From Candidatus Dadabacteria bacterium (GTDB taxonomy: Bacteria; Desulfobacterota_D; UBA1144; Nemesobacterales; Nemesobacteraceae): a stretch of 64,000 nucleotides of DNA. The position numbers were made by a program, and so were the translations under genes. Within the stretch, counting starts at the first letter, position 1; each line of letters opens with the position of its first letter. The DNA is taken from contig JAJEGO010000065.1 of assembly GCA_022819805.1 (NCBI GenBank), forward strand, positions 4,794 through 68,793, in the 5' to 3' direction. The notes under the pieces are model-generated. The model did no database searches. It saw nothing but the letters and a program-made list of their open reading frames with translations, and had not been told where the DNA came from. Of the stretch, positions 1 through 64,000 are shown in pieces.

Positions 1-1046
1 TTCATTCTCCGGGAAGTGTCGCGCGCGCGGCGGTTGATTGCGCCCGCGAGAGAGTATCGGATTACCTCGGGGCGAGACCGGGAGAAATAGTTTTTACTTC
101 CGGTGGCAGCGAAAGCAACAATTCCGCCATAAAGGGCTTGGCCTACACCCTTTCGGACAGAGGGAATCATTTGGTTACGACCGCGGTCGAGCACGCCTCG
201 TGTCTTGAGACGTTTGCGTTTCTTGAGCGCGGTGGTTTCGAGGTCACTTACCTCCCGGTGGATTCCCTCGGACTGGTTTCCCCCGAGCAGTTCCGGGATG
301 CGATTACCGAGCGCACGATTCTTGTTTCCTGCATGTACGTGAATAACGAGACCGGTGTTATAAGCCCGATTCGCGAGATAGGAGAAATTGCCCGCGAGAG
401 GGGGGTGGTTTTTCATACCGACGCGGTTCAGGCTTTGGGGAAGATGGAAATTGATCTTGGGGACTTGCCGGTGGATATGGCATCTTTTTCCTCACACAAG
501 ATTTGCGGTCCCAAGGGGGCGGGGGCTCTTTACGCAAGAAAAGGAATCGGCCTTGAGCCTTTCGTGCACGGCGGGGGGCAGGAGAGGGGAAAGAGATCGG
601 GAACGGAGAACGTGGCGGCCGTATGCGGATTCGGTTACGCATGCGAGCTTCTCCGTGCGGAGCTTGAGACGGAGAGCGAAAGACTGGGAGAGCTGCGCGA
701 CCGTCTTTTCGAGGAGCTTTCCCGGAGAATAGAGGATGTTTATCTTAACGGACATCCCGACTCAAGAGTCTGCAATACCCTTAACGTTGGTTTTCCCGGC
801 ACTCCGGGGGATTCGGTGGTAATGAATCTCGATACCGCCGGTGTGGCGGTTTCAACCGGTTCCGCCTGCTCCGAGGGAAACATTGATCCTTCCCACGTAT
901 TGGTTGCCATGGGACTTGAAGAACAGGAAGCGCTCTGCTCGGTCAGGTTCAGTTTCGGCCGTTTTACCCGTTCGGAGGAAGTTGACAGGGTGGTTGAGCT
1001 TCTTCCCGCCATAGTGGAGAGGATAAGAGCGCTTAGGGATTTCTGA
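1..1046 (+). CDS. cysteine desulfurase (NifS/IscS family, class V aminotransferase), 5' end outside window
   Basis: The frame is open from base 3, reading HSPGSVARAAVDCARERVSDYLGARPGEIVFTSGGSESNNSAIKG upstream of the first ATG. The PLP-lysine region SSHKICGPKGAGALY and the C-terminal SACSEG motif are present. Confidence 0.85.
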   Translation, partial: HSPGSVARAAVDCARERVSDYLGARPGEIVFTSGGSESNNSAIKGLAYTLSDRGNHLVTTAVEHASCLETFAFLERGGFEVTYLPVDSLGLVSPEQFRDAITERTILVSCMYVNNETGVISPIREIGEIARERGVVFHTDAVQALGKMEIDLGDLPVDMASFSSHKICGPKGAGALYARKGIGLEPFVHGGGQERGKRSGTENVAAVCGFGYACELLRAELETESERLGELRDRLFEELSRRIEDVYLNGHPDSRVCNTLNVGFPGTPGDSVVMNLDTAGVAVSTGSACSEGNIDPSHVLVAMGLEEQEALCSVRFSFGRFTRSEEVDRVVELLPAIVERIRALRDF

Positions 1047-1112
1047 CGGGATGTCCGGGAACCGCCTGCCGAATTGTGTATATCGGCGGATAGCATGTAT
1101 TTGCCGCCGGAA

Positions 1113-2153
1113 TTAGGGGTAAAGCGGGACGGAGTCAAGTCCCAAGCCCTCAGGGAGATCGAGCATGATGTTCATGTTCTGTATCGCCTGGCCGGAGGCT
1201 CCCTTCACCAGGTTATCTATGGCAGAGACAATTACCGCGGTCTTTTTACCCGGGTTCGCCTTTACGCCTATGTCGCAGAAGTTTGAACCCCTGACGGAGG
1301 AGGTATTAGGAAAAGTCCCCTCGGGAAGAATCCTCACGAAGGGCGAGTTCCCGTAGAATTGTCCGAGGGCGTCAAGCAGTTCTCCGGTTTCATGGCTGCC
1401 CGAGAGGTTTACGTATATTGTCGAGAGTATGCCCCTGTTTATCGGTACAAGGTGCGGGGTGAAGACAACTCCCACCTTGCTGCCCAGAAAATCCGAGAGT
1501 CCCTGGTCTATTTCAGGGGCATGGCGGTGCTCGCCCACCTTGTAGGCTTTCATTCCTTCGGACACCTCGCAGAAATGGAGGTCAAGCGAAGGGTTCCTCC
1601 CTGCTCCTGAAGCCCCGGATTTGGAATCAATAATGATTCCCTCCGTCTCCACCATGCCGTTTTCAAGAAGCGGCGCGAGCGGAAGGATCGAGGAGGTGGG
1701 GTAGCATCCCGGGTTTGCCACCAGTTTTGTTTCCGATATCCGTTCCGCGTGCAGTTCGGGGATTCCGTAGACGGCGTTCTCCAGAAGATGGGCGCACGGA
1801 TGATCCCCGTACCAGTCCCTGTAGGTGCCTTCCCTGAGGCGGAAATCCGCCCCGAGGTCAATTATCCTTACGTCCCTTCCGTAAATTTCTTCTATGAGCT
1901 CGGCCGATGCTCCGTGCGGAAGTGCGGCGAATACCACGTCGGTATCGTCCGGGATGAGCGAGGGATCCGAACTGCTGAGCTCGAGATCGGCTATTTCTCC
2001 AAGGTGCGGAAACACCTCGGCCAGAGCACGACCCGCGTGCCTTGACGCTGTTAAATGGGAAATACTCGCCCGGGGATGTCCGTGGAGCAGCCTTATGAGT
2101 TCCGCTCCCGTGTAGCCGCTTGCTCCGAGAATGCATACGTTAAGATTTTTCAT
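1113..2153 (-). CDS. argC: N-acetyl-gamma-glutamyl-phosphate reductase
   Basis: 346 aa. N-terminal Rossmann motif ILGASGYTGAELIRLL and the catalytic Cys region ANPGCYPTS are present. Confidence 0.9.
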   Translation of the reverse strand: MKNLNVCILGASGYTGAELIRLLHGHPRASISHLTASRHAGRALAEVFPHLGEIADLELSSSDPSLIPDDTDVVFAALPHGASAELIEEIYGRDVRIIDLGADFRLREGTYRDWYGDHPCAHLLENAVYGIPELHAERISETKLVANPGCYPTSSILPLAPLLENGMVETEGIIIDSKSGASGAGRNPSLDLHFCEVSEGMKAYKVGEHRHAPEIDQGLSDFLGSKVGVVFTPHLVPINRGILSTIYVNLSGSHETGELLDALGQFYGNSPFVRILPEGTFPNTSSVRGSNFCDIGVKANPGKKTAVIVSAIDNLVKGASGQAIQNMNIMLDLPEGLGLDSVPLYP

Positions 2154-2505
2154 TACGGTGAAACGATACTACGGGAATCAGAAAAACTCAATCCGCCTCC
2201 GGCAATCAAGACATTTGTCCCGGGGATGATTCGGGCAACCTTGGATTCTCGGTATCCGTTTCAGAATTTCCGGGGGGTTTTCGGGGAATTAGGAGGTGTT
2301 TTATTATCCGGTAGAATTACCAAGGGCGTTTTGAGGCTGCGGTTGACCGCAGACCGGGTGGAAGCTCCGTTTAGCAGCGAGGACAAGGTCTCGAATCCGC
2401 GGGAGGAAAACCTGCCAATACCGAGAAGATATACCGCTTGATCAGTTTCCCGCACACTCGGGATCATAATCGGGCGGCGCACTAGGCATTATCGACTGAT
2501 TCTCT

Positions 2506-5500
2506 ATGCACGTCGCCGATTTCTCAGTAAGAAATTCCTTTTTCGTAAACCTGCTGATGGGAGCCATACTGCTCATAGGGCTTCTTTTTTCATTCTCTCT
2601 TCCCCTTGAACTGTTTCCCTCCGTAAAACTCGAAATGGTGACGGTAACCACGTCTTTTCCGGGTTCCTCCGCCGAAGACGTTGAGAACCTTGTAAGCGTT
2701 CCGATTGAGCAGCAGATAAAGAACGTCTCCGGCGTCAAGATCGTAAAATCCGTTTCTTCCGAAGGGTTCTCGCGGGTTACGGCCGAGGTTTACCCGGGTG
2801 AAGACACCAGAAGGATCGCCTGGGATATTGATTCCAGGATCAACCTGATAGCGGACGATCTTCCCGAGGACGCAGAAGAACCCGTGACCGAGGAGCAGAA
2901 GGCGAGCTTCCCGCTTGTGAGCGTTTCGGTCTCGGGGGATATGCCTAGAGATCTTCTCTATAGCAGCGCCAGAGGACTGCGGGATGAACTTGCGCTTTTG
3001 GACGGTATTGACAGCGTGACTTCCGTCGGACTGCCCGACCCGGCGATATGGGTCTATCTGGATTACCCGAAGATGGTGCAGTTCGGGCTGGGGATTGAGG
3101 AGATCTCAGATGCCATCAACGCGAGAAATCTGGATATTCCCGGGACGAATTTTACTCGGAACAGCGCTGATTTTCTGCTTAGGACCGAGGGAAAGATAAG
3201 GTCTGTGAAAGACCTTGTCGATATTCCGGTCGCCAGGAGCATTGAGGGTAAACATGTTCTGCTCCGCGATGTGGCGACGGTCGCTCTCGGGGAACAGCGA
3301 GAGGACTTGAGATCGAGAATAAACGGTCATCCCGCGATTACTTTCTGGGTGGAAAAGCAGAAGGACGTTGATATTCTCGATACCGTCGACCGCGTAAGGC
3401 AGCTTACCGAGAAATACGAAACGAAACTTCCCGAAGGTGCGGAGATAACCTTGGCGTTTGACAGGTCGCACTGGGTGAAAAGTCGTCTTCAGACCATGCT
3501 TAAAAGCGGGGGTCTGGGTTTTGTTCTGGTGGTACTCCTTCTCGCTCTTTTCCTTGATCGCAGGGCGGCCTTCATAGCCGCGCTGGGGATTCCCGTTTCC
3601 TTCTTGGGGGCCGCGATATTAATGAAGATGACCGGCACGACGCTTAATGTCCTTTCCATGTTCGGTCTTATAATGATGCTGGGAATGGTGGTTGATGACG
3701 CCATAATCGTCGTTGAGAACGTCCAGAGGTATATATCAAGGGGAATGGAACCCATGAGGGCGGCGGTGGTTGGGACAAGAGAGGTTGCCTGGCCTGTGGT
3801 CGCTACGGTGCTGACCAATATCGCCGCGTTTACCCCCCTTCTTCTTGCCACCGGGCTCATCGGACAGTTCCTTTCCGTAATTCCCAAGGTTGCGATATTC
3901 GCTCTTTGCTTCTCCCTTTTCGAAGCCCTGCTGATCATGCCGTCTCACTGCGCCGACTGGCTTCCTGCGAGCGGCACGAGGAGACCTCCTCGCGGAAACG
4001 CGCCGCTTCTGCGCGTAAGGGGCCTGTATCTGCGGGGACTTCTGTTCGCCCTTAGAAATCGCTATGCGGTAATAGGATGTTTTGCGACTGTTTTTTCCTT
4101 TTCAGTGTTTGTGTTTGTCCAGATTCCCAACGTGATGTTCTACCTTCATGATACCGAGGAGATAATGATAAGGGTTGAGAACTCTCCCTCGTCCAGTCTG
4201 GAGCGTACGGCCGCTTCAGTAGCCCAGGTGGAGGAAGCCGTGCGCCGCAGTGTCCCCGCTCATGTCCTGAAGAACACTTTGTCCATGGTTGGCATCGATA
4301 TGTCGGACTCTGACAATCTGTTTTCCACGGGAGACCATGTGGCCTCGGTTCTGGTTCAATACGAGGATTACTCCGAGAGAAAGGAAAACGCGCTTGAACT
4401 CTCTCGGATCGCGGAGAGCAGAGCAGGGGAAACGGTTACGGGACCCAAGCAGGTTGATTTCCTCATAACGGTGGGTCCTCCTACCGGGAAACCGGTGGAC
4501 GTCAAGATAAGCGGGGATGACATACCGGTGCTGATGGAAATAGCTTCCCGGGTCCGGGAATTTCTGAGCAGTCAGCCGGGGGTGAGCGCCGCGACCAGCA
4601 ATCTTGTTTACGGAAAGCCCGAGGCGAGAGTTGAGATAGACGAGAGGAAAGCCGGGGTGTTCGGTATTGATAAGTGGAGCGTGGCGCGGGAAATCAAGGC
4701 TCTTGGAGACGGTCTCACAATTGCGAAGACCAGAGTGGGCGAGGAAGAGGCCGAGATAAATCTGCGATACGGAAGGGGAGGAGATTCCAGTGTTTTCTCG
4801 GTAAAATCGCATCAGGTCCCGACCCCTCTCGGGAAGCGGGTTGCTATCGGCACTGTGGCGGAGATAAAGGACTCCAGGACGCCTCTTGAGATAAGAAGGG
4901 AGAAGCTTCGAAGAACAGTCACCGTGACAGCCGAAGTGGACGCCCAGACGACTACTTCAAGGGAAGTAAACGCGAATCTTTCGCGTCACCTCGACAGTCT
5001 TCTGGAGAGCTACCCCGGCTACTCGTTTCGGTTCGCGGGGGAGGAGGAGCAGTACACTCAGGCTATAAGCGACATAAAAAAGGCGTCGCTTTTGGCGATA
5101 CTTCTTATTTATCTCATTCTCGCAAGCATACTGCGCTCCACTTTTCAGCCCCTTATAATAATGAGTGTGCTGCCTTTTTGCGTTACGGGAGTGATCGTGG
5201 CGATTCTGTTGCGCGGCGAACCCATGACGCTTCCTGCCATAATAGGAATGGTTGCGCTTCTGGGGATAGTTGTGAATGACAGCCTGTTGCTGCTCAACTT
5301 TATCAACCGGAGGGCGAAAAAGCTGCCGAGCAAGGCTGCGGCCATAGTATTTTCCGCGAGGTACCGCTTCCGGCCTATCGTTCTTACCACGCTTACGACA
5401 TTCTCGGGGCTTTTCTCCCTGATGTTTGCCTACAAGGGCCAGGCGGGCATTCTCGCTCCGATGGCGGCTTCCCTGGGGTTCGGACTTGTTTTTTCGACCT

Positions 5501-5625
5501 TCGTCATACTTTACCTCGTGCCCTGTCTTTATCTGGCCCTTGATGATATTACCAAGCGGTTGCGGTATTTTACCCATCCGAGAATGTTGGAGCCGGGTGG
5601 AAGAGATTTCCTGCAAATTGATTAA
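2506..5625 (+). CDS. RND family efflux transporter permease (AcrB/HAE-type, 12-TM)
   Basis: 1039 aa. Two large periplasmic loops alternate with TM bundles. The C-terminal half resembles AcrB-like proteins (GIVVNDSLLL). No adjacent membrane-fusion or outer-membrane partner gene is present. Confidence 0.8.
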   Translation: MHVADFSVRNSFFVNLLMGAILLIGLLFSFSLPLELFPSVKLEMVTVTTSFPGSSAEDVENLVSVPIEQQIKNVSGVKIVKSVSSEGFSRVTAEVYPGEDTRRIAWDIDSRINLIADDLPEDAEEPVTEEQKASFPLVSVSVSGDMPRDLLYSSARGLRDELALLDGIDSVTSVGLPDPAIWVYLDYPKMVQFGLGIEEISDAINARNLDIPGTNFTRNSADFLLRTEGKIRSVKDLVDIPVARSIEGKHVLLRDVATVALGEQREDLRSRINGHPAITFWVEKQKDVDILDTVDRVRQLTEKYETKLPEGAEITLAFDRSHWVKSRLQTMLKSGGLGFVLVVLLLALFLDRRAAFIAALGIPVSFLGAAILMKMTGTTLNVLSMFGLIMMLGMVVDDAIIVVENVQRYISRGMEPMRAAVVGTREVAWPVVATVLTNIAAFTPLLLATGLIGQFLSVIPKVAIFALCFSLFEALLIMPSHCADWLPASGTRRPPRGNAPLLRVRGLYLRGLLFALRNRYAVIGCFATVFSFSVFVFVQIPNVMFYLHDTEEIMIRVENSPSSSLERTAASVAQVEEAVRRSVPAHVLKNTLSMVGIDMSDSDNLFSTGDHVASVLVQYEDYSERKENALELSRIAESRAGETVTGPKQVDFLITVGPPTGKPVDVKISGDDIPVLMEIASRVREFLSSQPGVSAATSNLVYGKPEARVEIDERKAGVFGIDKWSVAREIKALGDGLTIAKTRVGEEEAEINLRYGRGGDSSVFSVKSHQVPTPLGKRVAIGTVAEIKDSRTPLEIRREKLRRTVTVTAEVDAQTTTSREVNANLSRHLDSLLESYPGYSFRFAGEEEQYTQAISDIKKASLLAILLIYLILASILRSTFQPLIIMSVLPFCVTGVIVAILLRGEPMTLPAIIGMVALLGIVVNDSLLLLNFINRRAKKLPSKAAAIVFSARYRFRPIVLTTLTTFSGLFSLMFAYKGQAGILAPMAASLGFGLVFSTFVILYLVPCLYLALDDITKRLRYFTHPRMLEPGGRDFLQID

Positions 5626-5713
5626 TGACTAATTATCCTATTTCCCTATTGACTAACAGCAGGCAAGTGTATAGTTTTTGCGAAGTTCAGAGTCAAGTTT
5701 GGGAGGTTTTGCA

Positions 5714-6721
5714 ATGTCCATCAGGGTTGGAATAAACGGGTTTGGGAGAATAGGAAGACACGTACTCAGAATCGGTCTCGGCAGAGAAGACCTTGAGTTC
5801 GTGGGCATAAACGATATTACAGATACCGAAACCCTGGCTCATCTTTTCAAGTACGATTCGGTGTTTGGTCGTTACCCGGGAGAGGTCGAGTTTGACGGCG
5901 AGGGAATAACCGTAGATGGAAAGTCCATAAGGGTGTTTTCCGAGAGAGACCCTGCAAATATTCCCTGGGCCGATACGGGGGCGCAGGTCGTGGCGGAGGC
6001 AAGCGGTATTTTCAGGACCCGCGAGGCCGCAGCGGCGCACATGGGTGAGACCGTGAAGAAGGTAATAATTACCGCGCCTGCCAGCGGCAAGGTGGATTTC
6101 ACCACGGTAATCGGTATAAACGATCATGACTACGAGCCGGAAAGCCACGACGTGATTTCAAACGCGTCCTGCACGACCAACTGCTTCGGCCTGCTGGTCA
6201 AGGTCCTTCACGAGAATTTCGCGATCAGGCGGGGGGAGATGACCACGATACACTCCTATACGAACGATCAGAGAATACTTGACACTCCTCACAAGGATAA
6301 AAGAAGGGCGAGGGCGGCAGCGCTTTCCATTATTCCCACAAGCACGGGGGCGGCAAATGCCATACAGATCGTCTTTCCCGAACTCAAGGGGAAACTCTCC
6401 GCGGTTGCGGTGAGGGTCCCCACGCCCAACGTGTCGCTTGTGGATTTCACCTGCGAGGTGGAGAAAGGAACTTCTGCGGATGAAGTGAACGCCAAGTTCA
6501 AGGAAGCGGCTGAAGGAACACTTAGTGGTTACCTCGCTTACGTCGAGGACGAAATCGTTTCTTCCGATCTTGTGGGAGACACTCATTCCTGCTCTTTTGA
6601 CTCCATGCTGACTTCGGTGGTGGAGGATAGCCTAGTCAAGGTTGTCGCCTGGTATGACAACGAGTACGGATACACTTCCAGGGTGGTTGATCTTATAGAA
6701 CTTGTCGGGAGAGCGCTTTGA
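5714..6721 (+). CDS. gap: glyceraldehyde-3-phosphate dehydrogenase, type I
   Basis: The start was re-derived at MSIRVGINGFGRIGR. The catalytic SNASCTTNC motif is present. Confidence 0.92.
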   Translation: MSIRVGINGFGRIGRHVLRIGLGREDLEFVGINDITDTETLAHLFKYDSVFGRYPGEVEFDGEGITVDGKSIRVFSERDPANIPWADTGAQVVAEASGIFRTREAAAAHMGETVKKVIITAPASGKVDFTTVIGINDHDYEPESHDVISNASCTTNCFGLLVKVLHENFAIRRGEMTTIHSYTNDQRILDTPHKDKRRARAAALSIIPTSTGAANAIQIVFPELKGKLSAVAVRVPTPNVSLVDFTCEVEKGTSADEVNAKFKEAAEGTLSGYLAYVEDEIVSSDLVGDTHSCSFDSMLTSVVEDSLVKVVAWYDNEYGYTSRVVDLIELVGRAL

Positions 6722-7914
6722 AGAAAAAGCTTCTTGTAACTGATATTCCCGACTCGCAGTACGAGGGGAAAAGAGTCTTCGTAAGGGTTGATTTCAACGT
6801 TCCCGTAAACGGCGGAAAGATAACCGAAGACTACAGGATAAGACGCACTATTCCCACAATCGATTACCTTACAAGATGCGGGGCCAGAGTAATACTGGCT
6901 TCCCATATGGGGAGACCTAAGGGACGCAGGATAGAACGTCTTTCCATGGCTCCTGTGGCTGCTAGGCTTAATGAGTTTCTGGGAACCAAGATCCATTTTC
7001 CGGGCGCTGTCGTGGGCAGGAAAGTTAATAACACCTCGAAAAGACTCAAAAACGGCGAGGTGATGCTCCTTGAAAACCTGAGGTACCACAGCGAGGAACA
7101 GGAAAATGATGCGGATTTCTCGAAAAAACTCGCGTCTTTAGCCGATATCTACGTGAACGAGGCTTTCGGCACCTCGCACAGGGCCCACGCTTCCACTTAC
7201 GGAATGACCGCTCACTTCGATAAGAAGCTCGCGGGCCTCATGGTTGGAAACGAAATGAAGTTTCTCAGCCGCCTGATAAGAAGACCCAAGAAACCCTACG
7301 TGGTCATTGTCGGGGGAATGAAGATAAAGGACAAGATAGGGGCCCTAAAGAACATAATCAAGAAGGCGGACAAGGTTCTTATAGGGGGCGGAGTGGCTTA
7401 TACATTTCTGGCGGCGCAGGGAGTGAACGTAGGGAAATGTTCTGTGGAGAGGGAGATGCTCTACTGGGCCCGGGAGGCCCTTGACACCTACAAGGAAAAG
7501 ATCCTTCTGCCCGTTGACCACGTGATGGCTGAGTCTGCCGGCGGCAAGAAGACTCTTGCGGTTACGGGCGCTGAGATCCTCGACGACATGACGGCTTTTG
7601 ACATAGGGCCTAAGACAGTGGAGAAATTCACTTCGCACATAAAGGGAGAGGGTACGGTCTTCTGGAACGGTCCCATGGGATTTTTCGAAGTGGACGATTT
7701 CTCAAACGGCACAAGCGCCATCGCCAGATCGTTCGCGCTTGCCACGTGGAGAGGGGCTACCACTGTTCTCGGAGGAGGGGACAGCGTGGCGTCGCTTAAA
7801 AAGTCCGGAGTCAAGTTCTCCGAAGCAACCCACGTTTCGACCGGGGGTGGTGCCTGTTTCGAGTTCCTCGGAGGATCCGACCTCCCGGGAATATCGGTTC
7901 TCAGTGACAGCTAG
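6718..7914 (+). CDS. pgk: phosphoglycerate kinase
   Basis: 398 aa. RVDFNVP and the GGGA/GGGD hinge motifs are present. A 4-nt overlap with gap suggests an operon. Confidence 0.92.
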   Translation: MKKKLLVTDIPDSQYEGKRVFVRVDFNVPVNGGKITEDYRIRRTIPTIDYLTRCGARVILASHMGRPKGRRIERLSMAPVAARLNEFLGTKIHFPGAVVGRKVNNTSKRLKNGEVMLLENLRYHSEEQENDADFSKKLASLADIYVNEAFGTSHRAHASTYGMTAHFDKKLAGLMVGNEMKFLSRLIRRPKKPYVVIVGGMKIKDKIGALKNIIKKADKVLIGGGVAYTFLAAQGVNVGKCSVEREMLYWAREALDTYKEKILLPVDHVMAESAGGKKTLAVTGAEILDDMTAFDIGPKTVEKFTSHIKGEGTVFWNGPMGFFEVDDFSNGTSAIARSFALATWRGATTVLGGGDSVASLKKSGVKFSEATHVSTGGGACFEFLGGSDLPGISVLSDS

Positions 7915-7968
7915 GACCCTATCAGGTATTTATTTCAGTAGAATCTGAAATTTTTCAGGGGTGAACAC

Positions 7969-9042
7969 ATGGCCATAAAAGAACTTAAGGGAATCGATAA
8001 GGTACAGGCGTTTTTGGGAGAGGATTCGGAATACCTGCTCGGTCACAAGTGCACGACTATAAGCAAAAAAAGCCTTTATCTTCCGGGGCCGGGTTACATA
8101 GACGAGGTATTCGTCCAGAACGACCGTTCGCCCGCGGTGATAAGAAACCTGCAGACCCTCCTTAATCACGGCCGTCTCGGAGGAACCGGATACGTATCAA
8201 TTCTTCCAGTGGACCAAGGGATTGAGCACTCTGCTGGAGCGTCTTTCGCGGTCAATCCTCTTTATTTCGATCCCGAGAACATAGTGAAGCTCGCCATGGA
8301 GGGAGGCTGTAACGCCGTAGCCTCGACAGTGGGGGTGCTGGGTTCTGTCTCAAGAAAATACGCGCACAAAATTCCCTTCATAGCTAAAGTCAACCACAAC
8401 GAACTGCTAAGCTACCCCAACACTTTCGATCAGATTCTTTTCGGGAACGTGGACCAGGCCTTTCAGATGGGAGCGGTGGCGGTCGGAGCGACGATATATT
8501 TCGGTTCCGAAGAAAGTTCCCGCCAGATTCAGGAAATATCAGAGGTTTTCAGCCACGCCCACTCCTTGGGACTTGCGACCATACTCTGGGCTTACCTGAG
8601 GAACCCGGCCTTCAAGCAGGACGAGGCCGATTACCATGTTTCGGCTGACCTCACGGGGCAGGCAAATCACCTCTCGGTGAGCGTGGGAGCCGATATAGTC
8701 AAGCAGAAGCTTCCGGAAAACAACGGCGGCTTCACGGCTCTTTCCTTCGGAAAGACCCACGAGCGCGTTTATTCGAAACTGACTTCCGATCACCCGATAG
8801 ACCTTACCCGCTACCAGCTTGCCAACTGTTACATGGGAAGGATAGGACTTATAAATTCGGGAGGGGCCTCGGGTTCGGACGATCTAGGGGACGCGGTTAG
8901 AACCGCGATCATAAACAAGAGGGCCGGGGGGATGGGGCTCATAAGCGGAAGAAAATCCTTCCAGAAGCCTATGAAGGAAGGCGTCGCGCTTCTGAAAAGC
9001 ATTCAGAATGTCTACCTGGAGCGGGAAATCACGGTTGCCTGA
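7969..9042 (+). CDS. fbaB: class I fructose-bisphosphate aldolase (DhnA/FbaB type)
   Basis: 357 aa, and E. coli FbaB-like in both size and sequence ([10 protein letters not shown] ... Schiff-base lysine region). Confidence 0.75.
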
Positions 9043-9052
9043 GCGTCTGGGC

Positions 9053-10102
9053 TCACTTGAAGTGGCTTATTACTTCCCCCGCGAGTGTATTGAATGAGTA
9101 CTCGAGATCGGGGCTGAAATCCCTGATTATGAAGTGCGTAACTCCGGCCTCTATATATTCCTCAAACCTTTTTATTGCGTCCTCAGCCGTTCCGTAAATC
9201 ACGAAATCAGACAGTATCTCCCGGGTGTAGTACGTCTCTCCCATCTGTCTGAATCTGGTCAGCATGTCAGGGTCGTTGGGCATTATGCTTGTGTAGGAAA
9301 GCCCCTCGTACTTGGGATCTATTTCGAGATCGTATCCGGCTTCCTCTATGACGTCCGGCCAGATTATCGCATGCTTTATTCTGTCAAGAGTTTCGTAGGC
9401 CGTGTCCCTGTCCCTGGCGATGGACACGAAAATGTATATGCATTTCTCAAAGTTCTCTGGAGCGGTTGGATTTCCGCTCATGGCTTTTTCCACCTCAGCG
9501 AGCTTGCTTGAAAAAACCCATGTGGGCATCGCGTTTGTTACCCAGCCGTTTCCGAGCGCGCCGGCGACCCCCAGAGCCTTCGGTCCGGTCGCGGCTACGT
9601 ATACCGGAACTTCTCCGTTAACCGGGCTTATCCTTACCTCGGCTTCACTGAGAGAGTAGAACTCCCCCTGAAAAGTCACCGCCTCCCCCGCCCATAGCTG
9701 CCTCATGAGCGGCACGGACTCCTGAAGACGCGCAAGAGGTCTGTTCCAGTTTATGCCGTAGTAGTCAAGATTCATCTTTTCCCCGTACCCAAGACAGCTG
9801 AACGCTCTTCCACCCGAGAGGTTGTCTATGGTCGCGAGCCTGTGGGCGAACATCGCGGGATGGGACCTGTGGGGATCCCCGATGGCTCCGAGGCGGATTC
9901 TGTCCGTTTTTACCGCCGCGGCCGTGATTACCGACCACACTTCCGGAGTCAGTTTTTTCGCCATAAACAGTATGTGGTCGGGAAACCATACTGCGTCAAA
10001 ACCGGCCGCCTCGCAGCTGACGGCAAAGTCCACGAGCTCCGTAACCGGCTTGCCCGGAAGAGGGGCTGTAAGCCCGAAGCTTATTTTTTCACCCATTTTC
10101 AC
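9053..10102 (-). CDS. luciferase-like monooxygenase (LLM) family F420-dependent oxidoreductase (Fgd/Mer-like)
   Basis: 349 aa TIM-barrel LLM signature. LMRQLWAGE and [17 protein letters not shown] resemble F420-dependent G6P dehydrogenase and methylene-H4MPT reductase. Confidence 0.7.
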
Positions 10103-11163
10103 TCCTCCTCGGATTCCTTGGTGTCTTTTAAGAAGTTTAGGAACTTGCTTACCATGTTGTAGGAGCCGATATATATGGGGGTTCTCTGGTGAAGCTCCGT
10201 CGGCTGAAGATCAAGAGTTCTTTCCGTCCCGCTTGACGATGCTCCTCCTGCCTGCTCCACGATGAAAGCCATCGGGTTGCACTCGTAGAGAAGCCTGAGT
10301 TTCCCGTTCGGAGAGTCTGCGGTCTGCGGGTAGAGAAATATTCCTCCCTTGAGCAGGTTCCTGTGGATATCGGCGACCATGGACCCGACGTATCGAAGTG
10401 ACAGGGGACTGTTCTCTCCGTCCCTGCAGTGATCGAGATATTCCTTTACCCTCTCGGGAAATTTGGGGTAGTTATAGTAGTTAACCGAGAAAATACTGCC
10501 TTGGCTCGGGATCTTTATGTCCGGATGCGAGAGGCAGAACTCTCCTATCGACGGGTCAAGTGTGAACCCGTTTACTCCGTGGCCGGTTGTGTACACCAGC
10601 ATGGTCGAGGAACCGTAGATTATGTATCCGGCGGCCGTCTGGGCCTTGCCCGGCTGCAGGAAATCCTCTTTTGAGCACGGGGAGAACATCTTGGATGTTC
10701 TCCTGTATATGGAGAATATGGTTCCCACCGACACGTTAACGTCTATGTTGGAAGATCCGTCAAGAGGGTCCATTGCTATGACGTATTTTGAGGCTTTCGA
10801 CTTCTCGTCGGAAAAAGCTATGAAATCCTCGTTTTCCTCAGACGCCACTCCCGCGCATTCACCGCCGTGTTCAAGCGCGGTCAGAAACTTCTCGTTCGCG
10901 TAGGAATCGAGCTTTCTTACCTCTTCTCCCTGGATGTTTACTTGGCCCGTTTTGCCCAGGATATCCGCCACGAGACCGGCTTTGTTCACTTCCCTGTGAA
11001 CTATTTTCGCCGCAAACCCTATGTCCCGAAGCAGTCTTGAAAGCTCCCCGGTGGAATAGGGAAATTCATACTGATTTCTTATGATAAATTCGTCAAGAGT
11101 AGTTATCGAAACCATGTTGCGAGTTGTTCTAGAGAACGGCCGCGGACGAAACGCTTTTCTCAT
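10099..11163 (-). CDS. fbp: fructose-1,6-bisphosphatase class I
   Basis: 354 aa. [22 protein letters not shown] metal-binding motifs are present. It overlaps the LLM gene by 4 nt. Confidence 0.9.
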
Positions 11164-11317
11164 AAAAGGATAACTGAATCGGGGGAGTTAATTAAGGGAA
11201 TATTGATTAATAATGATCAGGGAAACCGTTTCGGCCTGATAAGCCGCACGGGATTGCGGAATCCTTAGGTGGCATCGCGAAGAAAGCGGCCATGAATACC
11301 ACGCGGTTCACCCCCGC

Positions 11318-11854
11318 TCATTCAAAATCTGACTCTGGTTTCCTTTCCCGCAGTTCCCGCAGTTTTTCCAGGCTCTCATCAAGATTGTCCGGAGCCTGTT
11401 CCCTGATAATGTGATATCCGCTGATAACTTTGGGAGCCAGAACGGAGTTCTTGATGAAAGGGGCATCCTCATCCACAAACTGCTTGACCCCGGCTACCAC
11501 GAGGTAGCAGAGCAGCAGGCCGATTATGAATCCCATCGCTCCGCCGAGGAGGTGGTTAATCCATCCCATCCTTACCTTTTCCAGCAGGTCCGTCAGAAAA
11601 TGCGAGAGATAGTGTATGAGAATGTACGCGAGACAGGCTACGATCAGGAATCCCAGTATGTCCGCGATTTTCGGTTCGGCGATAATGTTTTTTTCAAGCA
11701 GAACCGACCCCAGCGGCTCATAGAAAAAAAAGCCCAGCGCCAGTCCTCCTATTATGGCGGTCAGTGAGAAAACCTGCTTTATGAGGCCTGACCTGAGTCC
11801 TGCCCCGAAGCAGACCAGGATCATGAATAGGAGTAAGATGTCGAACAGGTTCAA
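11318..11854 (-). CDS. cvpA: CvpA family membrane protein (colicin V production)
   Basis: 178 aa with four TM segments. The N-terminus MNLFDILLLFMILVCFGAGLRSGLIKQ is typical of CvpA. Confidence 0.75.
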   Translation of the reverse strand: MNLFDILLLFMILVCFGAGLRSGLIKQVFSLTAIIGGLALGFFFYEPLGSVLLEKNIIAEPKIADILGFLIVACLAYILIHYLSHFLTDLLEKVRMGWINHLLGGAMGFIIGLLLCYLVVAGVKQFVDEDAPFIKNSVLAPKVISGYHIIREQAPDNLDESLEKLRELRERKPESDFE

Positions 11855-11982
11855 ATCGGTTTTCCGTTACGTTTTTGCAGACTATTATGCGAAAAATTCA
11901 TTTAAAAAAGGAAACTTACATTAGGTTAATGGCAGTGTCCAGTCTTTGACTTTCGGGTTCGTTCATATAGTCTAACCGTCCG

Positions 11983-12966
11983 ATGGAGTTCTCGGACATA
12001 CTTGAGATAATTCACCCCAGCCTCGCGGAAACGGAAAGGAAAATCGATGAATTCATAAAATCCGACGTTCCGCTGGTTTACGAGATAGCCAGGTATCTGC
12101 TTGGCGGAGGAGGAAAGAGGATAAGGCCCTCCCTCGTTCTTCTTTCAAGCGCCGCCTGCGGGCTTGCTGAGGGGGAAAACCGGATTGCGGCCGCCGCGGG
12201 TATTGAGCTTTTCCATGCCGGCACACTTTTTCACGACGACGTGGTCGACCAGGCGGAATTCAGAAGAGGAAACGCCTCTTCCAATATGGTCTGGGGAAAC
12301 AAACCCACCGTGCTCGTAGGGGACTTTATGCTGGCGCGAGGTCTCGAACTTATATACAGCTGCGGCAGCCTTGAACTCCTGAGGGTGATTTCCAGGGCTT
12401 CATCGCGCCTTGCCGAGGGGCATGTGCTTGAGATCATGAGCGAAAGAAAAATGGTCGAAGTCTCGGAGGATTTCTGTTTTTCTATAATTGATCACAAAAC
12501 GGCTGCACTTATTGAATGCTCGACCGAGACCGGAGCGCTTTTAGCTAATAGTTCAAACGGAGCGGTTAAAGCTCTCTCACACTACGGACGCAACATAGGA
12601 ATAGCGTTTCAGCTTGTAGACGATGCGCTTGATTACTGTTCCGAGGAAGACAAATTCGGAAAAAAAACCGGTCAGGATCTGGCTGAGCGCAAGATGACCC
12701 TTCCGCTTTACTATTCCATTGAAAACGCCCCGGAAGACGTAAGGCGCAAAGTGATAGAAACGCTTGATAAGGAAGATGACCTCAACGGTTCCGATATAAC
12801 GGAGATAACGCAGATCGTAAGCCACTACCGCGGGGTTGATCTTACCAGGCAGCGGGCAAAAGAGTTTGTGGTCGAAGCGAAGAAATCTCTGGAAGGAATA
12901 GCGCAAAGCGATTATAAGGAATCCCTCGACAACCTTGCCGATTACGTGGCCGAGAGAAACTTCTGA
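11983..12966 (+). CDS. ispB: polyprenyl diphosphate synthase (octaprenyl/heptaprenyl type)
   Basis: First aspartate-rich motif LFHDDVVDQAEFRRG and second motif FQLVDDALD are present. Confidence 0.8.
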   Translation: MEFSDILEIIHPSLAETERKIDEFIKSDVPLVYEIARYLLGGGGKRIRPSLVLLSSAACGLAEGENRIAAAAGIELFHAGTLFHDDVVDQAEFRRGNASSNMVWGNKPTVLVGDFMLARGLELIYSCGSLELLRVISRASSRLAEGHVLEIMSERKMVEVSEDFCFSIIDHKTAALIECSTETGALLANSSNGAVKALSHYGRNIGIAFQLVDDALDYCSEEDKFGKKTGQDLAERKMTLPLYYSIENAPEDVRRKVIETLDKEDDLNGSDITEITQIVSHYRGVDLTRQRAKEFVVEAKKSLEGIAQSDYKESLDNLADYVAERNF

Positions 12967-13415
12967 TAGTAGTTGTCGAGCGCAAGACCCATTACATAAG
13001 CGTCCCCTCTTCCCCTGCCGTAGTAGTTTTTGCGCGTTCTTATGATTTCGAACCCGAGCTTCTCGTAAAGCGTGATTGCCGGGATGTTTGTTGTTCTTAC
13101 CTCGAGAATAACCGAAAGAGCCCCCATTTTCTCGTAAAAATTAAAGGTGTCTGAAAGCAGTTCAATCGCCACTCCCTTTCTCCTGTGGCAGGATGCCACG
13201 GCAATCTTGAATACGTGAATTTCATCGTAGATAAGGGTGGATATTGAGTAGCCCGCAACTTCTTCGTCGGTTCCGTTTACAGCGATATTGCAGAAGAACC
13301 CGGGTTTCTTGATGTAATCTGTGAGTATCTGCTTAGGCCACGGAGAGATAAAGGACTCGTTTTCGATTTTCACGATCTCGTTTATGTATTTCGGTGAGAG
13401 GTGTTTTATGATCAT
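12942..13415 (-). CDS. rimI: ribosomal-protein-alanine N-acetyltransferase (GNAT)
   Basis: GNAT fold motifs (HRRKGVAIELL). The start was moved to the internal Met MIIKHL, because the upstream 9 codons overlap the end of meaB. Confidence 0.65.
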   Translation of the reverse strand: MIIKHLSPKYINEIVKIENESFISPWPKQILTDYIKKPGFFCNIAVNGTDEEVAGYSISTLIYDEIHVFKIAVASCHRRKGVAIELLSDTFNFYEKMGALSVILEVRTTNIPAITLYEKLGFEIIRTRKNYYGRGRGDAYVMGLALDNYYQKFLSAT

Positions 13416-13426
13416 CTTCCCTGCGC

Positions 13427-14437
13427 TTACTCGGGCGGACAAATCCTTTCGAAATAAAGATCGAGCAGATTCGCTGCTCCCGTGTAGGGGTCCGTCTTTC
13501 CTTCCATTACTTCTTTTTCCACTTTGCCGAGCGTTTCTTTGACGAGGGAGTTTTCATAGAAGCTGTCCTCAAGGTTCTGTAGGAGCGCTTCGTGCAGGCG
13601 GTATTTAGCCTGCTTTCTTCTTTTTTCCGTAAAGTATCCGTTTTCTCTGCAGAGATCCTCATAGTCCATGACGCACTGCCAGATTTCCCTTATTCCGTAA
13701 CCCGTGACGGAGGAGCAGGCATAAGCCTTGGGAACCCACCCGGATTCGGGTGGCCTGTGAAATCCAAGGGCTTCCTCCATTTCTTGTTTCATAAGCTCCG
13801 CCTTTTTCTTGTTTCTCCCGTCCGCTTTGGTTATCAGTACGGCGTCAGCGCGCTCGATTATCCCCCTTTTTATTCCCTGAACGTCATCTCCCGCCCCTGT
13901 AATCATGAGCAGCATGAAAAAATCGACCATGGAGTGGCAGGTAATTTCGGACTGCCCGACTCCCACCGTTTCTATAAAGATCGTGTCGAACCCTGCCGCC
14001 TCGCAGAGAATCACGGCGTCGCTTGTCTTTTTTGCGACTCCTCCCAGGGAGCCGGATGACGGAGAAGGCCTTATGTAGACGTTTTCGTGCCGGGAAAGCT
14101 CCTGCATTCTGAGCTTGTCGCCCAGGACGCTTCCCCCGGTTTCGCTGCTCGTGGGGTCGATTGCGAGCACCGCTATCTTTTTTCCGCACTCGCGGGCCAG
14201 GTAGAGACCCAGAGATTCTATGAAGCTGCTCTTTCCGACTCCGGGGATGCCCGTAATTCCCACCCTTATGGATTTTCCGGACCGCGGCAGACACCACGTG
14301 ATTATCTCCCGCGCAAGCTTCTTGTGCTCGGGGAGGGTGCTCTCCGCGAGGGTTATCGCCCTGCTCAGAGCCGGTATCTCTCCCTTGGCTATGCCTTGGC
14401 GGTAAACTTCTGTTTCCGTTTTTTTGTGCGGGGTCAT
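13427..14437 (-). CDS. meaB: methylmalonyl-CoA mutase-associated GTPase MeaB/ArgK
   Basis: Walker A motif [15 protein letters not shown]. It overlaps the mutase large-subunit gene by 4 nt. Confidence 0.9.
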
Positions 14438-16566
14438 GTTAGGGTTTCTACAAGGGGCATGAGTATGGCTTCGGCCGCTTCGGACAGCACTGTGCCTGGA
14501 CCGAATATCTGCGAGACTCCGGAGTTTCTGAGGTAATCGTAATCACGTTTGGGTATTACTCCTCCTGCGACCACCATTATGTCATCGCCCCCCATTTCGT
14601 TGAGTTTTTTTATAAGTTCGGGGATGAGTGTCTTGTGGCCGGCGGCCAGGCTTGATATTCCGATTATGTGGACATCGTTTTCAACCGCCTGTCTCGCCGC
14701 TTCTTCAGGGGTCTGAAAGAGCGGACCTATGTCCACGTCAAAGCCGAGGTCGGCAAAGCCAGTCGCTATTATCTTCGCCCCGCGGTCGTGGCCGTCCTGT
14801 CCCATTTTTGCGACCAGTATCCTGGGTCTTCGTCCTTCCAGAGTAGCGAAACGGTCGGCAAGCTCTCTTGCTCTGGCAAATCCGGCGTCCTTCGAGATTT
14901 CCGATGAATACACTCCCGAGATCGTACGCCATCCGGGCCTGTATCTTCCCCATGCTTCCTCGCACGCGTCCGATATCTCTCCGAGGGTGGCGTTTTCCCT
15001 TGCGGCCTCGACTGCCAGGGAGAGGAGGTTGCCCTGCCCGGTTTCTGCGCATTCGGTGATTTTGCGAAGCGTGTGCTCAACCGCCTCGGAATCCCTTTTT
15101 TCCTTGAGCTTTTTTAGTCTTTTAATCTGGTTCTCCCTCACCTTGCGGTTATCCACTTCCAGTATATCGAATTCTTCCTGCGCGTCTGAATTATAACTGT
15201 TGACCCCTACTATTAAGTCTTTTCCCGAGTCTATTCTCGCCTGTTTTCGCGCCGCCGCTTCCTCTATTCTCATTTTCGGTAAACCGGTTTCTATGGCTTT
15301 GGACATCCCTCCCAGTTCTTCTATTTCGGTTATAAGCTCCCACGCCTTTCTCGCCAGATTGTGAGTCAGATATTCAACGTAGTAGGAGCCCGCCCATGGA
15401 TCGATCGACCTGCATATATCGGTTTCCTTCTGAAGATAAAGCTGGGTGTTTCTCGCTATCCTGGCGGAAAAGTCGGTGGGAAGGGCGATTGCCTCGTCAA
15501 GGGCGTTTGTGTGAAGCGACTGTGTGCCGCCGAATACCGCGCTTAGGGCTTCAACGCATGTTCTCGTCACGTTGTTAAACGGATCCTGTTCCGTGAGGCT
15601 CCATCCCGAAGTCTGGCAGTGGGTTCTGAGCATGAGCGACGCCGGTTTTTTGGGCTCGAAGGTCTTGACGATCTTGGCCCAGAGCATCCTCGCCGCCCTC
15701 ATTTTCGCGATTTCCATGAAATGGTCCATTCCTATTCCCCAGAAAAAAGAAATCCTGGGAGCAAAATCGTCGATACTGAGTCCCGCCCCGACGCCCGCCC
15801 TTAGATACTCAAGGCCGTCGGCAAGTGTGTAGGCAAGTTCTATGTCCGACGTGGCGCCCGCTTCCTCCATGTGGTAGCCGCTTACGCTTATCGAGTTGAA
15901 TTTCGGCATGTTTCTCGACGTGTATTCGAAGATGTCAGAAACTATCTTCATCGAGAATTCGGGCGGGTAGATGTAGGTGTTCCTTACCATGAACTCCTTG
16001 AGTATGTCGTTCTGGATCGTTCCGCTGAGTTTTTCCGGTTCCACTCCCTGCCGCTCCGCGACGACTATGTAGAAAGCCATGATCGGCAGAACCGCGCCGT
16101 TCATGGTCATGGAAACCGAAATTTCGTCAAGAGGTATTCGATCGAGAAGAATTTCCATGTCGAGTATCGAATCTATTGCCACGCCCGCTTTTCCGACGTC
16201 TCCGGAAACTCTGGGATGATCAGAGTCGTATCCCCTGTGAGTCGGAAGATCAAAGGCTATGGAAAGCCCCTTCTGTCCCGCGGCCAGGTTTCTCCTGTAG
16301 AACGCGTTTGACTCCTCCGCGGTCGAGAAGCCCGCATACTGCCTTACGGTCCATGGTCTTGCGACATACATGGTCGGGTAGGGTCCGCGAAGGTAGGGCG
16401 GGATTCCCGAGACGAATCCTAGGTGTTCTGAGTCGCTGAGGTCGTCACCGACATAAACGGTTTTTATGTCTATTTTCTCTGGCGATTCCCGGATTATGTC
16501 CCCGGTTGTACCGGTGTTGTCGCTTGAACCGGCTCCGAGCTTTATTTTCGAAAAATCGGGTCTCAT
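14434..16566 (-). CDS. scpA: methylmalonyl-CoA mutase large (alpha) subunit with C-terminal B12-binding domain
   Basis: 710 aa. TIM-barrel substrate domain plus C-terminal cobalamin-binding DxHxxG region ([10 protein letters not shown]). Confidence 0.9.
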
Positions 16567-18482
16567 GTCCTGACCTCACCTGAGAGAAGCGGCTGCTGGT
16601 ATCTCTCGATCATTTCGAGGACATCGGAACCCCCATGGATGAAGTCATCCGCTCCCGCCTGCGCAAGCTTCTCCCGCACACTTTGTCCACCACCCGGAAC
16701 AACAGCTTTTATTTCCGTTTTTTTGCTCTTGAGTTTTTTTATCGCTTCTTCGGCGAACTGCTCGTAATCCTTGTCGGAACCGCAGATCACTACCGCAAGC
16801 GGGCTCTCGCGCAGAGCTGCCGCGATTCCCTGATCAACCCCCGGATTTTCGGCTCCGTCAACTACCTCGAACCCTCCGCATCCGAAAAAATTCATCGAGA
16901 AAACCGATCTTGCGGCCGTCTGCGGAGAGTCGCTCAGATGAAGCAGGAAAACCCTCGGCGCTTCGCCCGTTCTCTCCGCGTGTTCCTCGCTTAGAAGCCT
17001 TGTTCTCTCAAAACCTTCGGCTGCCCTTGATTCCACAAGGGGCGCTATTTCAGGGGCCGAACCGTTTACCTCTTTTTCTGTGGACGGGGTTTTCTGGATG
17101 TGTCCTGACATTTTTTCCAGCAGGTTGGGGAACTCGTTTGTTCCGATGAGGGTTTTTTTCCTGCGTGAAATGCCGTAGAGCGTTTTTTTCCTGCTGCCCT
17201 CGACCGCGTTCTGTATGAATCCGCTTTTCAGGCACTCGAGGTAGCCGCCTTTTCTCTCTATTTCCTGGAACAGTTCGAGGGATTTCTGCGAAATGGACTG
17301 CGTCAGTTTTTCTATGTGATAGGAGCCACCCCCGGGATCAATTACCGCGCCAAGATGGGATTCGTTTTTTATCAGAAGCTGTATGTTCCTCGCCACTCTT
17401 CTTGAGAGTTCGTCGGGTTCCCTGTAGCAGACGTCAAAGGGCTCCACGGTCAGGGAATCCGTCCCCCCGATTACCGACGCCATGGCTTCAAGCGCCGTCC
17501 GCAGTATGTTTGCGTGCGGGTCGTAAACGGTTTTGTTGAAGGTTGTGGTACGGCAATGAACCCTCATTCTCGTGGATTCGGTGCGAGCCGGGGAGAACTG
17601 CTGTGCGACGTTCGCCCAGAGCGCTCTTGCAGCGCGGAGCTTGGCAATTTCCGCAAAGTAGCTTGAGCCGGTGGAGAAGGAAAAAACGAGGTGGCGGCAT
17701 GCGCTGTCTGCATCAACGCCCCTTTCCCTGAGCATGACCAGATACTCGGTCGCGGCGGCAATTGTGAAAGCAAGTTCCTGGGTTATCGTTGCCCCTGAGT
17801 TTTTAAACGTCGAACTTTCTACCGAAAACCCTGCGTAACCGGGTGCGGTATCGGATAGATATCTGATAGCTTCCGCTACCTTCTCCACGTTTTTTTCAAG
17901 CGGTACTGCACTAGGCCCACGTGAGAGCAACTGGGACAGGGGATCAAAAAACACGGCGCCGCCGAGTTCCCGGGTATCGATTCCCTTTTTGCTGCAGGAG
18001 GAAATGAAAAACCTGCAGACTTTTTCCGGGTCTTCCCTCAAGGCAAAATTGACTCTGATGCGCGAGGGATCTATGTGCTTTATAAGAGTCTCAACATCAT
18101 TGCGTTTCAATTTTGTTTCAGGGATGAATGTGAGCGAATCCGCTCCGCCTTCCGCAGCCGCCCGTGCCCCGTGCGCCGCGTCTTGCGGAGCGGCAACTTT
18201 TACCTCTTCTGCAAGAAGCCAGCTGTTATCTTTTTTGCGGCTCCCCCGGACAAACGGAAATTCTCCTGGAAGCGGGTTTCCCCCTAAGAAGAAATCTGCG
18301 GCTTCCTCTTTGGTGTAGAAGGGCTCAACCGCTATTCCGTCTTCGGTGTTCCATATAAAATCTTCGTAGGATCCCGGCTTTGCGATCTTCTTTTCGGCTT
18401 CTTTTTTCCAGCTTTTCTTTGATATGTTTGGAAAATCATCGAAAAGAAGGCTCTGTGCGTGTTTTTTTTCCGCTTTACTCAT
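16563..18482 (-). CDS. mutA: methylmalonyl-CoA mutase small (beta) subunit
   Basis: 639 aa mutase-like protein lacking the His-ligand B12 motif. It overlaps the large-subunit gene by 4 nt. Confidence 0.8.
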
Positions 18483-18513
18483 AAAATACGTTTTTCATCT
18501 AAGGTCTCGTGGG

Positions 18514-18537
18514 TGAATAAGTATATAATTCCGATTT
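18514..18537 (+). repeat. solo copy of the IS1595-like transposon terminal inverted repeat (20/24 identical to the right IR at 63729..63752, including an exact 17-mer GTATATAATTCCGATTT)
   Basis: TGAATAAGTATATAATTCCGATTT here versus GCCAATAGGTATATAATTCCGATTT at 63731..63755. Confidence 0.5.
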
Positions 18538-18650
18538 GCTTCTGCCAACATACTGAAACTGTTTAAGTTTCAATTTTTCCCGCCTGCCGTCACGGGAAGG
18601 CTTCGTTTGGGGAATTGTTATTTGGTTTTTTCGACTTTAATATTAAGGAA

Positions 18651-19325
18651 GTGTCTGGAAAAGCGGTTGTAATGGTTTCTGGAGGCGTGGACAGTTCGAC
18701 TCTCTGCTACAAGGCGGTGCGGGAAGGTTACGCAGTATTTCCTCTTACCTTTATATACGGGCAAAAGCACGAGAAAGAGATCCGTTCCTCAGAGAATATA
18801 TGCCGCCGCCTGGGACTTGCCGCCAACATAATAGATCTTTCTTCGATAAGGACTCTTTTCGGCGCCTGCGCGCTTACCGACGGGGACGTCGAGATTCCGA
18901 GAGTCTCCGCGGCGGCGCGCAATTACGATACCCTCTCCACTACAGTCGTTCCGAACCGAAACGCCATTTTTCTTTCTCTGGCGGTCGCCTATTCGCAGAG
19001 CATCGGCTGCGACACGGTATTCTACGGCGCGCATCATTCCGACAGGGGAGTGTATCCCGACTGCCGCCTGGAGTTCGTTTCCGCTTTCGAGGAGGCCGAG
19101 AAGCTCGCGACTGACAATGAACGGCTCTCCATAGTCGCTCCGTTTGTGGATCTGGATAAATCAGGGATAGTCAGACTCGGCGCGCGTCTCGGGGTTCCCT
19201 TCGAAGACACATGGTCGTGTTACGTGGGCTCCCGGACGCACTGCGGCACCTGCAGTTCCTGCAGGGAGAGGAAAAGGGCTTTTATCGAAGCGGGTATAGC
19301 CGATCCGACCGAATACGAGGCGTAA
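18651..19325 (+). CDS. queC: 7-cyano-7-deazaguanine synthase
   Basis: PP-loop SGGVDSS and C-terminal Zn-binding CxxC...CxxC motifs. The start is uncertain: GTG at 18651 or ATG at 18672. Confidence 0.88.
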   Translation: MSGKAVVMVSGGVDSSTLCYKAVREGYAVFPLTFIYGQKHEKEIRSSENICRRLGLAANIIDLSSIRTLFGACALTDGDVEIPRVSAAARNYDTLSTTVVPNRNAIFLSLAVAYSQSIGCDTVFYGAHHSDRGVYPDCRLEFVSAFEEAEKLATDNERLSIVAPFVDLDKSGIVRLGARLGVPFEDTWSCYVGSRTHCGTCSSCRERKRAFIEAGIADPTEYEA

Positions 19326-19330
19326 CTGCG

Positions 19331-19972
19331 GTGAAGGTAAACGAGATCTTTTTTTCGATACAGGGTGAAGGAGTCCATATCGGGCTGCCGACGGTTTTTC
19401 TCAGGCTCTTTGCCTGTGATCTCAGGTGCAGCTGGTGTGACACCATGTACGCCGTGGAGGGATCTGACTTCCGGGAGATGGAAACCGGTGAAGTGCTGAA
19501 CCAGATTCTTGGGTATGGCTGCTCCCGGGTCTGCATAACTGGAGGGGAACCCCTTATCCAGCGCAGTGCCGTGGAGGAGGTGACGGAACTTTTGCTCGAG
19601 AAGGATTTTGTGGTCGTGCTTGAAACAAGCGGACACAAGAAGCCTCCCGGGATCTTCTCCCATCCCAATTCGGTCGTGAGCATGGACTGCAAGTGTCCCG
19701 GTTCGGGCATGGCCTCCAGAATGGATTTTTCCCTCTACGACGCCTTGGAAGAGAAGGACCAGCTTAAGTTCGTAATAGCCGATGAAGCTGACTACGAGTA
19801 CGCGAGGGGTGTTATAGCCGAGCATCGCATCAAGGCCTCGATCATATTTCAGCCAGTTTACGGCACAAAAGCGGACTGGATAGCGGAGAGAGTTCTCCGC
19901 GACGGCATGGAAGACATAAGGGTGCTTCCGCAGCTTCACAAAATATTCTGGGGAGAGAAAAGAGGGGTTTAG
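19331..19972 (+). CDS. queE: 7-carboxy-7-deazaguanine synthase (radical SAM)
   Basis: EIFFSIQGEG and the CDLRCSWCDT cluster. A GTG start just after the queC stop was chosen. The ORF-track start at 19211 lies inside queC. Confidence 0.88.
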   Translation: MKVNEIFFSIQGEGVHIGLPTVFLRLFACDLRCSWCDTMYAVEGSDFREMETGEVLNQILGYGCSRVCITGGEPLIQRSAVEEVTELLLEKDFVVVLETSGHKKPPGIFSHPNSVVSMDCKCPGSGMASRMDFSLYDALEEKDQLKFVIADEADYEYARGVIAEHRIKASIIFQPVYGTKADWIAERVLRDGMEDIRVLPQLHKIFWGEKRGV

Positions 19973-20102
19973 CCTCCTTGCGTTATTTTTAGACCTCGGC
20001 CCCGTCTTTAATTTTTTAACGCTTTTTGTTGTTATTGTGTTAAAATTCAGGGTATAAAACATAGTTTGTGCGGGCGGGTTTAAAGCCGAGGAGAGATGTG
20101 CT

Positions 20103-20966
20103 GTGGAAGAACATACTGAAGATTACAATTATGAGCCTTTTGCCGATACCGAGGAATACAGAAAGGTAAATGGCGATATGACAAGAAACTGGATCCAGAT
20201 AATGGTTGACAGGGGGGTTGAGAGCCTCGACAAGTTTCTTGACATCGCTACAGGCGCAGGCACCATGGCGCAGCTTTTTTTCGATATGCTCCCTGCAAAC
20301 CTCAGGGAATCAGCGGTTTTCTGCCTTGACCAGTCGGCCGGCGCTCTTAAGCTTGCCAAAAGCAGGCTTGAGAAAGAGGTTGACAAACTGACCCTTATCA
20401 ACTCATCCATACAGGAGCTTGATCTGCCTCCGAAAAGCCTTGACGTGGCGGTATGGGGTAACGGCATCCACTACCTTGACGAGGAGGAGCAGATCAAGAG
20501 CCTTAAGGCGATCAAAAAGGCGCTTAAGCCCGGGGGATGGTTCTTTTTCAACACCGCTTTTTACGAAGAGGCAAGGCCCGCGGAGACCATACCTTTCTAC
20601 AGAACCCAGGTGAGAAACGCCGTCCAGTTTCTCAAAAAACAGGGGATAAAGAGAGTGAAAGTCGAGAGAAAAGCCGAAGCCGCGAAGTTTCACCCGCGTT
20701 CCTACTACGAGGAACTGGTCGGCGAGTTGGGGTTTGATCTTATCGACGCCCAGGAGTTTGCCGCCGACCTTACGAAAGAAGCTTGGGAGCATATCAGTTC
20801 CTTCCAGCAGTATGCCGCCGGCGCCCTTCACGGCTATCCGGATGAGGCTGCTTCCGATGCGATGAAAAACGCGGTTGAGCCTGCCATCCTTCTCCACGGC
20901 GAAGTGAATGAGGACGGCAACCATTTCGTTACCAGAAAATGGCTTTCAATAAGCGCACGCGCGTGA
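20103..20966 (+). CDS. class I SAM-dependent methyltransferase
   Basis: Motif I LDIATGAGTMAQ and a post-I acidic residue, with a Rossmann-like order of motifs. The substrate is unknown. Confidence 0.7.
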   Translation: MEEHTEDYNYEPFADTEEYRKVNGDMTRNWIQIMVDRGVESLDKFLDIATGAGTMAQLFFDMLPANLRESAVFCLDQSAGALKLAKSRLEKEVDKLTLINSSIQELDLPPKSLDVAVWGNGIHYLDEEEQIKSLKAIKKALKPGGWFFFNTAFYEEARPAETIPFYRTQVRNAVQFLKKQGIKRVKVERKAEAAKFHPRSYYEELVGELGFDLIDAQEFAADLTKEAWEHISSFQQYAAGALHGYPDEAASDAMKNAVEPAILLHGEVNEDGNHFVTRKWLSISARA

Positions 20967-20984
20967 TTTTCCGTTACGGGGGTT

Positions 20985-21305
20985 CTATTCGCCCGACACG
21001 CTGTTTTTCCTGAGAAAATCGAATGTGTAGAATCCGGTCTCGCACCAGATCTCGCCTATAAACCTTATAGCGTAATTACCGACGTACTCTATCCTCTCCG
21101 GCGCCATGCCGCTTTTTCCGAGAGGAATCCGTTTTTTAAACGGAAGTTTCCCGGTCCTGCTTTTTTTTCTGAGCCTTCTGCAGGTGGCACAAGGGCAGAT
21201 TTCCCTGAGTTCCTCGTAAAAGAATATGCTCTCCTCCCCGTCATCCCAGACGATCTGAAGAGCTTTTTCGGTAAATTCGTTTATTTCCCTAGGTTTTACG
21301 CTCAC
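20985..21305 (-). CDS. DUF971 domain protein (gamma-butyrobetaine hydroxylase-like N-terminal domain)
   Basis: 106 aa. A conserved Zn-ribbon CPCATC follows W..DG...F. Confidence 0.6.
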   Translation of the reverse strand: MSVKPREINEFTEKALQIVWDDGEESIFFYEELREICPCATCRRLRKKSRTGKLPFKKRIPLGKSGMAPERIEYVGNYAIRFIGEIWCETGFYTFDFLRKNSVSGE

Positions 21306-21449
21306 GAATGATATTTTACCTGTCCGCTGAACAGCAATCGATCTGAACGGATTTCACTGTGTTGAGGTATCGGTCTGAGTACAATTCTAACTTCGACCGC
21401 CTTTATTCAGCGTGGTCTCAAGCGCCACAAGCAGTTGAGGGATTATCTT

Positions 21450-21459
21450 GGGGGGGGGG
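21450..21459 (+). repeat. G10 homopolymeric tract in the intergenic region upstream of the sirtuin-like gene
   Basis: Directly read: ctt-gggggggggg-cagttaac. Confidence 0.95.
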
Positions 21460-21519
21460 CAGTTAACTCGGTGTTTTTTGCGGTCCGGTATAGGCTGCTG
21501 TTGGCAGGCCAAGGTCAAT

Positions 21520-21549
21520 TTGCGGACAGTTAACGCAAGCGGTTATAAT
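21520..21549 (+). promoter_or_regulatory. candidate sigma70-type promoter (TTGCGG, 18-nt spacer, TATAAT) 12 nt upstream of the sirtuin-like ATG; the GTTAAC palindrome occurs in the spacer and again at 21460
   Basis: Sequence reading only. The leader would be very short. Confidence 0.3.
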
Positions 21550-21560
21550 CAAAACCTGAA

Positions 21561-22325
21561 ATGAGCGAGCAGGAACAGGATGCGCTCTCGGCGACGGTCA
21601 AGTGGATACAGGAAGCCTCTCAGATAGTTTTTCTAACGGGAGTTGAACTCTCTCTTGAAGTTGGGCTGCCCGACGTCTCTGATCTGAGCTTCAATCCCGA
21701 CATAGGAAAATTCAAGAATCGCCCGGAGGTAAGAAGGGAGTACTGGGAAAAAATAAAGGACTTCTATCCCAGAATTTCCGAGGCGCGGCCCTCTCCGGCC
21801 CACGAAGCGATCTACGAGATGGAGTTTCTCTCCAACGTTGACTGCGTTTTGACCCAGGCGGCCGACGGTCTGCACAACAAAACCGGCAGCGAGAGGATAA
21901 TAGAGATATACTCGTCGATAAACTGGATTCACTGCCACGAATGCGGAAACGATTACCGCACCGACGGGATTCTGCTTTCCCTTGAGGACAGCAAAACCGG
22001 CATTCCGAAATGCAAGGAATGCCAGAGCGATCAGATGAAGCCTCCGCTGTCCTTCCCCGGACAGCCGCTTCCTCACTGGGAGATAAGGGAGTCCTGGATG
22101 AGGCTTCAGCACTGCGATCTTTTCATAGTTGTCGGGGCGAATCTGGAAATCGAGCCCGTGGCGTCCTTTCCCTTTCAGGTGATGAATAAGGGGAACAGGG
22201 TCGTTATTATCGGCGAGAGAAAAACCCCGGCCGACGATTACGTAAGCGCCGTCATATACGGAAGCCCGAGCCAGGTCATGCCTTACATAGTTGATAAACT
22301 CAAGGAAACCCATACGGTCTCCTGA
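21561..22325 (+). CDS. sirtuin (Sir2/CobB) fold protein with degenerate NAD-binding and catalytic motifs
   Basis: Aligns along its whole length with CobB. The Zn-ribbon CHEC...CKEC is retained. GAGIS is replaced by GVELS, QNID(N/D)LH by QAADGLH, and the catalytic HG by YS. Confidence 0.7.
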   Translation: MSEQEQDALSATVKWIQEASQIVFLTGVELSLEVGLPDVSDLSFNPDIGKFKNRPEVRREYWEKIKDFYPRISEARPSPAHEAIYEMEFLSNVDCVLTQAADGLHNKTGSERIIEIYSSINWIHCHECGNDYRTDGILLSLEDSKTGIPKCKECQSDQMKPPLSFPGQPLPHWEIRESWMRLQHCDLFIVVGANLEIEPVASFPFQVMNKGNRVVIIGERKTPADDYVSAVIYGSPSQVMPYIVDKLKETHTVS

Positions 22326-22380
22326 ACCGCGGGAGCCCTGGGAGGGGAATGGGAGAGCAGGCTTGTCCACCGAGACAAAA

Positions 22381-23856
22381 ATGGATGATAAAGACGTTGC
22401 CCGGGAGATGGAACGCTACGTTTCTAATCTCGACAGGGACATCTACACAATAAGCAACATTCCCGAGGAAGTCGTTGCCGTAATCTTTGCCTACGTAAGC
22501 AGAAGCCCCAAGAGTTTCAGGGAAAACATAGACACCGTGATAAGGGAGCAGGAGATGGGGAGGGACAGGGCGGAGAAGTTCCACGAGAAGTGGGTTCTTA
22601 ACTACGGTCACGCTTCTGTTGCCGAGCACGCGACCGTGCACATAGGAGTTGAGAGGGTTTCAAGGCTTTTCTCGTCCCTGCTTGAATGCGTAAACGAATT
22701 CCTCTCGTTTACCGAATACTCGCAGAGATACCAGAGACCGCGCAAAGGCGACAACTATATTCCCCAGGAGCTTGACCAGCACCTCGCCCTTAAAAAGGAG
22801 TTCGAGGAGCTTTGCGATTTTCAGTACGAGGTTTACTCGCAGCTTAACACCGAGCTTTTTGATTTTCTGAAGACAAAGTTTCCCGTTCCCGAAGGCAAGG
22901 AGGAGAAAGCCCACTTCAGGGCGCTTGAGAAAATAGCGTTTGAGGACGCAAGGTATGCCCTTAATCTCTCCACACTTACGAATCTCGGCATGACGGCGAA
23001 CGCAAGGGCCATGGAGCAGACCATCTCCGCTCTTCTCTCGAGCCGCTACCTTGAGGCGAGAAACAGGGCCGAGGAGATAAAAAGCGAGGTCAGGTTCTCG
23101 GTTCCGACGCTTGTGAAGTACGCTGACGAGAACCCCTACATAGTTGGAACGCGAGAGGCGCTCGAGGATCTCTCGCGTGGTCTTGGCGATGCCGGAGAGA
23201 ACCAACCCGGTAACGGGTCATCGGTCACCCTTTTTGACTACACGGGGCGGGGAAAGGAAAATCCCGAGGCCGAGGCTCTAAGGGAGATTGCAAGAGGCCT
23301 TCTTTTCGAATTCTCGGGACTTCCAATCGGAGACATAGAAAGGCACCTTTCCGAAAACACCCCGGAGCTTGAGAGGATCTTCTCAATCTCCGTTGAGGAA
23401 CTTGGAAAGTACGACAACCCGGCGGGCATATTCAGATCGGTTAACTACAGCGCGGAGTTTGTCCTGAGCGAGGCGGCGTGGCATCAGCTGCTTAGGCACA
23501 GGAAAGTCAGCTGGACCGTAAAGGAGCCTTCCGTGGGAGAGGGCGTGACGATTCCACCGCACGTTACGGAATCGGGAACGGAGGAGCTTCTGCTCGAGGC
23601 CGTCGGGCGAAGCGAGCGTTTCCATGAAGAACTCGTCGACGCCGGTCTTCGTGACGTGGCGAGCTATGTTGTCACAAACGCCCACAACAGGAGAGTCTGC
23701 GGCAGCTTAGATCTCTGGGAGCTGTACCACCTGACGAACCTGCGGATGTCTGAGGGGGCGCAATGGGACATAAAGAACGTCATTGGGCAGCTTGCCCAAG
23801 AGATTGGCAAGGTGCATCCGGTCTTCGTTCGTTCCGCTTTGAAGAGGGTTGGTTAA
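22381..23856 (+). CDS. thyX: flavin-dependent thymidylate synthase ThyX-like, tandem-duplicated (two Thy1 domains)
   Basis: The N-half keeps GHASVAEH and SQRY. The C-half keeps RHR-x9-S and RxxSxxAQWDI. The start is the first in-frame ATG; the ORF-track start at 22291 is a TTG. Confidence 0.65.
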   Translation: MDDKDVAREMERYVSNLDRDIYTISNIPEEVVAVIFAYVSRSPKSFRENIDTVIREQEMGRDRAEKFHEKWVLNYGHASVAEHATVHIGVERVSRLFSSLLECVNEFLSFTEYSQRYQRPRKGDNYIPQELDQHLALKKEFEELCDFQYEVYSQLNTELFDFLKTKFPVPEGKEEKAHFRALEKIAFEDARYALNLSTLTNLGMTANARAMEQTISALLSSRYLEARNRAEEIKSEVRFSVPTLVKYADENPYIVGTREALEDLSRGLGDAGENQPGNGSSVTLFDYTGRGKENPEAEALREIARGLLFEFSGLPIGDIERHLSENTPELERIFSISVEELGKYDNPAGIFRSVNYSAEFVLSEAAWHQLLRHRKVSWTVKEPSVGEGVTIPPHVTESGTEELLLEAVGRSERFHEELVDAGLRDVASYVVTNAHNRRVCGSLDLWELYHLTNLRMSEGAQWDIKNVIGQLAQEIGKVHPVFVRSALKRVG

Positions 23857-23874
23857 GAAGGAAAAAGGGATGGT

Positions 23875-24096
23875 TTGATGTCGCTTCAGCCTGTGAGAAG
23901 ATGTGAAGAATGTGGTTACGAGACCACGGCGAAAACGGATATATGCCTTTCCTGCGGAGAGAGGATGCGGCGCAGGGCGAAAGGTGGAGTCAGGGGACTT
24001 CTTCGAAGTGTAATACTTATAGCGATCGCGGTTTACATCCTTTTGTCCGCGTTTAAGGTTTTCGGATTTTCACCGGGGGCGGGGTATTATGGCTGA
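23875..24096 (+). CDS. small zinc-ribbon protein with C-terminal TM helix
   Basis: CEECGY...CLSCGE, followed by the hydrophobic segment LLRSVILIAIAVYILLSAF. Confidence 0.5.
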   Translation: MMSLQPVRRCEECGYETTAKTDICLSCGERMRRRAKGGVRGLLRSVILIAIAVYILLSAFKVFGFSPGAGYYG

Positions 24097-24586
24097 TCCC
24101 GATCACGTCTCGAAAGTAAAAAATGGTGCGGCCGCGTGGAACCGGTGGCGTGAGGAAGAGCCCGATGTCCTGCCGGATCTTGGCTGGGCGAATATTAACG
24201 GGCTTGATCTTGACGGCGCGGTATTTGCGGGGGCAGTTCTCAAGCTTGCTTTCTGCAAGGGGTGCAGCCTGGTGGGTGCGGATTTCTCAGGGGCGAGCAT
24301 GCGTGGAGTAAACTTCGAGGGATGTGATCTTCGGGGTGCTGTATTCAGGGATGCCAACCTTGAGGGAGCTCACATGCTCGGGGCCGATCTCACGGGTGCC
24401 GATTTCACGGGTGCTAACCTCAAGCTTGCGAATTTTGACGGGGCGATTCTCAGGGATGCCGACCTTACGGGCGCGAAGAAACTTCGGGCCCCGCAACTCT
24501 TCGCTCTCAAGGACCTTCAGAATCTCAAGGTTTCAGACGCAGTCCTTGAGAAGGTAAAAGAGCAGTCTCCGCATCTATTTGAGTGA
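24089..24586 (+). CDS. pentapeptide-repeat protein
   Basis: About 20 consecutive A(D/N)LxG-type pentapeptides. The start overlaps the preceding stop (ATGGCTGA). Confidence 0.8.
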   Translation: MADPDHVSKVKNGAAAWNRWREEEPDVLPDLGWANINGLDLDGAVFAGAVLKLAFCKGCSLVGADFSGASMRGVNFEGCDLRGAVFRDANLEGAHMLGADLTGADFTGANLKLANFDGAILRDADLTGAKKLRAPQLFALKDLQNLKVSDAVLEKVKEQSPHLFE

Positions 24587-24693
24587 GTTTTTCGCGCAGG
24601 AAAGTTTTTTTGAAACTTTCTCACATCCCTTGATACCCAAGCGGTCTCGGTGCCTTGCCAATGGCTGCTTGACCGATTAATTTACGTTTAACA

Positions 24694-25845
24694 ATGGACA
24701 GAAAAATCTACAGCGTATCGGAACTCAATTCCTCGATAAAGGATGCGATTGAGCTTGAGTTCGGCGGGGAGACAATATGGGTTGCGGGAGAAATTTCCGG
24801 TTTCAAGGGGCATTACGCAAGCGGCCACTGGTATTTTTCCCTGAAGGATGGGCAAAGCCAGATCTCCGCGGTCTGTTTCAGGGGTAATAATCAGCAGATA
24901 AAGTTCACGCCGGAGAATGGAATGGATGTGATTTGCTCCGCGTGCGTTGGGGTTTACGAGAAAGACGGTAAGTACCAGCTGTACGTAAGCGCCATGGAAC
25001 CGAAGGGGGTGGGCGCCGAAGCCCTTGCGCTTGAAAAGCTCAAGCAGAAGCTTTTGGAAGAAGGACTTTTTGACGTCTCGAAAAAACGCCCCCTTCCGTT
25101 TCTCTCCCGCAGGATAGGAGTGGTTACTTCCCCTTCCGGGGCCGCCGTGAGGGACGTAATAAAGGTTGTATACAGAAGATCTCCCAATGTTGAGATAATT
25201 ATTTCCCCCGCAAGCGTTCAGGGAGACGGTGCTCCGTCTGAGATAGTGAGAGCCCTTGAGAGGCTCTACGGCATGGAGGATCTGGATATTGTGATCGTGA
25301 CCAGGGGAGGGGGGTCAAAAGAGGACCTAAAGGCCTTTAACGACGAGGGAGTCGCAAGAAAAATCGCCGCTTCTCCTTTTCCCGTGATTTCTGCCGTGGG
25401 TCACGAAGTGGATGTGACGATAGCCGATCTCGTATCCGACAGGAGGACGGCCACTCCTTCAATGGCTGCTGAGCTTGCCGTAAGGGAAAAAAGAGAGATT
25501 CTCGAAGATCTAGCGCAGTATCGCCGTCGCCTAGATTTTTCCCTAACAAGCCGCGTTGATATGTTTTCCATGCAGCTTGACGGACTCGCAGCAAACTTCA
25601 GACATCACATGACATCGCAGATCGAGAATCTTGAACGGCGCATCGAGAATTACTCGGGAAAACTCACTTCACTTAATCCTTTCAGTGTCCTGCAGAGGGG
25701 ATACGCCATTGTTTCAAGAGAAAAGAACGGCGAGATAGTGCAAGATTCCCGAACGCTTGAGCACGAGGAAAAACTCATCTTAAGGCTCGGCAGAGGCAGG
25801 GCGTTTTGTAGCGTTGATGGAACTGAAGACGAACCGCAAGCCTGA
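24694..25845 (+). CDS. xseA: exodeoxyribonuclease VII large subunit
   Basis: N-terminal OB-fold region YSVSELNSSIKDAIE...WVAGEISGFK, with the catalytic domain following. Confidence 0.88.
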   Translation: MDRKIYSVSELNSSIKDAIELEFGGETIWVAGEISGFKGHYASGHWYFSLKDGQSQISAVCFRGNNQQIKFTPENGMDVICSACVGVYEKDGKYQLYVSAMEPKGVGAEALALEKLKQKLLEEGLFDVSKKRPLPFLSRRIGVVTSPSGAAVRDVIKVVYRRSPNVEIIISPASVQGDGAPSEIVRALERLYGMEDLDIVIVTRGGGSKEDLKAFNDEGVARKIAASPFPVISAVGHEVDVTIADLVSDRRTATPSMAAELAVREKREILEDLAQYRRRLDFSLTSRVDMFSMQLDGLAANFRHHMTSQIENLERRIENYSGKLTSLNPFSVLQRGYAIVSREKNGEIVQDSRTLEHEEKLILRLGRGRAFCSVDGTEDEPQA

Positions 25846-25848
25846 TTT

Positions 25849-26844
25849 TCAGGGAACGACGGAAAGACTCTTCAGTTCGACGACGGATATGTCCTGCGCG
25901 AGCAGAAGGTCTCTTGTCCTCTCAGGCGGGGGAACATCCGTGAGTAGAAGCCTTATCCTTCCCCCGAGGGCGCTTCTTAGGTCCTCACCCGATCCGTTTC
26001 CACCTCCGAGCCTGTTAACGAGATTTTCGATTTCCGCACCCGCAAGAAAAAGCATGACCGGCATTATCTCGGGGACATCCGCGAAAAAATCTTCCGTGTC
26101 CTCTGCTATGGCCCCCCTGGCCGCGGTCTGCAGGTTGAGCAGATTGGCGAATTTTGAAAAAGAACCGCTACGGGGAAGGTAGGAAAACGTTTGGTCCTCG
26201 ATCGAAATCGCCCCTAGTTCCTGTTCTGATAGGCGCAGGAGATCAAGTATGTCTCCATGGGAGAATCCCCTGTTTTCATCGGGGGCGCCTCCCGCATTGA
26301 ATATTACGGCCTCTGAGTCTTCCTTTACCGAACTTCCAAGCGCGTTTATCTCGTCCTTGAGCTTTTTTCTGGCGAGAAAACCGAATTTTACGACGTTCGG
26401 GTAACTGACTATTTCTTCCTCTACTGGAACCCTATCGTTTACGCTTAGAAAGGCTTTTTCTACTTTTTCTCCAAGCATGGGGTCCCCGACCAGTTTCCGC
26501 GCGTCATCTGTGCTTGCGGAGAGCAAAAAGCAGTCTCCAGCAGCGATCTCGAGAATATCCCTTGCTTCCTTGAAGCTCCTTGCAGGCAGAGATGTTCCCC
26601 CGAGCGTGAATACAGCCAGTTCGAAAAAAAGGCACGCCAAGGTGTTGGGCGAGAGAACAATTATCCTGCTTCCGGTGGAGAAACCCGAATTCAGAAGAAA
26701 GCAGGCTATGCTTTCAACCTCGGTCACGAGGTCGGGCCAGGTGATCTGTTTCCAGCTCCACCCGTCTTTTTTCTGAAACAGCAGCCTTGAGCCGTTTTCC
26801 TTTGTTCTCTCCCTGAGGAAATTATAGAAGTTTCTCTCATTCAT
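25849..26844 (-). CDS. AMP-dependent synthetase/ligase-like protein with degenerate motifs, apparently C-terminally truncated (possible pseudogene)
   Basis: Collinear with the N-terminal roughly 60 % of acyl-CoA synthetases. The P-loop TSGTTG is replaced by NAGGAP. The ORF stops 4 nt from the xseA stop, before the expected GYGxTE region. Confidence 0.45.
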   Translation of the reverse strand: MNERNFYNFLRERTKENGSRLLFQKKDGWSWKQITWPDLVTEVESIACFLLNSGFSTGSRIIVLSPNTLACLFFELAVFTLGGTSLPARSFKEARDILEIAAGDCFLLSASTDDARKLVGDPMLGEKVEKAFLSVNDRVPVEEEIVSYPNVVKFGFLARKKLKDEINALGSSVKEDSEAVIFNAGGAPDENRGFSHGDILDLLRLSEQELGAISIEDQTFSYLPRSGSFSKFANLLNLQTAARGAIAEDTEDFFADVPEIMPVMLFLAGAEIENLVNRLGGGNGSGEDLRSALGGRIRLLLTDVPPPERTRDLLLAQDISVVELKSLSVVP

Positions 26845-26934
26845 ATTTCTTTTTCGAACCGCCTTTGCGGATTGTGATTCGGGTAAAATTAAAAATTATA
26901 ATTTAACCGGTTTACGCGCCGTGGTGATGGATTT

Positions 26935-28290
26935 ATGAAAAGGGAACTTGATTTCGAGAAGAAAAATTTTGCGGGGGCTCTTGAGATAGTAAAGACCCTC
27001 TCGGAAAAGGGACACGAAGCCTTTTTCGTGGGCGGATGCGTGCGTGACGCGCTGCTTGGCGTTGGGTCCAACGAGATTGATATAGCCACAGGCGCGACTC
27101 CGGAGCAGGTGCAGCAGGCGTTTTCGAAGACTGTGGCCGTGGGGGAGAGCTTTGGCGTGGTGCTGGTGATAAGAGGAGAGATGAAATTCGAGGTTGCCAC
27201 TTTCAGGAGGGAATCGAGTTACGGTGACGGGAGACACCCGGAGAGTGTCGACTACACGAAAAGCCCGAAAGAAGACGTCCGGAGAAGGGATTTTACGATA
27301 AACGGGATGCTGTACGACCCGCTCTCGGGAGAGCTTTACGATTACGTGGGAGGTCTTGGGGATCTTGAGCGCGGGCTCGTTAGGACCATAGGAGAACCCG
27401 AAAAAAGGTTCGGCGAGGACAAGTTGAGAATGATGAGGGCGGTGCGGTTCACATCATGTCTCGGTTTTGAGCTTGACGGAGTTGCGCTTTCTGCTATCCG
27501 CGACGAGGCCGCCGGAATATCCGTCGTGAGCGGGGAGAGGATACGCGAGGAACTCATCAAAATACTCACCCGCCAAAATCCTGGGAACGGAGTGAGGCTT
27601 CTTAGCTCAAGCGGTCTTCTTGAGCATTTTCTCCCCGAAGTCGAATGTATGCATGGGGTGCAGCAGCCCCCTCAGTTTCATCCCGAAGGAGACGTGTTTG
27701 AGCACACATGCCTCGTGATGGATATGCTCTACGGTAACACCGACGGCTGCTACTCAGAGGAGCTTGCGGTTGCCGCCCTTCTCCATGACGTGGGCAAGCC
27801 GCCCACTTACAGCGAATCCGACAGGATAAGGTTCAACGGACACGACAGGGTGGGGGCTAGGATGTCGGAAGACATATGCAGGAGACTCAGGTTCTCCAAA
27901 AAGCAGATAAAGAGAATTTCCGAGCTTATCCTCGAGCATCTTAAGTTCAAGGATGTTTTCAATATGAGAGAAAGCACTCTCAAGAAATTTCTTTCCCTCC
28001 CGTATTTTGAGGAGCATATGCAGATGCATCTTGCGGACTGCATGGCCAGTCACGGAAAGACCGACGCCTATGATTTTATCAGAGAAAAGATGGAAGAGTA
28101 CGGGCGGGAGGAGATAAAACCCACACCGCTTCTCGCCGGACAGGACCTCATAGATCTCGGCTATTCTCCTGGACCCGTTTTTTCGAAAATACTGGGCCAG
28201 GTTGAAGAACTGCAGCTTGAAAACCGGCTTTCCTCAAAGGAAGAAGCAGTAGAGTTTGTCCTGAAGAATTACCCCGCCGACCGCAGTTAG
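26935..28290 (+). CDS. cca: CCA tRNA nucleotidyltransferase with HD domain
   Basis: FVGGCVRDALLG...EIDIAT polymerase-beta head and the HD motif LHDVGKP are present. Confidence 0.88.
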   Translation: MKRELDFEKKNFAGALEIVKTLSEKGHEAFFVGGCVRDALLGVGSNEIDIATGATPEQVQQAFSKTVAVGESFGVVLVIRGEMKFEVATFRRESSYGDGRHPESVDYTKSPKEDVRRRDFTINGMLYDPLSGELYDYVGGLGDLERGLVRTIGEPEKRFGEDKLRMMRAVRFTSCLGFELDGVALSAIRDEAAGISVVSGERIREELIKILTRQNPGNGVRLLSSSGLLEHFLPEVECMHGVQQPPQFHPEGDVFEHTCLVMDMLYGNTDGCYSEELAVAALLHDVGKPPTYSESDRIRFNGHDRVGARMSEDICRRLRFSKKQIKRISELILEHLKFKDVFNMRESTLKKFLSLPYFEEHMQMHLADCMASHGKTDAYDFIREKMEEYGREEIKPTPLLAGQDLIDLGYSPGPVFSKILGQVEELQLENRLSSKEEAVEFVLKNYPADRS

Positions 28291-28407
28291 CGGCTATCGT
28301 TCGAGTTTCACTTAAAATCTGGATTGCTTCTCTTGTTCACGGTGGCTGTATGCATATTTCTAAAACCATATCCCGCTATTTCCTTGTACTTTAAAACCAC
28401 GAATGTT

Positions 28408-29628
28408 TTAACCGCCTTGAATTGCCGTGGAGTAGATGTCGATGTCTTTGGAACTCATGCCTAAGCGGTGTGCCGTGCTTCGCCAGTCTTTTAGGGCAGT
28501 TGATATTTCATCGATAATTGCCTCGGCCTCTTTTTTCTTCAGAGCGAAAAACGGTGTTGCCTCGCGTGCCAGATCAAGACCGGCTTCAGGTCCTTGCTCC
28601 GAGATCCAGGTTGTAAGTTCCCGGGCTTTTTCCGCAAGCGGTACAGGATTCAGGTCGTAAGCGGGCGATAGGCGCCATCTGCCGTTGCGGTCGTAAAGGA
28701 ATCCGTGATTGCGGAGGTGATCGTCGAGATTGCCAATAAGCACGTTGAAGACAACCCGTCGCCAGAGTTCGTTCAGGTCTTCCGTGGGCGAGCTTGAATA
28801 CATGCGTATAATTTCTGCGATATCAGTGTAAGTTCCTTCGTCTCCATCGTTTAGTCCGAGAAGACTCATGGCCGACAGAAACGGGATGCGCCGGCTGCCC
28901 GCTCGGTCAAAGCGTCGAATCAGTGCCACTGGACGACCGACAACATTCAGTAACTTGGCGTCTGCCACGGTTAATCCCGCTTGGCGCGCCAAGGTCATTG
29001 CCAACACCTCTCCATGCGGTATGCTCCGATCATCATCGGGTTTTGGGAATTTGGCGATTGCCAGAGAGCCGTTTTTGTCTTGTACCGAGGATTTGGGGCG
29101 GGCACCGCCGAGAGGGGAGCCTTCATTCAAAAGCAACTTAAGGTCCTCCGCCGTTTCAGTATTTGTCTGCACCGCATCGGCCGCGTTTATAAGTGCTGGT
29201 AACTGGATCAGGGGTGGCACGCGAAAACCGGCGATATGATGATCAAAAGAGTCCTCTCCCTCTCGCCTGAAGCGCAACGCTCCGATACGTGCGTGATCCG
29301 TGACCCCGAGCAGATAATCGATCTCCAAAAGGGTTCGTTTTTCCCCGGATTTACTAAATGCGCGCCTGATAAGTTGTCTACCCCAGCGATCGGGTGCCGC
29401 GTCGCGGATGGCTCCCGGCAGGGCAGATTTATCTGAAAAAGTGTAAAACGCTCCGTCCCGGAGTGGCAGGTTTTCCGGATCAATTGCGAAGGCATCGGTT
29501 CCGCGGAGCCATTCGTCTGCGTATTCGAACGCCGAACTTTGGCTGTGGCGCCTGTTGACATAGCGGAAGCGCCCTACAATGCTGGTGCAGTCTGCCGTGT
29601 CAATATGGACTTCGATCGTGTCCTTCAT
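28408..29628 (-). CDS. hipA: type II toxin-antitoxin system HipA-family serine/threonine kinase toxin
   Basis: HipA N-domain, then the GGARPKSSVQDK loop, the catalytic NLDDHLRNHGFLY and the SPAYDLNP motifs. Confidence 0.85.
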   Translation of the reverse strand: MKDTIEVHIDTADCTSIVGRFRYVNRRHSQSSAFEYADEWLRGTDAFAIDPENLPLRDGAFYTFSDKSALPGAIRDAAPDRWGRQLIRRAFSKSGEKRTLLEIDYLLGVTDHARIGALRFRREGEDSFDHHIAGFRVPPLIQLPALINAADAVQTNTETAEDLKLLLNEGSPLGGARPKSSVQDKNGSLAIAKFPKPDDDRSIPHGEVLAMTLARQAGLTVADAKLLNVVGRPVALIRRFDRAGSRRIPFLSAMSLLGLNDGDEGTYTDIAEIIRMYSSSPTEDLNELWRRVVFNVLIGNLDDHLRNHGFLYDRNGRWRLSPAYDLNPVPLAEKARELTTWISEQGPEAGLDLAREATPFFALKKKEAEAIIDEISTALKDWRSTAHRLGMSSKDIDIYSTAIQGG

Positions 29629-29966
29629 TAGCTAATCCTTTTGCTTGTGCGGCGGACAGGCATGATTTTTTTGGGCAGGCGGTCCTCGTCGAGATCGAGA
29701 CCCAAGGGGTCATTGATGCGGTCGGCGACGTCGGCCAGACCTCCGCTAAGACCAAGAATAGCTAGAACCGTCGCGTAGATGCCCATTGAGACCGTGGGAT
29801 CACCCTTTTCAACCTTGTAAAGAGTAGCGCGACTTATAAAGGCGCGTTCCGCCATTGAAACCGTCGAGATGCGGCGTTTTTTGCGCGCAACGGCTATATC
29901 CGCGCCAAGTTTGACTAAAGCTTGCCGTGCTACCCGCGGAAGTGTTTTAGGTGCTTGTGATTTCAT
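29628..29966 (-). CDS. hipB: XRE-family HTH antitoxin (HipB-like)
   Basis: 112 aa with HTH ISTVSMAERAFISRATLYKVEKG. It overlaps hipA by 1 nt and has an AT-rich upstream region. Confidence 0.8.
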   Translation of the reverse strand: MKSQAPKTLPRVARQALVKLGADIAVARKKRRISTVSMAERAFISRATLYKVEKGDPTVSMGIYATVLAILGLSGGLADVADRINDPLGLDLDEDRLPKKIMPVRRTSKRIS

Positions 29967-30195
29967 TGTCCTATATTATTACCAATTAAACTTAAATTGT
30001 CTACTATATAAGACATTAAATTAAAATAGAGGGGTTATGGGTGTACTGATAAACCTGTTGTTGGGGTCGGAAAGCTTCTTTGCGAGATATGCCTTAAGGG
30101 TGGTCTACATAAGAGGCACAACTGGTATGGAGAGGTGGAACCTGCAAATAGCGGGTTTTCTCCCGCACCGCGCCGGGGATGCAACGGCGTGTAAT

Positions 30196-30240
30196 AAAAA
30201 ACGGGGAACAACGTATCGTTACGCTGTCCCCCGTTTTATC
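30196..30240 (-). terminator. rho-independent terminator of the atpZ-atpI-atpB-atpE operon (9-bp GC stem AACGGGG/CCCCGTT flanked by A/T runs; potentially bidirectional)
   Basis: Sequence aaaaaacgggg-N21-ccccgtttt lies immediately downstream of the atpE stop. Confidence 0.7.
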
Positions 30241-30249
30241 GTGTATGCG

Positions 30250-30579
30250 TCAGATTTTTCCCTGGAGCAGAAACGCTATCAGCAGGGCGTAGATTACCAG
30301 AGACTCGATCAGGGCGAGACCGATAATCATAGGCGTCTGAATCTTCGCGGAAGCACCGGGGTTTCTGGCTATGCCGTCTACAGCGGAAGCCGTGGCGAGC
30401 CCCTGACCTACTCCCGCAACGCCTGCGGCTATGCCTATTCCTACGCCGGCACCGATGCCAAGTCCCATCTTTGCCAAGTCGCCTAGGCCGCCCCCCTCGG
30501 TCGCGGCAAACGCGTCAGGAACGAAAGCGCCGAACGAAGCCAGTGCCGCCAGACCTATAAAAGAAAATAACCTTTTCAT
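30250..30579 (-). CDS. atpE: F0F1 ATP synthase subunit c with N-terminal signal-peptide-like extension
   Basis: [15 protein letters not shown] ... ARNP ... LIESLVIY hairpin motifs. These are preceded by [25 protein letters not shown]. Confidence 0.88.
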
Positions 30580-30600
30580 TTCTTACCTCCTAGATTTATG

Positions 30601-31290
30601 TCAGTGTTCATGCGCTTCGGCAAGCGCGATATATATAGTCGAAAGTATGGTGAATATAAAAGCCTGCAGAAAAGACACGAAAATACCGAGTCCCACGAAA
30701 GCCATGGGGATCAGTATATGCGTGAGGTTGGTAAACACCCCAAGCACCATGTGGTCGCCCGTTATGTTCATGAAAAGCCTGAGGGAGAGCGACAGGGGCC
30801 TTACAAGATGGCTTATCACCTCGATGATCAGCATAAGCGGTGCAAGGAAAATCACCGGACCCAGAAAATGCTTGACGTAACCCAACCCGTGCTCCCTTAT
30901 TCCGTAGTAGTTGTACATGACGAATATGAGAAGCGAGCACGCTACCGTGGTGTTAAGGTTTCCGGTCGGCGGCAAAAAGCCCGGGACCATCCCCAGCAGG
31001 TTCGCAAACAGTATGAAGAAAAACGATCCGGCCAGAAGCGGGAAATATTTCTTCGCCTTCTCCCGGGATCCGAAAACGTTTTCAATCGTGTTGAAGAGAA
31101 ACTCAAGTCCCACAAGCTCGAAGAAAATGTTCATCGACGGTTTCTCTTCGGGGATTACGGATTCTTCTCTCGAGTAATGTTTTGTCACCCTCAGGCCGAT
31201 AAACAGTATGAACAGAAGTACCAGCACTCCGCCCAGAATATGGTCGTACTGTATGAGACCGGCCAGTGAAAACCAGCTGAAATGTTCCAT
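30601..31290 (-). CDS. atpB: F0F1 ATP synthase subunit a
   Basis: 229 aa with 5 TM segments and the conserved LSLSLRLFMNITGDH arginine region. Confidence 0.88.
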   Translation of the reverse strand: MEHFSWFSLAGLIQYDHILGGVLVLLFILFIGLRVTKHYSREESVIPEEKPSMNIFFELVGLEFLFNTIENVFGSREKAKKYFPLLAGSFFFILFANLLGMVPGFLPPTGNLNTTVACSLLIFVMYNYYGIREHGLGYVKHFLGPVIFLAPLMLIIEVISHLVRPLSLSLRLFMNITGDHMVLGVFTNLTHILIPMAFVGLGIFVSFLQAFIFTILSTIYIALAEAHEH

Positions 31291-31292
31291 CT

Positions 31293-31634
31293 CTAACCCT
31301 TCAAACCTTTGCCTATTATTACTATCACCACGGAAGTTAAGCCTATCATTAAACCATATATATTTAGTTTTGCAAATATGAGCAGAACCGCTATTATCGC
31401 AAGCAGCGCGAGCATTTTCATAACCAGTATGAATATGGAAAATGCGAGGGAATATCTCTTTTCCGCAAGTGCTTTTACAATGAATCTTATGGCCACGTAA
31501 TCCAGCAGAAAAAGCACTCCCGCAACAGCTATGGCCACTGCGACCGCTGTTTCCCCGATGGCGATGTTCACGACGAAAAGAAGTGCCGTTACCGCCAAGG
31601 ACGTCTTCTCAACGCCGAGATCAAGATTTTTCAT
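31293..31634 (-). CDS. atpI: ATP synthase protein I (AtpI)
   Basis: 113-aa hydrophobic protein immediately upstream of atpB. Confidence 0.6.
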   Translation of the reverse strand: MKNLDLGVEKTSLAVTALLFVVNIAIGETAVAVAIAVAGVLFLLDYVAIRFIVKALAEKRYSLAFSIFILVMKMLALLAIIAVLLIFAKLNIYGLMIGLTSVVIVIIGKGLKG

Positions 31635-31809
31635 CGTTTCCGTTTTCTCTGTTCTGTCTGAGTTTCAGGGTACGCAAAAGCAGGGTCAATCCCGCTATGA
31701 CTCCGCACACAAGACCTAGCAGGGTAAAGAAGGGGAAGGCGGTGTCAAGTTTTCCGTCAATATAGTCACCGAGGACTAGCCCCGCTATGACGGAAAAAGC
31801 GAACTCAAT
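31621..31809 (-). CDS. atpZ: AtpZ/AtpR-like small membrane protein; no canonical start codon in frame (start uncertain)
   Basis: The minus-strand frame reads ...IGIEFAFSVIAGLVLGDYIDGKLDTAFPFFTLLGLVCGVIAGLTLLLRTLKLRQNRENGNDEKS*. The G..LD...T.P motif is typical of AtpZ. Its stop overlaps the atpI ATG by 14 nt. The frame stays open back to 31905. Confidence 0.45.
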   Translation of the reverse strand: MEFAFSVIAGLVLGDYIDGKLDTAFPFFTLLGLVCGVIAGLTLLLRTLKLRQNRENGNDEKS

Positions 31810-31849
31810 TCCGATTACAGTGAAAAAAAGCCAGTTGGAATTTCTGATT

Positions 31850-33163
31850 TCACTCTCCCTGAGAAATTTCCCGAAGCGACGTGTGGATGGCCCGAAGCGT
31901 CTGGTCTATCTGCTTTTTCGTGTGTGCTGCCGAAACGAATACGCTTTCGAACTGGGACGGGGGAAACATGACTCCGTTTTGAAGAAGGTTTCTGAAGAAT
32001 CTTGCGTACTTTTCCGTGTCACATCCAAGCGCCCCGGAGTAGTCCGTGACTCTCTCTGCGGTGAAAAACACGGTGAACATTGAACCTACCGAGTTTACGG
32101 TGACGGCAATGCCGAGCTCGGCTGCTATCTCCCGTATTCCGGATACCAGAATGCCGGTCAGGCCCTCCATCCGCCTGTAGGTTCTTGCGTTTAGCTCTTT
32201 TATGGTTGCAAGTCCCGCGGCCATGGCAAGCGGATTTCCCGACAGGGTCCCCGCCTGGTACATGGGACCTTCCGGGGAAACCATCCCCATTATTTCCCTG
32301 CTTGCCCCATATGCTCCCACCGGAAGCCCTCCTCCTATTATTTTCCCGAGGCAGGTTATGTCCGGGGTTACGTCGAACAGAGCCTGTGCGCCTCCCCTGG
32401 CGAGACGAAACCCTGTTATGACCTCGTCAAATATGAGAACTGCTCCGTGTTTTTTGCAAGTCGAGCGCAGTCGCTTGAGAAAGTTTTTCTCCGGGGTTAC
32501 CACTCCCATATTCCCCGCCACGGGTTCGATTATCACCCCGGCGATCTTCCGGGGGTACTTGGCGAAGAGCTTTTTGACGGAATCTATGTCGTTATACCGC
32601 GCGAGCAGGGTCCTGTTCACAAACGATTTCGGAACCCCGGCGCTGCTTGGATTCCCGAAAGTCGTGGCTCCGGAGCCGGATTTCACGAGCAGAAAATCCG
32701 AATGCCCATGGTAGCATCCCTCAAACTTGACTATGTATTCCCTTGCGGTGACCGCTCTTGCGAGCCTTATGGCGCTCATCGTGGCCTCGGTTCCGGAGTT
32801 AGTCAGGCGAACCTTCTCAATCGAGGGAAAGCTTCTGGTTATCAGCGCGGCGAGGTCTGTTTCCAGTTCGCACGGGGCGCCGTAGCTGGTTCCAAGCGGG
32901 AGCCTCTCCCCAACGGCGCTTACGACCGAGGGATGTGAGTGCCCAAGGATCAGCGGACCCCACGAGGCCACGTAGTCGATGAACCTGTTGCCGTCCGCGT
33001 CATATACGTAGGAGCCTTCGGCCCTCGATACAAAAAGCGGTGAACCTCCCACGGCCGCGAAGGATCTCACGGGGCTGTTTACCCCGCCCACAAGAACGTT
33101 TTTCGCCCTGCGAAAAAGTTTCTCTGAATTGCTGGTGTTCATAGAAAGACGGTTAGACCTCAA
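31850..33163 (-). CDS. hemL: glutamate-1-semialdehyde 2,1-aminomutase
   Basis: VLVGGVNSPVRSF N-terminal motif and the PLP-lysine region. Confidence 0.92.
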   Translation of the reverse strand: MRSNRLSMNTSNSEKLFRRAKNVLVGGVNSPVRSFAAVGGSPLFVSRAEGSYVYDADGNRFIDYVASWGPLILGHSHPSVVSAVGERLPLGTSYGAPCELETDLAALITRSFPSIEKVRLTNSGTEATMSAIRLARAVTAREYIVKFEGCYHGHSDFLLVKSGSGATTFGNPSSAGVPKSFVNRTLLARYNDIDSVKKLFAKYPRKIAGVIIEPVAGNMGVVTPEKNFLKRLRSTCKKHGAVLIFDEVITGFRLARGGAQALFDVTPDITCLGKIIGGGLPVGAYGASREIMGMVSPEGPMYQAGTLSGNPLAMAAGLATIKELNARTYRRMEGLTGILVSGIREIAAELGIAVTVNSVGSMFTVFFTAERVTDYSGALGCDTEKYARFFRNLLQNGVMFPPSQFESVFVSAAHTKKQIDQTLRAIHTSLREISQGE

Positions 33164-33178
33164 CCACGGCTGGAACTT

Positions 33179-33994
33179 TTATTGTTCCGGTCCCGACAGG
33201 TTTTTCAGGTGTTTTTTCGCCTCGGCGGCCTCGGGTGACTTTGGGTATGCTTCAATCAGCGATTCGAAAAAAAGACTCGCTTCGTTCGGTTTTCCTATTT
33301 CCATGAGGGCAAGTCCCTGGTTGAGTTGGCAAAGCGGGATTTTGGGGCTGGCGGGCCAGGTTTCGATTATGTTCTGGTATTCGAGTATGGCTTCCTCGTA
33401 GAGCTTTTCCCTGAAGTAGGAATCCGCGATGAGAAACATTGCGTCTGCGGCCTCATCGCTTCGGGGGGCGTCGGCCAAGTGTTTCCTCAGCAGCGCTCTT
33501 GCGGTCTCGTAATTCCCGTCGGCAAACTCCTTTAGTCCCAGATTGTAATTCTCCTTGGGTTTTTTCTCCGCGGGGGTGGGCGCCGTTTCGGTTTTCCCGG
33601 CTGGAGTTTCCGAAGCCTCCACAGGAGGCGTGGCGGGCGGTGTCTTCGGTCCGGGCACTGCATCTTTGGCTCCGGAGCCCGCACTCATCGACAGTCTGCT
33701 TTCTATGCTTTTGAAGCGCTCCTCGATCTGCGCGTGTATTTTGCCTATTATCTGCTCAAGTTCCAGAAGCTTGTTTTCAAGTTCGAAAGTCTTTTCGTTA
33801 AGATCCAGTATGTTTTCTTCTTTCTTTACTTCCGCCTTCAGCCAGTCGATATCCTTTTGAGTCTTTTTTAAGGTTGTCTCGATTTCTCTTTGCCTGGAGT
33901 AAATGAAATCCATGTCACCTTCCGATGCCACGCACCCGTACATGAACGTGGAGCAGAACAACGCTGCGGCGACGGCCAGATGTTTTTTTCTCAT
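33179..33994 (-). CDS. cpoB: cell-division coordinator CpoB/YbgF (coiled coil plus TPR)
   Basis: Signal peptide, long coiled coil and C-terminal TPR repeats. It overlaps the pal-like gene by 4 nt. Confidence 0.7.
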   Translation of the reverse strand: MRKKHLAVAAALFCSTFMYGCVASEGDMDFIYSRQREIETTLKKTQKDIDWLKAEVKKEENILDLNEKTFELENKLLELEQIIGKIHAQIEERFKSIESRLSMSAGSGAKDAVPGPKTPPATPPVEASETPAGKTETAPTPAEKKPKENYNLGLKEFADGNYETARALLRKHLADAPRSDEAADAMFLIADSYFREKLYEEAILEYQNIIETWPASPKIPLCQLNQGLALMEIGKPNEASLFFESLIEAYPKSPEAAEAKKHLKNLSGPEQ

Positions 33995-34776
33995 TGGTTA
34001 TCCGAAGGATTGCTGTCTGAAGAACTGTCGGCGGAGAGAGCCAAGAAGTGTCCACGTCTGTTGCGGCTGTACGCCTCTTCCGACGTTCCCTCCTGCCATA
34101 TTTCCGTCTCTCCCTTGCTGATGGAGTGCAGCATGTCGGGGGATACGCCTTTTCCGATCATGTATTTCTTGATTTCATCCGCCCTTTTCTTTCCGAGGGA
34201 AAGGTTGTATTCCTCGGTCCCGCGGATGTCGCAGAAACCGAAGACGAGAATGAATTTGATCCTGTCTTTGTTTTTTTCAAAGACGGCGATGTTGCGGTCG
34301 ATTATCTCCATTGTCTCTTCCGATATCTCCGCGCTGTCAAATTCGAAAAAGACATCCGAAGTTGGAAGGTTAAGGAGATTTTCCCTGGAAAACGCGTCGC
34401 TTAGCAGGGATTTCCGTATTTCCTGGGCCTCTTCGTCAAAGCCCTCCATGAAGGTATCTTCCCTGGCCGCGCCGATTGCCTGCGTGGCCTTCAGTTCCGC
34501 CTGAGAAAGAACCTTGTCCGCTTCCTCAAACTCTCCGTCGCTTATCAGGCTTTCTGCCAGGTCGAAGAGTTTTTGCGCCTCTTCATACTCCCAGGTGTCT
34601 TCGGCGCCCTCCGCGCGGGCCTCCTCAAGCTTTTCTGAAACCGCGAGAACCTTATACTCAATTTCCGCTGAGGGTTCCGCGGGCGGTGGAGGCGGAGTCT
34701 TCTTTGAGCACCCTGAAATGTGCAGAATACCCACAACCAACAGGAAAAAGGCAACCGCCGGGATTATTTTTTTCAT
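33991..34776 (-). CDS. pal: OmpA-family / Pal-like lipoprotein
   Basis: The start was set at the internal MKKIIPAVAFFLLVVGILHISGC lipobox. C-terminal OmpA domain TSDVFFEFDSAEI...NLSLGKKRA. Confidence 0.75.
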   Translation of the reverse strand: MKKIIPAVAFFLLVVGILHISGCSKKTPPPPPAEPSAEIEYKVLAVSEKLEEARAEGAEDTWEYEEAQKLFDLAESLISDGEFEEADKVLSQAELKATQAIGAAREDTFMEGFDEEAQEIRKSLLSDAFSRENLLNLPTSDVFFEFDSAEISEETMEIIDRNIAVFEKNKDRIKFILVFGFCDIRGTEEYNLSLGKKRADEIKKYMIGKGVSPDMLHSISKGETEIWQEGTSEEAYSRNRRGHFLALSADSSSDSNPSDNQ

Positions 34777-34919
34777 GTATAGAGATTCAGTCTGTTTTAA
34801 AAGGCGCCGCCGCGTCGCGGCAGGTAAACTTAAGAACGGGATTACTCTAGCACAAGGGAAATGTTTTTTCAATTTTCCCGAAACATTTTGTTCTCGGGAT
34901 AAAAAAAAGGAGTTTTTCA

Positions 34920-35495
34920 GTGAACGACGCGTCTTCGGTTTCCGGGATTTTCTGGAACGACTCCCCGGTAGTGGTCATAACCAGCAGGCGGAAGGATAAG
35001 ATAAACGGCCAGGTGGCCGTAACGCTTGTCACCTCTTCCATAGTACATACCATCCCCAGGCTCCTTGTCGGAATATGGAAGGGAAACCACACCCACGGAT
35101 TCATAATGGAAAGCAGGAACCTCGTGGTTCACCTTCTCAGAAAGGATCAGATCGCCCTTGTCCGAAATTTCGGCTTTTATTCCGGCAGGGACAGAGAAAA
35201 GTTCCCCGGCATAGACCACTTTGAGGGCAGAAACGGCTGCCCGGTCCTAAGGGACGTGCATTCCTACGTCGAGTGTTCGGTGCTCAACGCCATGGACGGG
35301 GGAGACATGACGGCTTTTCTGGTAAGCGCCGATTACGGGGAGATAGTGAGGGGAGGGGGATGGATGACGCTTGCTGACTTCTACACTCTCGCTCCCGAGG
35401 AATGGGTGATGGAGTACGGACGGAAACTGATGGAGTCTGTGAGTTTCTCAATGCCGATAATCCATAAAATAAGCCACGAGCCGTTTGAGCCTTAA
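34920..35495 (+). CDS. flavin reductase-like domain protein (FMN-binding split barrel)
   Basis: 191 aa. The GIFWNDSPVVVITS...GQVAVTLVTS pattern fits the flavin reductase family. Confidence 0.65.
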   Translation: MNDASSVSGIFWNDSPVVVITSRRKDKINGQVAVTLVTSSIVHTIPRLLVGIWKGNHTHGFIMESRNLVVHLLRKDQIALVRNFGFYSGRDREKFPGIDHFEGRNGCPVLRDVHSYVECSVLNAMDGGDMTAFLVSADYGEIVRGGGWMTLADFYTLAPEEWVMEYGRKLMESVSFSMPIIHKISHEPFEP

Positions 35496-35512
35496 GCGGC
35501 GCTGTTTTCCCC

Positions 35513-35911
35513 TCAGCGGATTATTATGGTCGCGGAGCCGGAGTTTCTCTCCGCGTATCTCCTGAGTCTGTTTCTGAGTTCTTTTTTGAACCAGTCCCTG
35601 GTAAAGGGAACAAGAAGGGAGAAGCCGAGGAGATCCGTGAGCAGTCCCGGGGTGAGAAGCACCACCCCTCCCACGAGTATCAAGAGGCCGTTTATGAGGT
35701 TTTCCGTGGGCGCTCTTCCCTGGGCGAGTTCCGCTCTTATCGCGCCGACGGCGCGGGTTCCCTGACTTCTTGCGAGCGCCGCTCCAAGAACTCCCGTCGC
35801 TATTACTATAAGTATGGTCGGCCAGAGTCCTATCAGGTTCCCGAGCTTTATGAGCAGCGCCAGCTCGATAAGGGGAACCACGGTGAACAGAATTAGCAGT
35901 CTTGCAAACAT
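35513..35911 (-). CDS. fxsA: FxsA family membrane protein
   Basis: N-terminus LLILFTVVPLIELALLIKLG and a basic C-terminal tail. Confidence 0.75.
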   Translation of the reverse strand: MFARLLILFTVVPLIELALLIKLGNLIGLWPTILIVIATGVLGAALARSQGTRAVGAIRAELAQGRAPTENLINGLLILVGGVVLLTPGLLTDLLGFSLLVPFTRDWFKKELRNRLRRYAERNSGSATIIIR

Positions 35912-35985
35912 TTGAAGTCGTCTCGGATAATCCCGGTTATCTGTACGGTATAATAATATATCCGGGGGAAAATGCCGAATTGCCG

Positions 35986-36726
35986 ATGGGAAAGCTGCTT
36001 TTGCGAAGAAGAATTCTCATATCATTTCTGCTTGTCCTGTGTATCGGGGTGGGGGGATGCCGGCTCTTCAGGTTCCTTGAGGTAAAAAGCCAGCTTGGGA
36101 GTTTCGGCGAGAATTTCAGCGTGAGCGACCACGACGGCCTGAGACTCATCTTCAAAAAGCCCGTCCTGCTCGCAGGAGACATGGAGTGGCTCATGGTCTA
36201 CTCCCCGCCCGTGAAAACCCCCATTTCCGAAGACACCGAGCTTTGGACCTATCACCTGGTGAAGAAATATCCGGGCAGAAAAAGCGAAAGCGGGAATTTT
36301 GACTTGGACATGGGGATGAAGCTTTGTAGCGGGAAGCTCTGCGAGATCGCCTTTCCCGAGCGCTTCGCGAAGTACATAAACAAGGAGGTTCTCGGCAAGG
36401 TCATGGGCTCGGTGGGCGGCGCCGAAGTGAAAAAGCTTGCTAAGACGAGCACCGCGGCGGTCAAATCCCTTGAGTCCAAGGAAATCCCGAACTTCTCAGA
36501 GGTGATAGAGATTCTCGGCCGCCCGTACACAAAGCTCAGCGAAGACGGCGGAGATGTCTTCGTCTACAAGTACAGGCTGCGGGAGAGGACCCCGGAGGGA
36601 AAATACATCGTGTTCAGGCTTCTTCTGAGCTTTAACGAGAAAACGGCCAAGCTCAAGAGGCTGGTGCTTCCGCTTAGAAGCGTGAGGCTCGCGATGAATT
36701 TCGAGGCGGACGTGGCGGGAAGATGA
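35986..36726 (+). CDS. hypothetical lipoprotein
   Basis: Signal peptide with lipobox LCIGVGGC. No recognisable domain was found by eye. It overlaps ispE by 4 nt. Confidence 0.45.
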   Translation: MGKLLLRRRILISFLLVLCIGVGGCRLFRFLEVKSQLGSFGENFSVSDHDGLRLIFKKPVLLAGDMEWLMVYSPPVKTPISEDTELWTYHLVKKYPGRKSESGNFDLDMGMKLCSGKLCEIAFPERFAKYINKEVLGKVMGSVGGAEVKKLAKTSTAAVKSLESKEIPNFSEVIEILGRPYTKLSEDGGDVFVYKYRLRERTPEGKYIVFRLLLSFNEKTAKLKRLVLPLRSVRLAMNFEADVAGR

Positions 36727-37586
36727 GTTTTGTGAAGCTTCTTTCCCCGGCGAAGGTGAATCTGTTCCTGAGGGTTCTCCAAAAACGCCCGGACGGGTAT
36801 CATGAACTCCAGTCCATACTCCAGCCCGTAAGCCTCTTTGACGAAATAAGCCTTTCGGTGGAGTCGGGAGAAGGGGTAAGTCTTTTCCCTTCGGGAAGGG
36901 ACATGCCTTCTGGAAAGGACAACCTTGCCGTGGCCGCATGCCGCCTTTATCTTGAAGCTGCCGCGGTGCGAAAAAGGGTTTCGATAGCGATAGAAAAAAA
37001 CATTCCTCTCGGCGCGGGACTCGGCGGAGGAAGTTCAAACGCCGCAGCGGTTCTCGTGGGTCTTAACAAGGTTCTCGGGAAATTTACCGACGCCGAACTG
37101 CTACAGATGGCCGCATCTCTCGGAGCCGACGTCCCGTTCTTTATAAGATGCACCGCCTCGTTTGTCGAGGGAGTGGGGGAGAAGGTGAGCGTGCTTTCTG
37201 ATTTTCCGCTCTTTCACTACGTTATCCTCTTCCCCCGCAAGAGCCTCTCGACCCGGGAAGTCTATGCCGGGTGGAAACAGCCGTACCGGCTGCCCGAGAG
37301 AGCCGATCCCGTTTCCTTGGTGGAAGGGTTCCGCGGCGGTTTCCCCATTGAAAACGGTCTTGAGGAGGCGGTCTTCGGGATTTTCCCCGATATTTTCTCC
37401 TTCAGGGAGATTTTCCGGTCGCTCGGGGCGCGCTATGTGCTCGTGTCGGGAAGCGGGTCGTCGGTTTTTTCCGTTTTCCGCAAACAGGGGGAGGCGGAGC
37501 AGATCTACGAATACCTGAGAACCTCTTCTGAATTTGACGTTTTTCTGGCCCAAGGGATAAGCGGCTGGCATTTCCTTGCGGACTGA
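36723..37586 (+). CDS. ispE: 4-(cytidine 5'-diphospho)-2-C-methyl-D-erythritol kinase
   Basis: LLSPAKVNLFLRVL and GHMP-kinase motif PLGAGLGGGSSNAAA. Confidence 0.9.
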   Translation: MSFVKLLSPAKVNLFLRVLQKRPDGYHELQSILQPVSLFDEISLSVESGEGVSLFPSGRDMPSGKDNLAVAACRLYLEAAAVRKRVSIAIEKNIPLGAGLGGGSSNAAAVLVGLNKVLGKFTDAELLQMAASLGADVPFFIRCTASFVEGVGEKVSVLSDFPLFHYVILFPRKSLSTREVYAGWKQPYRLPERADPVSLVEGFRGGFPIENGLEEAVFGIFPDIFSFREIFRSLGARYVLVSGSGSSVFSVFRKQGEAEQIYEYLRTSSEFDVFLAQGISGWHFLAD

Positions 37587-37775
37587 ACCTTCTCAGCTGA
37601 CTTGCTTGCGGCCCGCGCTTCCGCTTGCGATACTTCGTTATGCTGACCGTCTTATATTCTCCTGAAATAATTTAACTGCCTGTTCTGCTTGCAAGAATAG
37701 GGTTGTGGGAGTAAAATGCCTAAGAGCAGAGAAAAGCTGCTCAGAACCGGAAAACTGCCCTGATTTAAAATAGCT

Positions 37776-39107
37776 TTGAAGATGAAATTAACACGCCTGG
37801 GAAAACTGAGGAATCGCCTTGGGTGCAAGGGGTGTTCCGTGATACGCATTGGGAGGGGAGTCGCTAAAGCCTTGAATATATCGCGTGTTTTCGTTGTCGT
37901 CGCGGGACTTTTGCTGGGACTTATGCTCATGGGAGGGCCTGCGGAGGTCAACACCCAAGAGACCAGTGTCGACGGCGATCTCAGATTGGTGGACATGGCT
38001 ACCGGTGAGGTAGTGAGCCTTGTTATTGCTGCTGCGCCCTCGGGCAGGCTTGAAATATTTGATGATGAAGATGGCGACGGCACTGGGGAATGGAAGGCAA
38101 TATGCGACGATTATCTTGGAGCGCTGGGAACGCAAGAAAGGGGAAACCTTCGGGTGATCGGCAGGCAGGAGGCCGAGGTCGCGTGCCGTCAGCTGGGCTA
38201 CTCTGGGGGTACTCCCATAACTGGGTTGACGCTGCCGGATGATATGGATTACCTGCTTGACAACCTTGAATGCGCGGGGTCTGAGGCGAGAATTTTCGGA
38301 GAGGGCAAGTGCAGACACCAGCCGCGCGGAGAACATGATTGCGAAAGCCAGAGAGCCCTTGGCGTCACATGTGAAGCCGCCACCTCGAATGACGATGCCG
38401 TAGGCAGGCTCGCAATCACGGGCGAAACTAAATTGAGGCAGACACTTGCCGCGGATCACACGGGCATTACCGACGAGGATGGCAAGCCGACTGAGGAGGC
38501 TTCTTTCAGCTATCAGTGGATCAGGGTTGATAATTACTGGAATGAAACCGAGATTCCCGGCGCGACGGCTTCCACCTATGTCCTTCAGGATGATGATGAG
38601 GAAAACTGGATCAAGGTGAGGCTGAGTTTCACGGACGATGATGGAAACGCGGAAGAGGTCTTCAGCTTTGAAGAGGGGCCCGTTTATACTGACAAGCCCG
38701 ACGGCTCTCTCCGATTAAGGCCCATTTTGCTCAGTTACAGCCTCGATGATGGTTCCACGCTCTCCGTGGACTCGGATCAGTTCACCGGCATGATCGAAAT
38801 ACTTGATGAGCCGAGCAGGAAATGGAAGGGAGTATGCGATGACGGGGCGGATGATGAAAATCTGGGGTGGGGCACGGAAGAAGCGCAGGTCGCATGTCGC
38901 CAGCTGGGCTACTCCGGGGGAATTCCGATCACCGAGATAGATGGGACCACCTCTCCGCCGACCTATTTTCTCCTTGATGGGGTGGAATGCGGAGGGACGG
39001 AGAAAAAGCTGCTTGATTGTGAACATGCGGAACGTGGAATTCACGATTGCACCTCGCTCGAATATGCAGGCGTTTTTTGTGACGACCCGGATAGCGACGA
39101 AAATTAA
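37776..39107 (+). CDS. secreted/anchored acidic protein with two SRCR-like (scavenger receptor cysteine-rich) domains flanking an Ig-like beta-sandwich repeat
   Basis: Hydrophobic N-terminal anchor. Two copies of CDD..G....EA.VACRQLGYSGG....(LD.L/LLDGV)EC.G.E..L..C....RG.HDC...(GV.C/GVFC). Between them lies a Y.W.RVD....EIPGAT.STYVL.DDD....IKV.LSFTDDDGN segment. Confidence 0.7.
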   Translation: MKMKLTRLGKLRNRLGCKGCSVIRIGRGVAKALNISRVFVVVAGLLLGLMLMGGPAEVNTQETSVDGDLRLVDMATGEVVSLVIAAAPSGRLEIFDDEDGDGTGEWKAICDDYLGALGTQERGNLRVIGRQEAEVACRQLGYSGGTPITGLTLPDDMDYLLDNLECAGSEARIFGEGKCRHQPRGEHDCESQRALGVTCEAATSNDDAVGRLAITGETKLRQTLAADHTGITDEDGKPTEEASFSYQWIRVDNYWNETEIPGATASTYVLQDDDEENWIKVRLSFTDDDGNAEEVFSFEEGPVYTDKPDGSLRLRPILLSYSLDDGSTLSVDSDQFTGMIEILDEPSRKWKGVCDDGADDENLGWGTEEAQVACRQLGYSGGIPITEIDGTTSPPTYFLLDGVECGGTEKKLLDCEHAERGIHDCTSLEYAGVFCDDPDSDEN

Positions 39108-39280
39108 TGAGGAAGCTTCCCATAAGCCGGTTCCCGGCTTTTATCTTATAATTTAGCCAGCTCAATCCTTCTACAGAAGTTCAGAAAAAACTGGGCGGGG
39201 TCTTAACTTGGTTGATGTCCGCGGTTCGGCTTTTGCTTTAACAGTCGTACGAATGTGGTAACATAAAACTTCCTTGCGAC

Positions 39281-39354
39281 TGGGGCGTCGTCTAACGGCA
39301 GGACACCGGGTTTTGGTCCCGGTAGTGGGGGTTCGAGTCCTCCCGCCCCAGCCA
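39281..39354 (+). tRNA. tRNA-Gln (anticodon UUG), CCA encoded
   Basis: Clean cloverleaf folded by hand: 7-bp acceptor tggggcg/cgcccca, D-arm with GG, anticodon stem ccggg/cccgg with loop ttTTGgt, T-arm gggggTTCGAGTCcctcc, discriminator G and CCA. The ends match E. coli tRNA-Gln (UGGGG...CCCCAGCCA). Confidence 0.9.
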
Positions 39355-39375
39355 AAAAAGACCGTTCTAGCGCCC

Positions 39376-41502
39376 GTGCCGAAAAATTTTCTTAAAGGAC
39401 TTAACTCTTCCCAGACTGAAGCCGTAACTCACGGAGAAGGTCCCCTACTGGTGCTTGCGGGTACGGGTACAGGAAAAACTAAAATTCTAGCTCACCGGAT
39501 CGCCTACCTGATAAACGATCTTTCTATTCCTCCAAGAAACATCTTGGCCGTGACCTTTACAAATAAGGCGGCCGCGGAAATGAAAAAAAGAGCAGAAGAA
39601 CTGGCAGGTGATCAGATAAGCGGTATCTGGGTTGGTACCTTTCACTCAATCTGTCTTCGGATTCTTAATATGGAAGTAAATTCTCTTGAGGGTTACACAA
39701 GGGGTTTCGTCGTCTACGACCAAGCCGATCAGCTTGGCCTCCTGAAAAGTTGCATGAAGGAGCTTGACTACGGGGAAACTCTTTTTTCGCTCAACGGCGT
39801 ATTCTCAGAATTTGACGCCATCGAGAACAGAGGGGACGTGTTTTTCAAGGACGATTTTTACGGTCGCGCACTTAGGGAGCTTTATGATTTCTACAAGGAC
39901 GAGCTTGTGAAGCGAAACGCCATGACGTTTAACGACCTACTTCTGCTTGCAAACAGGCTTCTTTCTGAAGATGAAGAGGTTTGTGCCCGCTGCCAAGGCA
40001 GGTTTTCTCACGTGCTTGTCGACGAGTATCAGGATACTAATGTTTCTCAGTACCGTTTCGTAAAGACCCTATCGCAGTGCCACCAAAACCTTTTTGCGCT
40101 GGGTGACGACAGCCAGTCGATTTACGGATGGAGAGGAGCCGACATAAACAATATCCTCAACTTCGAGAGTGACTTTCCTGGAGCAAGGGTAGTTAAACTC
40201 GAACGCAATTACCGCTCAACGACAACCATACTTGGTATTGCGAACTCTGTTGAGAGGAAAAACCTGAGGAGGAAGGAAAAAGCCCTGTGGACCGAAAACC
40301 CCGAGGGAGAGAAGGCAGTGGTATTTAAGGCAGGCGACAGCGCAGATGAGGCGCGGTTCGTGGCGGAGCAGATTTCACGCCTAGTCGGATCCGGGGATTT
40401 TACTTGGGGCGACATAGCGATTTTCTACAGGGCTAACTTTCAGTCAAGGGTAATCGAACAGGGATTCAGTGCCGGGAAGATTCCCTACAAGATAGTGTCT
40501 GGTGTAGGGTTTTATCAGAGGGCCGAGGTAAAGGACGTAGTTGCCTACCTGCGGCTGATTCAGAACCCAAGAGATGACCTGAGCTTTGAGAGAATAGTGA
40601 ATATTCCGCCAAGAAAAATAGGGAAAGTCACACTACAAAAGCTACGTGAAATTTCAAAAAGCGGCGGATTTACTCTTCTGGAAGCAATTAAATACTCCCA
40701 AGAGCAGAAGCTTTTGCCTACGCGATCACTTGGTGCCCTTTCCCGGTTTCTGGATATGATGGAGGAGCTTCGTTCAGAGGCGGAAAATCAGCCGACGGTG
40801 CGCGTGATTGATATTCTTCTCGAACGTATCGGCTACATGGATCACATAGGAGAGGATCTCCAAAGGGCGGAAAATATCAAGGAGCTTTTGGCTGCGGCCA
40901 AGGACTCGGAGGATGAAAACCTCTCTTATTTTCTTGATTCTGTACCGCTTGCAACTGACGAGGACAGGGCGGATTCCGAAAACAAAGAAGTCTCCCTCAT
41001 GACGATTCATGCGGCCAAGGGACTTGAGTTTCCCGTGGTGTTCGTGGTCGGGGTAAACGAGGGCTTGCTTCCGCACCAAAGATCCGCATCCACATTGGAG
41101 GGGCTTGAGGAAGAAAGGAGGCTTTTCTATGTAGCGATTACCCGAGCCGAGCGCTTGCTTTACCTCAGTTACGCTTCCCTAAAGGCCGCTTCGGGTGGCA
41201 CGTACAGTACTCGCAGGTCGGTTTTTCTGGACGACCTTCCTCCGGAACATGTCGTCTACGAATCCCGCAAGAAAGAAATTTCTGGCCAGGATTCTGACCG
41301 CTTTTCCGACTCGTCCTCAAAGACACAGGACGAGTCTAGGGGTGAAGGCCAAAGACTAAGACCCGGACAGAGGGTTACCCACTACATCTTTGGTCCCGGG
41401 GTCGTTAAGCGGATTGAGGGTAAGGGGGATGAGGCAGTGGTCACGGTTGATTTTTTCGGTTCCGAGGTGAAGAAAATCCTCGCGAGTTTTCTTTCCGCCT
41501 AG
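39376..41502 (+). CDS. uvrD: ATP-dependent DNA helicase UvrD/PcrA family
   Basis: Walker A AGTGTGKT, motifs through VDEYQDTN, and a C-terminal Tudor-like tail. The start was re-set to GTG 39376; the ORF-track start at 39274 would run through the tRNA. Confidence 0.85.
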   Translation: MPKNFLKGLNSSQTEAVTHGEGPLLVLAGTGTGKTKILAHRIAYLINDLSIPPRNILAVTFTNKAAAEMKKRAEELAGDQISGIWVGTFHSICLRILNMEVNSLEGYTRGFVVYDQADQLGLLKSCMKELDYGETLFSLNGVFSEFDAIENRGDVFFKDDFYGRALRELYDFYKDELVKRNAMTFNDLLLLANRLLSEDEEVCARCQGRFSHVLVDEYQDTNVSQYRFVKTLSQCHQNLFALGDDSQSIYGWRGADINNILNFESDFPGARVVKLERNYRSTTTILGIANSVERKNLRRKEKALWTENPEGEKAVVFKAGDSADEARFVAEQISRLVGSGDFTWGDIAIFYRANFQSRVIEQGFSAGKIPYKIVSGVGFYQRAEVKDVVAYLRLIQNPRDDLSFERIVNIPPRKIGKVTLQKLREISKSGGFTLLEAIKYSQEQKLLPTRSLGALSRFLDMMEELRSEAENQPTVRVIDILLERIGYMDHIGEDLQRAENIKELLAAAKDSEDENLSYFLDSVPLATDEDRADSENKEVSLMTIHAAKGLEFPVVFVVGVNEGLLPHQRSASTLEGLEEERRLFYVAITRAERLLYLSYASLKAASGGTYSTRRSVFLDDLPPEHVVYESRKKEISGQDSDRFSDSSSKTQDESRGEGQRLRPGQRVTHYIFGPGVVKRIEGKGDEAVVTVDFFGSEVKKILASFLSA

Positions 41503-42974
41503 GATAGGCAGCTCACGACGAGGCTTTTGGCCCACTCGGGAGAATCCGCCGCGTAGCTCTCACCCCCGGGCTGATCCGAGAAGGGACTCTCGAAGATCCT
41601 TCTTACTTTTTCTATCTCCGAATAGTCCTCCTGCTCAAGAGCCTCCCTTATTGCGGTCTCCATTATATGGTTTCTCAAGACGTACCTTGGATTGACGGAA
41701 TCCATGAGACTCTTTCTCTCGGGGTCGGGAAGCGAATTTTCCCTGAGTTCCCCGGCGTACTCACGGAACCACTGCCGCCATTGATCCGAGGTTTCGGAAA
41801 GTTCCACGAGCCAGGGGTTCTCCCCGAAAGAGCCGTCGCGCCTTACATCCGAGATATTCCGAAGGAAGATATGGTAATCCGTTTTGAATTCGGCGAGCAC
41901 CCCGAGGGTCTTCTCGATGAACCGCAGGGATTCCTTTTTTTCCTTCTCAAAGCCGAACTTACGTAGCATGAGATCTCTGTAGGTTTCGGAGAACGCCTTG
42001 TTGTAGATGTCAATCGTGTCGCGGGCTTCTTTTTCGTCCACGAGGCTTTCTAGGCACGTTGCGAATTTCTCAAGGTTCCACCGGGCGATCGCGGGCTGGT
42101 TCCCGTAGCTGTACCTGCCGAAGTGGTCCGAGTGGTTTGATACATGATCCCTGTCAAACGTTTCTAGAAATCCGTACGGTCCGTAATCAAGGGTGAGGCC
42201 TGTTACTGACATGTTGTCGGTGTTCATCACTCCGTGAGTAAAGCCGAAAGCCTGCCACTTTGCGATCGTGGCAGCTGTTCTCTCAGCCACTGCGCGAAGA
42301 AAAAGCCCGTAGCCTTCCTTTGCTCCGCTCGGAATATCGGGGTAGTGGCGGGCGATTACGTAATCCGCAAGCGTCCGGACGCTCTCCTCCTCCCCCCGGT
42401 GATAAAAGCCTTCGAAAGAACCGAAACGCACGTGGGTTTCCGCGACCCGCAGCATCATCGCGGCGGGTTCCCTGGTTTCCCTGTCGATTCTCTCGGTGCC
42501 TCCCACCACGCAGAGCGCCCTTGTGGACGGAATACCCAGATGATGGAGAGCCTCGCTTCCTAGGTATTCCCTTATGGAGGACCTGAGAGTTGCCCTTCCG
42601 TCAAAGCCTCTTGAAAATCTTGTGGCTCCGCACCCCTTTAGGTGAAGATCCCATCTGCGGTTCCGTTCGTCGATTATCTGCCCGAGCAGAAGTGCCCTTC
42701 CGTCTCCAAGATGTGGATTGTAGACCCCGAACTGCCACCCGGCGTAGTACATTGCGAGGGGGTCTGCGCCCGAAAGCGGCTTTTTCCCGCAGAGATACTC
42801 GGCCAGAAGAGGATTTTGTTTTTCGCCGGGGTCTATGCCGAGTTCGTCGGCTAGGTTTTCATTGAACGCAACCACGTGGGGGTTCTCAAAGGGGAGAGGG
42901 TCTTTTTTCTGGTAGAACTCTGACGGCAGTTCCGCGTAGGCGTTTTCAAAGCGAAGATCCGTTATTTTTCTCAT
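41499..42974 (-). CDS. selO: protein adenylyltransferase SelO (YdiU/UPF0061 family)
   Basis: 491 aa with the characteristic N-terminus LRFENAYAELPSEFY and a kinase-like fold. Confidence 0.8.
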   Translation of the reverse strand: MRKITDLRFENAYAELPSEFYQKKDPLPFENPHVVAFNENLADELGIDPGEKQNPLLAEYLCGKKPLSGADPLAMYYAGWQFGVYNPHLGDGRALLLGQIIDERNRRWDLHLKGCGATRFSRGFDGRATLRSSIREYLGSEALHHLGIPSTRALCVVGGTERIDRETREPAAMMLRVAETHVRFGSFEGFYHRGEEESVRTLADYVIARHYPDIPSGAKEGYGLFLRAVAERTAATIAKWQAFGFTHGVMNTDNMSVTGLTLDYGPYGFLETFDRDHVSNHSDHFGRYSYGNQPAIARWNLEKFATCLESLVDEKEARDTIDIYNKAFSETYRDLMLRKFGFEKEKKESLRFIEKTLGVLAEFKTDYHIFLRNISDVRRDGSFGENPWLVELSETSDQWRQWFREYAGELRENSLPDPERKSLMDSVNPRYVLRNHIMETAIREALEQEDYSEIEKVRRIFESPFSDQPGGESYAADSPEWAKSLVVSCLS

Positions 42975-43104
42975 CTCACAGTGCCCTCTGCGCCTTGTTG
43001 CGCGTTATGCAGGCGGGGGACCAGGCGGCCGGGAAAAAGCTCCGCGCCCAGGTCCGTGTTATGCCTCGACCCTGTAAGGAAGTATAATATTCCCCTAGGA
43101 AATC

Positions 43105-43389
43105 ATGAAATACAGAAAGAACAAAATAAAAACCGAACACTCGATAATAAAGGGACTCCGCCGTTTTCTCGAAGACAACATCTCGGGCCTTGACCATGTG
43201 ACGGGAATCATACCCGGGGAGATAAAGGTGGGCCGCTCCACGGGGGAGAACCTCGCGGTGAGCTACAAGTACAACACCCGAAGCGGAGCCAAGCTCATAG
43301 CGAGAAGCGGAACCTCGGTGCAGGAGGTGTTCATCATCACCAAGAACCCCGAGGGACTGAGAGAGGTTATAGAGCTTTCAGGCAAATGA
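43105..43389 (+). CDS. small conserved hypothetical protein
   Basis: 94 aa with no recognisable motif. It overlaps the dnaE stop by 12 nt. Whether it is coding is uncertain. Confidence 0.35.
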   Translation: MKYRKNKIKTEHSIIKGLRRFLEDNISGLDHVTGIIPGEIKVGRSTGENLAVSYKYNTRSGAKLIARSGTSVQEVFIITKNPEGLREVIELSGK

Positions 43390-46300
43390 ACTTTCCCTGA
43401 GGGTCACCGCTCCTTCCCCGAGCAGGCCCTCAACGTTTTCTATAAGCTCATCCCCTAAGTCGACCTTGCAGTTCCCGACCCTCAAAACGGCCTCCGAGCG
43501 GTCGGTTTTAATGTTTATTATCACGGTTGAGTTCCCTGGGAACTTCTCAAGAATTTCTCTCAGGCCGAGTATGTTCCGCTCGCTTGCGGATTCACGCGCG
43601 ATACTTATGTAGACGGCGGAATTCGTTCTGGTTTCCTTGAGCGAGGAAATGTCGCTTGCGAGAAGACGCACCTTTTCATCCGAGACCTCGACCCTTCCTT
43701 TCACTATTACCGGTTCCACTTTCTGCTCCAGAAGCGCTCGGGATTTCTGCAGGGCATCGTTAAAAACGATCGCTTCTGTGAATCCGTTCAGATCTTCGAG
43801 GGTCAGGTAACCGATAAAGCTGGTTCCCTTCCTGGTGTTTTTGATCTCGATCGATCTCACCACCCCGGCGATTCTCACCTCGGCGCCGTCTTTTGCCTGT
43901 TTTATTGATTCGGTGTCGTGAAGGGGGCTGTATTTTTCAAGCTCAGCGGAGTACTTTCGAAGCGGATGGGATGATATGAAGAACCCGAGCACATCCAGTT
44001 CGTTCTCAAGCCTTGCGCGGTCATCCCATGGCTCGCTCTCCTCAAGCTTCGGGGCGGCCACGGAACTCGGAAGGTCAAACAGCATTCCCTGCCCGTTTGC
44101 CGGTGCATGTTGTTTCATCGCATTGTAGCCCAGCAGCGACTCGCGGGAGGCAAACAGCCGCGCCCTGTTGGGTTCGAGGGAATCGAAAGCCCCTCCCATT
44201 ATCAGGCTTTCAAGGGCCTTTTTGTTGAGTCTTCTCGAATCCACCCTGGCGCAGAAATCGGTAACGGATTCAAACTCCCCGTCTTTTTCCCTGCCTCTGA
44301 CTATCTCCTCGGTCAGGCCGTCCCCGACGTACTTGATCGCCGTGAACCCGAACAGTATTTTCCCTTCTGAAACCGTGAATCCTGAGCAACTGCGGTTTAT
44401 GTCGGGCTGCAGCACGTCAATTCCGAGCTTTCTGCACTCGGTTATCCCTGAGATCACCTTGTCCACGTTGTGGGCTTCTACGGACATGAAGGCCGCCATG
44501 AATTCCGCCGGGTAGTGCGCCTTGAGGTAGGCCGTCTGGTAGGTGATCATGGCGTAGGCGGCGCTGTGGCTCTTGTTAAAGGAGTATTCGGCGAACTTCT
44601 CAAGGGTATCGAAAAGCTCGGCCGCTCTTTTGCGCTCGATGCCTTTTTTCTCCGCTCCCGTGAGAAACCTTTTGCGCTGCGCTCTCATTTCGCTTGATTT
44701 CTTCTTGCCCATGGCCCTTCGCAGAAGATCTGCCTCCCCCATGGTAAAACCCGCAAGTTCGCTTGCCGTCTGCATTATCTGTTCTTGGTAGACGAAAAGG
44801 CCGTATGTTCCTCCCAGTATTTCCCGGAGCGCCGGGTGTGGAAAATCAACTTTATCCCCGTTTTTTCTCCGGGTGAACTCATCCGCCATGCCGCTGTCAA
44901 GGGGGCCGGGACGGTAAAGTGCCAGGGCGGCTGTTATGTCCTCGAATTCCGTGGGTCGCAGCCTCGCGAGAAGATCCTTCATCCCCTGGGATTCAACCTG
45001 GAATATGCCCATGGTCTCGCCTTCGCGGAGCAGGGCGTAAACCTTCGGGTCGTCAAGGGAAACTCTGTCCAGATCGAACTCCTTTCCGTCCTTTCCCCGG
45101 TTTTCCCTGACGTACTTAACCGCCTTATCGAGTATGGTAAGGGTCTTTAGGCCGAGGAAATCGAATTTCACGTAGCCCAGCTTTTCTATTGAACTCATGT
45201 CGAACTGGGTCACGACCTCGTTTTTGCTTCCCTTGTAAAGAGGTATGTAGTCGGCCAGCGGTTCGTTCGATATCACTACGCCCGCCGCGTGGGTTGAGGA
45301 ATGGCGCACCATGTTCTCAAGCGATCTCGCAAGTTCCACCGCTTCGGCAAGCTGCTTGTTCTCGGAAAGACGTTCCTTTATTTCCTTCACCCTGTTTACG
45401 GCTTCCTCTATGCTGAACACCTTTCCCCGGAAAGAGGGGATCATCTTCGAGAGCCGGTCGACTTCTGAGTACGGAAGCCCGAGGATCCTCCCCACGTCCT
45501 TTATCACCGCTTTTGAGGACATGGTCCCGAAGGTGCCGATCTGGGCCACCTTGTCCGCCCCGTACTTCTCCGTGACGTACCTTATCAGCTCGTCCCGGTG
45601 CTCCCCGCAGAAATCGACGTCTATGTCGGGCATGCTCACCCTCTCGGGGTTAAGAAACCTCTCGAAAATAAGGTCGTGCTTTATTGGGTCTATGGCAGTT
45701 ATGCCGAGAGCGTAGGCGACAAGGCTGCCTGCGGCGCTTCCCCGCCCCGGTCCCACGGGGATATCGTTTTTCTTCGCGTGGAATATGAAGTCTGAGACCA
45801 CTAGGAAGTACGCGGAGAACCCCATCTTGCAGATGGTGTCAAGCTCCGAGCGTAGCCGCTCGCGGTAGACCTCGTGGGAATCTTCTGGTATTTCGTTTTC
45901 CTTGAGCATTCTCTCGAGGTTTTTGCCCGAGATCTCGCGCATGAATTCGTCAAGCGATTTCCCCTCGGGAGGGGTGTATTCGGGAAACCTGTACCCGTCG
46001 CTTTTGAATTCGAAGTCGCAGCGCTCGGAAATCCTTACCGCCTCATCAAGAGCGTCCTCAAAACCCTCCATCTCCCGGGCCATCTCCTCCCTCGTCTTAA
46101 CGTAGAAGTCGTCGCTTTGGAACCTCATCCTTTTCTGGTCAGCCACCATGCTTCCGGTCTGGATGCACAAAAGCGCGTCGTGCGACTTGTAATCCTCCTT
46201 GGTGAGAAAATGGCAGTCGTTGGTCGCCGCGAGCTTTATGTCCAGGCGCTCGCCGATTCTTCTGAGTCCCCTGTTGATCCTGCGCTGTTCCTCAAGGCCG

Positions 46301-46827
46301 ATTGCCTGCACTTCAAGGTAGTAGCGGTCCCCGAATATTTCCTTGTAGATCGACGCGATCCTTGTCTGTTCCTTTAGGTCTTTTTTGAAAATGGCTTGGG
46401 AGAGTTCGCTGCTCATGCATCCCGAGAGCACAATCAGTCCCTCGTTGTGCTCAGAGAGCATTTCGTGGTCGACGCGCGGGCGACGGTAGAATCCCTCGAA
46501 GTATCCCTTAGTTACGAGCCTTGAGAGGTTCCTGTATCCCTGCTCGTTCATGCAGAGCACGGTGAGGTGATAGTTTTTCCCGTCAGACGGTTTCTCAAGC
46601 TTGAGCGTGGGGGTTACGTAGAGCTCGCACCCTATTATGGGCTTTACGCCCCCAGCTTTTGCCTTTTCGAAAAACTCGTAGGCGCCGAAGAGATTTCCGT
46701 GGTCGGTGACTGCGACGGCGGGCATGGAGTGGCTCTCGGCTCTTTTGATCAGCTCGTCGAATTTTATCGAGCCGTCAAGGAGCGAGTACTGCGAATGTAG
46801 ATGTAGGTGAACGAAGGAGTCTGCCAT
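43378..46827 (-). CDS. dnaE: DNA polymerase III alpha subunit
   Basis: 1149 aa. The PHP domain HLHLHSQYSLLDG and polymerase core motifs are present. Confidence 0.92.
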   Translation of the reverse strand: MADSFVHLHLHSQYSLLDGSIKFDELIKRAESHSMPAVAVTDHGNLFGAYEFFEKAKAGGVKPIIGCELYVTPTLKLEKPSDGKNYHLTVLCMNEQGYRNLSRLVTKGYFEGFYRRPRVDHEMLSEHNEGLIVLSGCMSSELSQAIFKKDLKEQTRIASIYKEIFGDRYYLEVQAIGLEEQRRINRGLRRIGERLDIKLAATNDCHFLTKEDYKSHDALLCIQTGSMVADQKRMRFQSDDFYVKTREEMAREMEGFEDALDEAVRISERCDFEFKSDGYRFPEYTPPEGKSLDEFMREISGKNLERMLKENEIPEDSHEVYRERLRSELDTICKMGFSAYFLVVSDFIFHAKKNDIPVGPGRGSAAGSLVAYALGITAIDPIKHDLIFERFLNPERVSMPDIDVDFCGEHRDELIRYVTEKYGADKVAQIGTFGTMSSKAVIKDVGRILGLPYSEVDRLSKMIPSFRGKVFSIEEAVNRVKEIKERLSENKQLAEAVELARSLENMVRHSSTHAAGVVISNEPLADYIPLYKGSKNEVVTQFDMSSIEKLGYVKFDFLGLKTLTILDKAVKYVRENRGKDGKEFDLDRVSLDDPKVYALLREGETMGIFQVESQGMKDLLARLRPTEFEDITAALALYRPGPLDSGMADEFTRRKNGDKVDFPHPALREILGGTYGLFVYQEQIMQTASELAGFTMGEADLLRRAMGKKKSSEMRAQRKRFLTGAEKKGIERKRAAELFDTLEKFAEYSFNKSHSAAYAMITYQTAYLKAHYPAEFMAAFMSVEAHNVDKVISGITECRKLGIDVLQPDINRSCSGFTVSEGKILFGFTAIKYVGDGLTEEIVRGREKDGEFESVTDFCARVDSRRLNKKALESLIMGGAFDSLEPNRARLFASRESLLGYNAMKQHAPANGQGMLFDLPSSVAAPKLEESEPWDDRARLENELDVLGFFISSHPLRKYSAELEKYSPLHDTESIKQAKDGAEVRIAGVVRSIEIKNTRKGTSFIGYLTLEDLNGFTEAIVFNDALQKSRALLEQKVEPVIVKGRVEVSDEKVRLLASDISSLKETRTNSAVYISIARESASERNILGLREILEKFPGNSTVIINIKTDRSEAVLRVGNCKVDLGDELIENVEGLLGEGAVTLRESSFA

Positions 46828-46956
46828 CGCGGGTTACAAAATTATACATTTTTCTTCGGTTTCATCCAGTAGTGGAAGAAAGTGACAACCGGGCTTCGAT
46901 CAAGTAAATTTAAAAAGTCTGGTTGCGGACAAAATGGGTGGTTAAATCTTTACGTC

Positions 46957-48492
46957 ATGCACGAGGAAACGGAGTTCAAGCTCTCTCTTTCGCCTTCCGT
47001 GGCGAGTCGGATTCTGCGCTACAAGGGACTCAGGCCCCACCGCAAGGGCCGCCGCGTAAAGCGCCATCTCGTAAGCACCTATTTCGATACTCCCCGCCAT
47101 GCGCTTAGAAAATCCGAGATAGCGCTTCGGGTGCGCGATAACGGCAAGGGAAGGGAGCAGACCGTGAAGGCGCCGTTCCAAGGCCCCGCGGGCCTCCAGA
47201 ATTTCCGTGAGTGGACAGTGCCTGTAAACGGCGACTGCCCGAATCTCCGCGCGGTGGACGATCCCGCGCTCGTGCGCGAGCTCTCCCGCCGGCGTTACGA
47301 AAAGCGCCTGCGTCCGGTGTTCACCACGGACTTTGAGCGTGAAGCGGTTTGCATAAGGACCAATGGCACGGAATTCGAGCTTGCGGTCGATCAGGGGGTG
47401 ATTTGCGCCGAGACGCGCGAGGGGCTCGTCAAGGAACGTATCTGCGAAGCGGAATTCGAACTGCTCTCAGGCGACCCCGCGCACATGTTCGATATAGCGC
47501 TTGAACTCTGCGAGGTTTACGACATACGGCTCGGTCATCTTACCAAGGCGCAGAGGGGCTACGCGCTTGCGAGACCGGCGCTCCGCCCAAGACCCCGCAA
47601 GGCTCCCAAGGTTGTGCTTGCAGAGGAGATGAGTGTGGGAGAGGCGTTTAATTTCATCGTCTCGGGTGCCCTTGAACATATGTTCGCAAACGAGATTCCG
47701 ACCCTTGAGGGAAAGGCCGAGGGAGTGCACCAAACAAGGGTGGCGATGAGACGTGTGCGCGCGGCGCTCCGCGCTTTTAAGAGGATACTTCCCTACGACA
47801 AGAGAAAGGCGTTTAACGGAGAATTCCGCTGGTTCCAGCAGCGACTGGCCCCGGCCCGCGACTGGCAGGTCTTTTTAAGCGAGACGCTCCCCAAAATAGC
47901 GTCCTATGCTCCCGAGCAGGAAGAAGCGATAGAGCGCCTTCGGCGTATCGCCCGTGCAGAGCGGCGCCGTGCCGTCGGGGATGCGGCCGCCTATCTTGAG
48001 AGCCGCCGCTACGCCCGTCTTCTGCTCCAGTTCGAGCGATGGATAGCTTCTGTCGAGAAGGAAGTCGGCTCAAAGGCTTTCAGTCAGCCCGTGAAGCCGT
48101 TTGCGAAAAGTGTGCTTAAGAGAACATGGCGCTATTTTCTCGAAGATACGAGGCCTCTTTCGCGTCTTCCTGACGAGGATCTTCACGAAATAAGAAAACG
48201 CGGGAAAAAGGCCCGCTACGCAACGCAGTTTTTCAACTCGCTCTGGAGCGGCCCCGAGGTTCCGCCCTTTATGAAGCTCATGGGACGCTTCCAGGACAGC
48301 TTGGGAAAGACAAACGACGCGATAGTCGCGCGGCACATCCTGGCGGCGGTCAAGCCCGGGAGGCTTGATCCCTCGGTAATCCGCCTCGCGCAGGAATGGT
48401 CCCAGGCCCGGGTGAAAAAATGCCTTCGTACGGCGCAGCCGCAGTGGAGACGCCTCGGACGGCTTACGCCGTTTTGGAAGGTGGCGGAGTGA
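46957..48492 (+). CDS. CYTH and CHAD domain-containing protein
   Basis: N-terminal CYTH triphosphate-tunnel motif EFKLSL...E.E, then a long helical CHAD region. The start was set at MHEETEFKL. Confidence 0.75.
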   Translation: MHEETEFKLSLSPSVASRILRYKGLRPHRKGRRVKRHLVSTYFDTPRHALRKSEIALRVRDNGKGREQTVKAPFQGPAGLQNFREWTVPVNGDCPNLRAVDDPALVRELSRRRYEKRLRPVFTTDFEREAVCIRTNGTEFELAVDQGVICAETREGLVKERICEAEFELLSGDPAHMFDIALELCEVYDIRLGHLTKAQRGYALARPALRPRPRKAPKVVLAEEMSVGEAFNFIVSGALEHMFANEIPTLEGKAEGVHQTRVAMRRVRAALRAFKRILPYDKRKAFNGEFRWFQQRLAPARDWQVFLSETLPKIASYAPEQEEAIERLRRIARAERRRAVGDAAAYLESRRYARLLLQFERWIASVEKEVGSKAFSQPVKPFAKSVLKRTWRYFLEDTRPLSRLPDEDLHEIRKRGKKARYATQFFNSLWSGPEVPPFMKLMGRFQDSLGKTNDAIVARHILAAVKPGRLDPSVIRLAQEWSQARVKKCLRTAQPQWRRLGRLTPFWKVAE

Positions 48493-48574
48493 GTTCGGCT
48501 TTTCACGTGCCGGGCAATTATGTAAACTCACGGGCTGTGGGTGTTAAGACGCAGCATGTTACGCCCTCGGGAGG

Positions 48575-50734
48575 TTGCAGGTGGCTTCTTCAATAACGGA
48601 CATCGCGAGCAAGAGAGGTTCCAGGGGTTCTTCCAAGAAGTATCTTAACAGGGAGCTTTCCTGGCTTGATTTCAACCTGCGGGTTCTCGAGACGGCGGCA
48701 AGCAAGAAGGTTCCGCTTCTTGAGAGGGTGCGGTTCCTGTCCATCTCCGCGAGCAACCTCGATGAGTTCTACAAGGTGAGGGTTGCGGGTCTTGCGGGAC
48801 AGGTCATGGAGGGAGTGACCGACCGCAGCAAAGACGGTCTTACGCCGTCCCAGCAGCTCGAAGCCATAAGGGAGAAGGTGCGCTTTCTGCTCGACAGCCA
48901 GTACGAGTGCGAAAAGGAACTGTTTTCCCTCTGCAAGAAGGCGAAGATCAAGATCGTGACTCCCGAGAAACTCGACCGCTCGGACGCCGAATGGCTTTCC
49001 GAATGGTTCTCGAAACAGCTTTTTCCGGTGCTTACCCCTCTTTCCATAGACCCGGCGCATCCGTTTCCCTTCATACAGAGCGAAAGCCTCGTGTGCGCCG
49101 TGCAGCTGAGCCGCGCCGAGGACGGAAAGCGCATGACGGGTCTCATACTGCTGCCTTCCCAGGTGGAGCGCTTCATAAGGGTTCCTGGAGGGAAAAAAAT
49201 CCAGTTTGTCCCGATCGAGAAGGTCATCGAGCACAACATGAAATCCCTTTTCCCGGGTTTTGAAGTCGAGAACCAGGGGATCTTCCAGATCACCCGCGAC
49301 AGCCTTCTTGAGATAGACGAGGACGCGGAAGATCTGGTCGATACGTTTGAAACTGCCCTTAAGCAGCAACGCAGGGGAGGGTCCGTGATCAGGGTTGACG
49401 TAAACGCGGACATGCCGGACGCGATCGTCGACTTCATAATGGACAAGCTTGAGGCCCGTGACGCGCATTTTTTCAGAATCAAGGGGATGCTCGGTCTTGA
49501 GAGCGTGAAGCAGATAATACTCGATGAGCGAAGCGACCTTCTGTACAAGCGCATGAGTATCCGCTACCCAGAGCGGGTAAGGGAATTCGGAGGCGACGTG
49601 ATGGCCGCCATACGGCAGAAGGATTTCGTCGTTCACCACCCGTACGAGAGTTTCGACGTCGTAGTCGAGTTCCTGAAACAGGCCGCGGCGGACCCGGCGG
49701 TCGTCGCGATCAAGCAGACGCTTTACCGCACCTCGGTAGACTCCCCGATAGTGAAAAGGCTCATAGAGGCCGCCGAGGCCGGAAAATCCGTAACCGCCAT
49801 GGTGGAACTCAAGGCCCGTTTCGACGAGGAGGCCAACATCCGCTGGGCTCATGACCTCGAGGATGCGGGAGTCCAGGTCGTGTTCGGATTCCTCGACCTT
49901 AAAACCCACGCCAAGGTGTCGCTCGTGGTGAGAAGGGAGGGTTCCGACATCCGCACCTACGCCCACTTCGGCACCGGCAACTATCACCCCGTAAACGCCA
50001 AGATATACACTGACCTCAGCTACTTCACGGCCGACGAGGCGCTCGGCCGGGACGCTGCCAAGCTTTTTAACTACATGACCGGTTACGCCACTCCGGAGAA
50101 GATGGAGAGGATATTTTTCTCTCCCGTCACGATGCGCCCGAAGGTGCTTGAGCTGATAAGGGACGAGATAGATCACGCGAAGGCCGGCCGGCCGGCGGTG
50201 ATATGGGCCAAGATGAATTCCCTTGTGGACAGCAAGATCATAGACGCGCTCTACGCGGCGAGCCGCGCGGGGGTGCGGATCGAGCTTTTCGTTCGGGGAA
50301 TATGCTGCCTCCGGCCCGGGGTGCCTGGGCTTTCTGAGAACATCAGGGTAAAGAGCATCGTGGGGCGTTTCCTCGAGCACAGCAGGGTCATCTGCTTTGG
50401 CGCCGGGGAGGGGCTTCCCTCTAATGCCTGCAAGGTCTTCATCTCGTCTGCAGACTGGATGCCCCGCAATCTTGACCGCAGGGTGGAGTCACTTGTTCCG
50501 ATCGAAAACGCCACCGTGAAAAAACAGCTCGTTGAGCAGGTGATGGTCGCTAATCTAAAAGATGTCGTGAACAGCTGGGAAATGGGACCGGACGGCTCTT
50601 TCCGCAAGCTGAAAAGAGAAGGGGACAATTTTTCGGCTCACAAATACTTTATGACCAACCCCAGTCTTTCGGGGAGAGGCAAGGCGCTTGCCGAATCCCG
50701 GCCGCTGATGCCGGCTGAGTTTGTGCAGGAATAA
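48575..50734 (+). CDS. ppk: polyphosphate kinase 1
   Basis: NRELSWLDFNLRVL N-terminus, PLD-like HKxxxxD-type tandem C-domains, and the histidine autophosphorylation region. Confidence 0.92.
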   Translation: MQVASSITDIASKRGSRGSSKKYLNRELSWLDFNLRVLETAASKKVPLLERVRFLSISASNLDEFYKVRVAGLAGQVMEGVTDRSKDGLTPSQQLEAIREKVRFLLDSQYECEKELFSLCKKAKIKIVTPEKLDRSDAEWLSEWFSKQLFPVLTPLSIDPAHPFPFIQSESLVCAVQLSRAEDGKRMTGLILLPSQVERFIRVPGGKKIQFVPIEKVIEHNMKSLFPGFEVENQGIFQITRDSLLEIDEDAEDLVDTFETALKQQRRGGSVIRVDVNADMPDAIVDFIMDKLEARDAHFFRIKGMLGLESVKQIILDERSDLLYKRMSIRYPERVREFGGDVMAAIRQKDFVVHHPYESFDVVVEFLKQAAADPAVVAIKQTLYRTSVDSPIVKRLIEAAEAGKSVTAMVELKARFDEEANIRWAHDLEDAGVQVVFGFLDLKTHAKVSLVVRREGSDIRTYAHFGTGNYHPVNAKIYTDLSYFTADEALGRDAAKLFNYMTGYATPEKMERIFFSPVTMRPKVLELIRDEIDHAKAGRPAVIWAKMNSLVDSKIIDALYAASRAGVRIELFVRGICCLRPGVPGLSENIRVKSIVGRFLEHSRVICFGAGEGLPSNACKVFISSADWMPRNLDRRVESLVPIENATVKKQLVEQVMVANLKDVVNSWEMGPDGSFRKLKREGDNFSAHKYFMTNPSLSGRGKALAESRPLMPAEFVQE

Positions 50735-52235
50735 TCTTATGACAGAAATATCTCCTTCCGCCGTGCCGTTCGGCGAGGGTGGGACCGTGGCGGTAATCGA
50801 CGTGGGATCAAACTCCATACGTCTCGTTGTCTACAAGGGACCGAGACGCGCTCCGCTTCCTATACTTGATGAAAAAGTCTCCTGCGGCTTAGGACGCGGA
50901 ATGGACTCAGAGGGCAGGATGTCGCCGCGAAGCATGGACCTGTCCCTCCGGACCGTAAGCCGCTTCGTTGACATCGCGCGCTCCATGAGGGTTTCCGGTA
51001 TAAAGGCGGTTGCCACCGCCGCGGTGAGAAACGCCGCAAACGGCCCCGACTTCAAGGAGGCCGTCGAGCGTGAGTGCGGGATTTCGCTTCGGGTGCTCTC
51101 TGGCATCGAGGAGGCGAGGCTTTCTGCGCTCGGCACCCTCTGCGCCATTCCGGATTCGGACGGCGTGATGGGGGACATAGGAGGCGGGAGCCTTGAACTG
51201 GTAGAGATCTGCGAGGGAGAAATAAGAAATCACGCCACGTTGCCGCTGGGTACCATCCCGCTTCTTGAAAGCGGTCTCAGTCCCCAAAAGGCCGCCAAGG
51301 AACTGATCGCTCCCCGTCTTGAAGAGCTTCCCTGGCTTAAAAACGCGAAAAAGAAAACCTTCTACGCCGTCGGAGGATCGTGGCGCGCCCTGGCGAAAAA
51401 ACACATGGAAACCGAGGACTACCCGCTTCGCATAGTTCACGGCTACAGTCTTTCGAGTTCAAGGGCGCTTGAGATGACCCGGGAGGTAGTTGATATATCC
51501 CCGGGCTCGCTTCGGAGCCTCTGGATCATAGGGAGAAACAGGATGGAATCCGCTCCCTACGCCGCGGCGCTTATGAAAAGTCTTCTGAAAAAAACAGGGG
51601 CAAGAGATCTTGTGTTCTGTACGTACGGCCTTCGGGAAGGGTGCATATATGATGATCTTCCACCGGAGCAGCGCTCCTTGGACCCCCTCATTGTCATGTG
51701 CCAGGAAATCGCGCTCAAGACGGGAAGATCGATCGGGGACGGCGAGGCTTTCTGCAGGTGGATAGAGCCGGCGATTCCTGATGAGTGCTCCGGGAATCCG
51801 AGGCTGAGACTTACCGCCTGCCATCTTTCCGACATAGGGATTTCCGAACATCCCGAGTACCGGGCCGAACAGGTGTTTTTGAGGATACTGCGGATGCCGT
51901 TTGTGGGAATCACGCACCCCGAAAGGGTAAGGGTGGCTTTTTCGGTCGCCTCAAGGCACGCGGCGATCGGAAACCTGGTCCGCCGCTGGGAAGTCTCGGA
52001 TTTTCTTTCCGGGGGCGATATTGAGGAAGCCAGAGTTACGGGGCTTGCGCTTCGCCTGGCTTACACGGTTTCTGGAGGGGTGACGCGGATTCTTGAGAGT
52101 ACGAGGCTTGAGAGGTCCAGGGGAAAGCTTACGCTGCGTATGCCTGACCAGATACCGCATCCTGAGACCGTCGGCCGTCGTTTAGGGGCCCTCGCAAAGG
52201 CCGTCGGATGCGATTACGAGACGATCGCTCGGTAG
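50721..52235 (+). CDS. ppx: exopolyphosphatase / guanosine pentaphosphate phosphohydrolase (Ppx/GppA)
   Basis: ASKHA-fold motifs AVIDVGSNSIRLVVY and DIGGGSLE. It overlaps ppk by 14 nt. Confidence 0.88.
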   Translation: MCRNNLMTEISPSAVPFGEGGTVAVIDVGSNSIRLVVYKGPRRAPLPILDEKVSCGLGRGMDSEGRMSPRSMDLSLRTVSRFVDIARSMRVSGIKAVATAAVRNAANGPDFKEAVERECGISLRVLSGIEEARLSALGTLCAIPDSDGVMGDIGGGSLELVEICEGEIRNHATLPLGTIPLLESGLSPQKAAKELIAPRLEELPWLKNAKKKTFYAVGGSWRALAKKHMETEDYPLRIVHGYSLSSSRALEMTREVVDISPGSLRSLWIIGRNRMESAPYAAALMKSLLKKTGARDLVFCTYGLREGCIYDDLPPEQRSLDPLIVMCQEIALKTGRSIGDGEAFCRWIEPAIPDECSGNPRLRLTACHLSDIGISEHPEYRAEQVFLRILRMPFVGITHPERVRVAFSVASRHAAIGNLVRRWEVSDFLSGGDIEEARVTGLALRLAYTVSGGVTRILESTRLERSRGKLTLRMPDQIPHPETVGRRLGALAKAVGCDYETIAR

Positions 52236-52686
52236 GAAGGTCACCGATAAATACTCCCTTCCATCGCATATAACTCTTTTACCGTGGACAGAACGCTGCC
52301 GTAAAATTGTCACGCTGAAAGGTGCATGGAAGTGACTTGGTTATGGGTTACTCCTCCAAGGACGGAAGGGTTGGAGCTGACCCGCCAGGTCCAGACCACT
52401 CAGAATTCCGCTTTCCCATCAAAATCGCCAGAGTGCACTCGCTCCAAAGCGAGGGGTCTTCACGAAAGCAATCTAATTGGAAGGAAGAACTTAAAAAACC
52501 TGAACAGATATTGACTCAACAGTTGGTACTAGATACATTGAAGTGACAATAGGTAAAGGACATGATTCAGTGTGTCTGTTCCACCAGCACTGGACTTCCT
52601 CAAGGAAAGCCGGTTTCATGTCCTTTACCTTTATTCTGAAAATCCAGACAAAACGAATCAGTTTTCTCTTTTCAGGATCTGTTCCT

Positions 52687-54393
52687 TTACCTCTTTAGCT
52701 TGTAGCCGGCCTCCACCATGTCCCAAGTGTCTTTCGTTACTCCCTGTTCTCGAAGCTTGTTTTTCTGGGTTCTCTGCGTACCGGTCTTGGGGAAGGAATC
52801 GACAGACCTTATGAACCTTGGGATCATGAAGTAGGGCATCCTGGGCTGGAGGTAGTCCATAAGTTCTACGGGGTCTACCTTTTTTCCTTCCTTCGGGATC
52901 ACCAGTATCATGAGCTCGTCTTCTGCGTATTTTCCGGCTTCCGACTTTATGCCAATAGCGGCCGACTCCTCGACATCGGGGTAGGAATTAACAATCTTCT
53001 CCACTTCGAAGGAGCTTATGTTCTCGCCCCTTCTTCTTATGTAGTCCTTTACCCTGTCGACAAAGTATATGTAGCCGTCTTTGTCCATTCTCCCTGCGTC
53101 GCCGGTGTGGAACCAGAAGTTTCTGAAGTCCTCAACGGTCTTCTCCGGCATCTTGTGATAATAGTGAAGCATTACGTTCGGGATCCTGGGGCGCACTATG
53201 ATTTCTCCTATGCTCCCCCTAGGTACCTCTTCATCCGTCTCAGGGTCGGCGATCTTTATCTCGTAGTTTGGAGCTTCCTTCCCGCAGGATCCAATCCTGA
53301 AGGGCTCTCCCGGTCTCATCCAGGTGCACTGCCCTATTTCGGTCAGTCCGTAGCCCTCCATGAACTTTATCCCGAAGCGTTCCATGAACTTCTCTATCAT
53401 GTCGTGAGGGGCGGGGGAGCCCAGAACAAGCTTTATCTTGTGCTGGTTCTCTTCGGGCACCGGAGGAGTGTTCCAGAGAAAGTACGACATGGTCCCCACG
53501 GTGTTTAACTTGGTTATCCCGTGGTCTACCATCCATTTCCAGAAGCGGCTCGAGCTGTATTTCTCCTCGACCACAGTTTTCGCTCCCTTTATAAGCGCCG
53601 GATATACGGTCATCACCATGGCGTTTGAGTGAAAAAGCGGAAGGCACGTGAAGCAGATGTCGTCCGGGCCGACGTCCATTATTTCGGCGTAGTTCCTGGC
53701 GCTGCTGTAATCTGCGGCCGAGGGTCTCATTACTCCTTTTGATCTCCCGGTGGTACCCGAAGTGTACATGAGCCTTGCGTAGTCCATGAAGGTAACCTCG
53801 ACGTCCGGCTCCTTGCCCGAACCCGAGTTTATAAACTCCGAGTAAGAAGTCATCTTGCGGAACTTGTAACCGTGCCTCTTGAATTTTTCGCTTCCGCTTC
53901 TTGTCCAGACTATCACGTGGCGAAGCTTGGAGAGATTCTTTGCTATGGGGGGCATCCGGTCCAGGTACTCTTCCGCTATGAAAAGCACCTCCGCGTCCGA
54001 ACTGTCGATTATGTATTCAAGAAAATCCATCTTGTAGGCTGTGTTTATGGGTACCATCACGGCTCCCGCCTTCAGGATTCCGAACCACGTTATGACGTAG
54101 TCATCTGAGTTCGGCATGTACACGGCAACTTTCTCCGCTTTCGCTACCCCGAGACCGCAAAGGGCGTTTGCCACGCGGTTTGCAAGACGATTTGTCTGGT
54201 AGAAGCTTATGGGCTTTTTGTAGCCGAACTGAAGGAAGGGTTTTCTGCCCAGTTTTTGCGCCTGTTCCCTTAGCACTTTGGGAAGCACCCAGTTTGACCT
54301 GTCTTCCTTCAGGTACCAGTTGACGTCGAATTTCCCGTTTTCGCGCTTGTAAGTGACGGGATGCATAAGGTCCTTAGGTTTTTTTCTTGCCAT
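52687..54393 (-). CDS. AMP-binding acyl-CoA synthetase / long-chain-fatty-acid-CoA ligase
   Basis: Intact YTSGTTGRSKGV, GYGLTE and C-terminal GWFHTGD-type motifs. Confidence 0.88.
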   Translation of the reverse strand: MARKKPKDLMHPVTYKRENGKFDVNWYLKEDRSNWVLPKVLREQAQKLGRKPFLQFGYKKPISFYQTNRLANRVANALCGLGVAKAEKVAVYMPNSDDYVITWFGILKAGAVMVPINTAYKMDFLEYIIDSSDAEVLFIAEEYLDRMPPIAKNLSKLRHVIVWTRSGSEKFKRHGYKFRKMTSYSEFINSGSGKEPDVEVTFMDYARLMYTSGTTGRSKGVMRPSAADYSSARNYAEIMDVGPDDICFTCLPLFHSNAMVMTVYPALIKGAKTVVEEKYSSSRFWKWMVDHGITKLNTVGTMSYFLWNTPPVPEENQHKIKLVLGSPAPHDMIEKFMERFGIKFMEGYGLTEIGQCTWMRPGEPFRIGSCGKEAPNYEIKIADPETDEEVPRGSIGEIIVRPRIPNVMLHYYHKMPEKTVEDFRNFWFHTGDAGRMDKDGYIYFVDRVKDYIRRRGENISSFEVEKIVNSYPDVEESAAIGIKSEAGKYAEDELMILVIPKEGKKVDPVELMDYLQPRMPYFMIPRFIRSVDSFPKTGTQRTQKNKLREQGVTKDTWDMVEAGYKLKR

Positions 54394-54451
54394 TTTTTCT
54401 CCTTTTCCCGGCAGGATAGGGGAGTTAGGATTAAGGGTCAGGTCTTTCTAT

Positions 54452-55213
54452 CTAACTGAATTCTTCTCCCGCCGGTTCCGCCTCGGGTTTCTTCTTGGCG
54501 AATATCTTTGCGATAACTATTCCCAGTTCGTAGAAAATGAAAAGCGGGATGAGCATGAACATCATCGAGACGGCGTCTGTGGTAGGGGTAATGAAAGCGG
54601 CCAGTATGGCGTTTATCAAAAGCGCGTATTTTCTCTGCCTGGCCAAAAACCCAGCCGTCACGAGTCCCAGCCTCGAGAGGATGAATATCACTAGCGGAAA
54701 CTCGAACACCAGCCCGAAACCGATCATAAGCGCCGTAAGGAACGATAGCGCTTCCTTTATGCTCGGAAACGCCTTTACGTACTGGGTCGTGTATTCTCCG
54801 AGCAGGAACCGCAGTCCCTGAGGGGCGGCGACGAAGTAGCAAAAAAGGGCGCCAAGGATGAAAAACAGGGTTCCGAACGTAACAAGTGGGATGACGACCC
54901 TTTTTTCCTTCTTGTAAAGCGCCGGGGAGACAAAATGCCAGGCGTTATAGAGAATAAACGGAACCGAGAGGAAGAAGGAGAAAAACAGCGATACCTTTAG
55001 GTAGGTTAAAAATCCCTCGGCCGGGCGCGTGAATATGAGGGAGCTTCCCTCGGGCAGGCTCCTTATTATGGGCCCCATGAGCAGGTCGAAGAGCTGTTTT
55101 GAGAAAATATAGCAGGGGACGAAAAAGACAAGTACGGGAATTACTGAATATATGATTCTTTTTCTGAGCTCTTCAGCGTGCTCGAGGAAATTCATGCCGC
55201 TTTCTTCTTTCAT
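54452..55213 (-). CDS. tatC: twin-arginine translocase subunit TatC
   Basis: 6-TM protein whose N-terminus LEHAEELRKRIIYSV is typical of TatC. Confidence 0.88.
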   Translation of the reverse strand: MKEESGMNFLEHAEELRKRIIYSVIPVLVFFVPCYIFSKQLFDLLMGPIIRSLPEGSSLIFTRPAEGFLTYLKVSLFFSFFLSVPFILYNAWHFVSPALYKKEKRVVIPLVTFGTLFFILGALFCYFVAAPQGLRFLLGEYTTQYVKAFPSIKEALSFLTALMIGFGLVFEFPLVIFILSRLGLVTAGFLARQRKYALLINAILAAFITPTTDAVSMMFMLIPLFIFYELGIVIAKIFAKKKPEAEPAGEEFS

Positions 55214-55377
55214 TACGGCAGGTTAGGGTAACCCAAATCGTGATTTTTAACAATTCCTTCGGCATTCGCCGGAGGCTCTCTGCGCACGCTTTCCGAATGC
55301 GGTTTGACTGATTGACATTGTCTTTGGTTTAACTATTATGTTACTGGTTTTTTATCCCGCCTTTCCGGAGGAATCTC

Positions 55378-56968
55378 TTGAAAATACTTATAACTGACGG
55401 ACTTGCGAAGCAGGGTCTTGAACTTCTGAGGGCAGCTGAGGGAGTGGAGGTCGACGAGAGAAAAGGCATATCTCCTGATGAGCTTGTTGATATCATAGGG
55501 GACTACGACGGCCTCGTGGTAAGAAGCGCCACGAAGGTTACCAAGGAAGTCATAGAGGCTTCGGGTGGCAGGCTTCGGATAATAGGCCGCGCCGGCATAG
55601 GAATAGACAACATAGACCTTGACGCCGCGACAAGAAACGGGGTGGCCGTTATGAACACCCCCGAGTCGAATTCCATAACCACCGCGGAGCACACAATCAC
55701 GCTGCTTCTCTCCCTCGCGAGAAGGATTCCCCAGGCCCACTCCTCCATAAAATCGGGCAAGTGGGAGAGAAACAAGTACAAGGGAGTCGAAGTCTATGGA
55801 AAGACAATCGGCCTTGTGGGCCTCGGAAACATAGGCAAGCTGGTGGCCGAGCGGGCTATGGGCCTTAAGATGAAGGCGATTGCCTACGATCCGTACCTGA
55901 GCCGGGAAGCCGCGAAGAAACTCAGCATTGAGCTTGTCTCTTTGGACGAACTTTTCCACCGCTCGGACGTGATAACGGTACACACACCACTTACGGACGA
56001 GACGAGGGATCTTGTAAACTCGGAGTCTTTCGCAAAGATGAAAGAATGGGTGATAGTGATTAACTGCGCCCGGGGAGGAATAGTGAACGAGGCGGACATG
56101 GCCGAGGCGCTTCGCGAAGGCAAGGTGGGGGGAGCGGCGTTTGACGTATACACCTCAGAACCTATCGACCCCGACAACCCCGTTCTGTCAGTTGAAGAGA
56201 ACATAGTGCTTACTCCGCACCTCGGTGCCTCCACGGAGGAGGCGCAGATAAAGGTCGGGACCACCATGGCGCAGCAACTCATAGATTTCGCGCAGAAAGG
56301 GGTCGTTAAAAATGCGGTCAACATGCCGTCGCTTACCACGGAGCAGCTTGCCGTTATGAGGCCGTATATGTCAATTTGCGAGAAGATAGGGAGTCTTCAC
56401 GGGCAGTTGTGCAAGGGCGCCGTTCGCACCGTAGAGGTGACTTACGAGGGCGAAGCGGCCGAAATGGACTGCGGGTACCTGACGGTTGCCGTGCTGAAAG
56501 GCTTTCTCTCGCACATAATGGACATCTCGGTGACCTACGTTAACGCTCCATCAATAGCCGAGGAAAGGAAGATAAAGATAGTGGAGTCAAAATCGGCGGC
56601 CATGAGCCAGTACACGAGCCTCATTACCGTAACTGTCACGACCCGCGAAGGGACCAACGAGATTTCGGGAAGCGTCTTCGGCGGGAACCATGAAAGGATA
56701 GTGAAGGTAAACGGAGTCGAGATCGACGTTGTTCCCGAGGGATTTCTGCTCGTGAGCCACAACTACGACCGCCCGGGCTTCATAGGCTCGATGTGTTCTG
56801 TTCTCGGGAAAAACGACGTCAACATCGGCCGGATGCACCTTGGAAGGAAATCCGTGGGCGGAGAAGCCATAGTTTTTACGAACATTGATACCGAGGTTAG
56901 CGAGGAAGTTATCCGGGAGATTTCCGCCATAGAGAATATTATTTCGGTAACCCAGGTCAGTTTTTCAG

Positions 56969-56976
<8 letters not shown>
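55378..56976 (+). CDS. serA: D-3-phosphoglycerate dehydrogenase with ASB and ACT domains
   Basis: NAD motif GLGNIGKLVA, catalytic R/E/H residues, and a C-terminal ACT domain. Confidence 0.9.
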
Positions 56977-59532
<2,556 letters not shown>

Positions 59533-59922
59533 TCAGTCTCTTTTTAGAACCTCGATTGTCTGCGCCGTGAGCTTGGGATCGAACCTGTTTTCAGAGGAGA
59601 TGAAATTGCTGTCGAAAAGACCCCTCGCTTCCACTATGTTTCCTTCGGCGAAAGAGAGTTCCTTGTCCCAGATGACCGTTATGTAGTTTCCTTCGTTGTC
59701 GGCCAGCTTGAAGGTCGTTGATTCCGCCGGTTCCTCAGATGTCGAGATTTCCCATACTTTTCCCTTAACGCGTACTTCCTGCATCGTGTATACAGAAGGG
59801 TTAAGCACAAGAACCACCACGGATTTGTCGGCCGATATCATGGAAGTCGCAGGGTCTTCCCATCTTGCGCACGCGGGGGCGAGCAGTATGGCTGCCAGAA
59901 AAAAGACGGTGAGTATTTTCAT
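59533..59922 (-). CDS. hypothetical lipoprotein
   Basis: Signal peptide with lipobox LLAPAC. No recognisable domain. Confidence 0.45.
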   Translation of the reverse strand: MKILTVFFLAAILLAPACARWEDPATSMISADKSVVVLVLNPSVYTMQEVRVKGKVWEISTSEEPAESTTFKLADNEGNYITVIWDKELSFAEGNIVEARGLFDSNFISSENRFDPKLTAQTIEVLKRD

Positions 59923-60914
59923 TCGTTTTCTCCGATTACTGAGGTATGTCCACTCACATTATCCTTAATTCTCTCGTACGCGTCTATTATTTTCATTACT
60001 AGCGGATGCCTTATGACGTCGGTCTTGGAGAAGTGAACAAACTCTATTCCCTTTATTCCGGAGAGGATGTTCATGGCTTCGATCAGCCCGGAGTTCTGTT
60101 CCCTGGCTAGGTCTATCTGGGTGATATCTCCCGTTATGACCGTTTTTGAGCCGAACCCGAGCCGGGTGAGAAACATCTTCATCTGTATCGCCGTCGTGTT
60201 CTGCGCCTCATCAAGAATTATAAACGCGTCATTAAGCGTTCTTCCTCTCATGTAGGCTATCGGCACGATTTCAATCATGTTCTTCTCAATGAGCCTGTTG
60301 GCTTTCTCGAATTCCATCATGTCGTAGAGGGCGTCGAAGAGGGGTCGCAGGTAGGGATTTACTTTTTCCTGGAGATCACCGGGGAGGAATCCCAGTTTTT
60401 CTCCCGCCTCCACAGCGGGACGCGCGAGCACTATTCTGTTTACCTTCTTGTTTGTAAACGCAGAAACGGCCATTGCCATCGCCAAGTAGGTTTTCCCCGT
60501 CCCGGCGGGACCTATGCCGAACACCATGTCGTTTCTTCTTATGGCGTCGATGTAGAGTTTCTGGTTTATAGTCTTGGGGCTTATTATTTTTTTCCGAACG
60601 GATATGCAGACCGTGTCGAGGAATATCTCTTCAAGTGAGGCGTCTTTCTGGCTGAGAAGCCTCTTGGCTATTTTTATGTCGGAAGGCTGAAGAACATACC
60701 CTTTTTCTATAAGCGAGTACATCTGCCCCATGAGCATTCCCGCTTCCGCGGTCCTTTTCTCGTTTCCCTTGAGAGTGATTTTGTTGCCCCGGGTGTGGAT
60801 GCTTATGTCGAATTCGTTTTCTATTTCCTTGAGATTCGAGTTAAGCTCCCCGTAGAGGACCTTTACAGCTTCTATGTTCTCAAGTTCAAGCTCTCTGATT
60901 CCGTCCATAGGCAA
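59919..60914 (-). CDS. phoH: PhoH-like ATPase
   Basis: Walker A GPAGTGKTYLA and Walker B ILDEAQN. Confidence 0.88.
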   Translation of the reverse strand: MPMDGIRELELENIEAVKVLYGELNSNLKEIENEFDISIHTRGNKITLKGNEKRTAEAGMLMGQMYSLIEKGYVLQPSDIKIAKRLLSQKDASLEEIFLDTVCISVRKKIISPKTINQKLYIDAIRRNDMVFGIGPAGTGKTYLAMAMAVSAFTNKKVNRIVLARPAVEAGEKLGFLPGDLQEKVNPYLRPLFDALYDMMEFEKANRLIEKNMIEIVPIAYMRGRTLNDAFIILDEAQNTTAIQMKMFLTRLGFGSKTVITGDITQIDLAREQNSGLIEAMNILSGIKGIEFVHFSKTDVIRHPLVMKIIDAYERIKDNVSGHTSVIGENE

Positions 60915-61250
60915 TTGGGCTACCGCGTACAGGAAAGATTATGTTTCGCGTCCAGAATTTTTATGGTTTTTTGCTCCCACCCGAAAACGATTCTTTACAG
61001 CCTTGGTATCTCACTTTTGCTTATTTTCCCTTTTTTTAGGCTTTTTCTCAACAGTGGTTTGTCATTCAAGGGCTCTTTGCCCCGTGGGAGACTGCCTCCT
61101 GCGTGTTGCCTGCGCTTTGCTTAAAAAGGCGGAATTATTTGTTTGATAAGAAATTTAAAATTCCAACTCAGGCACACGCTGCCTGATGCGAGAAATCGAA
61201 ATGCATAGAGAAGGTCTAAAAAAAACGAACACACATATATATAATTTCTT

Positions 61251-61274
61251 TCGGAATAATATACCTATTGGCTT
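61251..61274 (+). repeat. left terminal inverted repeat of the IS1595-like unit
   Basis: See mobile element. It overlaps the last codons of the nuclease ORF. Confidence 0.7.
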
Positions 61275-61927
61275 TTGAGTAATTTTAGCACATTTTCTTC
61301 CAGCTTCAAGCGGTCAGGGTTTTCGTAGAAATCCAAGACTGCCTTAGGGTTGTTTTTCCTTGTTTGGTCAAACGCTTTTCTGATATACACCCCAAAGCCA
61401 TATTTCTGCTTCTTGCCTTCCCATTCGTTCCGTTTTCTCTGGTATTCCTTCAATCCCTTGTCAAAGAAATCATGAAGGTTTCTTGCCTGTTGAACTGTAA
61501 CAACATCCATACCGAGAAAGAAAGTAACGTCACGCTTGGGAAATGACCCGAGAAGGTAAATGCCGTTCGGTCTAGGAAGCCCGCTGTTCCATACAGGCTT
61601 GCCTGTTCGGCCTTTGTTGAATTTGGTCTCGATACAGAACAGGTAATCATCCTCAAAGATGAGGAAATCGGGATAGTTCTGTTTCCCATTAGGGGTTACC
61701 ATGAACTCTTGCTTATGCCCGTAGATGTTCGCAATGGGTTCAGCTCGTTCTTTGAGCAGGATCGCTTCTTTTATTTCTCCCCACTTCTCAGGTCTATCCG
61801 CCCGTTTGGTATATCCCTCGGACTTGATAAGTTGTTCCATCCGCTCTTCAAACTCCGTCCCTTTTCCTGCAGCCACAAACTCCGCAGGAGCTTTCCTGAT
61901 CGCCTCAAAGACGTTAGCCAGCTTCAT
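61265..61927 (-). CDS. PD-(D/E)xK-fold nuclease, candidate type II restriction endonuclease
   Basis: 220 aa. YPDFLIFEDDYLFCIETKF gives PD-x12-ExK. The ATG lies inside the region that an ON-phase methyltransferase would read through (14-nt overlap). Confidence 0.5.
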   Translation of the reverse strand: MKLANVFEAIRKAPAEFVAAGKGTEFEERMEQLIKSEGYTKRADRPEKWGEIKEAILLKERAEPIANIYGHKQEFMVTPNGKQNYPDFLIFEDDYLFCIETKFNKGRTGKPVWNSGLPRPNGIYLLGSFPKRDVTFFLGMDVVTVQQARNLHDFFDKGLKEYQRKRNEWEGKKQKYGFGVYIRKAFDQTRKNNPKAVLDFYENPDRLKLEENVLKLLKSQ

Positions 61928-62218
61928 GAAGAATCATGTACTCCCTTACCACATCGTTTTTTCGAAAACCCGGGACAACCGTGCCGCAATCATAGGCTAT
62001 TCTTTCAAAATCCATCTCCCACAGACGCTCTACAATTTCATTGTTATCTGCATCAAACAACATCCATTGCTTGTTTTTCTCACAGGCTTTGGCCGTTCTT
62101 TCCCTGCGAGTGTAATCTTGATATCCCTGTGCCGGAACGGCGAAGACAAAGCGCTTGTTGAAAACGCTTAACGCTTCCTTTGTGTTGTTGTATTGATGAA
62201 GAAGAAAATCAGAGTGAT

Positions 62219-62776
62219 TTATAGGGGGGGGGCGGATAAACGCATATCATTCCCGGCAAAAGGCAGCCGGGTCCATATCTGGAACTCGGTGTTGACTGAG
62301 TAATTTTCCTGTTTCTCGGTATAAAAAGCTTCTCTCTCAAGAGGATAAGAACCTATCCAGGCAAACTCTCCGTTCAAAAGTCGGTGGATCCGATATTTGC
62401 GGAAAGTAACTGGCAGTATGAAAGCGATGGTGTCTGCGATTTCAGAGGCCTTGTTAAAGAAATCTATTGCCAGCTTAGAGCGTTTGCCGAAAGGTGGATT
62501 CCCTATAACAACGGTCTCCTGTCTGCGATAAAAAAACGGGCGGTATGTCCAAGTCAGGAAATTCCCTTTTATAATCCCTGGATGTTGCGGTGCTATATCA
62601 ATCCCAGTTCTTCTCTCAGGCGGCAGCAGATCATAAAACGACCCTTCCCCCGCTGACGGCTCTATGTAAAAGAGGGAATCCACAAGTATTTTGGCTTGCT
62701 GTGCTTCCTGTAGAAAGTAGGTAAAACAAGCCTCGGCAATATACGGTTTTGTATAAAATTGGTCATGGGGCAACAT
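62219..62776 (-). CDS. TaqI-like gamma-class N6-adenine DNA methyltransferase, truncated at a C9 tract (phase-OFF); the full-length frame would extend to 61914
   Basis: Motif X region QFYTKPYIAEACF, motif I IEPSAGEGSF and motif IV IGNPPFGKR. The ORF ends ...LSAPPL* right after CCCCCCCCC. Inserting one C opens a further 102 codons with no stop. Confidence 0.7.
   Translation of the reverse strand: MLPHDQFYTKPYIAEACFTYFLQEAQQAKILVDSLFYIEPSAGEGSFYDLLPPERRTGIDIAPQHPGIIKGNFLTWTYRPFFYRRQETVVIGNPPFGKRSKLAIDFFNKASEIADTIAFILPVTFRKYRIHRLLNGEFAWIGSYPLEREAFYTEKQENYSVNTEFQIWTRLPFAGNDMRLSAPPL
62224..62232 (+). repeat. G9 (C9 on coding strand) homopolymeric tract inside the methyltransferase gene
   Basis: Read directly: ata-ggggggggg-cgg. 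Confidence 0.95.
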
Positions 62777-63665
62777 CCAGCATTCCCCCTATGATGTTGT
62801 CGAAAATGCGTTCCGTACTTTCTTTACGATTTCCCCATTTGAAGGCAAAATGAGAGATATAATCCCCTGCGTACTTTTCGGAAAAGTGGTGGTGCTGTCC
62901 ATAACAGCCCCTCTTCAATAACGCCCAGAAAGATTCTATCGTGTTCGTGTGAACATATCCGTTAGCATATTGTCCCGCCGAGTGATTGACTGTCATGTGA
63001 GGCATGAGTTTAAACATGCTCTTGTAAGCAGGGAACTCATCCGTCATCAATACCGCATTCTCGGTATCTACGCAGGACTGGAGGAACTCTGCGAACTTCT
63101 TGGCGGTAAGGTCTTTTTTGTTGAACGGCACAACTCTTATCTGCCCGTTTCTCTCGGCGATACCAACAACGGGAAGCTTCTTAGTTCCTCTACCCCTCTT
63201 GTTAGGTTCTCCACCCCCGTTATTCTGCTTTCTGGGCTTGCCTCCGATATAAGCCTCGTCCATCTCTACTATACCCTTAAGAAATGCCCCCTGATCTGTC
63301 TTAGTTGCCTCCCTTATCTTGCGAAGCATACGAAAAGCCGTCTTTTGAGTAACGCCTATATCCCTTGCTAACTGGCAACTTGAAAGGGATTTTTTCGCTC
63401 CTGCTTCAAGAATGATCGCCATAATCCATTTGTACATTTCAATCTTGGTATTGTGAAAAAGAGTGCCGACCGTAACGCTAAAAGAATGGTTGCAATCGTG
63501 GCAGTTCCAGCGATACCCGCTCCTTGCTTTCTTGTCCTTTTTCTTTGCTACCTTGAGGCTTCCGCAATAAGGGCAGAACGCAAACTTGGCATATCTGACT
63601 GATTCAAGAAACTCTATGCATTTTTCATGAGTTCCGTATTTTTCTAGGATTGTTGTTAAGGTCAT
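62763..63665 (-). CDS. IS1595-family transposase (Zn-ribbon plus ISXO2-like DDE domain)
   Basis: N-terminal CPYCGS...CHDCNHSFS zinc ribbon, VEMDEAYIGGKP and downstream DDE-region motifs. It ends 10 nt before the methyltransferase start. Confidence 0.85.
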   Translation of the reverse strand: MTLTTILEKYGTHEKCIEFLESVRYAKFAFCPYCGSLKVAKKKDKKARSGYRWNCHDCNHSFSVTVGTLFHNTKIEMYKWIMAIILEAGAKKSLSSCQLARDIGVTQKTAFRMLRKIREATKTDQGAFLKGIVEMDEAYIGGKPRKQNNGGGEPNKRGRGTKKLPVVGIAERNGQIRVVPFNKKDLTAKKFAEFLQSCVDTENAVLMTDEFPAYKSMFKLMPHMTVNHSAGQYANGYVHTNTIESFWALLKRGCYGQHHHFSEKYAGDYISHFAFKWGNRKESTERIFDNIIGGMLDVAP

Positions 63666-63728
63666 TTACTCTCTCTCCTTTTCTCTTAAGCAATGGTAAA
63701 ATTATACAGGAAAGAGAATCAAATGTCA

Positions 63729-63752
63729 AGCCAATAGGTATATAATTCCGAT
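63729..63752 (+). repeat. right terminal inverted repeat of the IS1595-like unit
   Basis: See mobile element. Confidence 0.7.
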
Positions 63753-63858
63753 TTCTTTTGCTTGATTAAAGGGTAGGAAAACCTCTGGCGCGGTGTTTTT
63801 TAATATAGTTATCGCCAATATAACATGAGGCGCCCCGATTTTCACCGCTACCGCCGTA

Positions 63859-64000
63859 TCAACTTTGCTTCATCTCGCATCTGCCGCCTCGCATGGCGAT
63901 GTGCCCGATGATACCAAAGAAGGTTGAGAACACCACGATTCCCGCAAGTGATAGACCGCCAACCGTGGTGGCGTACGCCGCGTAGTTGGCGTGTGCCTTG
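63859..64000 (-). CDS. C-terminal fragment of a membrane protein, 5' end outside window
   Basis: The minus-strand frame is open from the window edge: ...KAHANYAAYATTVGGLSLAGIVVFSTFFGIIGHIAMRGGRCEMKQS*. It is hydrophobic. No start lies inside the window, so it is absent from the ORF track. Confidence 0.35.
   Translation of the reverse strand, partial: KAHANYAAYATTVGGLSLAGIVVFSTFFGIIGHIAMRGGRCEMKQS

What the first reader, a model, noticed from the sequence alone, without database searches (positions are those of the whole stretch)
21561..22325. Sirtuin-fold protein that has lost its NAD-binding and catalytic residues but keeps the zinc ribbon
The protein aligns with CobB/Sir2 from end to end. 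The Rossmann G-A-G-I-S is replaced by G-V-E-L-S. The QNID(N/D)LH motif is replaced by QAADGLH. The general-base His of the IELHG motif is replaced by Tyr (IEIYSS). Both CxxC pairs of the Zn module are intact. This looks like a pseudo-sirtuin, either a binding or scaffolding protein or an enzyme with altered chemistry. Its position is also worth following up. It sits behind a G10 tract, its own promoter and a DUF971 gene. It is immediately upstream of an unusual tandem ThyX-like gene, a Zn-ribbon membrane protein and a pentapeptide-repeat protein. Active SIR2 domains are common effectors in antiphage systems. An inactive sirtuin paired with a nucleotide-metabolism enzyme is not a described arrangement.
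Basis: partly seen in the sequence, partly recalled or inferred. Interest (0 to 1): 0.65.

Follow-up and report, generated by a model that had tools for sequence, protein, structure and literature searches.

The report
Conserved pseudo-sirtuin beside tandem ThyX
This gene encodes a protein with a complete sirtuin fold and zinc ribbon that is kept under very strong selection across the Dadabacteria, yet the whole family lacks the residues every studied sirtuin uses to bind NAD+ and catalyse, so it is a working "dead enzyme" of unknown role that almost always sits just upstream of an unusual double-domain thymidylate synthase gene.

Summary
ORF 21561-22325 (+, 254 aa) aligns end to end with archaeal and bacterial sirtuins and models as a sirtuin (pLDDT 93, TM 0.84). 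Both CxxC pairs are intact. GAGIS is GVELS, the Phe-Arg of the cofactor loop is Val-Ser, QNID is QAAD, HG is YS, FGE is PGQ, GSS is GAN, and the adenine-ribose Asn is Gly.

This is not one decaying copy. I found about 75 species-level orthologues, all Dadabacteria-type. None has the full canonical residue set. All share substitute invariants: Glu or Asp at the second Gly of GAG, never an Arg at the FR position, SFPGQxxPHWExRExW, and W122. No copy has an internal stop. dN/dS is 0.05, the lowest of nine neighbouring genes. The nearest out-group sirtuins are fully canonical.

The tandem ThyX-like gene follows directly in about 90% of genomes. However, gene order in this block is generally well kept, rate covariation shows no special coupling, and distant tandem ThyX genes occur without this protein.

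My verdict is a new, catalytically degenerate sirtuin clade that most likely acts as a non-catalytic binding or regulatory protein. ThyX is the leading client, but that link is unproven. The G10 tract is incidental, and there is no antiphage signature.

The parts
21561..22325 (+). SIRL: coding sequence of the 254-aa sirtuin-fold protein (pseudo-sirtuin)
   Evidence: ORF. Pfam SIR2 E 3.8e-24. End-to-end alignment to Sir2-Af2. AF2 pLDDT 93 and TM 0.84 to Sir2Af2/Sir2Tm. 75 intact orthologues, dN/dS 0.049.
21639..21653 (+). G27-V28-E29-L30-S31, in place of the Rossmann GAGIS pyrophosphate loop. The Glu (Asp in 5) at the second Gly is a family invariant.
   Evidence: Alignment to 1ma3. Census: G27 in 74/74; position 29 is E 68, D 5, G 1. 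All out-groups have GAG.
21675..21680 (+). V39-S40, in place of the Phe-Arg of the NAD cofactor-binding loop. The loop is also about 8-9 residues shorter than in canonical sirtuins.
   Evidence: alignment. Census: Arg never present (S 56, A 6, T 6, G 4, L 2); Phe kept in 29 of 75. The loop gaps are visible in alignment A2.
21852..21866 (+). T98-Q99-A100-A101-D102, in place of TQNID. Thr, Gln and Asp are kept; Asn and Ile are lost.
   Evidence: Census: Q99 in 73/75, D102 in 75/75, Asn position A 41, T 17, S 10, N 5, C 2.
21909..21914 (+). Y117-S118, in place of the catalytic His-Gly. This position is not conserved in the family.
   Evidence: Census: Y 41, N 21, H 9, L 3, F 1. The codon TAC was read.
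21933..22022 (+). Zn-ribbon module, C125-x2-C128 ... C151-x2-C154. W122 is a new invariant just upstream of it.
   Evidence: All four Cys and W122 are present in 75 of 75.
22038..22097 (+). New family-invariant block K160-P-P-x-S164-F165-P166-G167-Q168-x-x-P171-H172-W173-E174-x-R176-E177-x-W179. It replaces the FGE loop and the helix that follows it.
   Evidence: Invariant columns in A1 and in the 75-sequence census. Absent from the canonical out-groups.
21544..21549 (+). Conserved TATAAT box 11 nt upstream of the ATG, with no Shine-Dalgarno sequence. Probable promoter giving a very short leader.
   Evidence: Conserved in the upstream alignment of relatives at 82-98% protein identity, while the surrounding sequence varies. 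The consensus scan did not call it because the -35 element is weak. This is an inference.
22381..23856 (+). ThyX2: tandem Thy1-domain protein of 491 aa, a candidate flavin-dependent thymidylate synthase, 55 nt downstream on the same strand. It is the candidate client or partner of SIRL.
   Evidence: Pfam Thy1 E 6e-46 with two stretches. Motifs are split between the two halves. Adjacency 67/74, or 72/74 within 1.6 kb; 59/60 when anchored on ThyX2.
20985..21305 (-). DUF971 / GBBH-like_N gene, transcribed divergently from SIRL. The two stay together as a head-to-head pair even where the ThyX2 arrangement is broken.
   Evidence: Pfam PF06155 E 1e-15. Adjacency 50/69. The pair is retained in the rearranged loci L053 and L155.
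23875..24096 (+). Small Zn-ribbon plus transmembrane protein (73 aa), downstream on the same strand. Whether it belongs to the same functional unit is uncertain.
   Evidence: ORF. Weak DZR hit below Pfam threshold. Present in most loci.
24089..24586 (+). Pentapeptide-repeat protein (165 aa). Its start overlaps the stop of the Zn-ribbon gene by 8 nt. Whether it belongs to the same functional unit is uncertain.
   Evidence: Pfam Pentapeptide E 3.6e-40. ThyX2-PRP adjacency 53/68 overall and 23/38 in deep lineages.

Best explanation
SIRL belongs to a previously undescribed clade of sirtuin-fold proteins restricted to the Dadabacteria. The clade descends from an ordinary Zn-ribbon bacterial/archaeal sirtuin.

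As a clade it has lost the ability to bind NAD+ in the sirtuin manner and to catalyse deacylation. The pyrophosphate-contacting Gly is now Glu or Asp. The loop Arg, the phosphate-binding Ser and the ribose-binding Asn are gone. The cofactor loop is shortened. The general-base position drifts freely.

The fold and zinc ribbon are kept. A new invariant surface has been gained (E29, W122, S164-F-P-G-Q168, P171-H-W-E-x-R-E-x-W179). By homology with solved sirtuins, this surface lines the mouth of the former acyl-lysine/NAD cleft.

I therefore think SIRL works as a non-catalytic binding protein, a pseudoenzyme, that uses the remodelled cleft to hold a protein segment or small ligand. The most likely client is the tandem flavin-dependent thymidylate synthase encoded 55 nt downstream and probably co-transcribed. 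On this reading SIRL would be an accessory or regulatory subunit.

What is shown: fold, motif states, clade-wide conservation, purifying selection, gene adjacency.

What is inferred: loss of NAD+ binding (from the established roles of these residues in Sir2Tm, Sir2Af2 and Hst2), the position of the new surface, and any interaction with ThyX2.

My probabilities: functional protein that is not an NAD-dependent deacylase, about 0.85. Non-catalytic binder rather than a new enzyme, about 0.55. ThyX2 is the client, about 0.3-0.35.
For: - Fold and homology.
- Seven NAD or catalytic contact positions are replaced in the window protein and across 75 orthologues. The nearest out-groups, at 31-33% identity, keep every one of them.
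- It is a discrete clade. The exhaustive representative search gives family members at 205-286 bits, then a drop to canonical sirtuins at 128 bits or less.
- All NCBIfam deacylase models score far below their cut-offs.
- The gene is not decaying. 75 of 75 copies have no stop codon, and median dN/dS is 0.049, the lowest of nine syntenic genes including QueC, XseA and the CCA-adding enzyme.
- New invariant residues cluster in the FGE-loop and helix region.
- The general-base position varies (Y, N, H, L, F), which argues that no catalytic role is selected there.
- Link to ThyX2: same strand, usually 30-130 nt apart, adjacent in 67/74 and within 1.6 kb in 72/74; 59/60 when anchored on ThyX2 in metagenomes. 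The intergenic gap is 55 nt with no called terminator.
- ThyX2 carries each canonical ThyX motif exactly once across its two halves, which fits an active enzyme with two live and two dead sites.
- Conceptual precedent: pseudoenzymes encoded beside the enzymes they regulate in Thermus thermophilus (bioRxiv 10.1101/2025.10.31.685773).
Against: - No binding or activity data exist. Loss of NAD+ binding is inferred from residue identities only.
- T98, Q99, D102, G27, S31 and D225 are retained. Phe of FR is kept in 29 of 75, His at the base position in 9 of 75, and Asn of QNxD in 5 of 75. A weakened or altered nucleotide site therefore cannot be excluded.
- The link to ThyX2 is weak beyond adjacency. 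Functionally unrelated pairs in the same block are retained as well or better (AMP-binding-like/CCA 55/56; PRP/XseA 25/30 in deep lineages).
- Branch-based rate covariation between SIRL and ThyX2 is about zero (-0.22 to 0.10).
- In L053 and L155 SIRL is not on the same strand as ThyX2, yet it keeps DUF971 as its head-to-head neighbour.
- Tandem ThyX homologues at 39-44% identity in other lineages have no SIRL (8 of 8), so ThyX2 does not intrinsically need it.
- No SIRL-ThyX2 fusion occurs among 138 same-strand pairs.
- I could not inspect model coordinates, so the position of the new residues at the cleft rests on alignment to known structures.
Confidence: 0.45

Rival explanations
1. SIRL is functionally independent of ThyX2. 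It is a core Dadabacteria protein, pseudoenzyme or not, whose client is something else. Candidates include the divergently transcribed DUF971 protein, a putative Fe-S maintenance factor, or a target encoded elsewhere. On this reading the adjacency to ThyX2 only reflects well-preserved gene order in small genomes.
For: - Background synteny is high: AMP-binding-like/CCA 55/56, XseA/AMP-binding-like 49/57, PRP/XseA 45/59.
- SIRL-ThyX2 branch rate covariation is about 0.
- The DUF971-SIRL head-to-head pair survives rearrangements that separate or invert SIRL relative to ThyX2 (L053, L155).
- SIRL has its own conserved TATAAT box.
- Distant tandem ThyX genes lack SIRL.
Against: - SIRL-ThyX2 is still one of the best-retained pairs: 36/43 in deep lineages, against 28/38 for DUF971-SIRL and 2/32 for MTase-DUF971.
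- The two genes are usually only 30-130 nt apart on the same strand, which is typical of co-transcription.
- DUF971-SIRL rate covariation is also about 0.
Confidence: 0.27
2. SIRL is still an enzyme, but with new NAD-independent chemistry or a different cofactor. The new active site would be built from the family-invariant polar residues (E29, D102, S164, Q168, H172, E174, R176, E177) on the sirtuin scaffold. Other members of the DHS-like NAD/FAD-binding superfamily bind FAD or NADP, so a flavin or another nucleotide is conceivable.
For: - dN/dS of 0.049 is very strong constraint for a mere scaffold.
- The invariant polar and charged residues (H, E, R, E, Q, S) are of catalytic type and sit in the former active-site region.
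- T98, Q99, D102 and D225, which touch the ribose, nicotinamide or adenine in sirtuins, are retained.
- The neighbouring gene encodes a flavoenzyme.
Against: - No known family or motif matches the new residues: Pfam and NCBIfam give sirtuin models only.
- The Glu at the pyrophosphate position argues against any dinucleotide bound in the sirtuin manner. This follows from established Rossmann-fold knowledge and is an inference.
- There is no experimental or structural ligand evidence.
Confidence: 0.18
3. SIRL is still an NAD+-consuming sirtuin with atypical residues. The model here is the class M sirtuins, which replace the catalytic His and ADP-ribosylate a protein encoded in the same operon. 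On this reading SIRL might ADP-ribosylate ThyX2.
For: - SirTM shows that a sirtuin without the catalytic His can be an active, operon-specific ADP-ribosyltransferase (PMC4518038).
- SIRL keeps Q99 and D102 and is operon-linked to a candidate target.
Against: - SirTM keeps its NAD contacts (Asn118, Asp120, a pyrophosphate loop, Asn258) and has an invariant Gln at the His position with a paired Arg.
- In SIRL the His position is variable (Y, N, H, L, F). The Asn of QNxD is lost in 70 of 75. The GAG second Gly is acidic in 73 of 74. The loop Arg is always absent. GSS and the ribose-binding Asn are lost, and the cofactor loop is shortened.
- There is no macrodomain or other ADP-ribose-reversing gene in the neighbourhood.
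Confidence: 0.08
4. SIRL is either a decaying sirtuin pseudogene or the inactive remnant of an antiphage SIR2 defence module.
For: The only support is the loss of catalytic motifs in the single window sequence, plus the general fact that SIR2 domains occur in defence systems.
Against: - 75 of 75 orthologues are intact, dN/dS is 0.049, and new invariant motifs have appeared.
- It is present in essentially every Dadabacteria-type genome sampled, at a fixed core-genome position, with the same G+C as its surroundings.
- None of the five genes gives a PADLOC hit.
- There is no PF13289 hit.
- It carries the Zn ribbon typical of housekeeping sirtuins.
Confidence: 0.02

Closest known systems
Canonical Zn-ribbon bacterial/archaeal sirtuins (CobB type; Sir2-Af2 PDB 1ma3/1yc2, Sir2Tm PDB 2h4f)
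   Same: Same fold from end to end (TM 0.81-0.84, 25-30% identity). Same Zn-ribbon with two CxxC pairs. Same length. Retained: Thr-Gln and Asp of TQNxD, the PxxxH motif, the LH motif and the C-terminal Asp.
   Different: - The second Gly of GAG is Glu or Asp.
- The Arg of FR is always absent.
- The cofactor loop is about 8-9 residues shorter.
- The Asn of QNxD is mostly lost.
- The His of HG is not conserved, and its Gly is Ser or Ala.
- FGE is PGQ, GSS is GA(N/S), and the ribose-binding Asn is Gly or Ser.
- A new invariant PHWExRExW helix and W122 are present.
- It scores far below all NCBIfam deacylase cut-offs.

The window protein naturally carries the same His-to-Tyr change as the engineered Sir2Tm H116Y mutant, which was crystallised with NAD and peptide still bound (PDB 2h4h, listed).
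Class M sirtuins (SirTM; Rack et al. 2015, PMC4518038)
   Same: A sirtuin clade with a Zn domain that lacks the catalytic His, has no deacylase activity, and is genetically tied to a specific partner gene in the same operon.
   Different: SirTM has an invariant Gln (QG) with a paired Arg. It keeps its NAD+ contacts and binds NAD+ in crystals. It is linked to a macrodomain, GcvH-L and LplA2, and it is an active ADP-ribosyltransferase. SIRL has a variable residue at that position, has lost its NAD contacts, and has no macrodomain neighbour.
Defence-type SIR2 domains (ThsA, DSR, SIR2-HerA, SPARSA; Pfam PF13289 SIR2_2; PADLOC models)
   Same: Members of the wider SIR2 superfamily that are not protein deacylases.
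   Different: From established knowledge, those are NAD+-degrading effectors without the sirtuin Zn ribbon, found in variable defence islands. SIRL has the Zn ribbon, hits PF02146 and not PF13289, gives no PADLOC hit, and is a fixed core gene.
Pseudoenzyme regulators encoded beside their target enzyme (Thermus thermophilus ADLP-CoA transferase and APRTh-GDH; bioRxiv 10.1101/2025.10.31.685773). Class IIa HDACs are a related case: deacetylase-fold proteins with a substituted catalytic residue that act mainly as scaffolds (PMC12383505 abstract).
   Same: Functional analogy only. Each is an enzyme homologue that has lost catalysis, is retained under selection, and, in the Thermus cases, is encoded next to the enzyme it regulates.
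   Different: The folds and targets are different. The Thermus pseudoenzymes keep binding of the original ligand (NAD(H) or AMP) as the sensed signal, whereas SIRL appears to have lost its dinucleotide site. No interaction has been shown for SIRL.

Membership tests
Sirtuin / SIR2 superfamily (Pfam PF02146; sirtuin fold) | Significant match to the SIR2 profile above the gathering score | tested here: met
   PF02146 scores 86.1 bits against a cut-off of 24, E 3.8e-24, over residues 49-199.
Sirtuin / SIR2 superfamily (Pfam PF02146; sirtuin fold) | Rossmann-type large domain plus a small Zn-binding domain with two CxxC pairs | tested here: met
   AF2 model with pLDDT 93, TM 0.81-0.84 to Sir2Af2 and Sir2Tm. 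C125, C128, C151 and C154 are invariant in 75 of 75.
NAD-dependent protein deacylase (CobB / class U-III sirtuin; NCBIfam NF040867, NF001753 and related models) | Score above the curated family cut-off | tested here: not met
   Best scores are 142.8 and 142.2 bits, against cut-offs of 243 and 320. All seven models score below cut-off.
NAD-dependent protein deacylase (CobB / class U-III sirtuin; NCBIfam NF040867, NF001753 and related models) | GAG(I/V)S pyrophosphate-binding loop and the Phe-Arg of the cofactor-binding loop | tested here: not met
   The loop is GVELS. Position 29 is E 68, D 5, G 1 across the family. Arg is absent in 75 of 75. The loop is shortened.
NAD-dependent protein deacylase (CobB / class U-III sirtuin; NCBIfam NF040867, NF001753 and related models) | Catalytic His of the HG motif and Asn/Asp of QNxD | tested here: not met
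   The His position is Y 41, N 21, H 9, L 3, F 1. The Asn position is A 41, T 17, S 10, N 5, C 2. Only Gln and Asp are retained.
NAD-dependent protein deacylase (CobB / class U-III sirtuin; NCBIfam NF040867, NF001753 and related models) | NAD+-dependent deacylase activity | not testable with these tools
   This needs purified protein, NAD+ binding measurements (ITC or DSF) and acyl-peptide assays.
Class M sirtuins (SirTM) | Invariant QG in place of HG with a paired Arg, and retained NAD+ contacts | tested here: not met
   No Gln occurs at that position in any of the 75 sequences, and the NAD contacts are lost. The SirTM features are taken from PMC4518038.
Class M sirtuins (SirTM) | Operon linkage to a macrodomain (with or without GcvH-L and LplA2) | tested here: not met
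   The neighbours are DUF971, Thy1 x2, a Zn-ribbon protein, a pentapeptide protein, XseA, an AMP-binding-like protein and the CCA enzyme. No macrodomain is present in the window or in L075 and L076.
Antiphage SIR2 effectors (PF13289; PADLOC SIR2-containing systems) | Match to SIR2_2 or defence-system models, and location in a variable defence island with partner genes | tested here: not met
   There is no PF13289 hit at E <= 0.01. SIRL and four neighbours give 0 PADLOC hits. The locus is fixed and syntenic in 74 species.
Flavin-dependent thymidylate synthase ThyX (applies to the neighbouring gene 22381-23856) | Thy1 domain and the ThyX motif RHRxxS, plus the dUMP and FAD-binding Ser and Arg residues | tested here: inconclusive
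   Pfam Thy1 scores 157 bits with two stretches, but TIGR02170 scores 76.6 against a cut-off of 87.9. RHR is present only in the C-half (R372-H373-R374) and SQRY only in the N-half (S114-R116-Y117). Every motif is present once. Activity is untested, and the AF2 model was too poor to use.

The most novel reading that the evidence does not exclude
SIRL is an obligate non-catalytic subunit of the Dadabacteria tandem flavin-dependent thymidylate synthase. A sirtuin scaffold, stripped of NAD+ chemistry, would use its remodelled cleft (E29, W122, PHWExRExW) to dock onto the pseudo-tetrameric ThyX2, for example at its two degenerate sites. There it would control flavin reduction, substrate access or the wasteful NADPH-oxidase side reaction. 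This would be the first sirtuin-fold pseudoenzyme and the first dedicated protein partner known for a ThyX enzyme.
Probability: 0.15. Interest if true: 0.8.

Novelty: new variant of a known kind. Interest (0 to 1): 0.55.

Why it matters
Sirtuins are treated as universally NAD+-dependent enzymes. The 2015 class M paper states that the catalytic His is present in all other described sirtuins, and I found no report of a naturally dead sirtuin clade that keeps the Zn ribbon.

A class-wide family under stronger purifying selection than its housekeeping neighbours shows that the sirtuin scaffold has a selectable function unrelated to NAD+ chemistry. That gives a natural system for asking what the fold can do besides catalysis.

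Databases currently name these proteins either "hypothetical protein" or "SIR2 family NAD-dependent protein deacylase" / "NAD-dependent deacetylase". The second label is probably wrong and will inflate predictions of acetylation-regulation capacity in Dadabacteria.

If the link to the tandem ThyX is real, it would reveal an accessory factor for flavin-dependent thymidylate synthase. That enzyme is an antibacterial target whose regulation and reductant supply in vivo are poorly understood.

Tried and rejected
- Single decaying copy: rejected. 75 intact orthologues, dN/dS 0.049, new invariant motifs.
- Antiphage SIR2: rejected. No PADLOC or PF13289 hit, and it is a core syntenic gene.
- SirTM membership: rejected.
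- G10 tract as a phase-variation or regulatory element: rejected. No G or C run of 8 or more upstream of SIRL in any of 74 related loci. It lies in an insert of about 100 nt shared only with L019, and that insert is not repeated in the window.
- Structured RNA or riboswitch in the 255-nt upstream region: no Rfam match anywhere near it.
- The promoter/terminator consensus scan was uninformative, giving counts equal to shuffled sequence.
- Evolutionary rate covariation to identify SIRL's partner. Pairwise-distance residuals pointed to the AMP-binding-like gene (r 0.65). The branch-based version brought that down to about 0.4, which is the level of unrelated pairs, and SIRL-ThyX2 to about 0. No partner is supported.
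- Rosetta-stone fusion. The protein database places 254-aa SIRL and 482-aa ThyX2 sequences in one 90% cluster, but none of 138 loci has a fused ORF. The cause is probably a frameshifted gene call chaining the cluster. This also hid all SIRL relatives above 90% identity.
- Second, canonical sirtuin in Dadabacteria: none in the window or in 1.96 Mb of held loci. Whole genomes could not be searched.
- AF2 model of ThyX2: pLDDT 62, unusable.
- The afdb50 fold library was unavailable.
- Literature searches for ThyX + sirtuin, Dadabacteria + thymidylate, tandem ThyX and pseudo-sirtuin found nothing relevant.
Full report
**1. The observation**

The ORF at 21561-22325 (+) encodes 254 aa. It matches Pfam SIR2 (PF02146, 86 bits), but only over residues 49-199. 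Every NCBIfam CobB/deacylase model scores about 143 bits or less against cut-offs of 221-395.

phmmer aligns residues 14-249 to Sir2-Af2 residues 10-248 (E 1.5e-34). In that alignment:
- GAGIS is GVELS.
- The Phe-Arg of the cofactor loop is Val-Ser.
- TQNID is TQAAD.
- LHGS is IYSS.
- FGE is PGQ.
- GSS is GAN.
- The adenine-ribose Asn is Gly.

Both CxxC pairs are intact. An AlphaFold2 model is confident (pLDDT 93.1, pTM 0.89). Its best PDB matches are Sir2Af2 and Sir2Tm at TM 0.81-0.84.

**2. One bad copy, or a family?**

A word-indexed search found 47 clusters at 47-84% identity, and the named ones are Candidatus Dadabacteria. An exhaustive HMMER search of 1.84 billion representatives found only two family clusters (286 and 205 bits). 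After those the scores drop to canonical sirtuins at 128 bits or less and about 33% identity.

A scan of one genome per species returned 74 loci. All are Dadabacteria-type MAGs. NCBI ranks Dadabacteria as a class of Thermodesulfobacteriota, which explains the mixed labels on the records.

The residue census over 75 sequences gives:
- First Gly of GAG: G in 74 of 74.
- Second Gly of GAG: E 68, D 5, G 1.
- Phe of FR: kept in 29 of 75.
- Arg of FR: never present.
- Gln99: 73 of 75. Asp102: 75 of 75.
- Asn of QNxD: A 41, T 17, S 10, N 5, C 2.
- General base: Y 41, N 21, H 9, L 3, F 1.
- Gly of HG: Ser or Ala in all but two.
- FGE: PGQ in essentially all.
- GSS: G-A-(N 41 / S 27).
- Ribose-binding Asn: G 38, S 28, N 9.
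- All four Cys: 75 of 75.

No member has the full canonical set. New invariants appear: W122 and the block K160-P-P-x-S-F-P-G-Q-x-x-P-H-W-E-x-R-E-x-W179. The cofactor-binding loop is about 8-9 residues shorter than in canonical relatives.

The nearest out-groups carry every canonical motif. One of them is annotated as a Lokiarchaeota deacylase. SIRL therefore descends from an ordinary sirtuin and changed as a clade.

**3. Selection**

All 75 copies lack internal stops. Nei-Gojobori dN/dS against 11 close relatives has a median of 0.049. That is the lowest of nine syntenic genes: MTase 0.054, CCA 0.073, DUF971 0.085, XseA 0.089, QueC 0.111, ThyX2 0.112, PRP 0.139, AMP-binding-like 0.148. The gene is functional and tightly constrained.

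**4. What the substitutions mean (inference from established sirtuin and Rossmann-fold structural knowledge)**

The second Gly of GAG lets the NAD+ pyrophosphate approach the N-terminus of the first helix. A Glu or Asp there should block and repel it. The loop Arg, the Ser of GSS and the Asn after the last strand are phosphate and ribose ligands, and all are gone. The loop that closes over NAD+ is truncated.

The general-base position is free to vary, so no catalytic role is selected there. The window's His-to-Tyr change is the same as in the engineered Sir2Tm H116Y mutant that was crystallised with NAD and peptide intact (PDB 2h4h).

Retention of Thr98, Gln99, Asp102 and Asp225 means that a residual or altered nucleotide or ribose site cannot be excluded.

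By alignment, the new invariant helix PHWExRExW immediately follows the former FGE loop, which in sirtuins forms one wall of the acyl-lysine cleft. Its conserved residues follow an i, i+1, i+2, i+4, i+5 pattern, as expected for an exposed functional face. The protein is acidic (pI 5.0), so a nucleic-acid-binding role is unlikely.

**5. Genomic context**

SIRL has a conserved TATAAT box 11 nt upstream of its ATG and no Shine-Dalgarno sequence. The G10 tract lies in an insert of about 100 nt that is absent from all but one relative (L019, which lacks the G run), so it is incidental. Rfam finds nothing there.

Downstream, 55 nt away on the same strand, is a 491-aa tandem Thy1 protein that I call ThyX2. 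It is followed by a 73-aa Zn-ribbon/TM protein and a pentapeptide-repeat protein whose start overlaps the preceding stop.

ThyX2 lies on the same strand within 1.6 kb in 72 of 74 species and is strictly adjacent in 67 of 74. Anchoring on ThyX2 in metagenomes, 59 of 60 Dadabacteria-type loci have SIRL. Eight of eight more distant tandem ThyX genes (39-44% identity, unrelated contexts) have none.

DUF971 is the head-to-head neighbour in 50 of 69 loci. It stays with SIRL in the two arrangements where SIRL is not co-oriented with ThyX2 (L053 and L155). DUF971 has been proposed from cofitness data to be an Fe-S maintenance factor (bioRxiv 10.1101/072470).

**6. How strong is the ThyX link?**

It is weaker than it looks.
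- Unrelated pairs in the same block are retained as well: AMP-binding-like/CCA 55 of 56, and PRP/XseA 25 of 30 in deep lineages.
- Branch-based rate covariation for SIRL-ThyX2 is about 0. SIRL's best value, about 0.4 with the AMP-binding-like gene, is no higher than for unrelated pairs.
- No fusion exists among 138 pairs.
- The odd database cluster that mixes SIRL and ThyX2 sequences is best explained by a frameshifted gene call.

Adjacency with probable co-transcription remains the only evidence. I put the probability of functional coupling at about one third.

**7. The partner itself**

ThyX2 is distant from solved ThyX proteins (E 1e-4 as a single sequence, 9e-9 as a profile). Using M. tuberculosis ThyX numbering from those alignments:
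- The N-half keeps the equivalents of H69, S71, E74, H75, R87, S100, S105, R107, Y108, R172, N188 and R190. It lacks H91, R95, R97, H194 and R199.
- The C-half keeps exactly the residues the N-half lacks (H368, R372-H373-R374, H450, R455). It lacks those the N-half has.

ThyX active sites are built from several subunits (established knowledge). This pattern therefore fits a dimer of tandem proteins with two complete and two degenerate sites. The same pattern occurs in the distant tandem ThyX genes that lack SIRL. The AF2 model was too poor to use.

**8. Comparison with known families**

- SIRL is a member of the sirtuin superfamily by profile and fold.
- It fails the defining features of NAD-dependent deacylases.
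- It fails those of class M sirtuins: invariant QG with a paired Arg, retained NAD contacts, macrodomain linkage (PMC4518038).
- It fails those of defence SIR2 proteins: no PF13289 or PADLOC hits, and it is a core gene.

I found no description of a catalytically dead sirtuin clade or of a sirtuin-ThyX pairing. The closest functional analogies are pseudoenzyme regulators encoded beside their target enzymes in Thermus.

**9. Verdict**

SIRL is a new, clade-wide, catalytically degenerate variant of the sirtuin family. It most probably acts as a non-catalytic binder. The neighbouring tandem ThyX is the leading client, but that link is unproven.

Interest is moderate to high (0.55). The pseudoenzyme status is well supported and unusual for this family. 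The biological role remains open and needs biochemistry.

Noticed in passing
window 22381-23856 (+): The tandem ThyX-like protein splits the canonical ThyX motifs between its halves. The N-half has GHxSxxEH, SxxxxSQRY and two downstream Arg, but no RHR. The C-half has HxxLRHRxxS and the LR...AQWDI block, but no SQRY. Every motif is present exactly once, which suggests a pseudo-tetramer with two live and two dead sites. The same pattern is seen in distant tandem ThyX genes from other lineages (L143, L153). I found no paper describing this architecture.
   Followed up: partly
window 25849-26844 (-): This is a conserved protein of about 331 aa that is a degenerate remnant of an adenylate-forming (AMP-binding) enzyme. 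Pfam scores it 30.9 bits over residues 30-94 only, and it has no PDB sequence match. It has an invariant DGWSWKQITW motif, a degenerate and variable P-loop region, and no C-terminal domain. It may be a second pseudoenzyme in the block. It is notable because AMP-forming acyl-CoA synthetases are the classic CobB sirtuin substrates. Its rate covariation with SIRL (about 0.4) is not above background.
   Followed up: partly
window 21366-21475, including G10 at 21451-21460: The G10 run sits inside an insert of about 100 nt in the DUF971-SIRL intergenic region. Only one relative (L019) shares the insert, and there it has no G run. The insert is absent from the other close relatives and is not repeated elsewhere in the window. 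Its origin is unknown.
   Followed up: partly
window 21544-21563: A conserved TATAAT lies 11 nt before the SIRL ATG, with no Shine-Dalgarno sequence. This implies a near-leaderless transcript. The motif is conserved in relatives down to 82% protein identity.
   Followed up: partly
window 21561-23856 compared with L001-L013: Synonymous divergence of SIRL and ThyX2 (dS 0.23-0.42) is markedly lower than that of the flanking genes (0.5-0.8) against the same close relatives. Possible causes are codon-usage constraint from high expression, or recent recombination across this pair.
   Followed up: no
protein collection cluster of the window SIRL (P0317; representative P0219): In the 90%-identity protein clustering, 254-aa SIRL sequences and 482-aa ThyX2 sequences share one cluster of 266 members whose representative is a ThyX2. 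No fused ORF exists in 138 loci. A frameshifted gene call is the likely bridge. This hid all SIRL relatives above 90% identity from the word-indexed homology search.
   Followed up: partly
window 23875-24096 and 24089-24586 (+): The 73-aa Zn-ribbon/transmembrane protein and the pentapeptide-repeat protein overlap by 8 nt, which suggests translational coupling. They recur together downstream of ThyX2 in most Dadabacteria loci. Their function is unknown.
   Followed up: no
window 18615-20966 (+): QueC, a QueE-like radical-SAM protein and a SAM methyltransferase lie upstream. The link from the methyltransferase to DUF971 is kept only in the clade close to the window (27/62 overall, 2/32 in deep lineages). 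That marks the boundary of the conserved DUF971-SIRL-ThyX2 core.
   Followed up: partly
loci L020, L031, L036, L039, L040, L045, L047 (record titles): Several public MAG contigs that carry the complete Dadabacteria-type SIRL-ThyX2 block are labelled 'uncultured Spirochaetia' or 'Ignavibacteriales'. These are probably binning or taxonomy-label errors in the source records.
   Followed up: no

What the first reader, a model, noticed from the sequence alone, without database searches (positions are those of the whole stretch)
37776..39107. Bacterial protein with two scavenger-receptor cysteine-rich (SRCR)-like domains
Two segments match the SRCR consensus almost position for position. They start with a G.(L/I)E(I/L) strand, then W(K/G).(I/V)CDD, EA.VACRQLGYSGG, a (LD.L/LLDGV)EC.G.E..L..C motif, and ...RG.HDC...(GV.C/GVFC). 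The six cysteines are in the canonical order. They flank an Ig-like repeat (Y.W.RVD...EIPGAT.STYVL.DDDEENWIKV.LSFTDDDGN), and the whole protein is very acidic. SRCR domains are an animal innate-immunity and adhesion module and are rare in prokaryotes. The gene lies immediately upstream of tRNA-Gln, a typical landing site for acquired DNA, and it has an N-terminal membrane anchor.
Basis: partly seen in the sequence, partly recalled or inferred. Interest (0 to 1): 0.65.

Follow-up and report, generated by a model that had tools for sequence, protein, structure and literature searches.

The report
Bacterial SRCR–Ig–SRCR envelope protein
A bacterium of the candidate phylum Dadabacteria, a group common in marine sponges, encodes an exported, very acidic protein built from two genuine copies of the animal "scavenger receptor cysteine-rich" domain; it is conserved across a whole clade of these bacteria and appears undescribed in the papers searched.

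Summary
The ORF (most likely start ATG 37782, stop 39107, 441 aa) matches Pfam SRCR at E 1.3e-28 in two stretches. Its AlphaFold model superposes on MARCO, SCARA5 and DMBT1 SRCR domains (TM 0.75-0.88). All 12 cysteines are conserved in at least 59 of 60 homologues. The middle domain is an Ig-like sandwich, the mature part has pI about 4.1, and a hydrophobic N-terminal helix is present.

It is not a recent island. About 90 full-length homologues (40-91% identity) come from Dadabacteria MAGs. The order ispE, SRCR gene, tRNA-Gln, uvrD is kept down to 56% identity. Composition is ordinary, dN/dS is 0.13-0.20, and there is no integrase or att repeat. Two sister lineages have an empty ispE|tRNA-Gln site, so an old clade-specific gain is likely.

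The acidic cation-binding triad that mediates ligand binding in DMBT1 and MARCO is conserved in domain 2. In domain 1 of this protein the third residue is Arg.

The most likely function is a Sec-exported, disulfide-stabilised, Ca2+/Mg2+-dependent binding or adhesion protein of the cell envelope. A role in dealing with a sponge host is possible but untested. NCBI already names homologues as SRCR proteins, but no paper found describes bacterial SRCR proteins.

The parts
37643..37717 (+). Two sigma-70-like promoter matches upstream of the gene. These are consensus matches only.
   Evidence: 2 sites found against 1.2 expected in shuffles, so this is weak evidence.
37782..39107 (+). Coding sequence of the SRCR-Ig-SRCR protein (441 aa plus stop).
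   Evidence: ORF. Homologue N-termini align to ATG 37782. The exact 441-aa product is on record and the 443-aa version is not. dN/dS is 0.13-0.20 against orthologues.
37782..37877 (+). Basic N-terminal tail (aa 1-32), presumed cytoplasmic, with a conserved (L/F)xKLRN motif. C15 and C18 form a CxxC that is not conserved.
   Evidence: Alignment. pLDDT is about 30, so it is probably disordered.
37878..37934 (+). Hydrophobic helix (aa 33-51). It is either a signal anchor or the h-region of a Sec signal peptide.
   Evidence: Helix 33-49 in the model. The conserved sequence AGLLLGLLLxGGPAEV is seen. The paralogue P0066 has a short classical signal peptide at the same place.
37965..38381 (+). SRCR domain 1 (aa 62-200). 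It has six cysteines and two insertions relative to animal SRCRs. The acidic pair D109-D110 is present, but the third triad residue is R191.
38388..38681 (+). Ig-like beta-sandwich (aa 203-300) of the A9 / SCAB-Ig type.
   Evidence: Domain model has pLDDT 90.7. The best Foldseek PDB match is the SCAB1 Ig domain (E 1.2e-4, TMq 0.61), followed by titin Ig/Fn3. Pfam IG_AIR9 matches below threshold in 13 of 18 members. Bacterial proteins with PF23197 or fn3 share 40-51% identity over this segment.
38697..39089 (+). SRCR domain 2 (aa 306-436). It has six cysteines and a complete acidic triad D353, D354, E427.
   Evidence: Best Pfam stretch is 331-433. Alignment to CD163 domains. Conservation is 57/57/60 of 60 for the triad and 60/60 for all six cysteines.
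39124..39150 (+). Terminator-like GC hairpin followed by a T-rich tail, directly after the stop codon.
   Evidence: This is a consensus match; 2 were found against 2.4 expected in shuffles.
39281..39354 (+). tRNA-Gln (anticodon TTG), the syntenic downstream neighbour. It is context, not part of the protein.
   Evidence: The same neighbour is present in L001-L007, L009, L010 and L016.
36723..37586 (+). ispE (GHMP kinase), the syntenic upstream neighbour. It is context only.
   Evidence: with synteny shown.

Best explanation
The gene encodes a vertically inherited envelope protein of a clade of Candidatus Dadabacteria, built as N-terminal basic tail, hydrophobic helix, SRCR domain, Ig-like domain, SRCR domain.

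Shown here:
- Both domains are true members of the SRCR superfamily by profile score, cysteine pattern and predicted fold.
- The family is monophyletic, and its two domains arose from one internal duplication.
- The gene is under purifying selection and sits in core chromosome.

Inferred:
- The hydrophobic helix sends the protein through the Sec pathway. The three-domain part then lies outside the cytoplasm, either tethered to the inner membrane or released after cleavage.
- Three disulfides per domain form there. The canonical pairing would be C108-C187, C135-C197 and C164-C177 in domain 1, and C352-C423, C372-C433 and C403-C413 in domain 2.
- Domain 2 holds a Ca2+/Mg2+ ion on the conserved acidic triad D353/D354/E427, as DMBT1 and MARCO do. 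That ion bridges to anionic ligands such as sulfated or phosphorylated glycans or acidic protein patches.
- The Ig-like domain acts as a spacer.
- In this protein domain 1 carries Arg in place of the triad Glu, so it probably binds differently or without the cation.

The most likely role is cation-dependent binding or adhesion in the cell envelope. Every homologue whose provenance could be traced comes from a sponge-associated dataset, so the ligand may be a host matrix or recognition molecule.
For: - Identity: Pfam SRCR E 1.3e-28 in 2 stretches, and all 60 aligned family members match. PDB sequence hits include CD163, CD5L, DMBT1, MARCO, SCARA5 and neurotrypsin.
- Fold: AF2 model pLDDT 81.9, pTM 0.75. 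Foldseek gives MARCO 2oy3 TMt 0.88 at rmsd 1.3, SCARA5 0.80 at 1.5, and DMBT1 6sa5 0.78 at 1.4.
- Cysteines: each of the 12 is kept in at least 59 of 60 members.
- Cation site: in DMBT1, D1019, D1020 and E1086 coordinate the cation at site 2. Mutating D1019 or D1020 abolishes binding to hydroxyapatite, heparin and a streptococcal protein, and the same site exists in MARCO (PMC7043408). The equivalents in domain 2 are kept in 57, 57 and 60 of 60 members. In domain 1 they are kept in 59, 60 and 57 of 60, with R191 in this protein.
- Export: hydrophobic helix 33-49 after a basic tail.
- Function retained: dN/dS 0.13-0.20, and below 0.31 in each of the three folded domains.
- Single origin: in a neighbour-joining tree all family domains form one clade, with D1 and D2 each monophyletic. 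D1 and D2 are 44% identical.
- Vertical inheritance: synteny with ispE, tRNA-Gln and uvrD down to 56% identity, and ordinary composition.
- Sponge link: locus L012 carries the sample tag of the Robbins 2021 sponge MAG set, which reports 22 Dadabacteria MAGs. Dadabacteria MAGs are also reported from Petrosia ficiformis.
Against: - No ligand, localisation or expression data exist.
- The export signal could not be classified as cleaved peptide or anchor. If the protein stays tethered to the inner membrane of a diderm cell, it cannot touch a host directly.
- The triad is incomplete in domain 1 of this protein.
- Habitat metadata were unavailable for most homologues, so restriction to sponge symbionts is not shown.
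- Mapping of DMBT1 residue numbers onto the CDD and E(D/Y)AGV motifs rests on my own knowledge of the DMBT1 sequence. The motif-level equivalence itself is visible.
Confidence: 0.6

Rival explanations
1. It is a housekeeping periplasmic protein with no host role. The protein stays anchored in the inner membrane and serves the bacterium's own envelope, for example by binding its own anionic polymers or by working with a periplasmic Cache-domain sensor lipoprotein.
For: - The basic tail and hydrophobic helix are conserved and look like a signal anchor.
- The gene sits among core and envelope genes: an OmpA-family protein, a TPR/YfiO-like lipoprotein, an unknown lipoprotein and ispE.
- Selection is purifying.
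- A secreted Cache_2 protein of 388-458 aa lies directly downstream in L004-L007, L009-L012 and, in a different genomic context, L014. These Cache proteins are 47-48% identical to each other.
Against: - The Cache partner is absent from this window and from L001-L003.
- Paralogues carry ordinary cleavable-looking signal peptides.
- The family is confined to one subclade and missing at the same site in sister lineages, which is unusual for a housekeeping envelope function.
Confidence: 0.25
2. It is a recently acquired island gene inserted next to tRNA-Gln.
For: - The gene is adjacent to tRNA-Gln.
- The ispE|tRNA-Gln slot varies between lineages: empty, SRCR alone, SRCR plus Cache, or truncated SRCR plus SRCR plus Cache.
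Against: - The gene lies on the 5' side of the tRNA.
- There is no second copy of the tRNA 3' end in 64 kb.
- None of the ORFs scanned between 25.8 and 58.2 kb matches an integrase or other mobile-element family.
- GC, GC3 and tetranucleotide z-scores are all below 1.
- Orthologues keep the position down to 56% protein identity, with dS up to about 2.
Confidence: 0.05
3. It is an artefact, either host (animal) DNA mis-assembled into a bacterial bin or a chance cysteine-rich ORF.
For: SRCR is overwhelmingly an animal domain, and sponges carry hundreds of SRCR genes (296 in Amphimedon; PMC10855680).
Against: - The gene is intron-free and flanked by bacterial genes on contigs of 0.9-2.4 Mb, some of them titled as chromosome assemblies, from independent samples.
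- The best animal hits are about 30% identical or less over the whole protein.
- dN/dS shows selection in the bacterial lineage.
Confidence: 0.01

Closest known systems
Group A SRCR domains of animal scavenger receptors (MARCO, SR-AI/SCARA1, SCARA5, Mac-2 binding protein)
   Same: - Same fold in the model: TMt 0.77-0.88 and rmsd 1.3-2.1 for MARCO, SCARA5 and SCARA1, and 0.81 at 4.9 for Mac-2 binding protein.
- Six cysteines at the C2, C3, C5, C6, C7 and C8 positions, with none at C1 or C4.
- Acidic CDD...E cluster at the MARCO metal site.
   Different: - Bacterial host and no collagenous stalk.
- Each domain is 130-140 aa rather than about 100-110, because of insertions after strand 1 and between CDD and the helix.
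- A few deep family members (P0085, P0087) keep the extra C1/C4 pair typical of group B.
- The exon criterion for group A does not apply to bacteria.
DMBT1/SALSA/gp340 and CD163 (group B multi-SRCR proteins)
   Same: - These are the top sequence and structure hits: CD163 E 1.8e-32, DMBT1 SRCR8 TMt 0.78.
- The cation-site residues are shared.
- Both have tandem SRCR domains separated by another module.
   Different: - Only two SRCR domains.
- The spacer is a bacterial-type Ig-like domain rather than SID, CUB or ZP.
- No C1-C4 disulfide.
- The VEVLxxxxW bacteria-binding motif is stretched and acidic (IEILDEPSRKW in domain 2), as read directly from the sequence.
Eukaryote-like proteins of sponge symbionts (ankyrin, LRR, TPR, cadherin and fn3 proteins)
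   Same: An animal-type extracellular module is encoded by a lineage found in sponges. Such proteins are thought to mediate attachment or evasion of phagocytosis (PMC8163846).
   Different: SRCR is not among the domain classes analysed in that work. No paper found links SRCR to Dadabacteria or to any bacterial symbiont. Enrichment in symbionts was not tested here.
Bacterial giant surface proteins that carry SRCR modules (P0119 and relatives, locus L013)
   Same: These are the nearest SRCR domains outside the family. They are exported bacterial proteins from the same kind of metagenome assemblies.
   Different: They are 500-1300 aa mosaics containing fn3_6, Calx-beta, Big_12, cadherin, LRR or autotransporter domains, and the few named ones are Gammaproteobacteria. 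Their SRCR domains lack the Dadabacterial insertions.

Membership tests
SRCR superfamily (Pfam PF00530) | Profile match above the curated threshold | tested here: met
   99.7 bits against a 26.1 cut-off, E 1.3e-28, two stretches. All 60 family members match.
SRCR superfamily (Pfam PF00530) | Six to eight cysteines at conserved positions in each domain | tested here: met
   Six per domain, aligned with C2, C3, C5, C6, C7 and C8 of animal domains. Each is kept in at least 59 of 60 members.
SRCR superfamily (Pfam PF00530) | Fold consisting of a beta-sheet cradling one alpha-helix | tested here: met
   Predicted only. The AF2 model matches MARCO, SCARA5, DMBT1 and neurotrypsin at TMt 0.72-0.88.
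SRCR superfamily (Pfam PF00530) | Disulfide connectivity C2-C7, C3-C8, C5-C6 | not testable with these tools
The pairing is inferred from alignment only.
SRCR superfamily (Pfam PF00530) | Acidic cation-binding cluster (DMBT1 D1019, D1020, E1086; also the MARCO site) | tested here: met
   Domain 2 has D353, D354 and E427, kept in 57, 57 and 60 of 60 members. Domain 1 has D109 and D110 but R191 in this protein, where 57 of 60 members have E. Ion binding itself was not measured.
SRCR superfamily (Pfam PF00530) | Extracytoplasmic location | tested here: inconclusive
   An N-terminal hydrophobic helix follows a basic tail. No signal-peptide predictor was available, so cleavage and final compartment are unknown.
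SRCR group A versus group B | Group A has six cysteines and lacks C1 and C4; group B has eight | tested here: met
   Both domains of this protein show the group A pattern. Three to four deep family members have C1 plus C4 in domain 1. The exon-structure criterion does not apply to bacteria.
A9 / AIR9-type Ig-like domain (PF23197) | Profile match above threshold | tested here: not met
   17.1 bits against a 27.5 cut-off for this protein. Sub-threshold hits occur in 13 of 18 members, best E 9.4e-5. The Ig-like fold itself is supported.
tRNA-associated genomic island | Integrase, direct repeat of the tRNA 3' end, atypical composition, patchy presence among close relatives | tested here: not met
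   No integrase among the ORFs scanned between 25.8 and 58.2 kb. No repeat of the tRNA end. Composition z-scores are below 1. The gene is present in all close relatives. Only distant sister lineages have an empty site.
Eukaryote-like proteins of sponge symbionts | Enrichment in host-associated over free-living relatives, and an effect on host cells | not tested
   Only provenance hints are available: the ROBB21 sample tag on L012. The Langseth MAG name is a sponge-ground hint from my own knowledge only, and one search found no confirmation. No habitat metadata or experiments were available.

The most novel reading that the evidence does not exclude
The SRCR module was captured from an animal long ago and is now a shared currency among sponge symbionts: the Dadabacteria SRCR-Ig-SRCR family and the SRCR mosaics of Gammaproteobacteria-like bacteria. 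Displayed or released by the bacterium, it would engage the sponge's own greatly expanded SRCR and aggregation-factor recognition system, through Ca2+-dependent binding of sulfated glycans or by mimicking self. The symbiont would then be retained in the mesohyl and spared from phagocytosis.
Probability: 0.2. Interest if true: 0.8.

Novelty: new member of a known kind. Interest (0 to 1): 0.55.

Why it matters
SRCR domains are a hallmark of animal innate immunity and cell adhesion, and sponges have expanded them to hundreds of genes. If a conserved, selected bacterial SRCR family exists in a sponge-associated phylum, it would add a domain class to the known eukaryote-like proteins of symbionts. 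It would give a concrete, testable candidate for how symbionts interact with host recognition systems.

[quoted passage not shown] The bacterial family has a single origin, one internal duplication and a long history of vertical descent. The protein is small (about 385 aa when mature), predicted with confidence, and carries a specific mutable triad, so biochemical tests are feasible.

Tried and rejected
- An exact look-up of the 443-aa TTG-start product found nothing. The 441-aa ATG-start product is on record, so the start was moved to 37782.
- An exhaustive HMMER search with domain 2 against 1.8 billion representatives found 5325 clusters. The top 150 were dominated by giant multi-SRCR proteins, which says nothing about bacterial spread.
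- The afdb50 fold library was unavailable.
- Ten literature searches found no paper on bacterial or Dadabacterial SRCR proteins. Provenance of the Langseth MAG could not be confirmed.
- Sub-threshold Pfam hits were rejected because they are short and far weaker than SRCR: YecR (E 0.0016, 25 residues over CRQLGYSGG) and CsgG (E 0.13).
- Host contamination was rejected on synteny.
- A recent tRNA island was rejected on composition, the absence of repeats and conserved synteny.
- No second SRCR gene was found by tblastn, and no Cache partner, anywhere in the 64-kb window.
- Rfam finds only the tRNA.
- Alignment of the intergenic regions was spoiled by a scripting slip. Only the empty-site spacings of 72 bp and 47 bp were used from it.
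Full report
**1. What is in the sequence**

The + strand carries an open frame from 37776 to 39107. Aligned homologues begin at the ATG two codons downstream. The exact 441-aa product starting at 37782 is on record in public gene calls, while the 443-aa version is not. I therefore place the gene at 37782..39107.

Two promoter-like sites lie upstream and a GC hairpin with a T-rich tail follows the stop codon. Both are consensus matches only. tRNA-Gln(ttg) lies 174 bp downstream. The reverse-strand ORFs that overlap the gene have no support.

**2. The SRCR claim**

- Profile evidence: Pfam PF00530 matches at E 1.3e-28 (99.7 bits against a cut-off of 26.1) in two stretches.
- Sequence evidence: phmmer against PDB sequences finds CD163 (E 1.8e-32), PIT54, CD5L, neurotrypsin, MARCO, LOXL2, SCARA5, DMBT1, SCARA1, Mac-2BP and CD6.
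- Fold evidence: an AlphaFold2 model built from 60 homologues has pLDDT 81.9 and pTM 0.75. Foldseek against the PDB gives CD163 at E 1e-14. Among single SRCR domains it gives MARCO at TMt 0.88 and rmsd 1.3 Å, SCARA5 at 0.80 and 1.5, and DMBT1 SRCR8 at 0.78 and 1.4.
- Cysteines: each domain has six, aligned with the canonical C2, C3, C5, C6, C7 and C8. The C1 and C4 positions are not cysteine, which is the group A pattern. All twelve are kept in at least 59 of 60 family members.
- Group B remnants: three or four deep-branching members, such as P0085 and P0087, have the extra C1/C4 pair in domain 1.
- Insertions: relative to animal domains, both bacterial domains carry insertions after the first strand and between the CDD motif and the helix.

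**3. The rest of the protein**

Residues 203-300 form an all-beta sandwich, with pLDDT 90.7 when modelled alone. The best structural match is the Ig domain of plant SCAB1 (E 1.2e-4), followed by titin Ig/Fn3 domains. Pfam IG_AIR9 and SCAB-Ig match below threshold. Bacterial proteins with PF23197 or fn3 domains share 40-51% identity with this segment. "Ig-like" is therefore right.

The protein is very acidic. The mature part has pI 4.1, with 83 D+E against 29 K+R.

The N-terminus is a basic, poorly predicted tail with a conserved (L/F)xKLRN motif, followed by a hydrophobic helix at residues 33-49. Whether this is a cleaved signal peptide or an anchor could not be decided. A paralogue, P0066, has a short classical signal peptide ending in ISA|QG at the same place.

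**4. Relatives and genomic setting**

About 90 clusters of full-length homologues with the same architecture were found (397-460 aa, 36-91% identity). All come from bacterial metagenome contigs of up to 2.4 Mb. [quoted passage not shown] Animal DMBT1-like proteins follow at about 30% identity or less over the whole protein.

Seven species-representative genomes hold the orthologue. They are Dadabacteria, some filed as "Thermodesulfobacteriota", with contigs of up to 1.9 Mb, five of them titled as chromosome assemblies.

The order hemL, lipoproteins, flavin reductase, lipoprotein, ispE, SRCR gene, tRNA-Gln, uvrD, selO is kept in these genomes. It is also kept in more distant genomes at 56-58% identity.

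The window around the gene is core chromosome, carrying dnaE, ppk1, ppx, tatC, serA, a His-tRNA-synthetase-family gene and ATP synthase subunit a. GC, GC3 and tetranucleotide usage are all within one standard deviation of the other genes. The tRNA 3' end is not repeated anywhere in the window. dN/dS against nine orthologues is 0.13-0.20, and below 0.31 in each of the three folded domains.

This is not a recent island. However, two sister lineages have an empty site. L016 (2.39 Mb) and L018 (1.98 Mb) have IspE at 60-61% identity and keep ispE, tRNA-Gln and uvrD with only 72 and 47 bp between ispE and the tRNA. The slot varies between lineages:

| State of the ispE-tRNA-Gln slot | Loci |
|---|---|
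| Empty | L016, L018 |
| SRCR gene alone | window, L001-L003 |
| SRCR gene plus a Cache_2 lipoprotein | L004-L007, L009 |
| Truncated SRCR copy, SRCR gene and Cache_2 | L010-L012 |

An old gain in the ancestor of one Dadabacteria subclade is the simpler reading, but no outgroup polarises it, because L017 lacks the synteny.

**5. Origin of the domains**

The two domains of this protein are 44% identical to each other (E 4e-23). That is closer than either is to any animal domain.

In a neighbour-joining tree of 143 SRCR domains, all 55 family domains form one clade, with domain 1 and domain 2 each monophyletic. This points to one origin and one internal duplication. The tree is distance-based, has no bootstrap values, and uses about 107 columns.

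The nearest outsider is P0119, from a contig with a same-strand cluster of several SRCR/fn3/Calx-beta/Big_12 genes. Its relatives are bacterial surface mosaics, and a few are named Gammaproteobacteria. SRCR modules therefore circulate in more than one bacterial lineage. Sponge SRCRs show no special affinity to the bacterial family.

Several Dadabacteria genomes carry two or three paralogues. One lies after uvrD in L004-L006. The P0082 type lies elsewhere on the same contig as an IspE orthologue of 83% identity. P0092 is a further paralogue.

**6. How it probably works**

In DMBT1, D1019, D1020 and E1086 hold a cation. Mutating D1019 or D1020 abolishes binding to hydroxyapatite, heparin and a streptococcal protein. 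The same site is used in MARCO, CD6 and CD163 (PMC7043408).

The equivalent positions are the DD after C2 and the E in E(D/Y)AGV before C8. In domain 2 they are D353, D354 and E427, kept in 57, 57 and 60 of 60 members. In domain 1 they are D109, D110 and R191, where 57 of 60 members have Glu. The mapping of DMBT1 residue numbers onto these motifs is from my own knowledge of the DMBT1 sequence. The motif alignment itself is visible.

My best reading is a Sec-exported, disulfide-stabilised, cation-dependent binding or adhesion protein, with the Ig-like domain acting as a spacer. Export, disulfides, ion binding and ligand are all inferred.

The link to sponges rests on three things:
- One locus carries the sample tag of the Robbins 2021 sponge MAG set, which reports 22 Dadabacteria MAGs.
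- Dadabacteria MAGs are reported from Petrosia ficiformis.
- One MAG is named after the Langseth Ridge sponge grounds. This rests on my own knowledge and was not confirmed.

Enrichment in symbionts over free-living relatives was not tested.

A rival reading is a purely bacterial periplasmic role. It is favoured by the anchor-like N-terminus and by the recurrent downstream Cache_2 partner, which persists even in a different genomic context in L014.

**7. Novelty**

NCBI's pipeline already names homologues as SRCR-domain proteins, so the domain call is not new. Ten full-text searches found no paper on bacterial SRCR proteins. All 15 papers that cite PF00530 concern animals. Sponge-symbiont studies of eukaryote-like proteins cover ankyrin, LRR, TPR, HEAT, WD40, cadherin and fn3 but not SRCR.

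I rate it a new member of a known kind. It is a well-conserved bacterial branch of the SRCR superfamily with its own architecture, and of moderate interest.

Noticed in passing
L004 7390-8556; L009 6364-7701; L010 6359-7699; L014 2681-4057: A secreted or lipoprotein-like Cache_2-domain protein (388-458 aa, 47-48% identical between loci) lies directly downstream of the SRCR gene in many relatives. In L014 the pairing persists in a different genomic context. It is absent from this window and from L001-L003. This may indicate a functional pair.
   Followed up: partly
L016 6868-6939; L018 6868-6914: Two sister-lineage contigs keep ispE, tRNA-Gln and uvrD but have an empty site (72 and 47 bp) where the SRCR gene sits in this window. 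The ispE|tRNA-Gln junction is therefore a variable slot.
   Followed up: yes
L010 4372-4833 (also L011 and L012): A 153-aa ORF upstream of the full gene is a truncated duplicate. It covers the end of the Ig-like domain plus SRCR domain 2 and is 51% identical to the window protein.
   Followed up: partly
L004 11216-12403; L005 11277-12479; L006 11290-12492; L008 6001-7275: Extra paralogues occur in the same genomes. A 395-400 aa copy with a classical signal peptide lies after uvrD. A deep paralogue (P0082 type, 41% identity) lies in an unrelated context, and P0092 is a further copy. The window has only one copy within its 64 kb.
   Followed up: partly
L013 1497-10079: A same-strand cluster of at least three large genes combines SRCR with fn3, Calx-beta, Big_12 and fn3_6. 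Relatives include SRCR fused to cadherin, LRR or HemolysinCabind domains, while related Big_12 proteins without SRCR carry autotransporter beta-domains. A few relatives are named Gammaproteobacteria. SRCR is a shuffled module in other bacteria too.
   Followed up: partly
window 38352-38354 (residue R191): In SRCR domain 1 of this protein and its two closest relatives, the third residue of the cation-binding triad is Arg. The other 57 of 60 family members have Glu.
   Followed up: partly
window 37824-37835 (C15 and C18): The N-terminal tail contains a CxxC (LGCKGCS). It is shared with P0027 but not conserved in the family.
   Followed up: no
window 46882-52235: A polyphosphate gene cluster on the + strand: a CYTH-CHAD protein, polyphosphate kinase 1 and exopolyphosphatase. 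A 2026 paper lists Dadabacteria among ppk1-carrying sponge symbionts.
   Followed up: no
window 28408-29628 (-): A HipA-like toxin kinase gene (HipA_C E 1.2e-51) lies in otherwise core chromosome.
   Followed up: no
window 39274-39376: The listed uvrD ORF starts at TTG 39274 and overlaps tRNA-Gln, which is an artefact of mechanical ORF calling. An in-frame GTG at 39376, just after the tRNA, matches the start region of the orthologues.
   Followed up: partly
cluster of P0047: One near-identical homologue on a 4.3-kb contig is labelled Gemmatimonadota in NCBI (MDE2799569.1). This is probably a binning error rather than a transfer.
   Followed up: no

What the first reader, a model, noticed from the sequence alone, without database searches (positions are those of the whole stretch)
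61251..63752. Restriction-modification gene pair carried as passengers inside an IS1595-family transposon-like unit
Two 24-bp sequences (61251..61274 and 63729..63752) are inverted repeats of each other with one mismatch. Between them lie exactly three co-oriented, tightly packed genes. First is an IS1595-type transposase, with its Zn-ribbon and DDE motifs seen in the translation. Second is a TaqI-like N6-adenine methyltransferase. Third is a PD-x12-ExK nuclease. TTTCTT flanks both termini. IS1595-family members are known to carry passenger genes in some cases. A complete methyltransferase-nuclease pair transported as one 2.5-kb transposable unit would be a compact vehicle for horizontal spread of a restriction-modification system. 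It sits at the edge of an otherwise housekeeping region, next to phoH.
Basis: partly seen in the sequence, partly recalled or inferred. Interest (0 to 1): 0.8.

Follow-up and report, generated by a model that had tools for sequence, protein, structure and literature searches.

The report
Jumping gene carrying a restriction-modification system
A 2.5-kb IS1595-family insertion sequence in a sponge-symbiont (Candidatus Dadabacteria) genome carries a complete DNA methylase/restriction nuclease pair, has inserted as one unit at several different sites, and its methylase gene is broken at a run of nine Cs that is conserved among related copies, which looks like a built-in expression switch.

Summary
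The element is window 61252-63750 (2499 bp, genes on the minus strand).

It encodes an IS1595-family transposase, a Type II N6-adenine methyltransferase (M), and a PD-(D/E)xK nuclease (R) of the EcoRV-like fold. The three genes overlap one another.

The same repeat-bounded three-gene unit occurs in other metagenomes and MAGs, in different flanks and with its own 8-bp duplications: L006, L017 and L018. L007 and L011 have one end at a contig end or missing. All parts are under strong purifying selection (dN/dS 0.02-0.05). This is a real, autonomous transporter IS that moves a restriction-modification system.

The kind is already known: IS1595 elements with passenger genes, and repeat-flanked RM units with 8-bp duplications (Furuta 2010).

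M is frameshifted at a C9 tract. The same out-of-frame poly-C site occurs in 5 of 6 transposase-linked copies and in none of about 40 M genes without such a transposase. The part downstream of the shift is still under purifying selection. M expression, and probably that of the translationally coupled R, therefore seems to depend on slippage at this tract. Whether this is phase variation or programmed recoding is unresolved.

The parts
61244..61251 (.). Left copy of the 8-bp target-site duplication, ATTTCTTT
   Evidence: Identical to 63751-63758. Other copies have their own 8-bp duplications: L006 TTTAAGTT and L017 TTTCTCGA.
61252..61274 (.). Terminal inverted repeat at the nuclease end (IRL), CGGAATAATATACCTATTGGCTT. 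The nuclease stop codon lies inside it.
   Evidence: It matches 22/23 to the other end. The same ends occur in L006, L007 and L011.
61265..61927 (-). Restriction endonuclease gene (R, 220 aa), PD-(D/E)xK fold of the EcoRV-like branch. Its start overlaps the end of the full-length M frame by 14 nt.
   Evidence: - 63 homologues, one named 'type II restriction endonuclease' by NCBI.
- Invariant residues E27, P86-D87 and E100-x-K102.
- AF2 model pLDDT 92.6.
- dN/dS 0.03-0.04.
61914..62226 (-). C-terminal (target-recognition) part of the methyltransferase. It is readable only in the -1 frame relative to the N-terminal part.
   Evidence: - The frame is open from the C tract to the stop at 61914.
- It matches PADLOC MTase_II PDLC03274 profile positions 194-295.
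- In the shifted frame, dN/dS is 0.027-0.05 among the three C9 copies.
62224..62232 (-). C9 homopolymer (G9 on the + strand) at the conserved Pro-Pro-Pro site of M. It is one base short of being in frame. The 0 frame reads GCC CCC CCC CTA TAA.
   Evidence: -: identical C9 in the window, L006 and L011, which are 81-86% identical in nucleotides.
- L017 has CCCCACCCCCC followed by TAG and also needs a -1 shift. L018 has C13.
- None of about 40 M genes without a closely related transposase has a long C run or a frameshift here.
62219..62776 (-). N-terminal (catalytic) part of the Type II N6-adenine methyltransferase, 185 aa up to a premature stop. It carries motif I (EPSAGEG) and motif IV (NPPF). 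Its start overlaps the transposase gene by 14 nt.
   Evidence: - (ORF).
- PADLOC MTase_II 1.4e-26, profile positions 12-192.
- 1257 homologues of about 285 aa align across the frameshift.
- AF2 model of the 82%-identical intact relative: pLDDT 92.3, with Foldseek matches to Erm/KsgA, M.StySJI, CamA, M.BseCI and M.EcoKI.
62763..63665 (-). IS1595-family transposase (300 aa): N-terminal CxxC...CxxC zinc ribbon, helix-turn-helix, and DDE(K) catalytic domain.
   Evidence: Pfam PF12762 2.6e-38 and NCBIfam NF033547 1.7e-53. dN/dS is 0.02-0.055 between copies.
63701..63729 (-). Perfect sigma-70 consensus promoter, TTGACA-17-TATAAT. The -35 box overlaps the inner end of the inverted repeat.
   Evidence: 12/12 match. 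The motif is conserved in L006. Function is inferred.
63728..63750 (.). Terminal inverted repeat at the transposase end (IRR), the reverse complement of CGGAATTATATACCTATTGGCTT.
63751..63758 (.). Right copy of the 8-bp target-site duplication, ATTTCTTT.

Best explanation
Window 61252-63750 is an autonomous IS1595-family 'transporter IS'. It is an insertion sequence whose 23-bp terminal inverted repeats enclose both its own DDE transposase and a complete Type II restriction-modification operon.

Shown:
- The whole 2.5-kb unit has inserted as one piece at several unrelated sites, each time duplicating 8 bp of AT-rich target.
- Transposase, M and R are all under strong purifying selection.
- The M-then-R pair is a widespread two-gene system (sponge symbionts, Helicobacter pylori, Mycoplasma) that usually has no transposase. 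One lineage of it was therefore captured by the IS.

Inferred:
- One consensus promoter at the transposase end, partly covered by the repeat, drives tnp-M-R as a single operon with overlapping start and stop codons.
- In this copy, and in 4 of the 5 other transposase-linked copies examined, M is interrupted at its Pro-Pro-Pro codons by an out-of-frame poly-C tract (C9 here, needing a -1 shift).
- Full-length M is therefore made only when slippage at the tract restores the frame. R has no well-placed ribosome-binding site and starts inside the end of the shifted M frame, so it is probably made only then too.
- The restoring event could be a DNA-level length change (phase variation), RNA-polymerase slippage, or -1 ribosomal slippage on C_CCC_CCC.
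- The tract would then act as a common throttle or on/off switch for the whole RM module. That would limit its cost and toxicity while it rides on the transposon.
For: Ends and mobility
- Repeats 22/23 with a perfect 8-bp TSD.
- L006 is 86% identical exactly from repeat to repeat, in unrelated flanks, with TSD TTTAAGTT.
- L017 has perfect 25-bp repeats, TSD TTTCTCGA, and the same tnp-M-R order.
- L018 has related repeats and a 7/8 TSD.
- L011 sits beside uvrD/tsaD, and L007 beside oxaloacetate decarboxylase genes.
- Close Dadabacteria relatives (88-90% nt) lack the element.
- Element GC is 0.41-0.48, against 0.50-0.57 in neighbouring genes.

Gene identities
- Transposase.
- M: PADLOC MTase_II 2.1e-46 for the frame-corrected protein, with the two halves matching profile positions 12-192 and 194-295; fold.
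- R: invariant E...PD...ExK and EcoRV/NlaIV/HincII-like fold.
- M lies immediately upstream of R in about 60 of 80 loci from many phyla.
- NCBI names the H. pylori homologues 'type II restriction endonuclease' and 'SAM-dependent methyltransferase'.

Selection
- dS is about 0.8-2.7, while dN/dS is 0.02-0.05 for tnp, M N-part, M C-part in the shifted frame, and R.

Frameshift
- Identical C9 in three copies that are 81-86% identical in nucleotides.
- The same site is out of frame in L017 and L018.
- 5 of 6 transposase-linked copies are out of frame there, against 0 of about 40 other M genes.
- CCC is a minority Pro codon, and four-fold third-position identity between copies is only 0.43-0.57. Retention of an unbroken C9 therefore has p of about 0.015 under neutral drift (my calculation).
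- There is no start codon between the tract and residue ~238 of M, so a split two-subunit enzyme is unlikely.

Coupling
- tnp/M and M/R each overlap by 14 nt. The only Shine-Dalgarno-like sequence for R sits 13 nt upstream of its ATG. L017 and L018 have none, and their start and stop codons overlap.

Precedent
- Poly-C tracts encoding PPPP act as on/off switches in H. pylori RM methyltransferases (PMC3936762).
Against: - No transposition, methylation or cleavage has been observed. Everything rests on sequence comparison.
- All three C9-clade copies, and three assemblies of this very strain, show exactly C9. No in-frame C10 allele was seen. That is unexpected for a freely phase-varying tract, and it leaves the RM module nominally OFF in every sampled population of that clade.
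- No conserved stimulatory RNA structure was found downstream of the tract, and there is no Rfam match. This weakens the ribosomal-frameshift version.
- As far as I recall, C/G runs are less established than A/T runs as RNA-polymerase slippage sites.
- One transposase-linked copy (L007) has an intact M without any C run, so the frameshift is not obligatory.
- L018 needs +1 rather than -1, and its transposase is truncated. It may simply be decaying.
- The three frameshift occurrences (C9 clade, L017, L018) may share ancestry, so the 5/6 versus 0/40 contrast overstates independence.
- No clean empty site was found. Relatives lack a larger 4.3-kb segment that also holds the DUF7802 gene.
- The recognition sequence is unknown.
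Confidence: 0.85

Rival explanations
1. The element is a live IS, but its RM cargo is dead. The frameshift inactivated M, R is inactive or silent, and the two genes are merely carried along.
For: M is out of frame in every assembly of this copy and in L006, L011, L017 and L018. A working R without M would be lethal, so an inactive pair is the simplest safe state. Decayed derivatives exist: L013/L014 keep M but have a transposase remnant and a degraded R, and L018 has a truncated transposase.
Against: Between copies whose synonymous sites are near saturation (dS 0.8-2.7), the post-frameshift part of M (in the shifted frame) and R show dN/dS of 0.03-0.05. That is the same as for the transposase. 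There are no further stops or indels in about 100 post-frameshift codons of M or 220 codons of R in three lineages. Post-frameshift identity to distant relatives (54-56%) equals pre-frameshift identity (52-54%) in L017 and L018. A pseudogene of that age would have decayed.
Confidence: 0.1
2. The frameshift is a sequencing or assembly artefact at a homopolymer. The real gene has C10 and M is simply intact.
For: Homopolymers are error-prone on some platforms. All the data are metagenome assemblies, and no reads were available to me.
Against: The same C9 is found in three assemblies of this strain made by two pipelines (ENA scaffolds from two samples, and a Logan contig). It is also found in two diverged copies from other samples. 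L017 is out of frame at the same site with only a 6-nt run (CCCCACCCCCC), inside a 3.1-Mb chromosome-level MAG. About 40 other M genes assembled in the same way are in frame.
Confidence: 0.04
3. Sub-rival on mechanism: the tract is a fixed recoding site, read by -1 ribosomal frameshifting on C_CCC_CCC or by RNA-polymerase slippage, rather than a DNA-level phase-variation switch.
For: C9 has exactly the same length in three lineages separated by dS of at least 0.76, while the flanking codons differ (TTA TCC / CTG ACT / TTG TCC). The 0-frame phasing gives a formal X_XXY_YYZ heptamer, followed by a rare CTA codon and a stop. L017 has CCC_CCC directly before a TAG stop and also needs exactly -1, although its run is too short for efficient DNA slippage. 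From my own knowledge, programmed -1 frameshifting and transcriptional realignment are classical in IS1 and IS3 family elements.
Against: There is no conserved downstream hairpin or pseudoknot and no well-placed upstream Shine-Dalgarno-like stimulator. L018 carries C13 and needs +1, which fits length drift better. The known precedent for poly-C/PPPP tracts in RM genes is DNA-level phase variation.
Confidence: 0.3
4. The inverted repeats are coincidental, or belong to a plain ~1-kb IS, and the RM pair merely lies next to it.
For: Plain IS elements of this family are about 1 kb (my recollection of ISfinder).
Against: No repeat-like sequence lies between the transposase and M. Homology to L006 starts and stops exactly at the outer repeats, with 8-bp TSDs outside them. 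The same holds in L017. The R stop codon lies inside the repeat.
Confidence: 0.01

Closest known systems
IS1595-family transporter ISs (elements with passenger genes; the ISNwi1+/ISPna2+ groups of Siguier, Gagnevin and Chandler 2009, as cited in PMC3129680 and PMC2853133)
   Same: The transposase matches the IS1595 models and has an N-terminal zinc ribbon. The element has short terminal inverted repeats, an 8-bp target duplication, and passenger genes inside the repeats. The nearest transposase relatives in JGI metagenomes (43-48% identical) also sit in repeat-bounded elements of 1.6-3.0 kb that start with CGGAAT/CGGACT and carry cargo. The cargo includes an N6_N4 methylase with a putative nuclease, P63C, PIN, ClpP-like and SocA/Panacea proteins.
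   Different: Here the cargo is a complete Type II M+R operon that overlaps the transposase gene. It is conserved as a unit down to 55-59% transposase identity, and M carries a conserved frameshift tract. I could not query ISfinder, so I cannot say whether a named IS already corresponds to it. The subgroup assignment (DDEK, ISNwi1-like) is from memory only.
Repeat-flanked RM units with 8-bp target duplication described by Furuta, Abe and Kobayashi 2010 (PMC2853133): the X. oryzae XorKII unit and the N. gonorrhoeae Type IIG+S+COG3677 unit
   Same: RM genes lie between imperfect terminal inverted repeats and were inserted with an 8-bp duplication. The Neisseria unit also holds a transposase-like gene.
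   Different: The X. oryzae unit has no transposase. In the Neisseria unit the RM gene is truncated, the transposase-like gene is called a likely inactivated derivative, and the authors could not say what moved it. Here the transposase is intact and under purifying selection. The RM pair is a classical separate M+R. Several independent insertions are documented.
Poly-C (PPPP-coding) on/off switches in Helicobacter pylori RM methyltransferases, e.g. JHP1272 / HP1353-1354 (Krebes et al. 2014, PMC3936762)
   Same: A homopolymeric C run encoding consecutive prolines lies inside an RM methyltransferase ORF. An out-of-frame length gives a premature stop, and repairing the frame restores a full-length enzyme.
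   Different: Those are chromosomal Type IIG fusion enzymes in a pathogen known for contingency loci, and length variation between strains has been documented. Here the tract is in a separate Type II M gene on a transposon in uncultured sponge symbionts. Its length is identical (C9, OFF) in three diverged lineages.
The chromosomal M+R homologues, e.g. H. pylori HUP-B14 AFI08164/AFI08165 (M 298 aa, R 243 aa)
   Same: The gene order and adjacency are the same. M is 36-38% identical and R 29-31% identical. The motifs are the same (NPPF; PD...ExK).
   Different: There is no transposase and there are no repeats, and M is in one frame in most strains. The recognition sequence of the family was not established here.
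Programmed -1 frameshifting or transcriptional realignment in IS1 and IS3 family elements (my own knowledge)
   Same: A slippery homopolymeric motif inside overlapping genes of an insertion sequence sets the ratio of a short to a long product.
   Different: In IS1 and IS3 it is the transposase that is recoded, on A-rich motifs with known stimulators. Here the passenger methyltransferase is affected, on a C run, with no stimulator found and no experimental evidence.

Membership tests
IS1595 family of insertion sequences | Transposase with the IS1595/ISXO2-type DDE domain | tested here: met
   Pfam PF12762 2.6e-38 (131.9 bits against a cut-off of 27). NCBIfam NF033547 1.7e-53 (181.7 bits against 75).
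IS1595 family of insertion sequences | N-terminal zinc-ribbon DNA-binding domain | tested here: inconclusive
   CxxC at residues 31-34 and CxxC at 55-58 are present. However, PF12760 (21.4 bits against 25.4) and NF050000 (20.6 bits against 28) both score below their cut-offs.
IS1595 family of insertion sequences | Short terminal inverted repeats and an 8-bp target-site duplication | tested here: met
   23-bp repeats matching 22/23, with ATTTCTTT duplicated. L006 and L017 also have perfect 8-bp TSDs. That 8 bp is the family norm is my recollection of ISfinder; I did not check it.
Transporter IS (IS with passenger genes that move with it) | Non-transposition genes lie inside the repeats, and the whole unit is found at different sites | tested here: met
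   M and R lie inside the repeats. Similarity to L006 spans exactly repeat to repeat, in unrelated flanks. L011, L007, L017 and L018 are in further contexts.
Transporter IS (IS with passenger genes that move with it) | Experimentally demonstrated transposition | not testable with these tools
   This needs a mating-out or papillation assay.
Type II restriction-modification system | DNA methyltransferase with an AdoMet-binding motif and an (N/D)PP(F/Y) catalytic motif on a class I fold | tested here: met
   EPSAGEG and NPPF are present, and G43/G45 and N93-P-P-F96 are invariant in 66 homologues. PADLOC MTase_II 2.1e-46. Foldseek matches to adenine methyltransferases.
Type II restriction-modification system | Adjacent endonuclease with a nuclease fold and catalytic residues | tested here: met
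Type II restriction-modification system | Intact, expressible M gene; a defined recognition sequence; matching cleavage | tested here: not met
   M is out of frame at C9 in this copy. The specificity is unknown, and activity cannot be tested here.
TaqI-like (Pfam Eco57I/N6_Mtase/TaqI_C) methyltransferases | A match to those family models | tested here: not met
   There was no Pfam or NCBIfam hit even at E<=10 for the frame-corrected protein. Only the gamma-class motif order (I, then IV, then a C-terminal recognition domain) is shared.
Phase-variable (contingency) RM locus | Homopolymer of about 8 nt or more inside the ORF, whose length sets the frame | tested here: met
   C9 at 62224-62232, with C10 or C7 needed to be in frame. 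L018 has C13.
Phase-variable (contingency) RM locus | Tract-length polymorphism between or within populations, including ON alleles | tested here: not met
   The window strain (three assemblies), L006 and L011 all have C9, and no ON-length allele was seen. Read-level data were not available.
Programmed -1 ribosomal frameshift site | X_XXY_YYZ slippery heptamer in the 0 frame | tested here: met
   GC[C CCC CCC] CTA TAA. A shift of -1 gives the conserved ...APPPINHSDF... sequence.
Programmed -1 ribosomal frameshift site | Conserved downstream stimulatory structure or upstream Shine-Dalgarno-like element | tested here: not met
   Only a weak 6-bp A/U hairpin was found. There is no structure shared with L017, and there is no Rfam hit.

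The most novel reading that the evidence does not exclude
The out-of-frame poly-C tract is a selected, fixed recoding signal of a mobile RM module, read by -1 ribosomal frameshifting or by RNA-polymerase slippage. Only a small, constant fraction of transcripts or ribosomes would yield full-length methyltransferase. Only those ribosomes would go on to translate the overlapping nuclease gene. The transposon would then deliver a restriction-modification system whose dose is hard-wired low and whose nuclease can never be made without the methylase. That is a safety and establishment device not described for RM systems or for IS cargo.
Probability: 0.25. Interest if true: 0.8.

Novelty: new variant of a known kind. 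Interest (0 to 1): 0.6.

Why it matters
RM systems are thought to behave as selfish mobile elements. Clear cases in which a complete M+R pair sits inside an autonomous minimal transposon, with several documented insertions, are few. The published examples lack a working transposase or have a truncated RM gene.

This family gives a clean, 2.5-kb natural 'RM transposon'. It occurs in sponge-symbiont genomes of different lineages: Candidatus Dadabacteria, a Gammaproteobacteria MAG, and an unclassified bacterial MAG. As I recall from the literature, such communities are rich in both RM systems and transposases.

The poly-C frameshift in the methylase is found almost only in the transposase-linked copies. 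It suggests that mobile RM modules need a throttle or switch. It also offers a directly testable model for how a toxic cargo is kept tolerable while it is spread by transposition.

Tried and rejected
Searches that found nothing
- Exact repeat pattern in JGI metagenome contigs: 0 hits.
- Whole element (blastn) and R protein (tblastn) against PLSDB plasmids: nothing relevant, only a weak Mycoplasmopsis chromosome-like record. There is no evidence of plasmid carriage.
- Pfam, NCBIfam and PDB sequence searches for M and R: essentially empty. Identification needed homologue alignments, AF2 models and PADLOC.
- Rfam on the element: no match.
- RNA folding downstream of the tract: no conserved stimulator.

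Empty site
- Exact-PhoH contigs all carry the element.
- Relatives with 97-98% PhoH identity lack a larger 4.3-kb segment.

Transposase relatives
- The transposase-based scan of JGI metagenomes found only relatives at 48% identity or less, none with this RM pair.

Readings rejected
- A split two-subunit methylase: there is no start codon for about 55 conserved codons after the tract.
- Internal IS ends at 62748/63709: no such repeat exists.
- Chance inverted repeats.

Not achieved
- The Siguier 2009 IS1595 paper is not in the library. Statements about IS1595 subgroups are therefore from memory.
- The recognition sequence and REBASE name of the RM family could not be determined.

Full report
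**1. What is in the sequence**

The region was read directly and ORFs were listed. All three genes lie on the minus strand.
- A 300-aa ORF at 62763-63665.
- A 185-aa ORF at 62219-62776, overlapping the first by 14 nt.
- A 220-aa ORF at 61265-61927.

The repeat finder reports one outstanding inverted repeat, 61251-61274 with 63728-63751, 24 nt and 96% complementary. The next best is 78% over 23 nt.

Comparison with other copies places the true termini at 61252 and 63750. The 23-bp repeats are CGGAAT[A/T]ATATACCTATTGGCTT. They are flanked by a perfect 8-bp direct repeat, ATTTCTTT, at 61244-61251 and 63751-63758.

**2. The three genes**

Transposase. It matches Pfam DDE_Tnp_IS1595 (2.6e-38) and NCBIfam IS1595 (1.7e-53). 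The zinc-ribbon models score just below their cut-offs, although CxxC...CxxC is present.

Methyltransferase and nuclease. Neither has a Pfam, NCBIfam or useful PDB sequence match, so I used homologues and structure.

Nuclease.
- It has 63 homologues in the 5.8-billion-protein set, one named 'type II restriction endonuclease' by NCBI.
- E27, P86-D87 and E100-x-K102 are invariant in 53 aligned sequences.
- An AlphaFold model built on that alignment has mean pLDDT 92.6.

Methyltransferase.
- It carries EPSAGEG (motif I) and NPPF (motif IV).
- Joined across a frameshift, it aligns end to end with more than 1200 proteins of about 285 aa.
- PADLOC's REBASE-derived MTase_II model PDLC03274 matches the 185-aa part at profile positions 12-192. 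It matches the shifted-frame continuation at 194-295, and the joined protein at 2.1e-46.
- The model of the 82%-identical intact relative (pLDDT 92.3) resembles adenine-N6 methyltransferases: Erm, KsgA, M.StySJI, CamA, M.BseCI and M.EcoKI.
- It is a gamma-class N6-adenine enzyme, but not a member of the Pfam TaqI/Eco57I families.

**3. The RM pair is a real, widespread two-gene system**

A scan of one genome per GTDB species with the nuclease alignment gave 80 loci. In about 60 of them a homologue of this methyltransferase lies immediately upstream of the nuclease on the same strand. They include many sponge-associated MAGs (Poribacteria, Gammaproteobacteria, Acidobacteria, Dehalococcoidia), Mycoplasma relatives and Helicobacter pylori.

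The H. pylori proteins are named 'type II restriction endonuclease' and 'SAM-dependent methyltransferase / type II methylase' by NCBI. Most of these pairs have no transposase nearby.

**4. The whole unit moves**

The exact proteins occur only at this locus, in the same strain, assembled from several samples. Diverged copies of the entire unit occur elsewhere.
- L006 (another sample): 86% identical in DNA from exactly the first to the last base of the repeats. Its flanks are unrelated and its own 8-bp duplication is TTTAAGTT.
- L011 (81%): beside uvrD/tsaD/GmrSD. Its contig ends inside R.
- L007 (75%): beside oxaloacetate-decarboxylase genes. Its contig ends at the last base of the repeat.
- L017 (a 3.1-Mb MAG chromosome): transposase 59% identical, the same tnp-M-R order, perfect 25-bp repeats and the duplication TTTCTCGA.
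- L018 (Gammaproteobacteria UBA6724): related repeats, a 7/8 duplication and a 5'-truncated transposase gene.
- L013/L014: a transposase remnant, an intact M and a decayed R, so this is a degenerate copy.

The host is Candidatus Dadabacteria, judged from PhoH homologues at 95-98% identity that carry this name. Relatives at 88-90% DNA identity keep the flanking synteny. They lack window 61056 up to about 1.4 kb beyond the window end, which is the element plus the neighbouring DUF7802 gene. They have 44 nt in its place. The element is therefore not ancestral here, but no clean empty site was found.

Element GC (0.41-0.48) is below that of neighbouring core genes (0.50-0.57).

**5. Selection**

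Nei-Gojobori estimates between the window, L006, L011 and L007 give dS of about 0.8-2.7, which is near saturation. dN/dS is 0.02-0.055 for the transposase, 0.024 for the M N-part and 0.03-0.04 for R. The transposase and both cargo genes have therefore been kept functional while the element spread.

**6.

The 185-aa ORF ends because a C9 run (62224-62232) is one base short: GCC CCC CCC CTA TAA. The conserved continuation (...PPINHSDFLLHQYNNT...) is in the -1 frame and runs to 61914.

Distribution of the frameshift.
- The window, L006 and L011 all have exactly C9, although the flanking codons differ.
- L007 has CACATCACCGCC and is in frame.
- L017 is out of frame at the same codons (CCA CCC CCC TAG) and also needs a -1 shift.
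- L018 has C13 and needs +1.
- Across about 45 M genes examined at this site, only the copies linked to a closely related transposase are out of frame: 5 of 6. None of the other ~40 has a long C run.

Evidence that the downstream part is still translated.
- In the shifted frame, the post-frameshift part has dN/dS of 0.027-0.05 among the three C9 copies.
- There is no start codon for the first ~55 conserved codons after the tract, so a split enzyme is unlikely.

Evidence that the tract itself is maintained. CCC is a minority proline codon in these genes. Four-fold third positions are only 43-57% conserved between copies. An unbroken C9 in all three lineages is therefore unlikely under neutral drift, at roughly 0.015 by my calculation.

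An assembly artefact is unlikely. Two pipelines and five datasets agree.

**7. How it most likely works**

Shown: the anatomy, the mobility as a unit, the purifying selection, and the conserved out-of-frame tract.

Inferred:
- A perfect TTGACA-17-TATAAT promoter at 63729-63701 overlaps the inner end of the repeat. It would drive tnp, M and R as one operon. Binding of the transposase to its end could then repress it.
- M has a GGGGGA ribosome-binding site 7 nt upstream of its start.
- R has only a poorly spaced one, 13 nt upstream. In L017 and L018 it has none. Its ATG lies 11 nt before the stop of the shifted M frame. This suggests that R is translated by ribosomes finishing full-length M.

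The tract would then gate M and R together. The frame could be restored in three ways:
- by a change in DNA tract length. Poly-C tracts encoding PPPP are documented on/off switches in H. pylori RM methyltransferases (PMC3936762);
- by RNA-polymerase slippage;
- by -1 ribosomal slippage on C_CCC_CCC.

The identical C9 in three lineages, and the 6-nt run in L017, lean towards a fixed recoding signal. The C13 in L018, the absence of any stimulatory structure and the H. pylori precedent lean towards phase variation. I cannot decide between them without reads or experiments.

**8. Comparison with what is known**
- IS1595-family elements with passenger genes ('transporter ISs') were described by Siguier et al. 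2009. That paper is cited in PMC3129680 and, for M genes linked to IS, in PMC2853133. The original is not in the library.
- Furuta et al. 2010 reported RM units between inverted repeats with 8-bp target duplications. One in X. oryzae has no transposase. One in N. gonorrhoeae has a truncated Type IIG gene and a probably inactive COG3677 transposase-like gene.
- The nearest transposase relatives in JGI metagenomes (48% identity or less) also sit in repeat-bounded elements of 1.6-3.0 kb with CGGAAT-type ends. Their cargo includes a different methylase with a putative nuclease, P63C, PIN, ClpP-like and SocA/Panacea genes.

The kind is therefore known. What is new here is an intact, autonomous, repeatedly inserted Type II M+R transposon family in sponge symbionts, together with the frameshift tract that is specific to transposase-linked copies.

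**9. Verdict**

I rate it a new variant of a known kind, of moderate to good interest (0.6). The main open question is whether the poly-C tract is a phase-variation switch, a programmed recoding site or, least likely, a tolerated defect.

Noticed in passing
window 18511-18533 (core 18519-18533): AAGTATATAATTCCG matches the terminal 15 nt of the element's inverted repeat at 14/15. It lies in the intergenic region between a methylmalonyl-CoA mutase subunit gene and queC. None of 100 shuffles gave any match. It may be a solo-repeat scar of a lost copy, or a repeat-derived outward -10 box upstream of queC.
   Followed up: partly
window 61056-64000 and beyond (L001 4297-8610): Dadabacteria relatives at 88-90% nt identity lack a 4.3-kb segment holding both the element and the adjacent 372-aa DUF7802 gene, and have 44 nt in its place. 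The element therefore sits inside an already variable islet. The origin of the DUF7802 gene is unexplained.
   Followed up: partly
window 63966 and 61259 (ends of contigs L002 and L003): Two independent assemblies break at window 63966, inside the 3' end of the DUF7802 gene. The Logan contig also ends at 61259, one base from the only mismatch between the two repeats (61258). This hints at strain heterogeneity or a second context for the element's end in that sample.
   Followed up: no
L013 5887-7300 and L014 (NGUY21-1 sample): This is a decayed copy of the unit. It keeps a 36-residue transposase remnant, an intact in-frame methyltransferase (82% identical, no C run) and a degraded nuclease, and it has no recognisable repeats. 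It looks like a route from a mobile RM to an orphan methyltransferase. L012 (83%) is another orphan M in the same sample series as the window.
   Followed up: partly
L007 4830-5744: A second, only 25%-identical IS1595-type transposase gene lies head to head, about 430 bp upstream of the intact-M copy of the element. This may be an insertion hotspot or nested IS.
   Followed up: no
L104 674-3034 (JGI Ga0169931_10083589): A 2.36-kb repeat-bounded element has a 46%-identical transposase. It carries a different cargo pair: an N6_N4 methylase (PF01555, 2.4e-20) and a 229-aa protein with an EPDF...ELK motif and no Pfam match. This may be a second, independent capture of an RM pair by this IS group.
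   Followed up: partly
L025 4169-6654 (Acidimicrobiales MAG OZ220474.1): A 31%-identical IS1595-type transposase gene lies directly upstream of an intact M+R pair of this family, but no bounding repeats were found. This may be another association, or a decayed element.
   Followed up: partly
L070, L079, L088, L093 (Helicobacter pylori strains): Some H. pylori copies of the homologous RM pair have M or R split into several tblastn segments. In L070 one break falls at the same residue, 182/183, of M. Frameshifts therefore also occur in the chromosomal homologues. The nucleotide context was not examined.
   Followed up: no
window 61026-61048 / 61207-61229: A 23-nt inverted repeat (78%) with 158 nt between its arms lies in the AT-rich spacer between phoH and the element. 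Its significance is unknown.
   Followed up: no
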